The position numbers and the translations under genes were made by a program. The notes below the pieces were generated by a model. That model ran no database searches, was not told where the DNA came from, and saw only the letters and a program-made list of their open reading frames with translations. From a virus (Duplodnaviria; Caudoviricetes): a stretch of DNA of 64,000 nt. How positions within the stretch are numbered: the first letter of the stretch is position 1; each line of letters starts with the position of its first letter. The stretch spans positions 10,991 to 74,990 of the IMG/VR virus record IMGVR_UViG_3300033073_000492, one strand, 5' to 3'. Positions 1 through 64,000 of the stretch are shown here, piece by piece.

Positions 1-7918: not shown

Positions 7919-8077
7919 TTACCAATGTCTGATGACACCGGCTACAATAAACATATTGGTTATAATATAACACAATACGATTAGTGTTCGTATGATAGCA
8001 ACTTTATCTGCCGTGGCGTTATCATTATGGGCTTTTTCTCCAAGAGCTTTTGCCCATAACACCCATGCCTTACGCAT
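7919..8077 (-). CDS. Small membrane protein (52 aa, MRKAWVLWAKALGEKA...VIRHW)
   Basis: Coupled ORF with one or two hydrophobic segments; below the ORF-track cutoff. Confidence 0.7.
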   Translation of the reverse strand: MRKAWVLWAKALGEKAHNDNATADKVAIIRTLIVLCYIITNMFIVAGVIRHW

Positions 8078-8378
8078 CTTGGTCATCATGACCTATGCCG
8101 TTGCTATGTTTATCTGTTGTTCTATCCAAGTCTTGAAACAATCGTTTCTCTTGGGCAGTGAGTTTATCTTTATGTGTTTTGCGTGGGTTACCACAGAGGT
8201 AACAATGTGGGTTACCGCAATCCATAGTGTGATGCTTTGCTAGACGATGGGGTTCTTTAATTGCTTTGTCACGACTGGTTAACCCATGTGCTTTAGCGAT
8301 TTTAACTTGCCTAGCAATTGCTACGTCGGTCTTATGACGGCGACGGCTATTTAGAAATTTAGCTGTTTCGTTACTCAT
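8070..8378 (-). CDS. Basic hypothetical protein with CGNPHCYLCGNP Zn motif
   Basis: Start at MSNETAK, 6 nt after TATACT. Confidence 0.75.
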   Translation of the reverse strand: MSNETAKFLNSRRRHKTDVAIARQVKIAKAHGLTSRDKAIKEPHRLAKHHTMDCGNPHCYLCGNPRKTHKDKLTAQEKRLFQDLDRTTDKHSNGIGHDDQDA

Positions 8379-8426
8379 AGTGCAAGTATATATCACCTCT
8401 GAGTTGATTCAAAAAGAAAAGGGAGA

Positions 8427-8582
8427 TTACTTACGTTGACAGTTTGGGTCTCTACACAAACCGATACGCTTAGTATCGCAATCAGGACAGTTCTTAATAG
8501 TTGTCCATTTGGGCATAAACTGAGGTTTCTCGTCTTTGCCCGGTTTGTCTAATTTACTGAAACACATTGTAGCTTCTTGCAT
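8427..8582 (-). CDS. Small Cys-rich protein (51 aa)
   Basis: SD AGGAG; CPDC...CRDPNC. Confidence 0.65.
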   Translation of the reverse strand: MQEATMCFSKLDKPGKDEKPQFMPKWTTIKNCPDCDTKRIGLCRDPNCQRK

Positions 8583-8640
8583 AGAAATTCTCCTATACAT
8601 ATACAACGCCTTACAATAAGTTTACGTTGACACGGGCAAG

Positions 8641-8668
8641 AAAAAAGGCTACCGAAGTAGCCATTTTT
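8641..8668 (-). terminator. Intrinsic terminator ending the tmRNA transcript (likely bidirectional)
   Basis: GGCTAC-TTCG-GTAGCC followed by T6; T5 on the opposite side. Confidence 0.85.
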
Positions 8669-8669
8669 G

Positions 8670-8828
8670 AGTTTCTGTTGCGAGGTATGTCTTACCCCAG
8701 GAAGCGATTAAGCTGCCAATGCGTAACTTTCGTCATTTGCATTTATTTTGTTTTGCTTGATTTAGAGTCATCGCCTACTCTGCTGTCCACTCTGTTACTC
8801 TTTGCCCTGTCGAAACCATGACAAGCCC
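8670..8828 (-). ncRNA. ssrA: Two-piece tmRNA, coding piece (5' acceptor strand plus tag ORF ANDESYALAA*)
   Basis: Begins GGGCTTG-TCATGG-TTTCGAC; ATAAAT precedes the resume codon GCA; tag at 8708-8740, 88 nt from G1; 3' end approximate. Confidence 0.9.
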
Positions 8829-8829
8829 A

Positions 8830-9018
8830 TCATAAAGAAACTTCTTTGAATACTGGCACACTTTCAGATGCCATTTTAACAAATTCAACATTGGCCGGGA
8901 AACTATCTAAAGTTCCTTTGTGACGCATCATGCTTAACTCAAATGGTCCACGCTCTAACGCATACCAGAACATTTCAGTAGCACCTTTGTCAATTTGTTG
9001 TTGAAAATATTGATTCAT
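8830..9018 (-). CDS. 62-aa ORF inside the tmRNA intervening segment
   Basis: SD TAAGGA directly after the CCA end; TGA stop 1 nt before tmRNA G1. Confidence 0.7.
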   Translation of the reverse strand: MNQYFQQQIDKGATEMFWYALERGPFELSMMRHKGTLDSFPANVEFVKMASESVPVFKEVSL

Positions 9019-9030
9019 TAAACTTCCTTA

Positions 9031-9096
9031 TGGTGGACCTGGCGGGAGTCGAACCCGCGTCCAGAACACTTTTCTCTTTGCTTCATACAGCAATAA
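9031..9096 (-). ncRNA. ssrA: Two-piece tmRNA, acceptor piece (T arm, 3' acceptor strand, CCA)
   Basis: ...TCTGGAC-GCGGG-TTCGACT-CCCGC-CAGGTCC-ACCA; pairs with GGGCTTG giving the G3:U70 Ala determinant; 5' end approximate. Confidence 0.9.
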
Positions 9097-9101
9097 CCCA
9101 T

Positions 9102-9130
9102 ACTATAGCACAGTACCGAAATACTGTCAA
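9102..9130 (-). promoter_or_regulatory. Sigma70-type promoter of the permuted tmRNA, TTGACA-N17-TATAGT
   Basis: Near-consensus, directly upstream of the acceptor piece. Confidence 0.85.
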
Positions 9131-9145
9131 TAGTCACTTACCCAT

Positions 9146-9238
9146 TTATTCGCCATCTTCGTGCTTATCGTGCCAATCCATTAACCAATAGATTGACCAA
9201 GCACAAACTATAGCGATGAATAACCAAAAGTATATCAT
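9146..9238 (-). CDS. Small membrane protein (30 aa, MIYFWLFIAIVCAWSIYWLMDWHDKHEDGE)
   Basis: ATAAATA at 9245-9251, 6 nt upstream; single TM helix. Confidence 0.6.
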   Translation of the reverse strand: MIYFWLFIAIVCAWSIYWLMDWHDKHEDGE

Positions 9239-12200
9239 AGTACATATTTATCTCGGTAGTAGTTATTCAACCACTCCCATTCATATGTTAAACGTAATTG
9301 TTCCATACTTCCGTTGACACTATCATAGTACTCAATTGCATCTAGTGCCCCGTTGATACTATCTTCCCCGTACTTACCATTACCCACAGTACACCATGTT
9401 TTCAATCTACTGATAGAAACACTATCATCCGGGTTGTTCACTATAGTGTCTTTTAACTTGACGCATTCTCTAAACGCAGTACGCCATGTACTATAACTAT
9501 CAGTATCGAATCTAGCTTTACCACTAACAATCTTAACTACTTCGTGCAAACTATCTAATGTAAAGTCTAACCCAATACCCGGATTATCTAATACAAGTTT
9601 CTTGTTATATGCAATCATAGCTTGGTGACCGTATACTAATCCATTGACCGGGTTACGTGCGTGAAAGATATAGTGCTTACGTTCTTGTAATCTATCGGGT
9701 TGCCATTCAAAGTCAAAGTGCTTATCGACTTCTAGTTTAGCGAACACACTAAAGAACCAAGGAGTATTGCTGGCTTGAGCAGCCGCATGATATGCGTTAG
9801 CTCTACCGTTTACCCCATCAACTCTCACGATTCTATTGTCAAATTTTCTAGCAATATCACACAATCTATCATAGTGTTCGTCAGCACGTTCTTCCCCATT
9901 GCTTAAGAACACAATGTCTAATGGGTGTGTGTCACTCATGTGTTTTGTATCAATGTATGGGTAATCATATACATCACCCTTGATAACATCTTTAGCTGTT
10001 TTGGGCACAACGATTCTACTTGCACCCTTGTTAGTTACAAGCACATCACACTTGTCCATATCCCACACGTTCAATGGTTCGTACATATTGTCAACATACT
10101 CAGTAGTTTGGAACACAGCATACGGGAACTGATAGTCATAGTTGACTAACTCTGTTTGACTATCTTCTACATTAAAGACTGGACAAGGTAATCGTTTAAC
10201 TCTTTGATGACGGTTATAGTTTACTTTGTCAAACTCTGATAGACTATCAATAGAAGTAATACCCTCACGTAGTTTGTTTACATCTATTAAGAATGTGTCA
10301 CCATACTGTTGATGTTCGCTAGGGAACACATGTAGTTGTTCTTTCGCATATGGGTCTGGGATGTATGTAAAGTCAAATTCAAGATAGTCACAAATGCTAG
10401 AGCATACCCAAATATAATGTTCTTTACGTTGAGCCATCTCAGTTAACATATTCTTAAATGTATTCAAGTAACTATGTTCGTACTTAACAACTGTTACTGA
10501 CCTATTTGTTTTAGCTAGTAGTAACTCTTTGATATGTTCTGTCTTATCGTTGCCGTGGTCAACTAAGACAATATCATGTAGACAAGATGTTATCTTAGTT
10601 CGTTTATCCTTGACAAAGTTAAGCATATTCAAGTGCTCAATAACCTTAACATACTTTGTGCTTTCAGTGAACGTATTCTTGTTAACTAGATATGTGTTGC
10701 CCCAATGACTCCATTGTGTTCCAAACACATGAACCATTTTCATCTGCCATGGGTTAGGGTTATAGTCAAACGTAAAGTCTGTATAGTCTAGTTCACTATT
10801 CAATACCCAGAACAATTCTGTCTCGCTCTTAATCAAGCAACGACTGATAGTGTCAACCCATGACAATAAGTAACGTGTCTTTTGTAGTTGCGGGAAACGT
10901 TCTTTGAGTTTTAGATACTTCTCGTTACTACCCTGATTACCTCTATCCACATACATCATTGAACGTGTAACAACTTTCTCAATTGCTACTTCTTCTGTTT
11001 CTCGTACAGTTAGTAATGTCCTATCATACTCTACGTTAACAGTATTCTCACTGTCCATATTGTATACAGGGCCATCAACGCCCCACACATAGTTACTAGG
11101 TTCATGCTTAGGGTTTGGTCTCCAACTAAAGTCAAATAGTGTTTTGTCTAAGTTGTTTCTAATTGTCCACAATGACATAACACTCTTTGTAGTAGCAATA
11201 GGATAGTCCATGAACTTATACTCTGTTGCATCTTTAACTCTGTACATTACAGTTGGTTCTGTCTCTGCATCGTTGTACTTGTTACCGAACACATATATGA
11301 ATGGGGGCTCGGTAGGATCGGGGCGCCAACTAAAGTCAAACTTAGTGACGGGTATAATGATTTCCCACGATTCATCTTTCTCGTTGTTCTTTACTGTAGC
11401 TACTTCTGTTTCGATATAGTTACAATCTGTTGCTCCGGGTACAGTATAGATAACTGTGGGTTCTACATAACAACTGTTCCATTGATTACCCCACACATAC
11501 TTGTAGGGAGGACTCTTTGGATGTGGTCTAAAGCTATAGTCAAAGTTAACTACGGGAATCAATGTCTCAAAGTTACTAGTATCACTGGCAACTCTAGCAA
11601 CAGTATCAGTCACATACTTTGTTTGCTCTATGTGATTGTTATAGATAACTGTGGGTTCGTCATAACAATCGTTCCATTGATTGCCCCATACATATCTATA
11701 GACAGGGTCATATGGGTGTGGACGCCATGTATAGTCAAAGTCTACAACGGGTATCAATGTAGTCCATTTACTCATGTCTGCTATTGTTCTAGCAACTGTA
11801 TCAGTCACATACTTATACTGTGTTGCGCCCGGAACTACATATTGAATCGTGGGTTCAGTAACACTATCATACCACTGATTACCGAACACATATATGAACG
11901 GAGGTTCAGTTGGGTCTGGATGCCAACTATAGTCAAACGTTGATTCTATATCTAAGAACTTAACCCATCTATCGTTTATCTCATTCTTACGTTTAACGGG
12001 TGGTACATCTGTGCGATATACAATTACATCTGTCTTATGCTTAGGGCACAACCATGTACCACCATCTTTCTGATGCTGACTAGGAAATGCATTGATATAT
12101 TCTTCTTGCCATACATCTTCATCAGGAAGTGTTTCAAAGTCAAAGTCCCAATCAAAGTTAGTATAGTCACTATAACTATTAATGATCCAATAGTGGCTAG

Positions 12201-12294
12201 AAGAGGCTAACTGTCTAGCCTCTTCTAATGTTTCAACTTTTGTTTCTCGGGGATGACTGTTAGGCTTATCCCCTATATAGAATACATCTCTCAT
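9235..12294 (-). CDS. 1019-aa protein with ~66-aa Trp/Pro-rich repeats and a C-terminal GT-A-like domain
   Basis: FDYSW(R/H)PDP..PP..YV(F/W)GNQW repeats; C-terminus DIVFLS...VDGVNG...TWRTAFRECVKL, paralogous to 22545-23492. Confidence 0.75.
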   Translation of the reverse strand: MRDVFYIGDKPNSHPRETKVETLEEARQLASSSHYWIINSYSDYTNFDWDFDFETLPDEDVWQEEYINAFPSQHQKDGGTWLCPKHKTDVIVYRTDVPPVKRKNEINDRWVKFLDIESTFDYSWHPDPTEPPFIYVFGNQWYDSVTEPTIQYVVPGATQYKYVTDTVARTIADMSKWTTLIPVVDFDYTWRPHPYDPVYRYVWGNQWNDCYDEPTVIYNNHIEQTKYVTDTVARVASDTSNFETLIPVVNFDYSFRPHPKSPPYKYVWGNQWNSCYVEPTVIYTVPGATDCNYIETEVATVKNNEKDESWEIIIPVTKFDFSWRPDPTEPPFIYVFGNKYNDAETEPTVMYRVKDATEYKFMDYPIATTKSVMSLWTIRNNLDKTLFDFSWRPNPKHEPSNYVWGVDGPVYNMDSENTVNVEYDRTLLTVRETEEVAIEKVVTRSMMYVDRGNQGSNEKYLKLKERFPQLQKTRYLLSWVDTISRCLIKSETELFWVLNSELDYTDFTFDYNPNPWQMKMVHVFGTQWSHWGNTYLVNKNTFTESTKYVKVIEHLNMLNFVKDKRTKITSCLHDIVLVDHGNDKTEHIKELLLAKTNRSVTVVKYEHSYLNTFKNMLTEMAQRKEHYIWVCSSICDYLEFDFTYIPDPYAKEQLHVFPSEHQQYGDTFLIDVNKLREGITSIDSLSEFDKVNYNRHQRVKRLPCPVFNVEDSQTELVNYDYQFPYAVFQTTEYVDNMYEPLNVWDMDKCDVLVTNKGASRIVVPKTAKDVIKGDVYDYPYIDTKHMSDTHPLDIVFLSNGEERADEHYDRLCDIARKFDNRIVRVDGVNGRANAYHAAAQASNTPWFFSVFAKLEVDKHFDFEWQPDRLQERKHYIFHARNPVNGLVYGHQAMIAYNKKLVLDNPGIGLDFTLDSLHEVVKIVSGKARFDTDSYSTWRTAFRECVKLKDTIVNNPDDSVSISRLKTWCTVGNGKYGEDSINGALDAIEYYDSVNGSMEQLRLTYEWEWLNNYYRDKYVL

Positions 12295-13778
12295 TAGGAT
12301 TTGACACTCACATTATATCTAACTTCAAATCTATCTGCATCACTACGGTCATTGACCATTGGCTCCCCACGTATGTTTAAACTTGTGTTCAACAACATGG
12401 GGCAACCAGTTAATACAAACCATTTTTCCAAGAGTTCTCTGATGCCGCTTCCGTCTCTGGGCACAGTTTGTACACGACTAGTCCCGTCATTATGAACGAT
12501 AGCAGGAAATAAGTCAGGGTGCCTACAAGTAGCGATGACTTGCATATACCTACTGTCACTCCAATTATCAGGCATAATAAAATACTGGTCAACCATCTCT
12601 TCCAGAATAACTGGCGCAAAGGGTCTGAATTGTTGTCTACGTTTAATTTCATTTACAGTCTCCTTAATCTTGCTGCCGCGAGGGTCTGCCAAGAGCGAAC
12701 GGTTTCCAAGTGCTCTGGGGCCGAACTCGGCTCGTCCGGATGCCACTCCCACAATAGACCTAACAAGTAAGTCATCAAGGATATCATTAACAGGATAATC
12801 ACCAGGTATATTGTGCCCAAGAAAACTATTGGTAAAGTTAACTCTGCGCCCATAAGCCAAAGCGGCAGCACCAACGCTAGACCCAGCGTCACCGGGATTA
12901 GGCATAATCCATATTTGTTCAAAATATTCTCCTAACAATCTATTAGCAAGACAGTTTAATGCTACGCCACCACCATACACAAGATTCTTGCTCTTACCAA
13001 GTATTCTTGCTTTAGCCATTACATTCATAATCAAGTGTTCAACTAATAGTTGACTACTTGCGGCAATGTCCATATCATCTACACCCTCTAACAAATTGTC
13101 AGGGGTTCCCAGATGCAAATTGTGTTTAAAGTCTAACTCTTTACTATCTTCAAGTAACTCTAAGTGTAAATCACTATAGTATCTAGTAGACCCATAAGCT
13201 GCCATGCCCATTAATATATATTCTTCGTCAAGCGGCTTTAAGCCCACTCGTTTAGTCATAGCACTATAGAACAATCCAATACTGTCTGGATACTTTTTAC
13301 TGTATAACTTCTTATACTGTGCGTATCCGTTCATATCGTAAGTGGCATCGTATATTGTAATAGTTTCAAACTCTCCGATAGCGTCAATCACTACAACTGT
13401 TGCGTCATCGAAGGGGCTAGTCTGAAACCCTGCAGCCGCATGTGACAAATGATGCCCGTGCGTGTGAATCTTTTTCTTGCCTAGTGCATTATAAGCTGAT
13501 TGCCCAACATGATATTTTGCGCTTAAGCTACCCAACTTAGGACTTTCACCCGAGCGCAATTGACGCAAGAACTTGAGTAATGGCTTCTCATAATAGTGAA
13601 CTGAATAGTTATCTCCCGCATATTGTAATGCATCTTGTACTAACCCAATATCAATATGCTTATCATGCTTGATACCACTATATCTTTCGCTGTGCCCAGC
13701 AAAGACTAAGTTCCCATTGTCGTCAATAACTGACATTGCGGCATCGTGAAAACCACATGATATTCCTATATAACTCAT
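12294..13778 (-). CDS. Carbamoyltransferase (NodU/CmcH/TobZ family)
   Basis: GFHDAA, SERYSG, HHLSHAA, GGVALNC, PGDAG, EFGPRALGNRS, RPFAP, LLNTSLN. Confidence 0.95.
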   Translation of the reverse strand: MSYIGISCGFHDAAMSVIDDNGNLVFAGHSERYSGIKHDKHIDIGLVQDALQYAGDNYSVHYYEKPLLKFLRQLRSGESPKLGSLSAKYHVGQSAYNALGKKKIHTHGHHLSHAAAGFQTSPFDDATVVVIDAIGEFETITIYDATYDMNGYAQYKKLYSKKYPDSIGLFYSAMTKRVGLKPLDEEYILMGMAAYGSTRYYSDLHLELLEDSKELDFKHNLHLGTPDNLLEGVDDMDIAASSQLLVEHLIMNVMAKARILGKSKNLVYGGGVALNCLANRLLGEYFEQIWIMPNPGDAGSSVGAAALAYGRRVNFTNSFLGHNIPGDYPVNDILDDLLVRSIVGVASGRAEFGPRALGNRSLLADPRGSKIKETVNEIKRRQQFRPFAPVILEEMVDQYFIMPDNWSDSRYMQVIATCRHPDLFPAIVHNDGTSRVQTVPRDGSGIRELLEKWFVLTGCPMLLNTSLNIRGEPMVNDRSDADRFEVRYNVSVKS

Positions 13779-14533
13779 AATCTTTTTGGCTTAAAGTATT
13801 TGGTAAAGTCTGTTTGTTTTGGTACATAAAAGTCTGAGAAGTCTAGCTCTGTACCCATCTTTATCTTATTAATTATCTGATTTGCCAAGAGCCTATGATT
13901 TTCTTCGGTCATATGATTTCTGCGGATATCATCATATTGTTTACGCATCTCAGCATAGTCACTACCTCTGAAGAATACTTCATTTTCCTTATGGTATATA
14001 TCATATAATGATGTTCCTCTAGAACCATAGAAGTTAAACGTATCAACTAACATTAAATCATCACCCAAAATCTTACGGATCTTGTCTAATAAAGCCCCAT
14101 GTTTAAACTGTTCTTCTTTACTATCTTGCATATAAACAAGATAGTCACGGGCACTAACTAATAACCTAGCTTCTTCTTCGTCGGGGTTAGTTCGTATAGA
14201 CATTTCCCATAATTGATGCTCGATTGCGGCTAGAGTAGTGAACTTAATCTTGCCCGCTGATACACTATTAGCAACAAATCTACCCGGGTGAGTTACAAAC
14301 AATATAACTTTCGTGCCCGGTTTATATAATTTGTTAATCTTAGTGAACGCATCCCATAAGCTAGTGCCACCTTCCCCATAACTAGTGACACTATTAAACT
14401 CCCCGCACTCACGCAATAACTTGTGATAGCTTAATAAACTATGTACACTATTATATAAGTAATGACTTGAGGGAAAACCGTCTAAGAACTCTTCGGCAAA
14501 ACTATCGCCGAATATTACTACGTCTGGCTTCAT
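13775..14533 (-). CDS. SGNH-hydrolase-like protein
   Basis: FGDSF block I, GGTS, C-terminal NHM. Confidence 0.55.
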   Translation of the reverse strand: MKPDVVIFGDSFAEEFLDGFPSSHYLYNSVHSLLSYHKLLRECGEFNSVTSYGEGGTSLWDAFTKINKLYKPGTKVILFVTHPGRFVANSVSAGKIKFTTLAAIEHQLWEMSIRTNPDEEEARLLVSARDYLVYMQDSKEEQFKHGALLDKIRKILGDDLMLVDTFNFYGSRGTSLYDIYHKENEVFFRGSDYAEMRKQYDDIRRNHMTEENHRLLANQIINKIKMGTELDFSDFYVPKQTDFTKYFKPKRL

Positions 14534-14534
14534 A

Positions 14535-14630
14535 TCAATAGATAAATGGGTCTCTGCCACGTAGTTCTTTCAAGCGTTTGCGATGCTTGTATTCCCTGAT
14601 AATTCGTTTGAAAAAGTTGATAATAAACAT
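14535..14630 (-). CDS. Small basic protein (31 aa, MFIINFFKRIIREYKHRKRLKELRGRDPFIY)
   Basis: Fills the gap between coupled genes; amphipathic and basic. Confidence 0.6.
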   Translation of the reverse strand: MFIINFFKRIIREYKHRKRLKELRGRDPFIY

Positions 14631-14634
14631 AGAC

Positions 14635-16137
14635 TTATTTATAGTCATTGCCCACGTACTTAATGAATTCGGGAAATACTTCTAATAGATTTGTATTGTT
14701 CCTAGCATCATATTGTTTAAAGTATTCAATAAAGTTATTACGGTTTAAGATAGTATTCATACGCTTATCCTGCATGACTGCTAGGTTACGTTCTAATTTG
14801 TCTATTTCAAAGTCATAGAACCCAACAAAGTCACCCTTGTCCATGTTCTCAGCCATGAATACAATAGCTTCCTCAATATAAACATCATACTCTTCAGGAA
14901 GTATCTGGATACTTTGCCATTCTGGGTTACGCAATAACGGGATATCGAACCATACACGTTGTCTAGGGTTCACAACATAGTCTGGGTGCTTAGTATATGG
15001 GTCAACAATAGGTATATGTTTAGTCCCTTGATTGTCTCTGCTAAACTCTCTACGTACTTCTAACACATATTGCATGAACTCTTTAATTCTAGGTACGCTT
15101 AAACAATTAAATGTATTAATGAAGGTTACGTTAGTATTCACAGTACTATTCATAAACTTACTTACATTCGATTTCATTAGTTCAAAGTCTAACCCCTTAC
15201 GTATATACTCAGCTTGATTGCCCACACTGTCTACACTAACGAACAAACTAAAGTGTTTCAGTGCCATGTTCACATACCAGTGATTACCCGAGCCAGGGTT
15301 AAACTTCTCTTTGTCTTCCCATATTTGAATTTCTTCTAGTTTCTGAACTTTATCAATGAACTTATCCATTAATTCTGTTCTTGGGGGACACATATTAGTT
15401 GTCACGCTCATCTCTAATGAACTGTTAGGGTTCTCATAGATATAATCTAACACTTTGAAGGTGTTTACATCCATTAATGGTTCGCCACCAGTCACTCTAA
15501 ACACTTCAAGTTTCTTATACAAGTCTGGCCACCATTGCCAGAAAGCATTAACGTAGGGGTTGTCACTTTGTTTAACTTGTAACGGCATCATATCACGTAG
15601 ATATTCAATATCATTGTGCTTAGTCTTTAAGCCATTCTTATCTGTAACTGTGTAGGCTCCGTACTTCATAATATCCTGCTCCCACGTTGTACTTAAATGG
15701 GGACTACAGTACATACATTTAAAGTTACAGGCTTGATTAAAGTTTACTTCTACATAACGTGGGTCAATATTACCCTTGTCCATTACTTTTAATATATCTT
15801 TGCGACTATTCTGTGCCCAGTCTTCCCCCGAACGATATATTCTATCGCTACGGCCACCCACATCTTCAATACGCCAGCAGTATTCACAGCCCTTGGGTCT
15901 TTCCCCATTGAGCATCATTGTACGTTCTAGTTTCTTTTGCTCTGTATTATGTAAATTGCTAGGGTTATGCTTGATTGAATCTACATCTATCTTATGCAAT
16001 GGAGGATGGTAACAACTGTTAGTCATCCCGTTAGTTAAATGTAACGATACTTGCGCCCACTTAGCATAGCACATTGTTTTGCTAATGAACTTTAACTGAT
16101 GCTCTGCTTTATCGGCGTTTTGATTATAATCACTCAT
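14635..16137 (-). CDS. Radical SAM protein with N-terminal SPASM/twitch-like Cys cluster
   Basis: CYAKW...SCYHP, CEYCW, ACNFKCMYC, TGGEP. Confidence 0.9.
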   Translation of the reverse strand: MSDYNQNADKAEHQLKFISKTMCYAKWAQVSLHLTNGMTNSCYHPPLHKIDVDSIKHNPSNLHNTEQKKLERTMMLNGERPKGCEYCWRIEDVGGRSDRIYRSGEDWAQNSRKDILKVMDKGNIDPRYVEVNFNQACNFKCMYCSPHLSTTWEQDIMKYGAYTVTDKNGLKTKHNDIEYLRDMMPLQVKQSDNPYVNAFWQWWPDLYKKLEVFRVTGGEPLMDVNTFKVLDYIYENPNSSLEMSVTTNMCPPRTELMDKFIDKVQKLEEIQIWEDKEKFNPGSGNHWYVNMALKHFSLFVSVDSVGNQAEYIRKGLDFELMKSNVSKFMNSTVNTNVTFINTFNCLSVPRIKEFMQYVLEVRREFSRDNQGTKHIPIVDPYTKHPDYVVNPRQRVWFDIPLLRNPEWQSIQILPEEYDVYIEEAIVFMAENMDKGDFVGFYDFEIDKLERNLAVMQDKRMNTILNRNNFIEYFKQYDARNNTNLLEVFPEFIKYVGNDYK

Positions 16138-17050
16138 CTTTAAACTTATTGTATATGAAGTCAGCGATTTCTATACTATTACCCTCACCTGGGTGTACGC
16201 AATCTCTGGCTTTATTGTCTATTGTAAAGAATTTATCCGACCTTGTATAGTGTGCAGTTAACCCAAAGAAGGATATCTTACTATATTTGGTTCTACCCTC
16301 AAACATAGCGTCAGTATAACTTGACCAATAATAGTTCTTAGCTAGTTCGTTACCCGGATCCATGAACGTCATCTCCCAGTGCTTAACTAAGTCAACATCC
16401 CCTGACACTTTCTCTTTGCTTCTATCTCCCCCTGTCCAAGGGCCCAAGTCACTATAATTATTAGGACTATAGAATCTAAATCTATCAGTAGTAGACCAAT
16501 TAATAACGACTCCATAGGGCATTGGAAAGTTCTTTATTAGTGCCGCACAGTTATTAACGATTAATTCATTAGAACCGCTGGGTACTCCTAGATTAACTAC
16601 ATACTTGCCGGTCTTTTGTTGTATATGATGTGCAATTGTCTCATCTTCCGCTAAGCCTACACCGAATGTGCAACTGCATCCTAACAATACAATAGAGTTT
16701 TCCCAGTCAATCTCATCCCATTCTTTGGTTCTATACCCACTACTATTAACAATATACTTTACTCTTTTGGTACGATACTTCCAATCAGGGGGCATTACTT
16801 TTAAGTTATTTTGTAACTCATTGGGACCATCCATACCCGAATAGCTATTAGACCCATGCGTTAAACTGTTCACGTGCGTGAAGGGATATTGTTTATTCTC
16901 TATATACCCGGGGATAGGAATCTGTGAAAACTGTCTAGCAGGCCATTGTACATACTCAAAGTTATACTTGCCATCATCAATATGGTCTCTGCTGATACTA
17001 GCCCAATCGGGTATAGGGGTATTTTGATTATTGTTTAGTGATGAACTCAT
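16130..17050 (-). CDS. SGNH-like hypothetical protein
   Basis: LGCSCTFG, NLGVPSGSN, C-terminal D-x-x-HPG. Confidence 0.55.
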   Translation of the reverse strand: MSSSLNNNQNTPIPDWASISRDHIDDGKYNFEYVQWPARQFSQIPIPGYIENKQYPFTHVNSLTHGSNSYSGMDGPNELQNNLKVMPPDWKYRTKRVKYIVNSSGYRTKEWDEIDWENSIVLLGCSCTFGVGLAEDETIAHHIQQKTGKYVVNLGVPSGSNELIVNNCAALIKNFPMPYGVVINWSTTDRFRFYSPNNYSDLGPWTGGDRSKEKVSGDVDLVKHWEMTFMDPGNELAKNYYWSSYTDAMFEGRTKYSKISFFGLTAHYTRSDKFFTIDNKARDCVHPGEGNSIEIADFIYNKFKDE

Positions 17051-18026
17051 ATAGTTTCTTTGCAAATAAGTCATGTCCCTTAGCACTTGGGTGTGCGCAG
17101 GATGTTACCCACAAGTTGGGGCTGGCTTTTCCTAGATAATTAAAGAAATATTCTGGATTTTCCTCTTGATTAACAACTAAATCAACAAACGTTTCATAGT
17201 TATCAGGGTAGAACATATTGTCCCAAGGCCATAACTCTACTAAACTATCAATATAGGGTTCGTTGACTACTTTTTTAACGTCTATAATCTCTCCTTCCAT
17301 ATTACGCTCATACTTCTTCATCAAGCACTCTTTAAAGTATTCACGGGTATATCGTTTGTCGAATGCTGGGGTAATGATTAGTTTAGCATTCTTGTTTTCA
17401 CACCATGTCTTTAGTTCTTGTACGTTGCTCAACTGTTCTAATACTTCATGCTTGTCACTAAAGATATGCTCTGCATAACCCTTCCACAATGTATGTCTAG
17501 GGCCTTTTGGAATATCTTTATAATGAGGCCAAATACAACGCCAGTGTGCGTGATCCATCCAATTATCATACGCAAAGTCGAAACGCTCTAGTCCACTGGG
17601 GGCAAATATAACAATTGTTTCTTTAACCAAGTCCCATTTAACTTCAGGATGAAAGTATAATTCTTTAATAGTTCCTCTGTTACCGTTACCCCGCATGCCC
17701 AAGTTAATATGAGCATACTCACCCTTAAAGTATTTGTCGGCTAACACTTCCCCGAACGCATTACTATACTCCATGAATGTAAAGTCTAGTTTATCTTGAA
17801 ACCCTGGCTCTACGATAGGATACTTTGCTAGTATCTCTTTACGTTGTTCTTTAGTAGGGCGTAGTTCTAATGGAACTCCTAGTCTTTCAAAGTGCCATGT
17901 ATAGTCTGTGTATAACTCATCGTTCACAGCACCCTGTCCCTGCACAAAGGAACAGCCCATAGTTATAATAACTTTGCCAGTTTCTTCTATTTTCTTGTTA
18001 ATCTTTGGTATCTGTTGTCTGTACAT
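17028..18026 (-). CDS. SGNH-like hypothetical protein
   Basis: GCSFVQG, NLGMRGNGN, C-terminal HPSAKGH. Confidence 0.55.
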   Translation of the reverse strand: MYRQQIPKINKKIEETGKVIITMGCSFVQGQGAVNDELYTDYTWHFERLGVPLELRPTKEQRKEILAKYPIVEPGFQDKLDFTFMEYSNAFGEVLADKYFKGEYAHINLGMRGNGNRGTIKELYFHPEVKWDLVKETIVIFAPSGLERFDFAYDNWMDHAHWRCIWPHYKDIPKGPRHTLWKGYAEHIFSDKHEVLEQLSNVQELKTWCENKNAKLIITPAFDKRYTREYFKECLMKKYERNMEGEIIDVKKVVNEPYIDSLVELWPWDNMFYPDNYETFVDLVVNQEENPEYFFNYLGKASPNLWVTSCAHPSAKGHDLFAKKLYEFITKQ

Positions 18027-18027
18027 A

Positions 18028-19362
18028 TTAATCCTTAAAGTAATTACTGATAGTAACCATTGATTTAGGTACTCTCATAATACTATTACGCTTGAGTTTG
18101 TCATAATTAAACTCTAATATCTCTTTCATCCCGTTAAACCATTCAAGTCTTTCACTAACGGGTATTGCTTTTATCTTCTTTAGACTATCAATGATAGCGT
18201 CTAACCGTTCCCAGCATTCTAGTTCATCGTATGATTCGTCTATATAGGGGTGAAACGTTTTGTATCCTAGCTCTTTTAAATAATGTAGTGAATACTTGTT
18301 ACCAAAGATAATGAATGGATGCATCCCAGCAATGGGTTTAAAAGACTTCTCACTGATAAAGCAAGTATCTTCCCCAAAGCTGGCTTCGCTGATAACTGAT
18401 ACCCAACTATCTAACATAATATCTTCGTTGAATCGCATCTGATACTTACCAGAGTCTTGGTCTTCAAAGATAGCTAGTTCTTCATCGTTCTTTTCAGTAG
18501 TGGGAGGGAGCATGGGTAATAGTTTGCTGATATTATCATAGCTAGACTTGTCCATGATTCTACCCATATAATAAGTATTTTCCCAGGGTAAGTCGTTCAT
18601 ACTATTCAACCCATCATGTAACAAGTTGTTTTCAACTAGTTCTTTGAACATCCATATACGATGCGCTCTAGGACGCTTCTGCAAACAGTTATATACTTTG
18701 ATATCTTCCAAGTGTTCTGTCTTATATTGTAAATGCTCATGGAATCTGGGCAATGCTGGGATATTATCTATTCTAACTCTGTTAATAGCACTATTAAACA
18801 CAGCATTCTCAAAATGTGCGTGGCTAATCATGTCTATCTTGTCTGTTACTTGTTTTTCTTCACAGTATATGTTATATTTGCGCCCAATATCCATATCGCC
18901 CGTGACATATAACACTTGTTTAGGATTAATCTGATAATGTTCTAGTGATTCATGGAACCAATCAAACACCCAGTCATATTGATAGCCCTCATGTGATTGG
19001 TCTAACAATAGAAACGCTTTACCCGAACGTAAATCTCGTAAGTATGTTGGATTCAAGTGTTCAAACACGTTCTTAATATCAAAGTTACATGTGTCTACAA
19101 ACTTATCTCCCAGGGGACCGCACCAATCGTATGGGCTATGTGTTACACCCGATGGAATAATATACTTGTCGAACTCAAATGGATTGTCGCTTACTTTAAC
19201 TGTAGAGAAATCTACGTTCATAAACTTATCCTTCACTATATTATAGCGAATCATTGTTGTTACAACAGGGCTAGGGGTAAATCTATAGATACCCGATGGG
19301 TTCATGTCCTTACAGTTAGTAAAGTTCTCATAACTCTCTAATCGTTCAAATACAAAATTCAT
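18028..19362 (-). CDS. Hypothetical protein, GT-B/fucosyltransferase-like C-terminal domain
   Basis: CLQKRPRAHR; VISEASF...ISEKSFKPI...HPFII...LKELGYKTF...IDESYD. Confidence 0.55.
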   Translation of the reverse strand: MNFVFERLESYENFTNCKDMNPSGIYRFTPSPVVTTMIRYNIVKDKFMNVDFSTVKVSDNPFEFDKYIIPSGVTHSPYDWCGPLGDKFVDTCNFDIKNVFEHLNPTYLRDLRSGKAFLLLDQSHEGYQYDWVFDWFHESLEHYQINPKQVLYVTGDMDIGRKYNIYCEEKQVTDKIDMISHAHFENAVFNSAINRVRIDNIPALPRFHEHLQYKTEHLEDIKVYNCLQKRPRAHRIWMFKELVENNLLHDGLNSMNDLPWENTYYMGRIMDKSSYDNISKLLPMLPPTTEKNDEELAIFEDQDSGKYQMRFNEDIMLDSWVSVISEASFGEDTCFISEKSFKPIAGMHPFIIFGNKYSLHYLKELGYKTFHPYIDESYDELECWERLDAIIDSLKKIKAIPVSERLEWFNGMKEILEFNYDKLKRNSIMRVPKSMVTISNYFKD

Positions 19363-20150
19363 TTTCTACTCCATTGTTCGGGGTCTTGCCCACTAACTTG
19401 GCTTCTACGCTCTATTAGTTTCAATACTTCCTCATTGTTTTCCTGCTCTTTGCTGGGACTAAACAATGCTCTGTTTCTATCTGTAGCGGTATTATCTGGC
19501 TTTTGTAGATAATATACTGCCATGCTTTGTCTACATTCGTTCTGTGGGAACTTGTTGGGTACTTCTAAGCCGTGCCATGAGTTACCCGTAGTATCAAATA
19601 TAACTGCTCTATTGAATAAGGGTTCTACTAACTTAACACAGTCTTTGGGCTTGTTATTCTCACTAGACCATAAGCCTAATTCTCCGCCCCATCCACTCTG
19701 ATAATTCTCATTCAAGTATATAATTAAGTTATATTTACGTTGCAGTTTCAATTTGGGGTGAATAGAATAGTCTAAGTGTACGTTTAACTTGCCCCCGCTA
19801 GGATGAATATGCCATCCGCCACCGTGCAATCCATTATCATTATATAAAGGACCTGACCCAGTTAATGTGCTAATCAATAACATAAAGTCTTTACTATTAA
19901 GATAGTCAAAGGCTCTATATGTTGTCTCGGGGAAACGGTCCCAGATATTGCACGTTTTCTTGACCTCTATTTCATTAAAGTATTTGCCATTATAAACGTC
20001 TGTTTCATAGTCAGCAAAGTCTCTAGCTAACTGTTTAGCAATATCTAATTCAAAGAAGTTATCAATAACTGCGTGGGGGAACGGACTATTGTCCTTAAAG
20101 TTATCAAATGATTGTTTTAAATTGTCTATATTAATCAAATCGCTAACCAC
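19359..20150 (-). CDS. 2OG-Fe(II) oxygenase (prolyl-4-hydroxylase-like)
   Basis: PFPHAVIDNF, LHGGG, HLD (HxD), WHG, distal R. Confidence 0.9.
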   Translation of the reverse strand: MVSDLINIDNLKQSFDNFKDNSPFPHAVIDNFFELDIAKQLARDFADYETDVYNGKYFNEIEVKKTCNIWDRFPETTYRAFDYLNSKDFMLLISTLTGSGPLYNDNGLHGGGWHIHPSGGKLNVHLDYSIHPKLKLQRKYNLIIYLNENYQSGWGGELGLWSSENNKPKDCVKLVEPLFNRAVIFDTTGNSWHGLEVPNKFPQNECRQSMAVYYLQKPDNTATDRNRALFSPSKEQENNEEVLKLIERRSQVSGQDPEQWSRK

Positions 20151-21160
20151 CTATCGTTACGCAATGTCCATTGAATTACTTCTTCTAATCGTTTCTCAAT
20201 GGGTTGGGGTGTCCAGCCCATGTCTTTCATCTTAGAACCATCTAGTGCATAACGTAAGTCATGCCCTGGGCGACTGCTATGAAAGTCTTGTAATTCAAAG
20301 TTTAAGGGCTTGTCTTGTACGTCTGCTATGAACTTGGCTAATGATAAGTTATCCATTTCAGTAGAGCCTACAATGTTAAACTTCTGACACTTTGCACCCG
20401 TTGGGTCGATGGGTAATGAACTAATATTATACTTTAACAAGAACATTAGCGCATCCGCGACATCCTTAGCATGGATATAATGTCTAGAGCCAGCTTTAGT
20501 TCGTTCTGGATTACTGTGTACAAATATCTTTTGATTGTCTCTGACACGTTTAATACACATGGGAATATACTTTTCTGGGTGTTGTCTTTCCCCGAATACA
20601 TTCATGGTGTGAGTAATAATACAAGGTAATTTATATGTATTTTCATACGCTACAACCATTTCTTCTGCGGCTGCTTTACTAGCACTATAAGGGTTTGTAC
20701 TATTATATCTGTCGTTTTCTTTATATTTGATATCGTCGGGTGCGGGACCAAAGATTTCGTCTGTACTGAAATAGACAAACCGTTCTAAGTTGTCAATCTT
20801 TCTAGCATAGTCCATTAAGTTAACTGTGCCCACAACGTTATCCATAACGAATTCCATAGGGTAACTGATACTTCTATCAACGTGACTACCCGCGGCTAAG
20901 TGAGCAATGATATCTACTTTGCCAATATGACTAATGATTTGTGGATTTAATTCTGCTTTTAAGTCGTGATGCACAATGCGTACACGCTTTCTAGTCTTTT
21001 CAGGGTAACTTACTACAACTTCGTGCAGTCTGTTTAAGTTCCCTGAATAGTCTAGTCTGTCTAATGTAACAATATTCCAATCTGTTTCAGCCAGAATAGT
21101 GTCGATAACGTGATGGGCGATAAATCCTGCGCCCCCAGTGATTAATATGGTCTTGCTCAT
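20135..21160 (-). CDS. NDP-sugar 4,6-dehydratase (RmlB/RfbB-like extended SDR)
   Basis: ITGGAGFIA, HLAA.SHVDRS, STDEIFG, YSASK, RPGHDLRYA. Confidence 0.9.
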   Translation of the reverse strand: MSKTILITGGAGFIAHHVIDTILAETDWNIVTLDRLDYSGNLNRLHEVVVSYPEKTRKRVRIVHHDLKAELNPQIISHIGKVDIIAHLAAGSHVDRSISYPMEFVMDNVVGTVNLMDYARKIDNLERFVYFSTDEIFGPAPDDIKYKENDRYNSTNPYSASKAAAEEMVVAYENTYKLPCIITHTMNVFGERQHPEKYIPMCIKRVRDNQKIFVHSNPERTKAGSRHYIHAKDVADALMFLLKYNISSLPIDPTGAKCQKFNIVGSTEMDNLSLAKFIADVQDKPLNFELQDFHSSRPGHDLRYALDGSKMKDMGWTPQPIEKRLEEVIQWTLRNDRWLAI

Positions 21161-21168
21161 GCATCTAT

Positions 21169-22545
21169 TTAAGATGCTTTGCACGTTTCCCAAAAGTTTT
21201 TCATCTCAGGGAATGTCTCTAAGAAGTTTACTTTTCTGCGTCTATCATACTCAGTGAACCAATTATAGAAGTCTCTGCGTCCCTCAATTACTTTTTGTTC
21301 ATCATAATTAACCGTAGCAAAGTAATCACGTACACGACGGAAACGTTCATACTCTAAGTCGCTGAACTTAGTTCTGTCGTTCTCGTCACGGTTATCATCA
21401 ATGAACTTTAATATCTCGTCAAAGTAGGGTAAGAACTCATCCTTGGGTAATATCTGCATATCATACTGTAATGGTTCTTTTAAGTATGGGGTATCAAAGC
21501 GAACCATTCTAGTATTGTCACCCTTAGGAAATACATCGTCATACTTCTTACGCCATTCTAATACTTTACCCAAGAAGTCTGTAAAGCTAGTAACAGAGAG
21601 GATATTGAACGTACACATGAACGCAATAGGGCTTTTAGTTCTAGTAATATATGTGTCAAAGTTCTGTTCCCAAACGTCTAATTTAAGTCCGGTTCTAATA
21701 TATTCAGCACGTTCATACCATGTGTCCATGCTAGTAAACAATTTAAATCGTTTAACTTTATTATTAGCAAGTAAATCATTGACATTATCAGCTAATCGTT
21801 CTACTAATTTAGGCTTTACCCCTAGATTACTATTCAAGTTTAGTTCTAAGTGTGGGCGGGGGTCTTCACGTAATTGGTCGAATAGTTTCCACGTTGTATT
21901 GTGCATTAAGGGTTCGCCACCCGTGACACGTAAGATATTCAATGTCTTTGACATTTCTGGCCACCATTTCCACCATGCATCTACATATGGATTACTATCT
22001 TCTTCATAGGGCTTGAACCAATCAATATCTAGTCTATGATTCTTCACAGTCTCATAGGGGCCATGCATCTTAATCTCAGTTTGAAAGCTGGTACTACTCA
22101 TTGGGTGACAGTAACCGCATTTGAAATTACATTCATTACTAAATGCAATCTCAATATACTCTGGGTTAATGTTTGTATTCCATGTACTGTTCTTAATCTG
22201 TTCAAATCGTTCTGGGGTATATATTGACTGGTTGCGGATATGTCTATCTGACACGTGAGTATCGGATAGTGCTTCTACGTTCCAGCAATATTGACAGCCC
22301 TCAGGCTTCTCACCCACTAGCATTTGCGCCCGTTCCTCTTTTTTGTGACGGGTATTATGTAATGCTGAAGGGTCTTTAACTATTTCCTCTAGTTCAATAT
22401 CATGCGGGCGTGGGTGATAGCAACTATGTGTCTGCCCCGTATGCAAGTAAATGCTTGTGTGATGCCATTTAGCCAAACAAAATGTTGGGCTAATCTCATT
22501 CATAATAGGAATGATTTTCTTAATTCTATCTGTTTCTGAATCCAT
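21169..22545 (-). CDS. Radical SAM protein, paralog of 14635-16137
   Basis: CLAKW...SCYHP, CQYCW, ECNFKCGYC, TGGEP. Confidence 0.9.
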   Translation of the reverse strand: MDSETDRIKKIIPIMNEISPTFCLAKWHHTSIYLHTGQTHSCYHPRPHDIELEEIVKDPSALHNTRHKKEERAQMLVGEKPEGCQYCWNVEALSDTHVSDRHIRNQSIYTPERFEQIKNSTWNTNINPEYIEIAFSNECNFKCGYCHPMSSTSFQTEIKMHGPYETVKNHRLDIDWFKPYEEDSNPYVDAWWKWWPEMSKTLNILRVTGGEPLMHNTTWKLFDQLREDPRPHLELNLNSNLGVKPKLVERLADNVNDLLANNKVKRFKLFTSMDTWYERAEYIRTGLKLDVWEQNFDTYITRTKSPIAFMCTFNILSVTSFTDFLGKVLEWRKKYDDVFPKGDNTRMVRFDTPYLKEPLQYDMQILPKDEFLPYFDEILKFIDDNRDENDRTKFSDLEYERFRRVRDYFATVNYDEQKVIEGRRDFYNWFTEYDRRRKVNFLETFPEMKNFWETCKAS

Positions 22546-23492
22546 TACCAACCTTCAATTTGTCTAATTACTTCCATCTCTGTTACCAGAGGACCTTTAT
22601 TTCTAAAGTCTGTTTTATAATGTCTTTTAAAGAACTTGCTCTGCTCACTATTCATATTAAGCATGGGTAAGTCCAGTTTATTTGATAACTCGTTACCAAT
22701 ATGTTGACCACTAGCTATAGGGTTATTGTCTTTAACCATGTCCCATAGTGTTTTAATATTCTCAAACCATTGAACGTTTCTAGGGTCCCAGTCTTCTAGC
22801 ATAGTCATCCAGGTGCCGTATCTTGCGCCGTATATTGCCCAGTCGCCATTCTCTACGTCTGTTCCTACATTGTGCCATATAGTTAAGTTGTCTAAGTTTC
22901 TGCTAGATACACGCTCTTTAAACTCACTGATAGAGGGCTTCATACCTCTATCTAAACTCATCTTTACACCCTCTCTGAATCCAGCACGCCATGCTTGAAA
23001 TGGGGTATAATTAGGGTACGTAGTTGAGTAGCAATCGTGCATACTCCAATAGATATTGTCTGTACTATCTAAGCAAAAGTCTACAGTAGTTGTATTGTCC
23101 CCGTCACTATGTTCGTGGGTTTTCATATTAGCAACATATTCTTTTGTCCAAGAACTTATTCCACCGTTGCCGTACATTAATCCATTGATTGAATTCTTTG
23201 CTCTCCAGCGATATTGTGCTTTATGATAGACTTCGCTCTTACCCGTATAGTCTAACTGAAGATTAAAGAAATCTTCGTTAGGCATATTGTCCCCGTCGAT
23301 TAGAATAAATCGTTCAGTATCAGAGGCTTCCCCGGCTGCCTTATGAGCCGCATCAGAGCCCTTAACACCGTCGACACGTCTGGCCCAGGGTACCATGTTC
23401 TTAATCTTGACCCAAAATTCTTCTTTCTGTGGTTCATCATAGCTCAAGTATATCACATCTAAGTCGGCTATGTCAATAATTTCAGAGGTCAT
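22545..23492 (-). CDS. GT-A-like hypothetical protein
   Basis: DVIYLSYDEP, GVKGSDAAH, LIDGDN (DxD), AWRAGFREGVKM. Confidence 0.65.
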   Translation of the reverse strand: MTSEIIDIADLDVIYLSYDEPQKEEFWVKIKNMVPWARRVDGVKGSDAAHKAAGEASDTERFILIDGDNMPNEDFFNLQLDYTGKSEVYHKAQYRWRAKNSINGLMYGNGGISSWTKEYVANMKTHEHSDGDNTTTVDFCLDSTDNIYWSMHDCYSTTYPNYTPFQAWRAGFREGVKMSLDRGMKPSISEFKERVSSRNLDNLTIWHNVGTDVENGDWAIYGARYGTWMTMLEDWDPRNVQWFENIKTLWDMVKDNNPIASGQHIGNELSNKLDLPMLNMNSEQSKFFKRHYKTDFRNKGPLVTEMEVIRQIEGW

Positions 23493-23823
23493 GTGTTACT
23501 AAATCCCATGTATTTGTTTTACCAGAATAATTACTATTAACTACAATATTGATATCTTCTATTGCGGTAGTTGTCCCTTTATCAGATAATTCAAGTCTGG
23601 TAACGTATGTACCTGTCTTATCTCTAACGATTTCCCCGTTCATTATCTTCAAGTCCGGTCTGCATTCTACATACGTTTCTCTGTCGATAACAATATACTT
23701 GCCCTCAAGTTTCTCACAAGTATAGCAAATAACATTGCCCTGGTCATCGTAATATAGTCTGAACTCAGGGGGCTGGGGCTGTTGTATCTCTATATAGAAG
23801 AATTCTTCATTAATAGTATCCAT
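23482..23823 (-). CDS. Hypothetical protein (113 aa)
   Basis: Coupled ORF in the operon. Confidence 0.75.
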   Translation of the reverse strand: MDTINEEFFYIEIQQPQPPEFRLYYDDQGNVICYTCEKLEGKYIVIDRETYVECRPDLKIMNGEIVRDKTGTYVTRLELSDKGTTTAIEDINIVVNSNYSGKTNTWDLVTHDL

Positions 23824-24538
23824 CTAGTACCTTTACAAAGTCTTTAACATGATAGTGAAATGGATACTTTTGAGGGAACCCGTTCACTCTGATTGTATCA
23901 GAAACTAACTCAGTAATCAACTCTTTTGTCCAATCATCGGACATTAAATTGTTGACAAACCGTTTCATATGTACCATACTCATATCAGTGAACGTGGGCA
24001 GTGTAGTCAATTCTACCCCGATAATATGACAAGCAATACTATATACAAAGTCAGTAGTAGCTGGCTCATCCGTTTCACACTTTAAGATTTTCTTATAGTC
24101 TTCCCAGTTTTGAAAGATATTATCTACTGTGTTAAAGAAATCTTCGGCTAACTCACTCTTTTTAAAGTATGTGATAGCGTTATATACGTCCGGGAGATTG
24201 TTATCGTCAATGAACTTTCTATATACTCTACAGTCAGATAGTTCACCCTTAAAGTCTCTGATATGAGAACTTACGACCAAGTCACGGTCTTTGAGTATAT
24301 CCCACCAATAACTAATATCACTAGTAATAACCATGTCACTTTCTAGTTTGATTGTATAGTCATAGGGTGACTTATTGTATACCTCTACGTCTGTACTGAA
24401 ACTGGGTAGTCCCTCAGTGATAATAGTCACTTGACTATCGGGCATATAATGTAAAATACTGTCACGTAGTTTCTCAGCACACTTAACATAGTCTGTTGTG
24501 TCCGAGTTTTGTGCCATGATTACAAACCCTCTATTCAT
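23810..24538 (-). CDS. Nucleotide-diphospho-sugar transferase-like protein
   Basis: Start MNRGFVIMAQ (ATGA overlap); SPYDYTIKLESDM. Confidence 0.65.
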   Translation of the reverse strand: MNRGFVIMAQNSDTTDYVKCAEKLRDSILHYMPDSQVTIITEGLPSFSTDVEVYNKSPYDYTIKLESDMVITSDISYWWDILKDRDLVVSSHIRDFKGELSDCRVYRKFIDDNNLPDVYNAITYFKKSELAEDFFNTVDNIFQNWEDYKKILKCETDEPATTDFVYSIACHIIGVELTTLPTFTDMSMVHMKRFVNNLMSDDWTKELITELVSDTIRVNGFPQKYPFHYHVKDFVKVLDGYY

Positions 24539-25338
24539 ATTAATTCCATATAATTCTTCTTGTTTAGCATGTGGAAGTCCATGTCTTTTATAGTTAGATA
24601 TTCTTTCTTTATCTTCCCACGCATCCAATTGTCATAGATTACAGTATATTGTGTATTGAATTCATCATTACTATCTCTGTAAACTGTTGTATTCTGCCCA
24701 ATATGAACTAGGTTCCAGGGTAGATAGTCACTATGTTGTTCTAAGTGACCGTTCACTATTCTGTTAGCTATCGTCAATGAATAGTCGTTACGATATAACC
24801 CGCCCACGAATCCATAGATATTAGCATAGTGATTATAATTCTGTTGAATCATGCCCATGCATTCAAATAACTGTTTACTACGTGATGACTTGTTAAAGCG
24901 CATAACTGTAGCCCATAGTGTAGGAAATGACTTGGAACTAATCATTTCTTGCTCTCTACCGTTAGGAAACATTAGAAAGCTAGTTGTTTTAGGACACACA
25001 AAGTCATCGCCCATTATAAACGTACTGGACAACAAGTTACTGTTAACCATGTAGTCGGTATCAATCACTAGAGTTTCATCGTAGGGTGTTAATTCATACG
25101 CACGATATCTACCCTTGTTGATCCAAACGTTCTTTTCTTTGATGTTAGATGTGTCGGCTTCTTGTATATAAACGTTGTCGAACTTATACTGATAACTGTC
25201 TACATCCGTGTTCATATCCGTAACTACTGATACGGGTAAGTCTAAGAAATGATTGATTCGTTTCGCTGTTGCTACAGCCATTTTAAAGTAGTCTGTACTT
25301 GGACTATTGAAAGCGAATAATAATGCGCCCTTCTTCAT
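24535..25338 (-). CDS. Nucleotide-diphospho-sugar transferase-like protein (GT-A)
   Basis: TPYDETLVIDTDY DxD motif; FRNDY-like YRNDY; paralog of the downstream gene. Confidence 0.7.
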   Translation of the reverse strand: MKKGALLFAFNSPSTDYFKMAVATAKRINHFLDLPVSVVTDMNTDVDSYQYKFDNVYIQEADTSNIKEKNVWINKGRYRAYELTPYDETLVIDTDYMVNSNLLSSTFIMGDDFVCPKTTSFLMFPNGREQEMISSKSFPTLWATVMRFNKSSRSKQLFECMGMIQQNYNHYANIYGFVGGLYRNDYSLTIANRIVNGHLEQHSDYLPWNLVHIGQNTTVYRDSNDEFNTQYTVIYDNWMRGKIKKEYLTIKDMDFHMLNKKNYMELI

Positions 25339-25640
25339 CTTTTGTTCTCTAGTTCCTTGTACTCACTAAACCATAATTGCATTGTGTCATTGTATGTTTT
25401 GTACAATACATCATGTAGTTTGATTCGATTCACCATGACTGGGTTCTCGAACGTGTCTATTAAGATTATAATTTCGTCAGTACTAGATGCTAAGAACCCG
25501 ATTAGTTCTGGGGTAACTTTCCACAAGCCACCTTGTTCGGCTACAGATAGTTTAGCCAAATATTTGTCTTTGAGATATTGTTTTGCTGAGTTGTGGCTAA
25601 AACGTGCTTTAGCCTCTTTGATAAGGTTTTCGGTATCCAT
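25335..25640 (-). CDS. Hypothetical protein, first gene of the modification locus
   Basis: SD GGAG; late-type CTAAATA at 25656-25662. Confidence 0.75.
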   Translation of the reverse strand: MDTENLIKEAKARFSHNSAKQYLKDKYLAKLSVAEQGGLWKVTPELIGFLASSTDEIIILIDTFENPVMVNRIKLHDVLYKTYNDTMQLWFSEYKELENKR

Positions 25641-25687
25641 AAACACTCCTGAGAGTATTTAGATGGATACCGAGCTGCCCGATTAAA

Positions 25688-26653
25688 TTATGCGCCAGTA
25701 ACTGAACCAGATACTGTGATAGAACCCCAAGTATTTGAGATGTAAGTTGATGCAGGTGGTCTAACTGTTAATGTAACAGTAGTGTTAGCCGCGATAGCTA
25801 AGTTGTCTGGAACTTCGTCTAATAATGTAGTGAATGTTAGTACAGAACCTGTATCACCATTGCCACCAACAGAACCGTTACTGCGTACTTTAACGTTCAA
25901 GTATGTAGCCAAATACTTAGCCAATCCGCTAGCGGCTACTTGGTTAAAGATATCTTGGTTAACTGATGTTAGAGCATAGTAACCCACGTTAGTACCGCGA
26001 GTCCAGTTAGTACCTTCAGTACCTAAACCACCTGTCTTTGTGACACCGTTGAACTGAGTGCCAGCAATGTTAACTGTACCGGAACTTGGTGCAGAGAAGT
26101 ATACAGTACCGCATGATGAGCATAGTGTATTAATCAAATCATTGATACCACCTAAGCCAGATGGGTGACTAAATGTTAATGCGATTTGACCGCCTGCGTT
26201 AAAGAAATAACGTGCGGCGTCACCACTTGCGAACGTAACAGTATGTGTGAAACTTAGATATTGTGTCCAGTTTGCAGTACCGTTAGTAGTTGTAGTTACA
26301 GATGTTGAACCTTGTGCTGCTGCATTGTTTCTACCGTTATAGATGTTAGTCAAGTTAGTAGGTAGTGCTGACAAATACATGATTGGCTGACCAGTAGATG
26401 GTGCAGTAATACTAGTTACAGCAGTACCTTGATGGCTCGCACAGTTAGCAGTAGTGTTGACTAAGTTAGCCCATTCACTTGCTCTAACGGGAGCGTCTTG
26501 TACAACTTGTCCTAAAGCAGTTTGACCATAGCCTTTGTTACTATTACCAGTAGACCAAACGGTGTTTAACACACCAGAAGTTGAACTGGTACTAGTACCG
26601 ACTAATGTATTATAGTCGGATGCTAAGATTGATTGATTGGCTGCGTAAGTCAT
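25688..26653 (-). CDS. Virion structural protein (Thr/Ser/Gly/Asn-rich, tail-associated)
   Basis: Beta-rich composition; ARYFFNAGG motif; lies in the late baseplate gene run. Confidence 0.65.
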   Translation of the reverse strand: MTYAANQSILASDYNTLVGTSTSSTSGVLNTVWSTGNSNKGYGQTALGQVVQDAPVRASEWANLVNTTANCASHQGTAVTSITAPSTGQPIMYLSALPTNLTNIYNGRNNAAAQGSTSVTTTTNGTANWTQYLSFTHTVTFASGDAARYFFNAGGQIALTFSHPSGLGGINDLINTLCSSCGTVYFSAPSSGTVNIAGTQFNGVTKTGGLGTEGTNWTRGTNVGYYALTSVNQDIFNQVAASGLAKYLATYLNVKVRSNGSVGGNGDTGSVLTFTTLLDEVPDNLAIAANTTVTLTVRPPASTYISNTWGSITVSGSVTGA

Positions 26654-26662
26654 TGTCTATCC

Positions 26663-27865
26663 TTACTTAGTGATTGATACCACTGCAAGAACAGTACCTG
26701 TAGTTACATCTGTTTTATCTTCTAATGCTCGTCCGATAACGTTGAACGCTGTCATCTCTGCTTTAGTAGCGGCTCTAGCATAGCCCTTGCCCGCTGAAAC
26801 TAAACGTTGACCCTTCTTAACTTTACCGATAACTTTAACTGGGACACGACCTGACACAGCGATTGCTGGGTGAGTTTTGTCTGAACCTGCTTGACCGTTC
26901 ATAGTGAAAGCCGCTGTTGTAGAAACAACACCGAATACTTCTTCACTTAAGTCGTCTTGCACTTGTGTGATTTCTTTGTCGCCGCCGATTTCAACAACTG
27001 TGCCGGTATCATAGATATCGTCAGCTTCGAAACGTTCTGCTAAGTCAGCGTATGTTGCGTTGATACGAGCACCAGTATCTAATGTCCATGTACCAGAGAT
27101 TAATCCGCCACCAGCTAGATAGTTAGTTGTAACTTTAGTTGGACTGATGTTACCAGTATATGTTGGAAGATAAGCCGCTACGTTAGCGTTTGTGTATGTT
27201 CCGGATGGGTTGAACGGAGCACCGTTTGCGTACATATAGTTGTCGCACTTAACGCCGTTGATACTGTTATGACCAAATTGAATGTTACCTGAACTGATTG
27301 ATAGTGCGTTACCACCGCTTAAGTTGTTACCAACTACTGTCCACTCACCAGTCAATGTACCCGCTGTAGTTGGGGCACCTGTGCTGATAGTTGTAGTATT
27401 CAATGATGTGATTGTACCAGAAGTGATAGTACCTGAAAGTGCTGTCAATTCTTCTGAAACTGTTGCTAAACGTACAGTGATTGTGTCACCGATAATACCG
27501 TGAGCAACTGTTAAACTGTCGCCAGAAATAGCGCCTGTAGCAGTGATATTTCCTAGTGTTGTGTCGCCACCAGCGTTTGTACTAGCTAATGTCAACCAAG
27601 CTGAGGGGCTTGTTGTACCGTCACTTGGGCAAACGTTTAGAGTACCCTGTGTAGTGTTGTACCAAAGCTGTCCCTTTAGTGGGTTATTTGGGGGTGTTGC
27701 ACCCGCATAACTCTCTAGTTGACGCACAAAGTTAGTGTTTAGTGCTTGTCCGTAACCCGCATAGTTTCTACCAGGAAGACCTAATGAAGTGCTGGTTGTA
27801 TTAAGTGTACCATCTTGGATGGTTGTCAATGTTGTTCCATCGCTTCTTATAATTGTGTATGCCAT
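26663..27865 (-). CDS. Tail fibre/baseplate-associated structural protein
   Basis: N-terminal T.LGLPGRNYAGYG...ENF-like motif, GQLWY; C-terminal ADLAE...GRVPVKV chaperone-like domain; ATAAATA at 27894-27900. Confidence 0.7.
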   Translation of the reverse strand: MAYTIIRSDGTTLTTIQDGTLNTTSTSLGLPGRNYAGYGQALNTNFVRQLESYAGATPPNNPLKGQLWYNTTQGTLNVCPSDGTTSPSAWLTLASTNAGGDTTLGNITATGAISGDSLTVAHGIIGDTITVRLATVSEELTALSGTITSGTITSLNTTTISTGAPTTAGTLTGEWTVVGNNLSGGNALSISSGNIQFGHNSINGVKCDNYMYANGAPFNPSGTYTNANVAAYLPTYTGNISPTKVTTNYLAGGGLISGTWTLDTGARINATYADLAERFEADDIYDTGTVVEIGGDKEITQVQDDLSEEVFGVVSTTAAFTMNGQAGSDKTHPAIAVSGRVPVKVIGKVKKGQRLVSAGKGYARAATKAEMTAFNVIGRALEDKTDVTTGTVLAVVSITK

Positions 27866-27901
27866 TTAAATGCTCCGCAAATTTCTATTCTAGTATTTAT
27901 C

Positions 27902-28522
27902 TTAAACCGTGACTAAGTTAGTTAGCGACTGTATTCTAATCGTGTAATCAATCTGAATCTGACGGTTCAATGCCTTCTGCACTGGGTGGAAAATCACATG
28001 GGTAAGCAGTTTTGTCTGCTGGAAACCCGCTGAGTCAATCCCATAGTCTGCAATTAGACCTATCTCGTCAAAAACGAACTGAGATTGGTTGTTTGTGCTA
28101 TTATCGAATGCCATTTGACCGTCGGGTTCACCGTAGTCTAACAAGCACTGGATAATAATATCCGTGTACACTTTACCCGCTGTATGGCTAGGAACCATCT
28201 TGTTACGTGATGGGTCTGAGTTCAATACGTTTGTATCATCTACGTTCTTAGCATATGTCTCGTTGTACAATGTAGCGTTTTGCCCCGATGTGTTTGGGGG
28301 CAAATAAGTGATAATACCAGTGTCGTCAATACTTGCGCCGCCGTTTCCGAAAGCCATTTTGAAAATAGAACCGTATCCGCGACTGCTGAGGGTATCAGCA
28401 ATAGCTACAGAGATGTTTTCATAGTGGATAGCGTTGTGTCCGTCGTAAAAGACTTCTTGGTTGATAGGATCAAAGACTTTCAAAAAGCCTGTGATTGAAA
28501 TTGGAATGGATGCGTGTGACAT
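27902..28522 (-). CDS. Baseplate/tail structural protein
   Basis: MAFGNGG, LDYGEP, FDEIGL, HVIFHPVQKALNR..QIDYTIRI. Confidence 0.65.
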   Translation of the reverse strand: MSHASIPISITGFLKVFDPINQEVFYDGHNAIHYENISVAIADTLSSRGYGSIFKMAFGNGGASIDDTGIITYLPPNTSGQNATLYNETYAKNVDDTNVLNSDPSRNKMVPSHTAGKVYTDIIIQCLLDYGEPDGQMAFDNSTNNQSQFVFDEIGLIADYGIDSAGFQQTKLLTHVIFHPVQKALNRQIQIDYTIRIQSLTNLVTV

Positions 28523-28671
28523 TAATTATCGCCTCGTAATTGTACTAAGATTTCCTGTGTATTGGGGTCGTGTATCTTTATAAAAGAACTGAACACGAAC
28601 CCAGACGTTTCATCTGGTTTGGGTCCGTATTCCTCGACATTTGCTTCAATATCTTCGGGTTTTTCGTTCAT
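28522..28671 (-). CDS. Small late protein (49 aa, ...GFVFSSFIKIHDPNTQEILVQLRGDN)
   Basis: ATAAATA 4 nt upstream; TAATG coupling to the next gene; resembles that gene's N-terminus (FLKVFDPINQEV). Confidence 0.75.
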   Translation of the reverse strand: MNEKPEDIEANVEEYGPKPDETSGFVFSSFIKIHDPNTQEILVQLRGDN

Positions 28672-28685
28672 AGTTTATTTATCTC

Positions 28686-31600
28686 TCAATAATTTCCAGT
28701 ATTTAAGAACTTGCCCGGAGCGTTTGTACTCAACTGTAGTGGATCTCCGTATGGTAAGAAGTTAGTGCTGTTCCAGACACTTGTGTAGTAGTCTGGGTTC
28801 AACATTACTTTGTCATTTAGTCCGTGTACATAATCATACTGATTGTGGACTTTGACGATACCAGTCATGTTCACACCACGAGTCAATCCAGAGATTGTGT
28901 TCGTTGCGTGGTCAATGTTACGGAATCTAATCTTCTCCCCGTTAACTTCAATCATATGTCCAATTTGTAACGTGACAACTAGTTCATCATTCAATGACAC
29001 ACCTGTTGTGAATACAACGTGTGGTCTAGAATCGATATTTCTAATCACATATTGTTTTCTGTCTAGTGTAGTCAATGTTGACTTGTTGTACACAACAGCG
29101 CCGGACAAATCTTCAATCTTGTAAGTTAATGCTGCTACTAACTTATTGTCGTTTGAAGTCACGTACACATCCTCAACTACGTTAGAGACTATTTTTCTAC
29201 TATCGTTAACGTGCATTACATCTTGGTAAGTGTAGAACGGTTCTGTTAACCACACATCTTCCTTGATTCTGTACACTGAACCCATACCGTTCTTATCAAC
29301 AGAGAGATTGAATTCCATCATACCGGGCGTAGCTTCTGAAACCATGCTTGTAATGATGATGTTATCTGTTGGAGTAAGTTTGGTCATAATGTTCAACTTG
29401 TTAGCTCCATGGAAGCGTAAGTTACTTGGGTCAACACGCTGACCGTTGATTGTTACCCATGTTCTATCTCCCGCAGTATATTCAATTGCGTTATTGATAA
29501 CTTCAACAGTCTCAGAGTCTTTCCAGATATAACCACCGCTTACATAAGTAGATACTGCGCCACCTTCTACTGGTAGAGCGAACACTGGGTTACCACCGAA
29601 GATTTCAAAATCCCTATATAGTTCGATTGGGTAGTATGTTTTACCTTCCCAAACATATGAGTCCAGAACCTTAACGTAGTAAACGTCATTATTCAATTGT
29701 GTAGAGCCCTTCAACCCATCGATATGAACTTGGTCAGTATCGACTAATCCATGGTCTTCACTAGCAACAATCATTACTGGAGTAACTGCTCTGTCAACAA
29801 AGTGAATTGGAGCAACACGTAATCCATCAGTAGTGATAGTCTTTAAGTTTTGACGCTTAGTATCATAGAACGTAGTAATTGCAACTAAGTCACCTTCGGA
29901 CAAACTAGCAACAACCGTTAACAGATTGTTTTCTGTATCAATTGTGTAGTCTGCTGAGTTACAACGATACCCATTGATTTCAACGATTGCATTGTCTGCG
30001 TTGTCACCGCCGGTGTAGTTACTTAATGCAAATTCAGTAGAATCAACATATGCAAACACTTCTGTTTCGGGAATACTGTAGCTATACAATAACTCGTTAT
30101 ATTCAGGAACAACGGTGTCACTTAAAATTACTAATGAGAAGTAATCAACAGAATCATCATATAATGTTTCAAAGTTAATATATGTGTTACCGTCAATAAC
30201 GTGTAATGAGAAGTCAGTACCATATACCAACTTAGTACCATTGTGATAGATTAACGGATCAATGTTGATATTATTAACCGAGAACAATGCTACTGATGGT
30301 GTGAATGAGTATGGTAGAACAAACATGCTATTACCAAATTCATTTACACGCAATGGTGTAGTTTGTGAGTTAGTTCTAACAATTTGTCTGCCGTTGCCAA
30401 CTTCATACACTTCAACTAAGATTTGTGCGTCAGTCGGGTTATTGAATGTTATTGTCTTTGTAACCCAATTGATTGTGTATGTATAATTTTCATAGACACG
30501 TACATAACGTTCGTTTGAATCTAGTACAAATACGTTGATTTGTGCAGGATTCTCAACTATGTTATCAAATGAGATTTGATTGTATACGTCTAATACACCT
30601 CTAGTAGTTTGCATATTGAACCCGGTGTAACCATACTTGAAGTCTTGTGTGATTTCATCGTTGTCCCAGAATGTTCCAGGCTTAGTACGAACTCTCATAC
30701 TCAATGAATCATTGATGATACCGGCAACTAATTCTTCCGGACCATATCCAGAAACGAAATCGTCACCCTTAATATCATATGATGGGGCCTTAGTTGTAAT
30801 GTATGATACATTCTCCCATGTTGAACCCTGTGTGTTACTACGGATAATGATACCATGACTACCAGCAGCGATAAAGTATTCACCGTCAAATGTGATAGTA
30901 TTCAAATCGTGTGTTACGTTTGAAGTAGCAACATCCCAATAGATACCTGTAGTTGATGTCAACACTAGACCATTGTTACCTACTAATACGAATGTACCAT
31001 CAGCATAGTATGCGTCATTGATTGTATCTGTAGGAGATGCATCATTGACTGTACCAACCGTCCATAATGCTGGATCAAGCATGTCAGTAGTAGTCTTGTT
31101 ATGAGCATACATGATTGTTGCGTTTGAACCAGCGATAACAATCGTGTTTTGTGATGCAGTAATTGCATTCAACTGTTCGTTAGTACCACGAGGTGTTACT
31201 GGATTCCATGTATTTCCATCCATAGACAACAATACTCTACCAACTTGGTCAAGTTGTGGCATGGCTGTACCTGCGCCGCTAGTAACACTAATACCATATC
31301 CTACAGCGATGAACCCAGCGAAATAGTCAGAATCAATCGCTAATACACTCTTAAGTTCGTTAGGTAACGAGCTACCAAAGTTGTAGATTGATTCCCAAAC
31401 TAAACCATCACGACTTCTAATAATCTCAGTACCAACTGCATAGAACGTTTCATTAACATAAATGATATCGTTCATTGGCTTAGTTGGTGCTTTTAATCCT
31501 GTACTGTCGAATCCAGAATCACCGAAGATAACAACGTCATATGGAGTAAACTCACCAATTGTTTGCCAGTTAGTTAAGTCAAAACTCAACATCACAGGTG

Positions 31601-34600
31601 AAACAGACGTTGTTGTAGTAATCAAGTATGATGGTGCATTTGTTGTTGCAATGCCAGTCGCATTCAATACCTTGTTAGATAATTTGAATGTGTCCCAATT
31701 GATACCGTCAGTACTTGTCATTACAAGTGAGTGGTCTTTACTGTTTGCAGAAGCAACATAGTATGCACCATCATATGTGATACCAGTGATAGAGATATCT
31801 CTAGGATAGAATGGTTGATCCTGCAAGATGATATCTAATGGAAGTTCATCTGACGGAGCGAATACATTACCTCTATAGATATTGTATGGATATGTTACAC
31901 CTTGTAACACTTGTAGCCAGTTGCCAGGCATTGTGCTAGTAGGTTTATAGTAACTGATAACTCTATCGATAGCGTTCAGTGAACGGTCGTCACTTGAGAC
32001 AGGAGTCCACTTGTTTGGATCAAATATATAGTCACTGTTACTTTGGATACAACGATATACAACGTCTTGGTAAACAACTGTAGCAGTAACAACATACTTG
32101 TAACCCGCACTAGTTGTGAATGGTTCAGGAACGAAGATTGAGTCACCTGGCACAAAGTTAAACTTGTTAATTAAGACAGGAATCTTAAACGCTGAATCAG
32201 CATAGACTTTGATTTGGTCTTGTGACACTGGGTTTGCGTAATACATTGTAAACTCACCCTTAGCAACACCAGAAATATCATATATACTGATGCCTTTGAA
32301 TGCAGTAGTATACACAATATCCAAATAGAAATCATTAACGCCATCTCTGCCGCCCAACTCAGTACCAAATACTTTAATTCTATCTCCGTCACTATACTTG
32401 AAGCCAGCTTCTTCCATAATGATATAGTAACTATTAGAAATAGCTGTAGGATCGAAACGAGGTCTATAAATCTTAAACTTGGCACCGCCCAATGTGTTCA
32501 TCTTAGTTTCGTTCACACTTTGAACTGAACTAACTGTATAAACACGATATGTTACACCAGTATTAACAACTGTACCATCATCAGAAATGATATAAGTGTC
32601 AGGTAGAACACCTACACCATACACTCTATCACCGTTCTCTGGATAACTATTACCCGGGAACACTTCAACATACAATTGGTCATCTTCAATATATGCTTTA
32701 TCAAATGTCGTACCAGTATCATCATATTGGTACGCAGGGAAAGTCTTGTAGAAGTACATCTTCAAGCCTTTAATCTGCCCTGGTTGTAATCCGTTACTAT
32801 GACTGTAATCAACTGTTACAACCGCAGTACCATCAGTACCGTCTACACCAGTGATATCAACGACAGAACCTTGCCAACTAGTTTGTGCAATAGATGCTTC
32901 TGGATCATACAATCCAGTGTCAGATGATGCATCGTTACCTAACGAGTTGAATGGTGATGGCCAGAACATACCTGGTTGCCATTCTTGAACTGTACTACCA
33001 TAACTAGTACGGTCATACTTCATCACAGTTTTAATTTCACGTGTGAATGCATTCTTAATGATAGGGCTTGCTTTAGCTGCAATTTCTAACGCATATTCCA
33101 TTTCAGTAATTGGCTCAAGTGCTTCTGCAACTGCATCACCTTTATAATACAATTCAACACGATGGTCACCTGACTTAGCTGTTACATAACTTGTGTGAAG
33201 TGAAATCAACGAATTGATTCCATCATCAAACTTAGAAGCAACATTTACATAGTAGAATGATTCCGGTGTTAGGCCTATCAATTCTTGAGTCAACTCATCT
33301 GCATCTTCAGATAAAATAACGAAACGAACCAAATCACCTGTCACAAATTCTTGAGTAGGGATAACAATAGTATTGTCACCGAAGTTCATCATTGATTCAT
33401 TGAATCCAGCAGAGATAGATGGAGCGATATAGATTTCTGGAACCGCTACATATCCCTCACCTGGATCATTAACTGTTACACCAATCACTTTATCACCTGA
33501 CATGATAGCAGTTAATACTGCATCACGTTTTGGTGCAATGTATTTTGTAGTATCAATACGTGCTTCAATTTTAGGAGGGTCAATATAGTCACGTCCAGAG
33601 TCGGTGATAATTACCCCAGGAAGATCCATAGAAATCTTAACCCCAGGGAAGTGTACACTAACCGTAGTACCTTCTACTCCTCGGTTTAAGTTGTATAATC
33701 TACCCTTGACACGGTCTACCTTAGAGTAAGTAATCAATTCATTGTCAATCTTTATTGTACCTTGGACTGGTAATCCGTATGCGTTATCAACATAGATTTG
33801 ATTATCAGCAACAGTAACATACTTTGCAACTAATGCAACTTGTGCTTCCTTCTCACCAGTCAAAGTCATACCAATATGCTGAATCCAGTTATTATACTCT
33901 TGGTGATTCCAAATCGTATTAGATGAATTATATTGATTTGTTTTTTCTGCACCATAAGTCAATTGAGGTGATGCAAATGTCAACAACTCACTAGTGTACA
34001 ATGAAGGTAAGTCAAAGTCAGTTATACCACTGTTGTATGTTTCAGTACCTGCATATTGTAAGTAGAAATCTTTGATAACAGCATGGTATGGTTTGACTTC
34101 ATTGATATAACCGTACAACATATCTGTATCATCTTTCTGATACTTTGGAGTAGTAATCAAATCACGTACTTTGTTACCAACATCAATGAATGATGTTTTG
34201 TTCAACCATGGTAGATATTGATTTGAACCAATGTTTTCACTTTGGATATATTCAAAAACTAATATCAAACATTCATTGCGATACTTGAACATTTCACCAA
34301 CAAAAAGTTGCTCGTTGATAGCACGAATGATGTGACGAGTTTCTGCTGAAGGATATGTGTCAAAGTTATCAACGTCAAAGAAACTACTTCCTAAACCGAT
34401 GCCACTTGTGCCATAGTCCCATAGTTTATTACTAAATTGAATAGTACCGTTCTCTAAACCAACACGAGTCCATGTCGAATTAATGTAAGCATATGTTTCA
34501 TAACGACCACTAGAGTTTGATTGCACACCTGCTATCATACCTTCAACAGCATCAAGTGTATATAACTCTTGATACTTATTGACTTCAATGATTGGTCTAG

Positions 34601-37600
34601 TGCTATCACTATAGCCGTCAGCCCACCAGTTTACGTAATTCCAGAATGCAGTAGTGTCATAATTTGAACCAGAAGCCATTAAGAATGACGCTTCTTTGAA
34701 TTCATACACAGGGTATTGAATCAAGATTTCGTTAACACGTGACAAGTATACAAACAATGCTTGCAATCTGTTTGCAAACAAACTTTGATTTGGATTGTTT
34801 GAGATACCTACCTTCATCATCTTTGGTAAGTATGGGTTAGGTACTAATGCACCTCTTGCATCTAGACCGGCAAAGCTGTCTAACAACTTTAAGTACAATC
34901 CTGTAGGTTCGCTCAAGCGATTATATGCTACTGGGAATCCAGGCAAGAAATCGTCAGGTGATCCGTCACGAATCAATTCAAACTTAGAATGTGATGGGTT
35001 ATCTAAATCGCTACTACTGAATCCCACAAACAAACTAGAATCAAATGACAATGCATCTGATACGTTATGCAAACCAAACACACTTGATGAGTATGGTGCA
35101 AAGTAACTGATACCTGATTGCTGTGGATTTGAAATATAACTTTCAATTACTGAATCGCTTAGTGTTTTTCCAGATTCAACAAATACTGTGTTAGTATTTC
35201 TAACCCAGAAGTAGTATTTTGAAACTAGTGTGTCAGAAGAATCAACGCCAACTGCGGTTGCATAGCTTTCTAAATCGTAAGGCACGCCAGGACCAGCATA
35301 GAATGATGGTGTAACAAAACTCTCTACCCAAGTATAAACTGTTACAGCACTACCTGGGAATACTTTACCCCAATACTTGCTATTGTACACAACATCATTT
35401 TGATGATAGTTTACAAATCGAGTATTTGAAGGATCAAACCAAATTGATCCAACTTGTTCTTTACCCCAAACAATGTTACCAACATAAACTGCCGGGTTGT
35501 TGTACCCTGCTGGGTCAGCATAACTGATGAAGTCAATGTTCTCACGTACTGCACCTAGTAACTTACCTTGAATTGGATCAATATAGTCCAATGGTGCAAT
35601 GATTTCATTTGTATGTGTGTTGTACAATTGAACTTTTTGAACCTTGTTGATATCAACAATTGGGTTAGATTTTCTAAATGTTTGCCAGTTAGAAACACCA
35701 CTGTTATTCTCAAACAATGTAACTCTGCCACCAACTTCTGATGGTTTAAACTTAGGTGAACCTACAATAATCTTATTATGTCTAAAGAACAATGATAGAC
35801 CAAACTGAGGTTCGACGCCATAGTCTTCTGAGTCGTCAACTAGTATCTGTGAGTACATGAATGTACCTGCATTAGTCAACGATTCGTTATATTCTGCGAT
35901 ATAGTCATACAAGTAAACTGCACCAGCGTTTCTATTGCTATCAATGAATTGTGTAAAGTTGTTATCAAATACAGTATCATTGTGATTCAATTCATCGTCA
36001 GTAAAGTCGATAGTTGTGCCTACATAGCGTGAGCCTTTTGGTGCGCTAATCAACACTGAACCTTGTTCACTGAATTTAACCGCTTGACCAAAATTAGAAC
36101 CTTTGTCGCCGTGAGGATTGATAAACGTATCGACTTTAGTATATTCGCTGATACCCAAGTAATACAATACGCTACCATTGAATACGCTCAATGTTAATTT
36201 GTCGTTAGCTGGGCCTAAAGTAGAATCGATTAAACGAATCTGAAGTTTGTCTGAGTTTCTATCTTCTTCAAATCCTGCCATTGGTACAGCGATAGCTTCT
36301 ACGTTATCGATGCTTGTGGCATTGATTGCATCAGCAATATCTTGTGCAGTGCCTGCTGGGATACTTACACGGAATCCATTGATTAAGATATCAACTGCTT
36401 GATACAAGTACATCTGAACTGATTGTAAGCCGTTGATTACACCGTATTTTTTACCCTCGTTAATGAAACGTGATGCTGTACCTTCTGCATTTGATGCAGG
36501 GTCAACATACCGTGGCGCACCAATGATTAAGTCAGAACCAAATACATTACAGTCTAAGCCCATACTGAATCGTGCACCAGGTACGATACCGCTTGGGTCA
36601 TCATATACGTTTAAGATTTGTTTCTCAACAACACGGGCAGTATCTACCGTAATCTTATCGCCGGCATATACTGATATACCAATCAAGATTGTTGTTTCGC
36701 CTACTGTAGGATCATCTTCATTAGGGAACGAAAAGATGCGTACATAATCATCAGGTAATCTTTCACCGTTCACTGAAATCACAGCAGACCCAGGAGCATA
36801 CCCATAGATGTTTGATGTTGGCCAAGGCAACTTAAATGCTGCGATTGAGTACGGCGGCGAATCAAGTTGAACTTCAAAGTTTTCAACTAAACGTTCAAAT
36901 ACAAACGCCATACCCGTATCTTGTTGTTCATAGCTTGCATCAAAGTAAGGTGCACCGATGAAAATCATCTTACCAGTGTAATCAGTAGCAAGGCTTTGTG
37001 CGAAACCGTCGGATGGGTCAGTACCAGCAGTAAACGCACCTACATATGTATAATTGATTGAAGAAGTATATACTTCTGTCAATGCTTCAATATCTAATAA
37101 GATAGGGGAATCGACAAAGAAGATTGTTGAGTTTGTTCCACTGATATATTTACTTGTTACTATTGCGTATGTTGGTGAATAAGGATCGTTAGCAAATGTC
37201 ACATCTTCACCTACAGGTAAATCAACAACTTTGTTACCAAATACAGTGAACGATGTTGATCCTGATAAGATTTTATCTTTAACTTGAATTGCAGTAGAGT
37301 CAATAAACTTGTTGACGTTCTTTTGGAACGCTACAACGCCACCATATGATGATGCACTAGCATACAAGTAATTTGTATCACCGGATGCAGTCATCACTTC
37401 ACCGATGCCGCCACCAGTGACCCATAAGTATTGTTGATATACTGCACGTTGAATCTTGTCAGTAGAAACTAGTTTGTATATCCAAATGAAACTGTTAGTA
37501 CCTAGTGGGTCAGGTTGTGATATGAACAACATATCACCTTGAACTACAATATTAGTACCAAATGTGTTAGGAGTTGTTTTGCTAAACAATGGGGCCAATG

Positions 37601-40600
37601 TTTCTTGCGGAGAGGTAGCACCAGTGTCAGAATTATATGTAACTCTATGTACACGTTGTTTTCCCGCATCAGCAATAAAATATCCTAACTTAGGATGGTA
37701 TGCTACTGAGTTACCAAATGTAGTTGTAGACCCGTATGAAGGAATATTAACACCACTGTAGTTGATAGACTTTCTATAAACTTCCCAGTTACCATCTGCA
37801 CCGGTATCAACCCACACAGTGTTCTTTCTAAACTCATTGTCTAACAATGGTAGATTTTTAATGTCACTTGGTGTACTGATGCGATGTGACAATAAACCAA
37901 TCGGCATACCAAAGCCACTGATATTTGTAGTAGATGGGTCAAGATTTAATACAATGATGATAGTAGTCAATGAAGGTACGTTGATAACTCTGTAGAATCC
38001 ATCAACTCTGCTATCAAAATGTGCAATACCAATCATATCATCAACAGAAACACCATGTACATTTGAGTATTGAACTGTTACAGTACCATCAAGGTTATTG
38101 ATTACGTTGATAACATGTGTCGCCGATGAACCACTTACCGATGTAATAGGAGTATATACTCCCCAATCATTTTGGTAATCAGCGATCCAAACATAATCAT
38201 TCTTATACAAATCATCAATTGCAACATTGTTTAAACCGGCAAAGTTGTAGGCTGCAAAACGAACATCATCAAACATGATGTATCCAGCAGACTTTAACAC
38301 TTCATCATCTGGGTTAGTTGTTGGAATAGTTGCTAGTATGTCAGGAGTATTAACTACTCTTCCATAGTTAGCAAGTGAATGTATTAATACTTCTTGTTGA
38401 ACGCCAGGAGTATCAACACCGTCAGACAACCCAACTACAACTGGGTTGCCGTTGAGTAAATTCTTATCTAATGCAATTTCAACAAAGTTCTGATTAGATA
38501 CTCCGCCAAATTCACCGCTCTTGATAGCCCAGTTTTCATAGATAGTATAGTCTACATCACCTTGAACCAATGATGCACCTTGTAATGCACCCATTGCACC
38601 AGTTGTACCCTTTGATTTAATGATGTTCTTGAAAACATTGAACTGTGACAAGTCTGGAATGTTTGCTTGTGACAAGTAATCTCTAGGACGATAACCAACA
38701 AGAGAGAATCCTAACAAATCAGCATCATTGTTTAAGTTACTACGATTGCTATCATAGTACAATGTACTTTCATACGCACGATTGCTTGCGTTAGGTAACA
38801 TTCCCTTTGGAATCTTTTCGTAATCTGTTTTGATCCAGTCTTGTTTACTAAAATCAATACCTGGCTTAATCATACTGTTGGCGACCCAGTAGCTATTCTT
38901 GTTATAAACAATTTCACCCTTAGTGTACTTTTGATTAGGTACCCAAGCAGTTATATTATCTTGGTTAAGAATAAATCCACCGGTATCAAAAGAACCATCC
39001 CAATCAGATGTTCTTAATCCTCGAACAAACATACGTTGTTGTCGTAATCCAGTTGTTAAGTTGAAGATAGTATCATTAAACACTGTAGTGTTATCGAAGA
39101 TAACTACATGTTCCATGTTGCTTAAGTTCGCAACAAAGAAACTAAGAGTATCTTCCTCATTCATCGGAATGAGTCTAAATTCATTTCTATTTCTATAGAC
39201 ACCCAAATCTTTCATTTGGATTGGAATTAAGTTTTGATCCAATGCATAGTTTTCATAATTTTTTGCAAGTGATTGCACTACTGCATTTTTTCTATTAACT
39301 TTTAATTGCTTAGCCGCTGGGTTAACGTTGATTGTGCTACCAACTTCCCAACCACTTTGAATCCAGTATAACAATTCAGCAACCATTTGCTTCCAGTCAA
39401 CTAGTAAGTTGTTCTCAACTAAGTCGAAGACCATACCACTATTTGTCAAGAATCTACCATAGTTGATTAAGAATTCACACAATGCTTGCGGTGTTGAAAA
39501 CTCGTGTCCATACGGATAATAAGTTATTGCGTCGGTGTATTCTTTGGTAATTTTTACAGAAATGTTGTTGACTGTTACTGTCTCGTAGTTACCATTAAAC
39601 TTAGGTGTGAATGCCTTGAAGTATGCCTTATTTTGGCTATTACCGAAGACATTGAATCCATTCTTAGATTTTTGAACAATGATACTTGAATAAGTGATAG
39701 TATCAAATGGTTGGTTGTTGTATAGTAGTACACTATAACTTTCTTCCGGAATCAACAGTGATGAATTAGAACTATTTGGACTTGATTTCTCAACATAGAA
39801 CTTCAACATTGATTTGTCAGTAAATCCACCAACACGATATGTCAATGAAACTTTAATATTTTTAATGAAGTCAGCTATGATAGCACTTCCATTTACTCCA
39901 AACTGTTGTAGGTAGTCAACTACCCAAGCGGCGTAACCATGTTGTGCGGTGCTATCAATTTCTGCACGTGTGCCACCACGACCTTGACCATAGATTGTCA
40001 AATTGCTAGGAGCGGCACGTAATCTATTAAAAATTAAGAATTGGTCAAACTCAGAGTTATATCGATATGCGTCTAAGTCAATACCTTGTGTAAAGAATGC
40101 TGGTGGTTTCGTTAATGCATATAGACGCATTAAATCAAACGGCCAAGTAGAACTCTTTTGATAACTGAACTCAGCAGGGCTCATGTCACCTACTTTCCAA
40201 TCACGGTTGATTGAACCGATGTCTGAGAAACCTACAATACTTTTCATAGGTGATACTAAATTACCATATGTATCCACTGGCAACACATCTTTCAATCCAG
40301 GGCGTTGGAAATATTCTTCAATGTAAGGGTTACCGTCATTCCAGTCTAGCCCCTTTTCTAAATCACCCCATAACAATGTATTATCACTTGTGTAGGGGCC
40401 TGTGCCATAGCGTTTGTCCCACCATGATGGCTTATTAGTATATCCAATCATTTCCCATGGAGACAAGTGAGGACGTGTAGTATCATACAAGTCCATGTAA
40501 ATGCCTCTCCAATTGCCGTGATGGAATGGTTGATTGGTTACTTTGTCACGACACTGACCATAGTTCCATGTAAATTCATTAGAGGCATTAAAATACTGAC

Positions 40601-43600
40601 TCTTAAACTCTAAACGATTTTGACCCACCCAGTTTAAAAACTGTGTGCTATACATTGATAAAATTTCTTCTTCATTGAAATCATTCGTTCTGAAGAAACC
40701 AGGCATAATACTTTCACGCACGATTGGTAAGTCGGCTACAACTTTAATGTTGTTGTAAACACGTTGTTCGAATTCTAAGAGAATTCTATCTCGCATATCA
40801 GTTAATATACCATTGTCATATTCACCAAATAATTTAGTGTGCGATCCATCGTGCCCTACAATAAAGTAAGTAGGTGTTAAGAATGTGTCATCCAAAACAA
40901 TCTCAGGAATTGTCTTTGGATACAATCCCATCTTCGTTGGAGTGTTAGGAACATAACTACCAAATGTTTGGTTGTATTCTTTGATGATAACCTTATCACC
41001 TGGTACAAAATTATAATTGATAGAAATTTTAGGTTCAGTTTCACTTACTATGTAATCAACATCACGAGTAAGTTGTGCTGTTACTAAGTTACCGTCAATG
41101 TTTCTAGTCACATAAATCAACACAGAATAATAGTTCGCAACAGAGAAAGAATAGATTCTACTTAGAGGGTATTCTACTGATTTAGTAAATGTGTTAAACG
41201 TATATCGTGATACTGTTTTAGGAGCCTTAGATGGAATCATATCGCTCCAATAGAATGGAGTAGATTCATTGCGGACATTAGCAATTTGATTCAAAATGTC
41301 ATCTAAGATATCGTCAATAGTATGAATAGGTGTGTAGTCACCGTTGGTAAGGGAGTTAACAATCAGTGACTTGAATTTAATATACTCAGTTGCATTATAT
41401 GATAAGGCATTGAAAATGTTATAATCTTGGTTACGCAAGAACAACGCTGGCATAGCCATTGAACCTGAGTTTTGAATAATACGAGTACCATAGTTCACTA
41501 CATTTCCTAAATCACGGTAGTTATTAGGGCCAAACGCACTTCCTTCTAGTGTGGAAATGTTGTTACAAATGCTCTTGAAGTGACCTCTGATATCCCCGGA
41601 ACTGATTGTAGTTACTTGATAGTTGAACGGATTACTATCAATATTCATCGGGATGTCATAATAACCAAACTTACTTACTTGGTCACTATAAATCATAACT
41701 TCAACACGTGAAGTATCCAACACCGTAGGGATATTAATTACAGTTGAGTTGTCGGTAATTGTAGCGGAATAAAGATCCGCACCAATGCGCTCGTTATCTA
41801 AATAGACAACTAATGTAGGCCAAGGTGTTGATGCAGAATCTTTTGGTGCAATGTCACATGTGAAGGTAGTGATATTAGCGTCAACCCCATCAAACTTGAA
41901 AATTTGATATTGAAAACTAGGTCCGGCTGCTGTAACCCAACCAAGCTGGCGTTCAAAGTTTGTTCTGTCTGTATACTTATAAACGTATCCATAGTTCACT
42001 GGCATGTTAGTAGAAACACTATCTACTACGAAGTTAAAACTTTGTGTGTTTAATGTTGCTTCAAAAAGAATATCACCGATATTGTTCACTGAACTATATG
42101 CTAACGGAACACCCAAGATAGGATCATCAGGTCCAGTGCCTACTGCAAATTGGAACAATGTACAACCAACAAAGTCACTACCACTATAATAATCTTGGTC
42201 ACCAAAACTGATACCATTAGAATCATACACATCAAACAACGGTGGTTGATTGTCGTACAGTTTTTGTTGGCTAAGATTCCAATTAGCGCCATCAAAGTGA
42301 TATGATTTACCTTGACTTACTTGACCTTGAATACAGATAACTTGGTCACCAGCTAACACTTCACCGTCAACAGCGGATGATAATGTAATAGTACTTGGTT
42401 TAGTTGAATCTACAATACTGTTACTTACTACATAAATTTTGTTTCTAACTTGTGGGTTGTTATCATTAGCAAATACAATCCTAGCACCATCAAACAATGT
42501 AACAGTTGAGCCATCAGCATTATATGAATGCTTTCCGGACACATCAGTAAATGCATCAGTAGTAGTAAAGTCAATAAAGTCAATTGGTGCTTTATATGAA
42601 GTACCGTGATTGAACAATCCTAAATTAGGATAGAATTCGATAATAGGACGTTTAGCACGTGTGTCATTGTTATTCAACGCAGCTTGTGTTATAGGGCTGT
42701 TTGGAGTATGAGCTAATGTAGTGGCTAGTACGTCATAATGAAACCATCTGTTACTACGACTCCATGCGTTGCGGTCATTGCTATTACGATTAATAGTAAT
42801 ATGGTCTTTGACTGCAGGGACTGATGTTGAACTACCGTATGCTTCTAAGTCAAATGGTTTAGTTTCATAAGGTGTACTATATGATTGGGTAAATCCTTCC
42901 GGCACGATTAATTCGTCTACTGGAATGAGGTTGATACTTGTACCAACACCCTCAACATAATAACTTTGACCTTTGTATTCATCTGGATAGATATATCCCA
43001 CAAATGTGACCTTTAGTCCATTGGTGAACTTTACGCCGTTGGGGCTAGTGTATGTTACCTGACCGATGATATCTCGCTGAACGTCAATAACATCATCAGA
43101 CAGACGGTCAACAATTCTAATCTTACCAAATCTACTTGGGTTAACGGTATCTTGATAATACAGTGTATCTAATGGAGCACTGATGAATGGAATCATTATC
43201 AAGTCACCGTAACTTGGTTTCGCAAAGTTACGATGTAAATATTTTACACCATATGTTGCTGTAATTTTAGTGTCATTAGGAATCTTATCGTATTCAGATA
43301 ACACAACTACTGTATCTAGGCCAGTGCCTACATAGTTGATTTGATAGATAGTTTCTGAAACATTTGAATAGAAACCTTCTTCAAACATTTCTGGATTTTC
43401 ACTTCCAAGATTTTCAACAGCAAACGGAACGCTATTATATAACTCACCGATGAAACCTTTATCATCAGATGTTGCTCCGTAGAAAATTAAAGTTCTTCCC
43501 TCTAAAGAATTGATACCATCAATGTTCTTCAATTGTGACAAAGGCACACCATGAATCTCATTGAACTTTTTGGTAGTTACTAAATCGACTTCAACATCTC

Positions 43601-44357
43601 CGGGAAATAACAATGATTGTTGGTCGGTTGCGTTAGGTACGTTGAATGTCATTGTACCATGTGTTGAACCGTTATTAGTCACTCCTAAAATATCACGAAC
43701 ACTTATATTAGTGTGGTTAGGATCAACACCGTCAATGCCGGGATAGCCTTGAATAAAGAATTGTGAATCTTGGTCTGTAGTAAATGTATACTTACCACCT
43801 CTCATCAAAGTGATAGTTGGGTTACCTGTGTTTAGTTTAACTGTATCAGCTTTGATGTCGAATGCATTACCGTTAACAGAAACAGTATAATCCACGTTAA
43901 AGAATGCGGCGGCGTTAGTGATGGTAACTGCTTCAGCCCCGTTAGGCAACCAATAATATTGACCGTAGTTAACCACTTTATCCAAGTCAACAAAGCTATC
44001 CCATGAATAGAACTGTTGCTTGAACAACCTGTTATGGTCTCCGGTAATTGCCCCTTCATTAGCAAGAGTATCAATCATGCCCTTGTATGTTAATAAATCT
44101 GTGACTGCGTTAGTTACTGAGTCACGAAAAACAACTGCCGGTTCTAGTTGATAATCTTCTCTTTCTTTAGACGATTCAGTGACGTATTGGTCTGTGGTTT
44201 TTACACCATAGCCAAACTTACTACCAATATAACCCTGAATCTTTTCAGTTCTAGGTTGTTGAACTAACTGGTCAAGTGTTGCACTTAAAAATTGTTCGTT
44301 AGTTTTGGTTCTAAAAATCTCTGGTAGAAAATCTATCGTTCTAACTTGTGTTACCAT
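28686..44357 (-). CDS. Giant 5223-aa virion protein, probably a baseplate wedge/fibre
   Basis: Single 15.7-kb ORF next to the gp6-like gene; FG-GAP-like and Asp-box repeats. Confidence 0.75.
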   Translation of the reverse strand: MVTQVRTIDFLPEIFRTKTNEQFLSATLDQLVQQPRTEKIQGYIGSKFGYGVKTTDQYVTESSKEREDYQLEPAVVFRDSVTNAVTDLLTYKGMIDTLANEGAITGDHNRLFKQQFYSWDSFVDLDKVVNYGQYYWLPNGAEAVTITNAAAFFNVDYTVSVNGNAFDIKADTVKLNTGNPTITLMRGGKYTFTTDQDSQFFIQGYPGIDGVDPNHTNISVRDILGVTNNGSTHGTMTFNVPNATDQQSLLFPGDVEVDLVTTKKFNEIHGVPLSQLKNIDGINSLEGRTLIFYGATSDDKGFIGELYNSVPFAVENLGSENPEMFEEGFYSNVSETIYQINYVGTGLDTVVVLSEYDKIPNDTKITATYGVKYLHRNFAKPSYGDLIMIPFISAPLDTLYYQDTVNPSRFGKIRIVDRLSDDVIDVQRDIIGQVTYTSPNGVKFTNGLKVTFVGYIYPDEYKGQSYYVEGVGTSINLIPVDELIVPEGFTQSYSTPYETKPFDLEAYGSSTSVPAVKDHITINRNSNDRNAWSRSNRWFHYDVLATTLAHTPNSPITQAALNNNDTRAKRPIIEFYPNLGLFNHGTSYKAPIDFIDFTTTDAFTDVSGKHSYNADGSTVTLFDGARIVFANDNNPQVRNKIYVVSNSIVDSTKPSTITLSSAVDGEVLAGDQVICIQGQVSQGKSYHFDGANWNLSQQKLYDNQPPLFDVYDSNGISFGDQDYYSGSDFVGCTLFQFAVGTGPDDPILGVPLAYSSVNNIGDILFEATLNTQSFNFVVDSVSTNMPVNYGYVYKYTDRTNFERQLGWVTAAGPSFQYQIFKFDGVDANITTFTCDIAPKDSASTPWPTLVVYLDNERIGADLYSATITDNSTVINIPTVLDTSRVEVMIYSDQVSKFGYYDIPMNIDSNPFNYQVTTISSGDIRGHFKSICNNISTLEGSAFGPNNYRDLGNVVNYGTRIIQNSGSMAMPALFLRNQDYNIFNALSYNATEYIKFKSLIVNSLTNGDYTPIHTIDDILDDILNQIANVRNESTPFYWSDMIPSKAPKTVSRYTFNTFTKSVEYPLSRIYSFSVANYYSVLIYVTRNIDGNLVTAQLTRDVDYIVSETEPKISINYNFVPGDKVIIKEYNQTFGSYVPNTPTKMGLYPKTIPEIVLDDTFLTPTYFIVGHDGSHTKLFGEYDNGILTDMRDRILLEFEQRVYNNIKVVADLPIVRESIMPGFFRTNDFNEEEILSMYSTQFLNWVGQNRLEFKSQYFNASNEFTWNYGQCRDKVTNQPFHHGNWRGIYMDLYDTTRPHLSPWEMIGYTNKPSWWDKRYGTGPYTSDNTLLWGDLEKGLDWNDGNPYIEEYFQRPGLKDVLPVDTYGNLVSPMKSIVGFSDIGSINRDWKVGDMSPAEFSYQKSSTWPFDLMRLYALTKPPAFFTQGIDLDAYRYNSEFDQFLIFNRLRAAPSNLTIYGQGRGGTRAEIDSTAQHGYAAWVVDYLQQFGVNGSAIIADFIKNIKVSLTYRVGGFTDKSMLKFYVEKSSPNSSNSSLLIPEESYSVLLYNNQPFDTITYSSIIVQKSKNGFNVFGNSQNKAYFKAFTPKFNGNYETVTVNNISVKITKEYTDAITYYPYGHEFSTPQALCEFLINYGRFLTNSGMVFDLVENNLLVDWKQMVAELLYWIQSGWEVGSTINVNPAAKQLKVNRKNAVVQSLAKNYENYALDQNLIPIQMKDLGVYRNRNEFRLIPMNEEDTLSFFVANLSNMEHVVIFDNTTVFNDTIFNLTTGLRQQRMFVRGLRTSDWDGSFDTGGFILNQDNITAWVPNQKYTKGEIVYNKNSYWVANSMIKPGIDFSKQDWIKTDYEKIPKGMLPNASNRAYESTLYYDSNRSNLNNDADLLGFSLVGYRPRDYLSQANIPDLSQFNVFKNIIKSKGTTGAMGALQGASLVQGDVDYTIYENWAIKSGEFGGVSNQNFVEIALDKNLLNGNPVVVGLSDGVDTPGVQQEVLIHSLANYGRVVNTPDILATIPTTNPDDEVLKSAGYIMFDDVRFAAYNFAGLNNVAIDDLYKNDYVWIADYQNDWGVYTPITSVSGSSATHVINVINNLDGTVTVQYSNVHGVSVDDMIGIAHFDSRVDGFYRVINVPSLTTIIIVLNLDPSTTNISGFGMPIGLLSHRISTPSDIKNLPLLDNEFRKNTVWVDTGADGNWEVYRKSINYSGVNIPSYGSTTTFGNSVAYHPKLGYFIADAGKQRVHRVTYNSDTGATSPQETLAPLFSKTTPNTFGTNIVVQGDMLFISQPDPLGTNSFIWIYKLVSTDKIQRAVYQQYLWVTGGGIGEVMTASGDTNYLYASASSYGGVVAFQKNVNKFIDSTAIQVKDKILSGSTSFTVFGNKVVDLPVGEDVTFANDPYSPTYAIVTSKYISGTNSTIFFVDSPILLDIEALTEVYTSSINYTYVGAFTAGTDPSDGFAQSLATDYTGKMIFIGAPYFDASYEQQDTGMAFVFERLVENFEVQLDSPPYSIAAFKLPWPTSNIYGYAPGSAVISVNGERLPDDYVRIFSFPNEDDPTVGETTILIGISVYAGDKITVDTARVVEKQILNVYDDPSGIVPGARFSMGLDCNVFGSDLIIGAPRYVDPASNAEGTASRFINEGKKYGVINGLQSVQMYLYQAVDILINGFRVSIPAGTAQDIADAINATSIDNVEAIAVPMAGFEEDRNSDKLQIRLIDSTLGPANDKLTLSVFNGSVLYYLGISEYTKVDTFINPHGDKGSNFGQAVKFSEQGSVLISAPKGSRYVGTTIDFTDDELNHNDTVFDNNFTQFIDSNRNAGAVYLYDYIAEYNESLTNAGTFMYSQILVDDSEDYGVEPQFGLSLFFRHNKIIVGSPKFKPSEVGGRVTLFENNSGVSNWQTFRKSNPIVDINKVQKVQLYNTHTNEIIAPLDYIDPIQGKLLGAVRENIDFISYADPAGYNNPAVYVGNIVWGKEQVGSIWFDPSNTRFVNYHQNDVVYNSKYWGKVFPGSAVTVYTWVESFVTPSFYAGPGVPYDLESYATAVGVDSSDTLVSKYYFWVRNTNTVFVESGKTLSDSVIESYISNPQQSGISYFAPYSSSVFGLHNVSDALSFDSSLFVGFSSSDLDNPSHSKFELIRDGSPDDFLPGFPVAYNRLSEPTGLYLKLLDSFAGLDARGALVPNPYLPKMMKVGISNNPNQSLFANRLQALFVYLSRVNEILIQYPVYEFKEASFLMASGSNYDTTAFWNYVNWWADGYSDSTRPIIEVNKYQELYTLDAVEGMIAGVQSNSSGRYETYAYINSTWTRVGLENGTIQFSNKLWDYGTSGIGLGSSFFDVDNFDTYPSAETRHIIRAINEQLFVGEMFKYRNECLILVFEYIQSENIGSNQYLPWLNKTSFIDVGNKVRDLITTPKYQKDDTDMLYGYINEVKPYHAVIKDFYLQYAGTETYNSGITDFDLPSLYTSELLTFASPQLTYGAEKTNQYNSSNTIWNHQEYNNWIQHIGMTLTGEKEAQVALVAKYVTVADNQIYVDNAYGLPVQGTIKIDNELITYSKVDRVKGRLYNLNRGVEGTTVSVHFPGVKISMDLPGVIITDSGRDYIDPPKIEARIDTTKYIAPKRDAVLTAIMSGDKVIGVTVNDPGEGYVAVPEIYIAPSISAGFNESMMNFGDNTIVIPTQEFVTGDLVRFVILSEDADELTQELIGLTPESFYYVNVASKFDDGINSLISLHTSYVTAKSGDHRVELYYKGDAVAEALEPITEMEYALEIAAKASPIIKNAFTREIKTVMKYDRTSYGSTVQEWQPGMFWPSPFNSLGNDASSDTGLYDPEASIAQTSWQGSVVDITGVDGTDGTAVVTVDYSHSNGLQPGQIKGLKMYFYKTFPAYQYDDTGTTFDKAYIEDDQLYVEVFPGNSYPENGDRVYGVGVLPDTYIISDDGTVVNTGVTYRVYTVSSVQSVNETKMNTLGGAKFKIYRPRFDPTAISNSYYIIMEEAGFKYSDGDRIKVFGTELGGRDGVNDFYLDIVYTTAFKGISIYDISGVAKGEFTMYYANPVSQDQIKVYADSAFKIPVLINKFNFVPGDSIFVPEPFTTSAGYKYVVTATVVYQDVVYRCIQSNSDYIFDPNKWTPVSSDDRSLNAIDRVISYYKPTSTMPGNWLQVLQGVTYPYNIYRGNVFAPSDELPLDIILQDQPFYPRDISITGITYDGAYYVASANSKDHSLVMTSTDGINWDTFKLSNKVLNATGIATTNAPSYLITTTTSVSPVMLSFDLTNWQTIGEFTPYDVVIFGDSGFDSTGLKAPTKPMNDIIYVNETFYAVGTEIIRSRDGLVWESIYNFGSSLPNELKSVLAIDSDYFAGFIAVGYGISVTSGAGTAMPQLDQVGRVLLSMDGNTWNPVTPRGTNEQLNAITASQNTIVIAGSNATIMYAHNKTTTDMLDPALWTVGTVNDASPTDTINDAYYADGTFVLVGNNGLVLTSTTGIYWDVATSNVTHDLNTITFDGEYFIAAGSHGIIIRSNTQGSTWENVSYITTKAPSYDIKGDDFVSGYGPEELVAGIINDSLSMRVRTKPGTFWDNDEITQDFKYGYTGFNMQTTRGVLDVYNQISFDNIVENPAQINVFVLDSNERYVRVYENYTYTINWVTKTITFNNPTDAQILVEVYEVGNGRQIVRTNSQTTPLRVNEFGNSMFVLPYSFTPSVALFSVNNINIDPLIYHNGTKLVYGTDFSLHVIDGNTYINFETLYDDSVDYFSLVILSDTVVPEYNELLYSYSIPETEVFAYVDSTEFALSNYTGGDNADNAIVEINGYRCNSADYTIDTENNLLTVVASLSEGDLVAITTFYDTKRQNLKTITTDGLRVAPIHFVDRAVTPVMIVASEDHGLVDTDQVHIDGLKGSTQLNNDVYYVKVLDSYVWEGKTYYPIELYRDFEIFGGNPVFALPVEGGAVSTYVSGGYIWKDSETVEVINNAIEYTAGDRTWVTINGQRVDPSNLRFHGANKLNIMTKLTPTDNIIITSMVSEATPGMMEFNLSVDKNGMGSVYRIKEDVWLTEPFYTYQDVMHVNDSRKIVSNVVEDVYVTSNDNKLVAALTYKIEDLSGAVVYNKSTLTTLDRKQYVIRNIDSRPHVVFTTGVSLNDELVVTLQIGHMIEVNGEKIRFRNIDHATNTISGLTRGVNMTGIVKVHNQYDYVHGLNDKVMLNPDYYTSVWNSTNFLPYGDPLQLSTNAPGKFLNTGNY

Positions 44358-44376
44358 TATAATTACCTATATTATA

Positions 44377-47300
44377 TTATCTACTTATCTGTAGTTCAGT
44401 TGGTGTTAATGAAGAAATGACTGTGATATCATTGGCAGTTGCGGCATTAACAAAAATCTCATATGGTGCGCTACGAATCTCATACAATTCACCAAAACTT
44501 AATTTTGGATCGCTCGGTACTAGAACAACCGAGTTTACTAAATCGCCTATAGTGCTGTGTAAGTATGCACTTAGTTCTGAGAAATAGAATGTGTCACCAA
44601 ACGTCCAGTTATCAATACTGAAATAGTTATTAATCTCTGTGATAACAGACGATTTGATTTCGCTATCACTGGCTGTAGTACCTGATGCTTTAATAACTTT
44701 GATAGTTGCACGTAGACTAGGATCAGCTTTAGAACCAAACAATGGCTTAAAACGAACACTGTTGAAGATTACGCTATCGGTTACCATCTTGTATTCATTT
44801 ACTTTACTATATGTTTGATTCAATTCATTGATACTAGGTGCAATTGGTTCTGGTATCACGCCGGTTGAATCATTAATCCAACTTTGATACGCAGTATAAT
44901 AACTCTGAGTCAATACATACAAGTCAATAATATTACTTGTTGCTGGATCAACACGTGAAGTGTTTCCAGAAGTATGCTTATACTGGAAGTACAATCCTTG
45001 ACGACCTGTAACTGCTGAATAGTTTGATACTTCAACAATGGACACAATGTTTTCTACCGTTGAACTTTCCACTGAGGTATAGAATTTATTTGTGGCAGGC
45101 GTGTAAAATACTTGACCTACAGGGTACTCGTACTTGACTACTTCAATACCGGCTACAGTGCTGTATGTGTAAACTACATCTGATGTAGGTAACATTTCAT
45201 ATCTAGATAACATGTTTGAATCTGTTATCTGCTTGAAGAATACAAAATATTTTCCATTTACAGTATTGTTGTACCCAGTAATTCTTTGGAAGAAGTCAGG
45301 ATCCAACAACACATTCTTGTTGTTCAAGTCAGTAGAAGAAACTTCAATTGCATAGTCATCAACAAAACCATCGGTTTCAACATAACGTCCAACTACGTTT
45401 AACTTAGTATCTGAAATTAATGATGAGTTGCTATCAGGCTTGCTATTTGATTTCAAAACAGTAATAGTATCTTTCATAGCTTTACCTGTCATAGGATCGA
45501 ACACAACTTTATCACCTTCAAATGTGAATCTAATATCTTTTACACTGCCAAAGAAGTATGCAACTGATTTGTACGTTACTAGATAACGGTCAGTACCTAT
45601 GTTCTTAAAATTAACAACGTAGTCAGTGTTTGGATAATCAGTAACACTCCAGCGAACTTGTGTGCTTAATATAGAATTATCAAATACTAAACTGAAACTT
45701 TGATTCAATATTGTTCGCTGAATACATTCTTGTAAGACTACGTTTGGTATAACGTTACCAAAGCCAGGTATTACTTCTTTTGCAATTGCGCCTTCTGGTA
45801 CAGGACTGCTAATAGTAATAGGACCTTTCCCAGTAGTGATGTTTCCTAAACCATTGTTATAACCATCAGTAACCACTCCCAATATAGTTGACCAGATATA
45901 AGTCTTATCATTCTCGCCGGGGATACCTGAAATTAGTTTATTCTTAGTATTGAAGTAATAACCTGCCGGTGCAACAAACTTAATATGAGCACCTTGCGTG
46001 AAATACTTTGCAGGACTTGCACTATATGCCCCAACAGGAATTGGCAACACTGTTCCATTGTATGTTGTTTTGAAATACCCAGTAGATGATAGTGCGTTCA
46101 TTGAGGTTTGATTCCAAACAACATCAACATATGTGTTTGCGCCATATAGTTGTTTAACTTCATATCTAGGATGATTTTGGATATAATATTGAAGAACTCT
46201 GTGTTCTTGTAATACCTTTGCCAAATCTTGTGTTAAGAATGCGGCAACATCACTAGTTGTGTTAAATGTGAAGTTAAAGTACCCATCATTCTCATCTACA
46301 TACAATCCACCATCCTCGGCAAAATTGTTTGTACTTGAATATTTTGCAGTTGGATCAAGCAAATCTAAGTTACGAGAAACGCCCACTGATGAACGGTTCA
46401 ATGCTTTTGACTTAATGATAGAACTGTACAGTGTATATGGGAAGTTGTTATAATCCTCACCGTTAACCATACGATTTTGTGTGTAGTAACGAGTTGGCGC
46501 ACGTTCTTTAATACTTGCTAAACTCTCACGAGTTTGAGCATTGTTGACTGGTAAAGTTAACTCAAGTGTCAATGTCAATGTTTCGATACGATTGGTTCTA
46601 CTTACATATGGGATGTTGATTGTAGTGCCTTGCAGTTCTACAGGATCGATGCTATATGTCATTGCATTACCAGAACGGACAAACGCTCTAAACATTCCGC
46701 TAGGAATTTGACTGAATACCCCATCGCCGAATGTGTAGCTTACAGTATCGTTAAACCCTGATAACACTGAGAATACCTTTTTACTGCTACTACCTGATTG
46801 TAGATATGAATTAGCATACACACTATCAACTTGCTGCCAAGGAGATAGATTACCAGTTACCGGATCAATTTCGTATAACCATGTATCGCTATCATTAACA
46901 AACTCGATAGGAATATTAACTAGTTGGTTACTAACTTGTTGAGTCAATGTAAAATCATAAGTCTGCAATGAACCTTGCTTAAAGTATACAAAGAAACCTG
47001 TGTTAGGACTTCCGTAACCCAAGTTATCGTTACGGTATAGCATGTTTAAAACACCATTTGGTGCTGGTGCTTGTTCGTAAATATATTCTTGGTTTAGACT
47101 TGAGGTACTAACAACTTCAAAGCTAGTCGCTTCACCATTGATGCTAGCGGCAAACGGAATTGCAGGTGAAGTATTTGTAGGTAAGTTAATTGAGTACTCA
47201 TCAGTTTTCACCCCCAGAATCATATTTGAATGTCCCGGACGTCCTATGCGTTGAGTATTAACTAAAGCTGAGTTCAATACAGAATTGAACTGTTCTTGCC

Positions 47301-47754
47301 AATTTGGGTTGGCAGGGTCGTTCCATAGTACATTCACATTGTTAAGATACAATCCGTTGATATCTCTTACTTGTTCTGTTGTTTGGACGCTAGAAATCTT
47401 TAAATAACCCTGCCCAGCAATATTGCGCTTAGGGGTATATCCAACCAAGTTAGCTAACTTCACTACTGAATCTCTACGTTCAGCCGTATCAATGAAGTTT
47501 TCACGTGCGTTTAGGTCATCACGGAACGCAAGTGCTTGTCCCATATATGCAATGATATCCAGCAACGCAATGTATTCTGAACTTTCAGTATAATCGTTGA
47601 ACGTTTCTGGATAATTAATACGCAGATAATCAATGAAACTCTTACGCAGAGTCTCATAATCGTAACTTTGTAGGTCAGCTTGACTGAACGTTTGGTAAAT
47701 TGCTTTCCAATCGTTGACGCCGAAGATTGATGATTGTCGTGAGGATGTAGCCAT
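44377..47754 (-). CDS. gp6: Baseplate wedge subunit, T4 gp6-like
   Basis: ENFIDTA.RRDSV.KLA.LVGY.PKR, FGDGVF, ES..SIKERAP..Y.TQNRMV.GEDY; ATAAATA at 47772-47778. Confidence 0.85.
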   Translation of the reverse strand: MATSSRQSSIFGVNDWKAIYQTFSQADLQSYDYETLRKSFIDYLRINYPETFNDYTESSEYIALLDIIAYMGQALAFRDDLNARENFIDTAERRDSVVKLANLVGYTPKRNIAGQGYLKISSVQTTEQVRDINGLYLNNVNVLWNDPANPNWQEQFNSVLNSALVNTQRIGRPGHSNMILGVKTDEYSINLPTNTSPAIPFAASINGEATSFEVVSTSSLNQEYIYEQAPAPNGVLNMLYRNDNLGYGSPNTGFFVYFKQGSLQTYDFTLTQQVSNQLVNIPIEFVNDSDTWLYEIDPVTGNLSPWQQVDSVYANSYLQSGSSSKKVFSVLSGFNDTVSYTFGDGVFSQIPSGMFRAFVRSGNAMTYSIDPVELQGTTINIPYVSRTNRIETLTLTLELTLPVNNAQTRESLASIKERAPTRYYTQNRMVNGEDYNNFPYTLYSSIIKSKALNRSSVGVSRNLDLLDPTAKYSSTNNFAEDGGLYVDENDGYFNFTFNTTSDVAAFLTQDLAKVLQEHRVLQYYIQNHPRYEVKQLYGANTYVDVVWNQTSMNALSSTGYFKTTYNGTVLPIPVGAYSASPAKYFTQGAHIKFVAPAGYYFNTKNKLISGIPGENDKTYIWSTILGVVTDGYNNGLGNITTGKGPITISSPVPEGAIAKEVIPGFGNVIPNVVLQECIQRTILNQSFSLVFDNSILSTQVRWSVTDYPNTDYVVNFKNIGTDRYLVTYKSVAYFFGSVKDIRFTFEGDKVVFDPMTGKAMKDTITVLKSNSKPDSNSSLISDTKLNVVGRYVETDGFVDDYAIEVSSTDLNNKNVLLDPDFFQRITGYNNTVNGKYFVFFKQITDSNMLSRYEMLPTSDVVYTYSTVAGIEVVKYEYPVGQVFYTPATNKFYTSVESSTVENIVSIVEVSNYSAVTGRQGLYFQYKHTSGNTSRVDPATSNIIDLYVLTQSYYTAYQSWINDSTGVIPEPIAPSINELNQTYSKVNEYKMVTDSVIFNSVRFKPLFGSKADPSLRATIKVIKASGTTASDSEIKSSVITEINNYFSIDNWTFGDTFYFSELSAYLHSTIGDLVNSVVLVPSDPKLSFGELYEIRSAPYEIFVNAATANDITVISSLTPTELQISR

Positions 47755-47801
47755 ATCTATTCTCTTTTATGTATTTATCATACATAAAAATGGCGTTTTT
47801 C

Positions 47802-48251
47802 TTAGATACCGAATGCTTTACTTGCTTGTTGGTCGAAGTAAATTGAGAGACTCTTGGCCTCGTTGAAGGGTGCTATAGCTAATTCAATTTCTAACAAAAT
47901 ACCGTTATCCTGAGGATATGCGTTTATTGTATTAAGAATAAGTCTAGAGTCGAGACTTGCAACTCGTCTAATCTCTGCTTGAATTTGAGCTTGGGTATCA
48001 GCAACGTTTGGTTCAAATATAAAAGACCATAATGTTGTTCCGTAACTAGGTTGTCCGGGTTTCTGCCCTACGGGGATATTCAATGCATTGACGAAATCCT
48101 GTATCACCAATTGCTCGTCGGTTATGTTAAATTTTTTACCAGTGCCAGGTGCGCCCACCAATTGTCCTACACCACCTTCTACACCGGGTTTAACTCTAGG
48201 AGGTCTTGGTTCTCCTGTATGCTGTGTTGAAAATCCGTTGAATGTTGCCAT
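47802..48251 (-). CDS. gp25: Baseplate wedge subunit, T4 gp25-like
   Basis: LNIPVGQKPGQPSYGT.LW.FIFEP...EIRRV...DSR. Confidence 0.85.
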   Translation of the reverse strand: MATFNGFSTQHTGEPRPPRVKPGVEGGVGQLVGAPGTGKKFNITDEQLVIQDFVNALNIPVGQKPGQPSYGTTLWSFIFEPNVADTQAQIQAEIRRVASLDSRLILNTINAYPQDNGILLEIELAIAPFNEAKSLSIYFDQQASKAFGI

Positions 48252-48259
48252 AATGATAT

Positions 48260-51200
48260 TTATGCTAATTTAGACATGTCAGATTTGATAGTCTCTAGCT
48301 TCTGTGAAGCTGCCGTGTACGCACTTTGAGCAGACGTTGCTTCAGGACTATCTGGACCGAACTTCATCTTAGCATCCAAAAATTCCTTGCGTGTGGCAAA
48401 GTAGTTATCCTCTTCTGTTGAGTATTCTGCTTTTAGTTTATCATATTGTTGTGCTTCCGCTTGACTCATAATCTTAGGAGTCAATTTACCAAAATTGATT
48501 GGTGGAATCTTCGGATCACCTAATAGTGCTTTGGATTGTGCTACAACACTATCAAAACTACTTGTTGCTTCTGCTACTGTAGGTAATTTGATACCACCGA
48601 TACCAGGCAATGCTGCAATAGAAGCATTTAACTTAGAAATATCAGGTAAGTTCATACCTGCAGTAACTGCGCCCATCAATCCACCTTTTGATAAATCAAG
48701 GCTTCCGACTGCTCCAGTGATGCTGTTAGTAATACCTGATACCGAATCACTAATCTTACTAGATAATCCACTCAAGCTAGGTAGTTTGTCTTTCAATGAT
48801 GAAGGGTCAAGAGATGATACCATATTCATCGCAGATGAGGCACCTGCCGGTAATCCAGCTAATCCTGCAGCGGATGCGGCAGCATCTTTACCAGTTTGTA
48901 GCATAGAACTTATACCACTTGACGTTGCTTTGCTTGCTAACATTCCTACTAATGGGTTAGCTCCTTTAGGTATTAATGATGATACTAATTCACCGGTTGC
49001 CGCGCCTGCTAATGATGCTACTGCTGGCATTGCTAATATACTAGAGGCTTTAGCTGATAACGAATCTTTCAATGACGACGGTGACGCTTTTGCAGCCAAT
49101 TCACTAGCCGTACCTGCGGCACCGGCTGCCGCGGCTTCTGCGTTATCTTTATTGATAGCAGTTAAGTTCAATGGTACACCGGCTTTTAATGGTTTAAATG
49201 AATCAGTGATGCTTGCGAATGCCCCGGCAGCAGTACCCTTTAAAGACTCCAATGGGTTTTCAGGAATTGCTGAAGTTAATGAACTTAATCCTCCGGTAAC
49301 CTTATCTGCAAGGCCTGCCGCAAACTTACCACCGGCAATCAAATCTCCTGGTGAACCTAGATTCATGTTACTTAAGTCTGGCATGTCAGGTAACTTAATT
49401 CCCAACTTATCTATTGACGCATTCTTAACCATATTGATAGTTGCGCCGATGCCAGCAGTTGCACCACTCAACACGAGTCCCAATGATTGAGTTGGACTTT
49501 CTGTACCTGAAAGTATACCAGCTGACTTCAATCCTAATTCACTCTTACCTAATAATTCTGTTTGAGCAGATACTTGCGCTCCTATATCTTTTACAAAGCC
49601 TTCTACACTCGTTATACCATCTTTTCCAGTAAACAAGTTTGTAGGAATAGCTTTTGCTAATGACATTCCACTACTAATAGCATTCTCAATAATTTTATTA
49701 GAACCCGGCTTCAATATACCAGCATCAACTAACTGTGCTGGGTTCATTGCAAATTTACCGATAGCCGCAGTTTTTGTTTCGACTACAGATTCTATCCCGC
49801 CTGTAATACCAAAGATAGCTTTTAATCCAGGGCCGCCGGCACCACCGCCTGTTGCAGTTGTTCTAGACACACGATTAGTCACAACGCCAGCACCGTTTTC
49901 AACTGCGCTTGCCGCAGGTCCGGAAGCGGCATTTGTAGCCACTTGACCCAATGCCGCTTGAGTAGTAGTCTTATCGATAGTACTTGATGCTGGGTTAGTT
50001 GCAGGAACTGTAGCTGCGATAGCAGGTGTTACTGGTGTAGTAGGGTTTTTAGGTGCGCTATTGTTTGCTGCCTGTGTAGATGCTGACGGTGCTGAGGGGA
50101 ACGAGGCATCAGCACTTAAGTTAACTTTAACGTCCACCCCTTTACCAGCCATTGCCCAAGGAGCATGTGCAGGCGCACGACTTGTAATACTCTTTAGTTT
50201 ACCTGGTGCTGACGCATACCCTTTTTGCTTATCGTACAATGTATCTGCATGTGCCGTAAGGTCAATGGATTTTACTGCTGCTGGAGTTAGGCCTGCGGCG
50301 CCAGTGTTCAGATTAATCTTACTACCATTAATGTATGTTGTAGAACCGCTAGCGAATGATGCTTCGCCTCCAGATGACAATGACATACCTCCATCAACTT
50401 TCACAGTATGTTTGCCCATGGTGTAACTTGCAAAGTCTGTTCCTGCTTTATATGAAGTTGTTTCTTCACTTTCTTGTATGATGTTCTTTGCTTTGATGCT
50501 TAGATTTTTGTCAGCGTGAATATTGATATTGTTATCTGCATGAAAATTAATATCACCTTGTGTTCTTACGTTGAATGAATTAGTTGAATATATATCAACA
50601 GTGCCCTCACTGCCTAATTCGACCCAACTCTGTCCGTTAGCGTGAATGATAAACAACGTATCAGCGGTATCACTCATTAATACTTGATGTCCACCTGCAG
50701 TTCGTAAACGCATCAACTGATCCGCACCTGCTTGGTCGCCGTCATCCATCACAATAGAATGTCCGCCTCTTCTACCTGCAATTTTTAGTTTGTCGGGTGA
50801 TGCTGTTTCTGCTTGTTGTTTAATATTATCGTCAGTGAATCCACCTTCATAGATAGGTCTACCCGGAGTACTAATACCAAACACTCTACTAGGACTTTCA
50901 CGCATAGCACTACTGCCAATAGTACCTCTATCCGCATCACGTAATAAACCTTGCTTGTTTAATATCGCTGCCTGATAACTATGCACAGGTCGGGCTTCAC
51001 TAGAACCTTGTGTACTACCTGCAAGTTTAGGATTACCTTTGTTAATTTCACTTACTGGTAAGCGATGGGCACCACCGTAACTAGGTGCTTCACCTTCGTT
51101 AACAGTAATATTACTTGACGCACCTAAGGCAGGGACCATATGATTGTATCCTGATTCAGGCACACAGCCAATATAGTAACCAAAGTTAGCATCACCGTTT

Positions 51201-51544
51201 ACAAAAATACAAATAACTTTTGTGCCTATGTCAGGTGGAGTAGCCCAGAAGCCATACGCATGGGGGTTACCAGTATATGACCCGTTGCCTTTGCTGTCAC
51301 CTGCAGAAGGGGAGGTTGCCCCAAAGAATGGGCTCATGTAACTAACAGTTACCCAACTTTTGCTATCGTCAGATGATCCGCCACCGCCCATGTCTTCCAC
51401 AAACACTTGGATTCTACCTGATTTTTCAGGGTCTATGTTGTTTTTAACAATTCCAATCAGAGGATAGTTTCTCGTGACTGCACCACCCTTATCATTCTTA
51501 AATGATTGGGTCGTGCCACGAACTTTTGCGATATCGTCACTCAT
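48260..51544 (-). CDS. gp5: Baseplate central spike, gp5/VgrG-like, with long C-terminal extension
   Basis: N-terminal OB fold (DPEKSGRIQV, YGFWATPPDIG), GGH..VMDDG, RTAGGHQ, beta-helix repeats. Confidence 0.8.
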   Translation of the reverse strand: MSDDIAKVRGTTQSFKNDKGGAVTRNYPLIGIVKNNIDPEKSGRIQVFVEDMGGGGSSDDSKSWVTVSYMSPFFGATSPSAGDSKGNGSYTGNPHAYGFWATPPDIGTKVICIFVNGDANFGYYIGCVPESGYNHMVPALGASSNITVNEGEAPSYGGAHRLPVSEINKGNPKLAGSTQGSSEARPVHSYQAAILNKQGLLRDADRGTIGSSAMRESPSRVFGISTPGRPIYEGGFTDDNIKQQAETASPDKLKIAGRRGGHSIVMDDGDQAGADQLMRLRTAGGHQVLMSDTADTLFIIHANGQSWVELGSEGTVDIYSTNSFNVRTQGDINFHADNNINIHADKNLSIKAKNIIQESEETTSYKAGTDFASYTMGKHTVKVDGGMSLSSGGEASFASGSTTYINGSKINLNTGAAGLTPAAVKSIDLTAHADTLYDKQKGYASAPGKLKSITSRAPAHAPWAMAGKGVDVKVNLSADASFPSAPSASTQAANNSAPKNPTTPVTPAIAATVPATNPASSTIDKTTTQAALGQVATNAASGPAASAVENGAGVVTNRVSRTTATGGGAGGPGLKAIFGITGGIESVVETKTAAIGKFAMNPAQLVDAGILKPGSNKIIENAISSGMSLAKAIPTNLFTGKDGITSVEGFVKDIGAQVSAQTELLGKSELGLKSAGILSGTESPTQSLGLVLSGATAGIGATINMVKNASIDKLGIKLPDMPDLSNMNLGSPGDLIAGGKFAAGLADKVTGGLSSLTSAIPENPLESLKGTAAGAFASITDSFKPLKAGVPLNLTAINKDNAEAAAAGAAGTASELAAKASPSSLKDSLSAKASSILAMPAVASLAGAATGELVSSLIPKGANPLVGMLASKATSSGISSMLQTGKDAAASAAGLAGLPAGASSAMNMVSSLDPSSLKDKLPSLSGLSSKISDSVSGITNSITGAVGSLDLSKGGLMGAVTAGMNLPDISKLNASIAALPGIGGIKLPTVAEATSSFDSVVAQSKALLGDPKIPPINFGKLTPKIMSQAEAQQYDKLKAEYSTEEDNYFATRKEFLDAKMKFGPDSPEATSAQSAYTAASQKLETIKSDMSKLA

Positions 51545-51552
51545 AATTTACC

Positions 51553-54084
51553 TTATCTCTTTGGAAGCAGTGTTACTGGATCTCGTTTCCCTGCATCACG
51601 ATTATATGCTTCTTGCGAACTCTTTGGCCTATTGTTGTCATCATCTCTGTGCTGTTGTGAAGAATATCCACTGCCACGGCCGCCACCTGCTTTATTGTTT
51701 GATAGATTAACCCCAGTCCTAGCTTGTGTGTTTGCAGTTTGATTGGGGTTATCTGTTCTTCTTGGGTCATGGTCTGCGTATTCTTTTCTTGTTTTGGATC
51801 CGCCGGATTTACCATTTTTCTTTTGACCCTTTCCTGCCTCACTGCGATTGCCCTTGTCCTTTGATGGATCTGATTTTGGTTTTTTAGCAAATGAACTCAA
51901 GTTGGTTGGCATCATATCTAATTCTTGTGTGAATTTACCTTTACTAAATGTACTATGAATCCATTTCAAAATGAAGGTAATGCCTTTTATTGCATCTTTA
52001 ACACTAGGGTCATAATCATAGAAACGTATATTTTGATTCAACGACAATGTGCCCGCCGGAGTAGTCTCGTCTCCTGCTGAATTGTAATCTGTAGCAGTCT
52101 TAAAGTCCAGTTCAATAAACACTTGGCCACCAACTGGGTTAATCGTGAAACTTTGATTATCTGTCACCGTTTTAAAAATATCATTCAAAGAAGAACTAAT
52201 GTTTTGTGCCAAGTAGTCTGGATCGCCTAGAATAGTCATTTTACTTTGCGCTTGGCTTCCAGGATCATACAAGTCAACAGCTAACGCATTGACTGCTTCT
52301 GCCGCTTTATTTTGTGCACCTGTTTGATTACCTGGTTGTGGCTTATCAACTTTAGGCAAAGCAGGAGTACTTTGATTGGGGTGTGAGCTTACACCAGTCA
52401 AAAAGTACAAATTGTTATAGGTTTGTTCATACGATATAACTTCTTTGTTGTTTCCTGTATACCAGTATTCATATTTTTTGTGTGGTCCTGGATAGTTTGA
52501 AGTCTTGCTTACCATTGCAGTTCTAACGAAGGGAATAGTATATTTTTGAACATAGTATGTTATCTCGTATGCATAATCGTTGAGTAACGAATCTTTACCC
52601 AAGACTTGTACACCCGGCATAACTGAGAACCAAGAAACTTCCGCTGGATTACCGTTGACTGCTGGATCATCCTCTGACAACGCAGTTTGTATAGTACTCA
52701 TCATATTCTTGACATAACTACTTTGCTTAATTATCTGTTCGATAGTTGCAACGATGTGAGTACCTGATGTGATTACTACACTCTTTTTTCCTTTGTCAGT
52801 CTTTGCTTTTGCCTCTTTACTTGGATTAGAATCTTTTGTAGATTTAGCTGTATCCATTGCAATGTTTGTTTTATACTTTGCAAAGTCTTTAGGATCTACC
52901 ATCAATGCATCACCTATTCCAGAATTTTCTTGGAACTTAATATTAAACTTATTTGCTATGATTGTAGCCTGTGTGTTCTTATTCTTAGCGGCTTCTTTCT
53001 TTCTCTTTTCAGCGGCTTTAGTCTCAGCATCATTCATCAACTGTATTAAGCCGTTTTTACCTGTTAATATTTCCTCAACAGTAGAGCCAGTGATTGATCC
53101 ACTTCCTGGAATTTGTCCACGCTTAGAACCCATTGATTCTTGTAAACCTAAGTTTACGGCAGTGATGTTATATACTGGCATCTTGCTGTCTAGTCTAAAC
53201 TTGAAAGATTTAATCTTAATGGGGTAAAAGCGTTCAAACAATGCTTTGTTATCTGAACGTTTAGGATCTGAGTTTACGTATCTATCCCCAGTATAAATTT
53301 CGCCGTTCTTGTCATACCCGTAAAAACGAATACCTATAACAAAAAATTGTGCTAGAGCATTAGCAGAGCCCTCGAAGCCAGGTAACTTGGTTGATTCTTG
53401 TACAGTTTTTGCCGCAGTTGTTAGTAACGATGTGAATGAAAGACCATATGGTTCATAGATATTAAATTCAAAATCTATACTAGCTGGACTAGCCGTTCCA
53501 GTACCCTGTGAAGCAGTAATAGTTTTTAGCTTTAAGTCATCTATAAAAAAGTCTAAGTCGAATCCAGGCGCTCGTTTATTCCCACCCTCGGCTGCGCCAT
53601 CAGTATTATTGATACCACCTGATTGAGCAATCAAATAGAACCCATCAGATGATTCCCCATTAGCACCCACAGCATTACCCATCTGTGCTTCACCGGTCAT
53701 GATAAATCTGTTTGCTGCCTCTGGTGTTACCATGTACAAACTTATTTGATATGTGCTACTAGAAAAATCACCTAGGGGATTATACGGTCTTCTGTTAGGC
53801 AGGCCGACACCCAATCCATCTGTTGGTTTAACTTTTTCTTCTGGCTGCGGTGTGCTACTTGTTGGCTGATTTTGTGGGGGTGGAGGTGGCTTTGGTTTAC
53901 TATTGTTATATGTGTTAGCAATCTTAGTTAAATTGTCGCCTGACTTAACAACATACTCAGAGTCATCCGGCATAACCAATACTTGCCCCGGATAGATAAG
54001 ATTAGGGTCTTTGAATGGCTTCCCGTTAGGATACGGTGTATCCTTGTTCTTATTGTATATGTCTCGCCATGTAATGTTTGCCAT
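51553..54084 (-). CDS. Baseplate hub protein (gp27-like position) with N-terminal LysM-like segment
   Basis: NPL..FSSSTY.ISL, ILGDPDYL hub motif; lies between gp53 and gp5. Confidence 0.6.
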   Translation of the reverse strand: MANITWRDIYNKNKDTPYPNGKPFKDPNLIYPGQVLVMPDDSEYVVKSGDNLTKIANTYNNSKPKPPPPPQNQPTSSTPQPEEKVKPTDGLGVGLPNRRPYNPLGDFSSSTYQISLYMVTPEAANRFIMTGEAQMGNAVGANGESSDGFYLIAQSGGINNTDGAAEGGNKRAPGFDLDFFIDDLKLKTITASQGTGTASPASIDFEFNIYEPYGLSFTSLLTTAAKTVQESTKLPGFEGSANALAQFFVIGIRFYGYDKNGEIYTGDRYVNSDPKRSDNKALFERFYPIKIKSFKFRLDSKMPVYNITAVNLGLQESMGSKRGQIPGSGSITGSTVEEILTGKNGLIQLMNDAETKAAEKRKKEAAKNKNTQATIIANKFNIKFQENSGIGDALMVDPKDFAKYKTNIAMDTAKSTKDSNPSKEAKAKTDKGKKSVVITSGTHIVATIEQIIKQSSYVKNMMSTIQTALSEDDPAVNGNPAEVSWFSVMPGVQVLGKDSLLNDYAYEITYYVQKYTIPFVRTAMVSKTSNYPGPHKKYEYWYTGNNKEVISYEQTYNNLYFLTGVSSHPNQSTPALPKVDKPQPGNQTGAQNKAAEAVNALAVDLYDPGSQAQSKMTILGDPDYLAQNISSSLNDIFKTVTDNQSFTINPVGGQVFIELDFKTATDYNSAGDETTPAGTLSLNQNIRFYDYDPSVKDAIKGITFILKWIHSTFSKGKFTQELDMMPTNLSSFAKKPKSDPSKDKGNRSEAGKGQKKNGKSGGSKTRKEYADHDPRRTDNPNQTANTQARTGVNLSNNKAGGGRGSGYSSQQHRDDDNNRPKSSQEAYNRDAGKRDPVTLLPKR

Positions 54085-54085
54085 C

Positions 54086-54385
54086 TTATAAACCTAATGC
54101 TGTTTTCAAGTTGGGTTCTTGTGGGATATAAATGCTTGTACCCGCAACAAAGTCAAACAATGGATCTTTCAATCTGTTAGGATTTCTACTTGCAAAGACC
54201 CACCATAATCTACTATCATTGTATAAGTCATATGCTAGTAAATCAGGTCTTAAATGATAAGTTTGAGTAATCTCCCAATAGGTGTCTGTTACATCTACTG
54301 GTATAGGTCTGTCAATCATTACATCTAAAAATTGACCGTTAACTGTCGAACTCAAATAATATGGACTTGTCTGTGGATAACTCAT
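54086..54385 (-). CDS. gp53: Baseplate wedge subunit, gp53-like
   Basis: RPDLLAYDLY.DSRLWWVF..RNP; TAATG start. Confidence 0.8.
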   Translation of the reverse strand: MSYPQTSPYYLSSTVNGQFLDVMIDRPIPVDVTDTYWEITQTYHLRPDLLAYDLYNDSRLWWVFASRNPNRLKDPLFDFVAGTSIYIPQEPNLKTALGL

Positions 54386-55752
54386 TACCAAATACCTCCG
54401 CCACCTTGTGGGCGTTTAGAACCTCGTGTTAGTTCACCTCTTGCATATTTTTCTACACTAAAGTTATTGCTAATATCATTTCGTGTAACAACTGGTACCG
54501 CAGTGATAGTAATTACCATCTTAGTGGGTACGTATGTTGCTTCTTTATTACTTAGATTGGTGAATACTGGTTCGTTTTTTAATCCACCTTTATTCAAACG
54601 TGAACTACTTAATCTAGCCTTGATAGATTCCCATAGACTTGATTTACCTGAACTCTTGGTGCCAGTGTCTGCAACATTGAATGTATAATCTGAAACTTTG
54701 CCAGCTCTAACATAATCAACATCATCTGGTAAATTCATAGTAAAACCAGTGATAGCTAACGGATGATTATCAAACTGATATGCACCATAACCACTTAAAT
54801 AACACAATGGGGGTGGTGTGCCGTTCTTTGGGTTACTGTCTTGACCGTAAAACATTTTAGTAACTGATTTGAAGAAGTGCATTACTGCTAATAAGTAACT
54901 TGCTTCCTTATTTGTTTGCGCGGTAAAAGTACCTGTAATAGTGATTGCACCTACTTCACTGTTTTTGTATTGATACATTTTATAGTTAGTGTGTGCTAAA
55001 TCAATACCTTCATAATTTGCTGAATACGCAACTGATACTGCAGGTGTGTACGGGAATATGACACCGTCGGTTTCCATCAATGGATATAAAATTTCACCCA
55101 TTGCAGCAGTCCTGTACAAATAGTTTGCATGAGGTGCAAGGCTTAAACGAACACGCCAATCTGGTTTTTGTTCGAAGTCATTCTTTTCTAAAACGGGTTT
55201 CTTTGTGACTTGAATGCCAGAAAATTCTGATGTTTTGTCTGGTACTGTGCGTGTTAATGTTTGACTGTAAGTTCCCTTGCCCCTACCTTGTGCAATCCAT
55301 GTAAGTGTATCACCGTATACAACTGTATATGTGCCGCCGTTAGGCATCTGTAAGACCCAACCAGGCATAAGTCTATTAACATCTTTGCCGATTAAATCTG
55401 AGTTCAAATCATATATTTCTTTATATGCTAGTGGGTCGTTCCTATTACCCGTAACCCAAGGTTCGTTGCTCTCGTATGTTTCTGTTTTTGTTCTAGTGCC
55501 ACCTTTAGCTGAAACGCTAGGTTCATCTGTGTTCTGTGGGTTCTCATCTGCTCTAGGGACGGTTGACTGTCCGTTACTTACATATGGATCGCTACCATCA
55601 TCAACAGTCGATGATGATGTTGTGGCTGGGACGGTTGACTGTCCGTTACTTACATATGGATCGCTACCATCATCAACCGTGCTACTATTATTTGGGGTAG
55701 GTGCTGGAGTAGGATCTGCTACTTCTCTTCCGAATTCATCATACGTTGCCAT
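54385..55752 (-). CDS. Baseplate/tail-tube initiator (gp48/gp54-like) with LysM-like segment
   Basis: GVIFPYTP, ITITGTFTAQ, GTPPP...LSGYG, VPTK; ATAAATA at 55776-55782. Confidence 0.65.
   Translation of the reverse strand: MATYDEFGREVADPTPAPTPNNSSTVDDGSDPYVSNGQSTVPATTSSSTVDDGSDPYVSNGQSTVPRADENPQNTDEPSVSAKGGTRTKTETYESNEPWVTGNRNDPLAYKEIYDLNSDLIGKDVNRLMPGWVLQMPNGGTYTVVYGDTLTWIAQGRGKGTYSQTLTRTVPDKTSEFSGIQVTKKPVLEKNDFEQKPDWRVRLSLAPHANYLYRTAAMGEILYPLMETDGVIFPYTPAVSVAYSANYEGIDLAHTNYKMYQYKNSEVGAITITGTFTAQTNKEASYLLAVMHFFKSVTKMFYGQDSNPKNGTPPPLCYLSGYGAYQFDNHPLAITGFTMNLPDDVDYVRAGKVSDYTFNVADTGTKSSGKSSLWESIKARLSSSRLNKGGLKNEPVFTNLSNKEATYVPTKMVITITAVPVVTRNDISNNFSVEKYARGELTRGSKRPQGGGGIW
55556..55677. repeat. 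Two exact 50-bp direct repeats, period 72 nt
   Basis: gggacggttgactgtccgttacttacatatggatcgctaccatcatcaac at 55556-55605 and 55628-55677. Confidence 0.95.
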
Positions 55753-55815
55753 GGGTTTATACCTTTACTAAATAGTATTTATCGCATCAAAAATCCACAT
55801 TTTTTACCGTAACTG

Positions 55816-55844
55816 TTGTATTCTGCATACAAAAGTGTTACAAT
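55816..55844 (+). promoter_or_regulatory. Sigma70-type promoter of gp55, TTGTAT-N17-TACAAT (extended -10)
   Basis: Motif match with TG at -15/-14; SD GGAG before ATG 55870. Confidence 0.7.
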
Positions 55845-55869
55845 GGCACTATCATAATAACGGAGAACT

Positions 55870-56763
55870 ATGAGCTTAATACCACAAAAGAAGCCCGTGA
55901 ACTATCTCAACAACAAAGACATTTTGAAAGAGATTCACACAAGTAAGAATGCATATTGTACTTTTCTAGACCCTGCAACTGACCATCGATATGACTTTAT
56001 CGTTGACATGCCGACAGAATCTATTGAAAAAAGTCTAAAATTTGCAAATAAAAGAGACACTATTCAGCAAGCTAAAGAAACTAGAGCCGCAAGATTAAGT
56101 GTTGAAACCGGTGAAAAGGTTGACCCAAAGAGTATCAAAACCACAGACCTAGTGTTTAGGGTAATGACTTGGGACCATGTACCTGTCGCACCAAAAGCCC
56201 CTCGCAAAACTGACAAGAAGAAAACAGCAAAAGATATTTTTGAATTTGAAGAAGAAGCCGAAATATTTGCTGACTTAGAAGATACTACAACCAAAGCTGA
56301 GATTGACGACATGGTTCATGTTAAAGTCAACTTCCCACCATTCCAACATTTTAGAATGGACGAGAACAAAACGTTCCAGTGTATTGGCAAGAGTCACTGG
56401 AAAGGTGATTTGGTTACCGGCGAATTCTCAAAGGATCATGGAAATATCACTAACAAACTAGCACGTATGTACATTATGATGTGCGAGAAATACGCTATGA
56501 AGTTTAACTGGCGTGGTTACACATATAACGATGAAATGCGTAACAGTGCCATTCTACAACTAACATATGTTGGGTTACGATTCAATGAAGCCAAAAGTGC
56601 TAACCCATTCGCATATTACACCGCGGCTATCACAAATAGTTTCTGTCGTGTCCTTAACTCTGAAAAGAGAAACCAAAACATTCGTGACGACATTTTAGAA
56701 ATGAATGGGTTGAATCCATCATGGACTCGCCAGGGTACATCAAGTACCGTTTACGAAGAATAG
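55870..56763 (+). CDS. gp55: Late-transcription sigma factor, T4 gp55-like
   Basis: NYLNNKD, NWRGYTYNDEM, FNEAKSANPFAYYT...NSF. Confidence 0.9.
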   Translation: MSLIPQKKPVNYLNNKDILKEIHTSKNAYCTFLDPATDHRYDFIVDMPTESIEKSLKFANKRDTIQQAKETRAARLSVETGEKVDPKSIKTTDLVFRVMTWDHVPVAPKAPRKTDKKKTAKDIFEFEEEAEIFADLEDTTTKAEIDDMVHVKVNFPPFQHFRMDENKTFQCIGKSHWKGDLVTGEFSKDHGNITNKLARMYIMMCEKYAMKFNWRGYTYNDEMRNSAILQLTYVGLRFNEAKSANPFAYYTAAITNSFCRVLNSEKRNQNIRDDILEMNGLNPSWTRQGTSSTVYEE

Positions 56764-56823
56764 AACTTTCAATTTAACCAGAGGGGTTGTTTTTACATCC
56801 CCTCTTCCTGTATACTAGATGTT

Positions 56824-57837
56824 ATGAGTAACCTTTTTAAAAAGGCTGCTGTTTTCACCGACATTCATTTCGGTCTAAAGAGCAATAGCCTGATACACAA
56901 CCAAGACTGTGCCAATTTCGTTGATTGGTTTATACAAGAAGCTAAAAAAGAAAACTGTGAAACATGTTTCTTCTTAGGTGATTTCAATCATCATAGAGCA
57001 AGCATTAACATTCACACACTTCAATATGGCTTACAAGCACTGGAGAAACTAAATGCTGGATTTGATACTGTATATTTTATCCCAGGCAATCACGACCTTT
57101 ATTATCGTGACCGCAGGGACATTCATTCTGTTGAGTGGGCACGCCATCTACCGAACGTTAAAATCATCAACGATTTTTTTCAAGAAGGTGAAGTAGCGAT
57201 TGCTCCTTGGCTTGTTCAAGAAGATTACAAAAAGATTCAAAAACTCAAAGGCAAGTACTTGTTCGGTCACTTTGAGTTACCAAACTTCTTTATGAATGCT
57301 ATGGTAGAAATGCCAGACCACGGTGAATTAAATTCAGAACACATGAATGGATTTGAAAAAGTATTTTCTGGTCACTTCCATAAACGTCAAGCAAAGAAAA
57401 ACGTTTGGTACATCGGTAACGCATTCCCACACAACTATGCTGATGCAGGTGATGATGCTAGAGGCATGATGATACTAGAATGGGACAAAGACCCAGAGTT
57501 TCGTAGTTGGCCTAATCAACCATTATACAGAGTTTACAAGTTATCTGAGATTTTAGAGAACCCAGCCGGTTTACTATTAACTGATAGTCATATTCGTGTA
57601 CACTTAGACATTGATATCAGTTATGAAGAGGCAAACTTTTTGAAAGAAACATTCATTCCAGATTACAAACTACGTGAAATGTCGTTGATTCCTATGAAGG
57701 TAGAACACGTAGAACAAGATGGTAAGGGTGACTTGAAGTTTGAGTCTGTAGACCAAATCGTCATCGACCAGATTAACTCAATCGAATCAAACACATTCGA
57801 CAAAAAGATTTTGCTAGAGATTTACAACAACCTATGA
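56824..57837 (+). CDS. gp47: Recombination nuclease, gp47/Mre11/SbcD-like
   Basis: DIHFG, LGD, GNHD, GHFE, SGHFH phosphoesterase motifs. Confidence 0.95.
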   Translation: MSNLFKKAAVFTDIHFGLKSNSLIHNQDCANFVDWFIQEAKKENCETCFFLGDFNHHRASINIHTLQYGLQALEKLNAGFDTVYFIPGNHDLYYRDRRDIHSVEWARHLPNVKIINDFFQEGEVAIAPWLVQEDYKKIQKLKGKYLFGHFELPNFFMNAMVEMPDHGELNSEHMNGFEKVFSGHFHKRQAKKNVWYIGNAFPHNYADAGDDARGMMILEWDKDPEFRSWPNQPLYRVYKLSEILENPAGLLLTDSHIRVHLDIDISYEEANFLKETFIPDYKLREMSLIPMKVEHVEQDGKGDLKFESVDQIVIDQINSIESNTFDKKILLEIYNNL

Positions 57838-58040
57838 TACACAAGATAGCGAAAGAAGCGGGTTTCTTTGTCAAAGATGATGAAATATATACTAGCAAAC
57901 TAGAACATCTTCCCATAACAAAAGACTTGGAAAAGTTTGCAAAACTTATCATCAAACAATATAAACAAGAAGAACGACAAAGCCGAAAAGAAGTAAAAAG
58001 CAAATTAGGCTACTCACGCATAGGACTTAACAATACATGA
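57834..58040 (+). CDS. Small hypothetical protein
   Basis: ATGA-coupled on both sides. Confidence 0.7.
   Translation: MIHKIAKEAGFFVKDDEIYTSKLEHLPITKDLEKFAKLIIKQYKQEERQSRKEVKSKLGYSRIGLNNT

Positions 58041-64000: not shown

Follow-up and report, generated by a model that had tools for sequence, protein, structure and literature searches.

The window analysed here is a stretch of 64,000 nt from the incomplete genome of a large, uncultured phage of freshwater. Its minus strand carries a tmRNA gene in permuted order, in which the CCA-ending 3' half lies upstream of the 5' half starting with G1 and both halves belong to a single unit that is bracketed by one promoter and one terminator (Table 1). 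The predicted transcription start falls approximately on the first base of the acceptor piece, which is composed of the 5' strand of a linking helix, the T-arm, CAGGUCC, the discriminator A and the encoded CCA (9033-9031). The coding piece comprises the acceptor strand GGGCUUG, the motif GGUUUCGAC, linking helices, a pseudoknot region, the tag frame and the terminator. The intervening segment (IVS) between both pieces contains an open reading frame for a protein of 62 aa. Its ATG is situated 12 nt past the CCA behind UAAGGA, the Shine-Dalgarno (SD) sequence AAGGA is placed 6 nt ahead of the start codon, and the TGA ends 1 nt short of G1. The promoter, the two halves, the 202-nt spacer, the tag, the helices, the G3:U70 pair and the terminator had already been assigned to these minus-strand places in the first-pass annotation, which had also read the spacer as almost entirely ORF with an SD near the CCA and a stop 1 nt before G1, and the coordinates confirm both readings.

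Table 1. Features of the permuted tmRNA locus and extent of matching sequences, in coordinates of the window.
Feature	Position	Strand	Remarks
Promoter TTGACA-N17-TATAGT, TG before -10	9102..9130	-	sigma-70-type, near-consensus, 11/12 matches
tmRNA acceptor (3' tRNA-like) piece	9031..9095	-	RF04321 model positions 1-63
IVS, 202 nt	8829..9030	-	expected to be absent from the mature two-piece tmRNA
IVS stem, 5' strand UAAGGAAGUUU	9020..9030	-	holds SD AAGGA; covariation, MFE folds
62-aa protein gene	8830..9018	-	ATG 9018-9016, TGA 8832-8830
IVS stem, 3' strand AAGUUUCUUUA	8833..8843	-	doubles as last codons (..E V S L); covariation, MFE folds
Unpaired UGAU	8832-8829	-	provides the stop codon and, ahead of the RNase P site, U(-1)
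tmRNA coding (5') piece	8640..8828	-	G1 at 8828; direct reading, ARAGORN, Rfam
Tag frame	8708..8740	-	resume codon GCA, ANDESYALAA, stop UAA; ARAGORN, direct reading
Intrinsic terminator hairpin GGCUAC-UUCG-GUAGCC, then U6	8647..8662	-	
313-bp module (acceptor piece, IVS with ORF, first 45 nt of 5' piece)	8784..9096	-	92.7% identity to L121
RNA-library contig X17	8802-9070		
RNA-library contig X15	8814-9053		
RNA-library contig X16	8896-9066		

Both halves of the proposed tmRNA pass the searches with ARAGORN and covariance models. ARAGORN called a permuted tmRNA (tmRNA*) at 8617-9123 with the tag ANDESYALAA, and the family RF04321 (tmRNA_permuted) matched over its full length (model positions 1-213) with 129 bits versus a cut-off of 47 (E 6.6e-25), the spacer appearing as a single long insert in the acceptor loop of the alignment. 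The acceptor stem GGGCUUG/CAGGUCC with the alanine identity pair G3:U70 was recognized by direct reading, the T-arm with an uninterrupted T-loop is present in the cmscan alignment, and the linking helices UUGCUGU/ACAGCAG and UGUUCU/AGGGCA are found in its structure line. Judged by sequence, all features of a working permuted tmRNA are present. The Rfam scan of the locus gave no match to group I intron families at the gathering or E-value threshold. Because the gap between CCA and ATG is only 12 nt and there is no second promoter-like site ahead of the ORF, it follows from the anatomy that both halves and the ORF would be co-transcribed from the single promoter.

When the mononucleotides of the spacer were shuffled 2000 times, 0.15% of the shuffled sequences had an ORF of such length (P 0.0015), and the longest antisense ORF in the spacer measures 25 aa. 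The predicted product is a small beta-rich protein with the invariant motif MRHKGTLD.FP, for which 13 homologous protein clusters were found (58-92% identity, 27 invariant columns). The NG86 dN/dS ratio amounts to 0.24 between the two embedded copies and to 0.09 relative to the free-standing homolog L127 (dS 1.07), and across all informative pairs, for which dS is saturated, it ranges from 0.08 to 0.24. The AlphaFold2 model of the protein reached a pLDDT of 92.6 and a pTM of 0.76, and its structure match in BFVD is a protein of an uncultured phage (TM 0.82). The free-standing homologs (L124-L130, 58-80% identity) are located in operons of small genes with overlapping stop/start codons and no tmRNA nearby. 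Collectively, these comparisons show that the spacer ORF is a genuine gene of a small phage family under purifying selection, as the first-pass annotation had envisaged when it asked for conservation of the ORF. The protein matched no family in Pfam and PHROG, and the PDB fold search gave no match at E 0.001 or better; the top PDB matches, protein L B1 domains with a TM of ~0.4, were judged not credible, and the ESM Atlas matches comprised only unnamed clusters near noise level, from which no function was assigned. Among 50,697 phage records, neither tblastn with the ORF nor blastn with the 5' piece and the junction found a match, and the whole locus gave only short blastn matches, which fall on conserved tRNA-like regions in the tmRNAs of other phages.

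The first 11 nt of the IVS pair with 11 nt that end 4 nt before G1, and the resulting stem stacks on the acceptor stem. It is found in the MFE folds of the precursor and of the spacer alone, and it covaries across the phage tmRNA lineage: in 78 junction pairs among the matches listed, 92% of the stem positions are paired in register versus 46-59% when the register is slid and 60 +/- 2% when the partners are shuffled, and four to six pair types occur at most of the 12 stem positions. With the SD sequestered in the stem, translation could be inefficient, and the stem would make folding and processing compete with translation on each transcript. The first-pass annotation had missed that the SD and the last codons are the two strands of this conserved, covarying stem.

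Phage permuted tmRNAs sharing one exact 32-mer of the T-arm/acceptor region, 89 of them non-redundant among the matches listed, show how the slot between CCA and G1 is used in related phages. ARAGORN called 104 tmRNA genes among the matches listed (L001-L120 and 10 other loci), 101 of which are permuted; related contigs keep the tmRNA order of the window. A slot-filling sense ORF is present in 37 of the 89 non-redundant spacers listed, a share of ~40% that is not a census, because the sample was selected by one exact 32-mer among the matches listed. When only spacers of at least 110 nt are regarded, 20 of 24 non-redundant ones among the matches listed carry a sense ORF covering 81-95% of their length, each with a shuffle P of 0.023 or less. 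The slot ORFs are mutually unrelated and encode a thioredoxin (PF00085, 75 bits), membrane peptides and unknowns, so the cassette-like exchange raised as an option in the first-pass annotation is seen as different genes in different phages. Thereby, each of the computational checks suggested there turned out favourably. They start 6-15 nt past the CCA, stop 1 or 9-13 nt short of G1, and share one fixed frame relative to the stem and a conserved U[G/A]AU. Among the 89 matches listed, coding spacers have less stable stems than the others (-6.3 vs -10.1 kcal/mol, P = 4e-8), and SD-like motifs occur in the stems of 28 of 37 coding versus 13 of 52 other spacers. The fixed placement of the ORFs together with the weakened, SD-bearing stems indicates that slot and cargo are co-adapted for expression, and the variety of genes found there speaks for a slot that serves expression in general rather than as an accessory of trans-translation. 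The earlier statement that permuted tmRNA genes have short non-coding spacers stands for the bacterial genes, where it rests on the literature (PMC11915505), but fails in the phage lineage with its 37 coding spacers among the 89 listed. Among 185,579 bacterial species genomes, the 32-mer was found in no permuted tmRNA; its bacterial matches are 10 one-piece tmRNAs and one contig without a tmRNA call, and the MAGs concerned are labelled mostly Saprospiraceae or other Bacteroidota.

The second embedded copy of the 62-aa gene, in the locus L121, permits a closer look at the exchange. The 313-bp module given in Table 1 is the only similarity between the 6.2-kb stretch of L121 and the whole 75-kb contig of the window, and the tag of L121 differs from ANDESYALAA. 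The mRNA-like part of the window tmRNA is 87-90% identical to loci with other spacers versus 75% to L121. A module with 93% identity in an otherwise unrelated contig with a different tag points to cassette exchange; as judged from these alignments, the module of tRNA-like halves and ORF has apparently moved between otherwise unrelated genomes and tmRNA backbones. At their 3' ends, the free-standing homologs finish with GAAGTTTCAGAATGA and the embedded copy with GAAGTTTCTTTATGA, and unrelated cargoes share the same last 13 nt. This microhomology could mark a capture site, or the 62-aa family could be the founder of the shared junction.

Metatranscriptome contigs from three studies contain the ORF contiguous with the acceptor piece; these are assembled sequences, from which neither transcript ends nor the strand can be read, and carry-over of DNA is possible. 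Joints from 8830 to 9031 (X4) and from 8843 to 9024 (X15), with sides of 30 nt and no letters given for the part in between, were not taken as excision or as a spacer-less form, and most likely come from tmRNAs of other phages with other spacers. TAG recoding was also considered as an explanation for a nearby CUA tRNA and rejected, because the open frames gain hardly any length when TAG is taken for a sense codon.

We regard it as highly probable that the locus represents one unit of promoter, permuted two-piece tmRNA and terminator with a genuine protein gene between CCA and G1. A single precursor would be made by the host RNA polymerase early in infection. RNase P would then cut at G1 and 3' trimming would stop at the CCA, as in bacterial two-piece tmRNAs, releasing the IVS as an RNA of roughly 200 nt with its ends held by the stem. 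The 62-aa protein could be translated from the precursor, from the released segment, or from both; that the spacer is excised, and that the RNA so released is translated, is what we infer from this arrangement. Translation and folding/processing would be mutually exclusive on a given molecule, since the stem contains the SD and a ribosome at the stop codon, 1 nt short of G1, would sit on the 5' acceptor strand. The near-invariant tRNA-like halves might serve as homology arms, by which spacer cassettes would spread through recombination between co-infecting phages.

A more far-reaching idea, which we rate as rather doubtful, is a mutual regulation between the tmRNA and its nested gene that acts on each single transcript. 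The folded IVS and acceptor stems would hide the SD and permit RNase P cleavage, while a translating ribosome would melt both stems and delay maturation. With the stop codon 1 nt from the 3' end made by RNase P, a ribosome terminating on the released spacer would have ~4 nt of mRNA beyond the P site, and the activity of tmRNA-SmpB drops only past ~9 nt (PMC8012679); hence, the released spacer would be a near-non-stop message. Its product might be released by RF2, or be tagged for degradation by the tmRNA made together with it, and such a built-in timer would shut off the early protein as the phage tmRNA accumulates.

Conversely, the slot could be a harmless insertion site, in which a selfish or neutral hitch-hiker spreads by means of the conserved flanks, its small early product being a 'moron' uncoupled from the tmRNA. 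This explanation overlaps with the preferred one and differs only by denying the coupling. It gains from the diverse and functionally unrelated cargo, the occurrence of the 62-aa family elsewhere as an ordinary operon gene and the movement of the module between unrelated genomes; however, the tight placement of starts and stops in one fixed frame and the systematically weakened, SD-bearing stems of coding spacers are opposed to it, and we consider it unlikely.

Much less probable is a relic or decoy, that is, a tmRNA disabled by the insertion and reduced to an mRNA with structured ends, or an inhibitor of host trans-translation, for which the tag-less tmRNA-like RNA of mycobacteriophage DS6A that inhibits the host tmRNA is a precedent (PMC11915505). 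The phage fragment, which is 22% complete, contains no SmpB gene, which would fit a relic and would otherwise make the function of the tmRNA dependent on host SmpB. The betaproteobacterial-type family RF01850 scored 67.2 bits (E 3.6e-20), under its cut-off of 84, but its alignment (8639-8925) missed the acceptor piece beyond the 202-nt insert, and the shortfall is probably due to this insert; the window tmRNA resembles the RF01850 type and is not filed under it. Moreover, the features of the tRNA-like domain, the resume codon, the ClpXP-type tag and its stop are all intact, the acceptor pair U5:G of the window is C5:G in L121 so that pairing is kept, and the tmRNAs of short-spacer relatives are equally intact. 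The spacer of a permuted gene is removed anyway, so an insertion at this place need not disable the RNA. Finally, the view that the long spacer is non-coding and its frame open by chance, which would account for the missing Pfam/PHROG family and the missing homologs in cultured phage genomes, is refuted by dN/dS, the free-standing homologs, the confident fold and the shuffle test.

The unit of promoter, permuted tmRNA and nested gene can be compared with several known systems. Permuted tmRNA genes occur in Alphaproteobacteria and in some Betaproteobacteria and Cyanobacteria, and enzymes of tRNA processing cleave their precursor (Keiler et al. 2000; Sharkady & Williams 2004, both as cited in PMC9004378 and PMC11915505). 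The phage gene shares with them the order acceptor piece-IVS-coding piece, the G3:U70 acceptor stem, the T-arm, the linking helices and the tag frame, whereas its IVS is an entire gene, the SD and stop of which are integrated into the stem. In the 2025 database paper the IVS is treated as discarded, only a tRNA-Ala gene and a repetitive element are flagged as unusual, and the word ORF is absent (PMC11915505). The two-piece tmRNAs of the OM43 phage Melnitz and of pelagimyophages are likewise permuted and found in large aquatic myophage-like genomes with an early promoter, and the add-on of the Melnitz tmRNA is a glutamine riboswitch (PMC9004378). Stenotrophomonas phage Marzo and Synechococcus phage BUCT-ZZ01 carry tmRNAs of the betaproteobacterial type (RF01850, 94.6 and 94.5 bits); the BUCT-ZZ01 spacer shows by eye complementary ends and an unpaired UAAU before G1 like the window, and neither this spacer (~110 nt) nor that of Marzo (~57 nt) holds a slot-filling ORF. 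No spacer gene is described in the published papers or records for these phage two-piece tmRNAs (Melnitz, pelagimyophages, Marzo, BUCT-ZZ01), and no description of a protein gene in a permuted-tmRNA spacer was found in the searchable literature.

Group I introns interrupt some tmRNA genes, and some of them carry LAGLIDADG homing-endonuclease genes (PMC11915505). There, too, the part that the tmRNA precursor loses contains a protein gene; however, these introns are self-splicing, sit in the T-loop and have their exons ligated, whereas in the phage the ends would be processed, the pieces stay separate and the cargo is no nuclease. Mixed tRNA-mRNA transcripts are known from the thrU-tyrU-glyT-thrT-tufB operon of E. 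coli, the tRNA region of phage T4 and mitochondrial 'tRNA punctuation'. In these, an mRNA is also transcribed together with tRNA-like structures, whose sites for RNase P and 3'-end processing set its limits, but it lies beside or between independent tRNAs, whereas in the phage it lies within the acceptor-stem loop of one RNA, so that both mRNA ends would be created by the maturation of a single tmRNA. The mobile PeSL (promoter-early stem-loop) cassettes of T4-type phages, reportedly described by Arbiol and colleagues in 2010, are said to be small early genes of unassigned function that are shuffled between T4-like genomes by recombination at short conserved regulatory repeats; the repeats there are promoter or terminator repeats, whereas the arms at the phage tmRNA are the halves of the tRNA-like domain of a functional RNA.

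These findings have practical implications, because tmRNA callers mask the region and many small genes are missed in phage annotations; ORFs inside permuted tmRNA features should not be suppressed by gene callers. They also provide a natural system for the competition between translation and RNA maturation on one molecule, and raise the question whether release factors or trans-translation deal with an mRNA whose 3' end lies a single base past the stop codon. In the window and in many related phage genes, the permuted-tmRNA IVS, until now treated as throw-away, appears to be a compact slot for expression. Its SD and stop codon belong to the stem on which the processing sites are presented, its cargo is interchangeable, and its flanks are conserved well enough for recombination arms. 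It represents an added way to nest a protein gene in a stable-RNA gene without splicing.

The permuted tmRNA unit is compact, with all elements in one run from 9130 to 8640 on the minus strand (see table). The anatomy described in the first-pass annotation, i.e. promoter, CCA, 202-nt spacer, G1, tag and terminator, was found in place throughout, and the programs it had proposed for verification agreed: ARAGORN called a permuted tmRNA at the locus, and the Rfam model tmRNA_permuted (RF04321) aligned over its full length with 129 bits (cut-off 47), the spacer being handled as an acceptor-loop insertion. Both helices named in that annotation as linking the two pieces appear in the structure line of this model, and the G3:U70 pair can be read directly from the acceptor stem GGGCUUG/CAGGUCC. 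With 67 bits the older betaproteobacterial model (RF01850) stayed under its cut-off of 84, probably since the 202-nt insert is not bridged; cultured-phage relatives with short spacers exceed this cut-off.

Elements of the permuted tmRNA unit and RNA-library contigs covering it
Feature	Position	Strand	Basis or remark
Promoter TTGACA-17-TATAGT with TG extension	upstream end of unit, 9130	-	11/12 matches
3' tRNA-like half of tmRNA	CCA end at 9031	-	sequence
Spacer, 202 nt	between CCA (9031) and G1 (8828)	-	sequence
62-codon ORF	9018-8830	-	start 12 nt past CCA, UGA stop ends 1 nt before G1
5' half of tmRNA	G1 at 8828	-	sequence
Tag frame, ANDESYALAA	8740-8708	-	ARAGORN
Terminator, GC hairpin and U-run	downstream end of unit	-	sequence
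X17, 269 nt	8802-9070		metatranscriptome contig
X15, 240 nt	8814-9053		metatranscriptome contig
X16	8896-9066		metatranscriptome contig, adapters on both ends

The ORF within the spacer is a real gene. It is preceded by the Shine-Dalgarno sequence AAGGA at 6-nt spacing and matched none of the Pfam or PHROG families, while a large protein collection contained 13 homologous clusters with 58-92% identity, whose alignment has 27 invariant columns, MRHKGTLD.FP among them. The dN/dS ratio, computed by the Nei-Gojobori method, was 0.24 for the two tmRNA-embedded copies whose DNA was compared and 0.09 against a free-standing copy that is 80% identical (dS 1.07). All informative pairs fell between 0.08 and 0.24, which indicates purifying selection (dN/dS<1). 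From an alignment of 14 sequences AlphaFold2 predicted a compact four-strand domain (pLDDT 92.6), and just one protein, uncharacterised and from an uncultured phage, matched it in structure (TM 0.82). The setting of the homologs carries the most weight. P0004, P0006, P0009, P0011 and P0013 belong to closely packed series of small genes whose stop and start codons overlap, and none of the five has a tmRNA nearby; some free-standing homologs adjoin clamp-loader-like or sugar-nucleotide genes. The nearest homologs, in the loci L121, L122 and L123 (90% identity), are each flanked by two tmRNA halves, so the gene order sought in related phages does recur. Hence, the ORF belongs to an ordinary family of small phage genes, one branch of which resides inside a tmRNA gene. 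Among the cultured phage records searched, none carried the 62-aa protein or the 5' piece of the window.

The spacer represents a slot that is occupied repeatedly. A 32-nt T-arm/acceptor sequence of the window tmRNA was found in at least 120 IMG/VR contigs. Relatives were defined by this one exact 32-mer, among the matches listed, and the proportions hence describe a sample rather than a census. ARAGORN classified 101 of 104 tmRNA genes as permuted (loci among the matches listed and others compared), with scripted measurements of the distance from CCA to G1 ranging from 4 to 273 nt. Among the matches listed, 24 non-redundant spacers measure 110 nt or more, and in 20 of these a sense ORF covers 81-95% of the spacer (shuffle P <=0.023 for each), antisense ORFs being far shorter. 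In 37 of all 89 non-redundant spacers an ORF begins 6-15 nt past the CCA, with its end lying 1 or 9-13 nt short of G1. Whether the spacer ORF is swapped like a cassette had been raised in the first-pass annotation, and unrelated cargoes indeed fill the slot in relatives, including an 84-aa thioredoxin, predicted membrane peptides and several unknowns. The thioredoxin (L049, 210-464, minus strand, and L120; CGPC motif, PF00085 with 75 bits) fills a 268-nt spacer and takes its final three codons and stop from a conserved stem. In six loci (L002, L011, L016, L018, L084, L113) a 101-nt spacer carries a conserved cysteine-rich ORF, MKYTALCPSCF..., which starts 11 nt past the CCA, crosses G1 and stops 27 nt inside the mature 5' piece, so that coding and mature-RNA sequence overlap.

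The conserved stem frames the slot. It forms between the first 10-12 nt after the CCA and a complementary stretch of 10-12 nt ending 4 nt before G1, leaving U[G/A]AU facing ACCA. In a set of 78 distinct junction pairs, 92% of the positions pair in register, compared to 46-59% in slid registers and 60 +/- 2% with shuffled partners, and four to six pair types at most of the 12 stem positions indicate real covariation. The strands in the window are UAAGGAAGUUU, carrying the Shine-Dalgarno sequence, and AAGUUUCUUUA, carrying the codons ..E-V-S-L; the stem is found in minimum-free-energy folds of precursor and isolated spacer alike. The stem accounts for the ..VSL or ..SL ending of unrelated cargoes, since its 3' strand provides their final codons and the conserved unpaired UGA serves as their stop; in other cargoes a UAA stop lies directly before this strand in the same frame. 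The stem is weaker in coding than in non-coding spacers (mean -6.3 vs -10.1 kcal/mol; Mann-Whitney P = 4e-8) and more often contains SD-like motifs (28/37 vs 13/52). Judged from these sequence features, slot and cargo look co-adapted for translation.

Cargo and backbone have different histories. Window positions 8784-9096 share 313 bp at 92.7% identity with L121, comprising the acceptor piece, the ORF-bearing spacer and 45 nt from the start of the 5' piece. Apart from this module, the 75-kb contig as a whole has no similarity, at DNA or translated level, to the 6.2 kb compared of L121. Promoter region, pseudoknot and tag region, and neighbouring genes differ; the L121 tag is AANDARFLMAVNA, and that locus adjoins homologs of T4-like gp33 and gp59. 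Moreover, the mRNA-like part of the window is 87-90% identical to loci with other spacers and only 75% to L121. The near-invariant tRNA-like halves would be obvious candidates for homology arms in such an exchange.

In assembled metatranscriptome contigs from three studies that cover the ORF, it is joined without a break to the acceptor piece, and two of the contigs X15, X16 and X17 span the CCA junction with more than 31 nt. They are consistent with an RNA comprising acceptor piece and spacer, but reveal neither ends nor strand and might reflect DNA carry-over. By analogy with bacterial two-piece tmRNAs (PMC11915505, PMC9004378), the host RNA polymerase would make one transcript of the whole unit, RNase P would cleave 5' of G1, where the base at -1 is U, and the acceptor piece would be trimmed back to its CCA. 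The same analogy predicts release of the spacer as an RNA of ~200 nt with the stem clamping both ends. Either the precursor or the released spacer, or both of them, might be the template from which the 62-aa protein is made. Translation and folding/processing would be mutually exclusive on any one molecule, because the Shine-Dalgarno sequence is part of the stem, and the acceptor stem would have its 5' strand covered by any ribosome that terminates 1 nt before G1. On the released spacer, a terminating ribosome would have only ~4 nt of mRNA past the P site, which is within the working range of tmRNA-SmpB, as this activity declines only with more than ~9 nt (PMC8012679); that tmRNA-SmpB acts on the released spacer is a more speculative and unlikely consequence.

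The parent IMG/VR virus record (74,990 bp, of which the window covers 64 kb) is 22% complete according to CheckV, and its structural proteins match jumbo phages, namely PA5oct-like phages, Atu_ph07 and Phosso. An ORF of 5,223 codons at 28686-44357 (minus strand), followed by same-strand ORFs of 1,125, 1,094 and 843 codons, lies in the apparent structural region of this jumbo phage. Parts of the 551-bp tmRNA locus (8600-9150) are present in metagenomes that several studies obtained from freshwater, rivers and lakes. At 6187-6815 (minus strand) there is a rubrerythrin-like gene (PF02915, E 5e-16) and after it, with its start overlapping the stop of that gene, a 42-aa ORF in which two CxxC motifs (CIVCGH..CPECG) were spotted by eye; by sequence, the two may form a phage-borne oxidative-stress pair. 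A tRNA-like gene at 6863-6939 (minus strand) has the amber suppressor type anticodon CUA and an encoded CCA (Rfam tRNA, 43 bits), and was found by ARAGORN only with a lowered threshold because of mismatches in the anticodon stem. TAG recoding of the phage genome is unlikely, since reading TAG as sense extends open frames little and TAG still terminates 3 of 56 long frames.

Three bacterial lineages and aquatic phages are established sources of permuted tmRNAs (PMC11915505, PMC9004378); for phages, the tally of Buchholz et al. is 53 unique two-piece tmRNAs (PMC9004378). According to the 2025 tmRNA database paper, the intervening sequence is missing from the mature RNA; it flags a tRNA-Ala gene in one such sequence and a repeat element in another as unusual, and leaves ORFs unmentioned (PMC11915505). 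Our full-text literature search found no published account of a protein gene within the intervening sequence. Closest among published cases is a homing-endonuclease gene within group I introns of some tmRNA genes (PMC11915505), which are spliced, whereas the spacer gene of the window involves no splicing. Among cultured phages, Stenotrophomonas phage Marzo (MZ326868.1, 70994-71368) has a permuted tmRNA within a tRNA cluster, its ends overlapping annotated tRNA-Leu and tRNA-Thr; a second, overlapping one-piece tmRNA proposed by ARAGORN is probably spurious. In Synechococcus phage BUCT-ZZ01 (ON615601.1) an unannotated permuted tmRNA lies at 630-926 of the compared locus L132 (RF04321, 112 bits), and the 64-aa 'hypothetical protein' CDS at 521-715, which overlaps the acceptor piece, is probably a mis-annotation. 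The window locus contributes a cargo whose family clearly has free-standing relatives, together with dN/dS measurements, the mapped extent of the 313-bp module that was exchanged, and RNA-library contigs over the junction.
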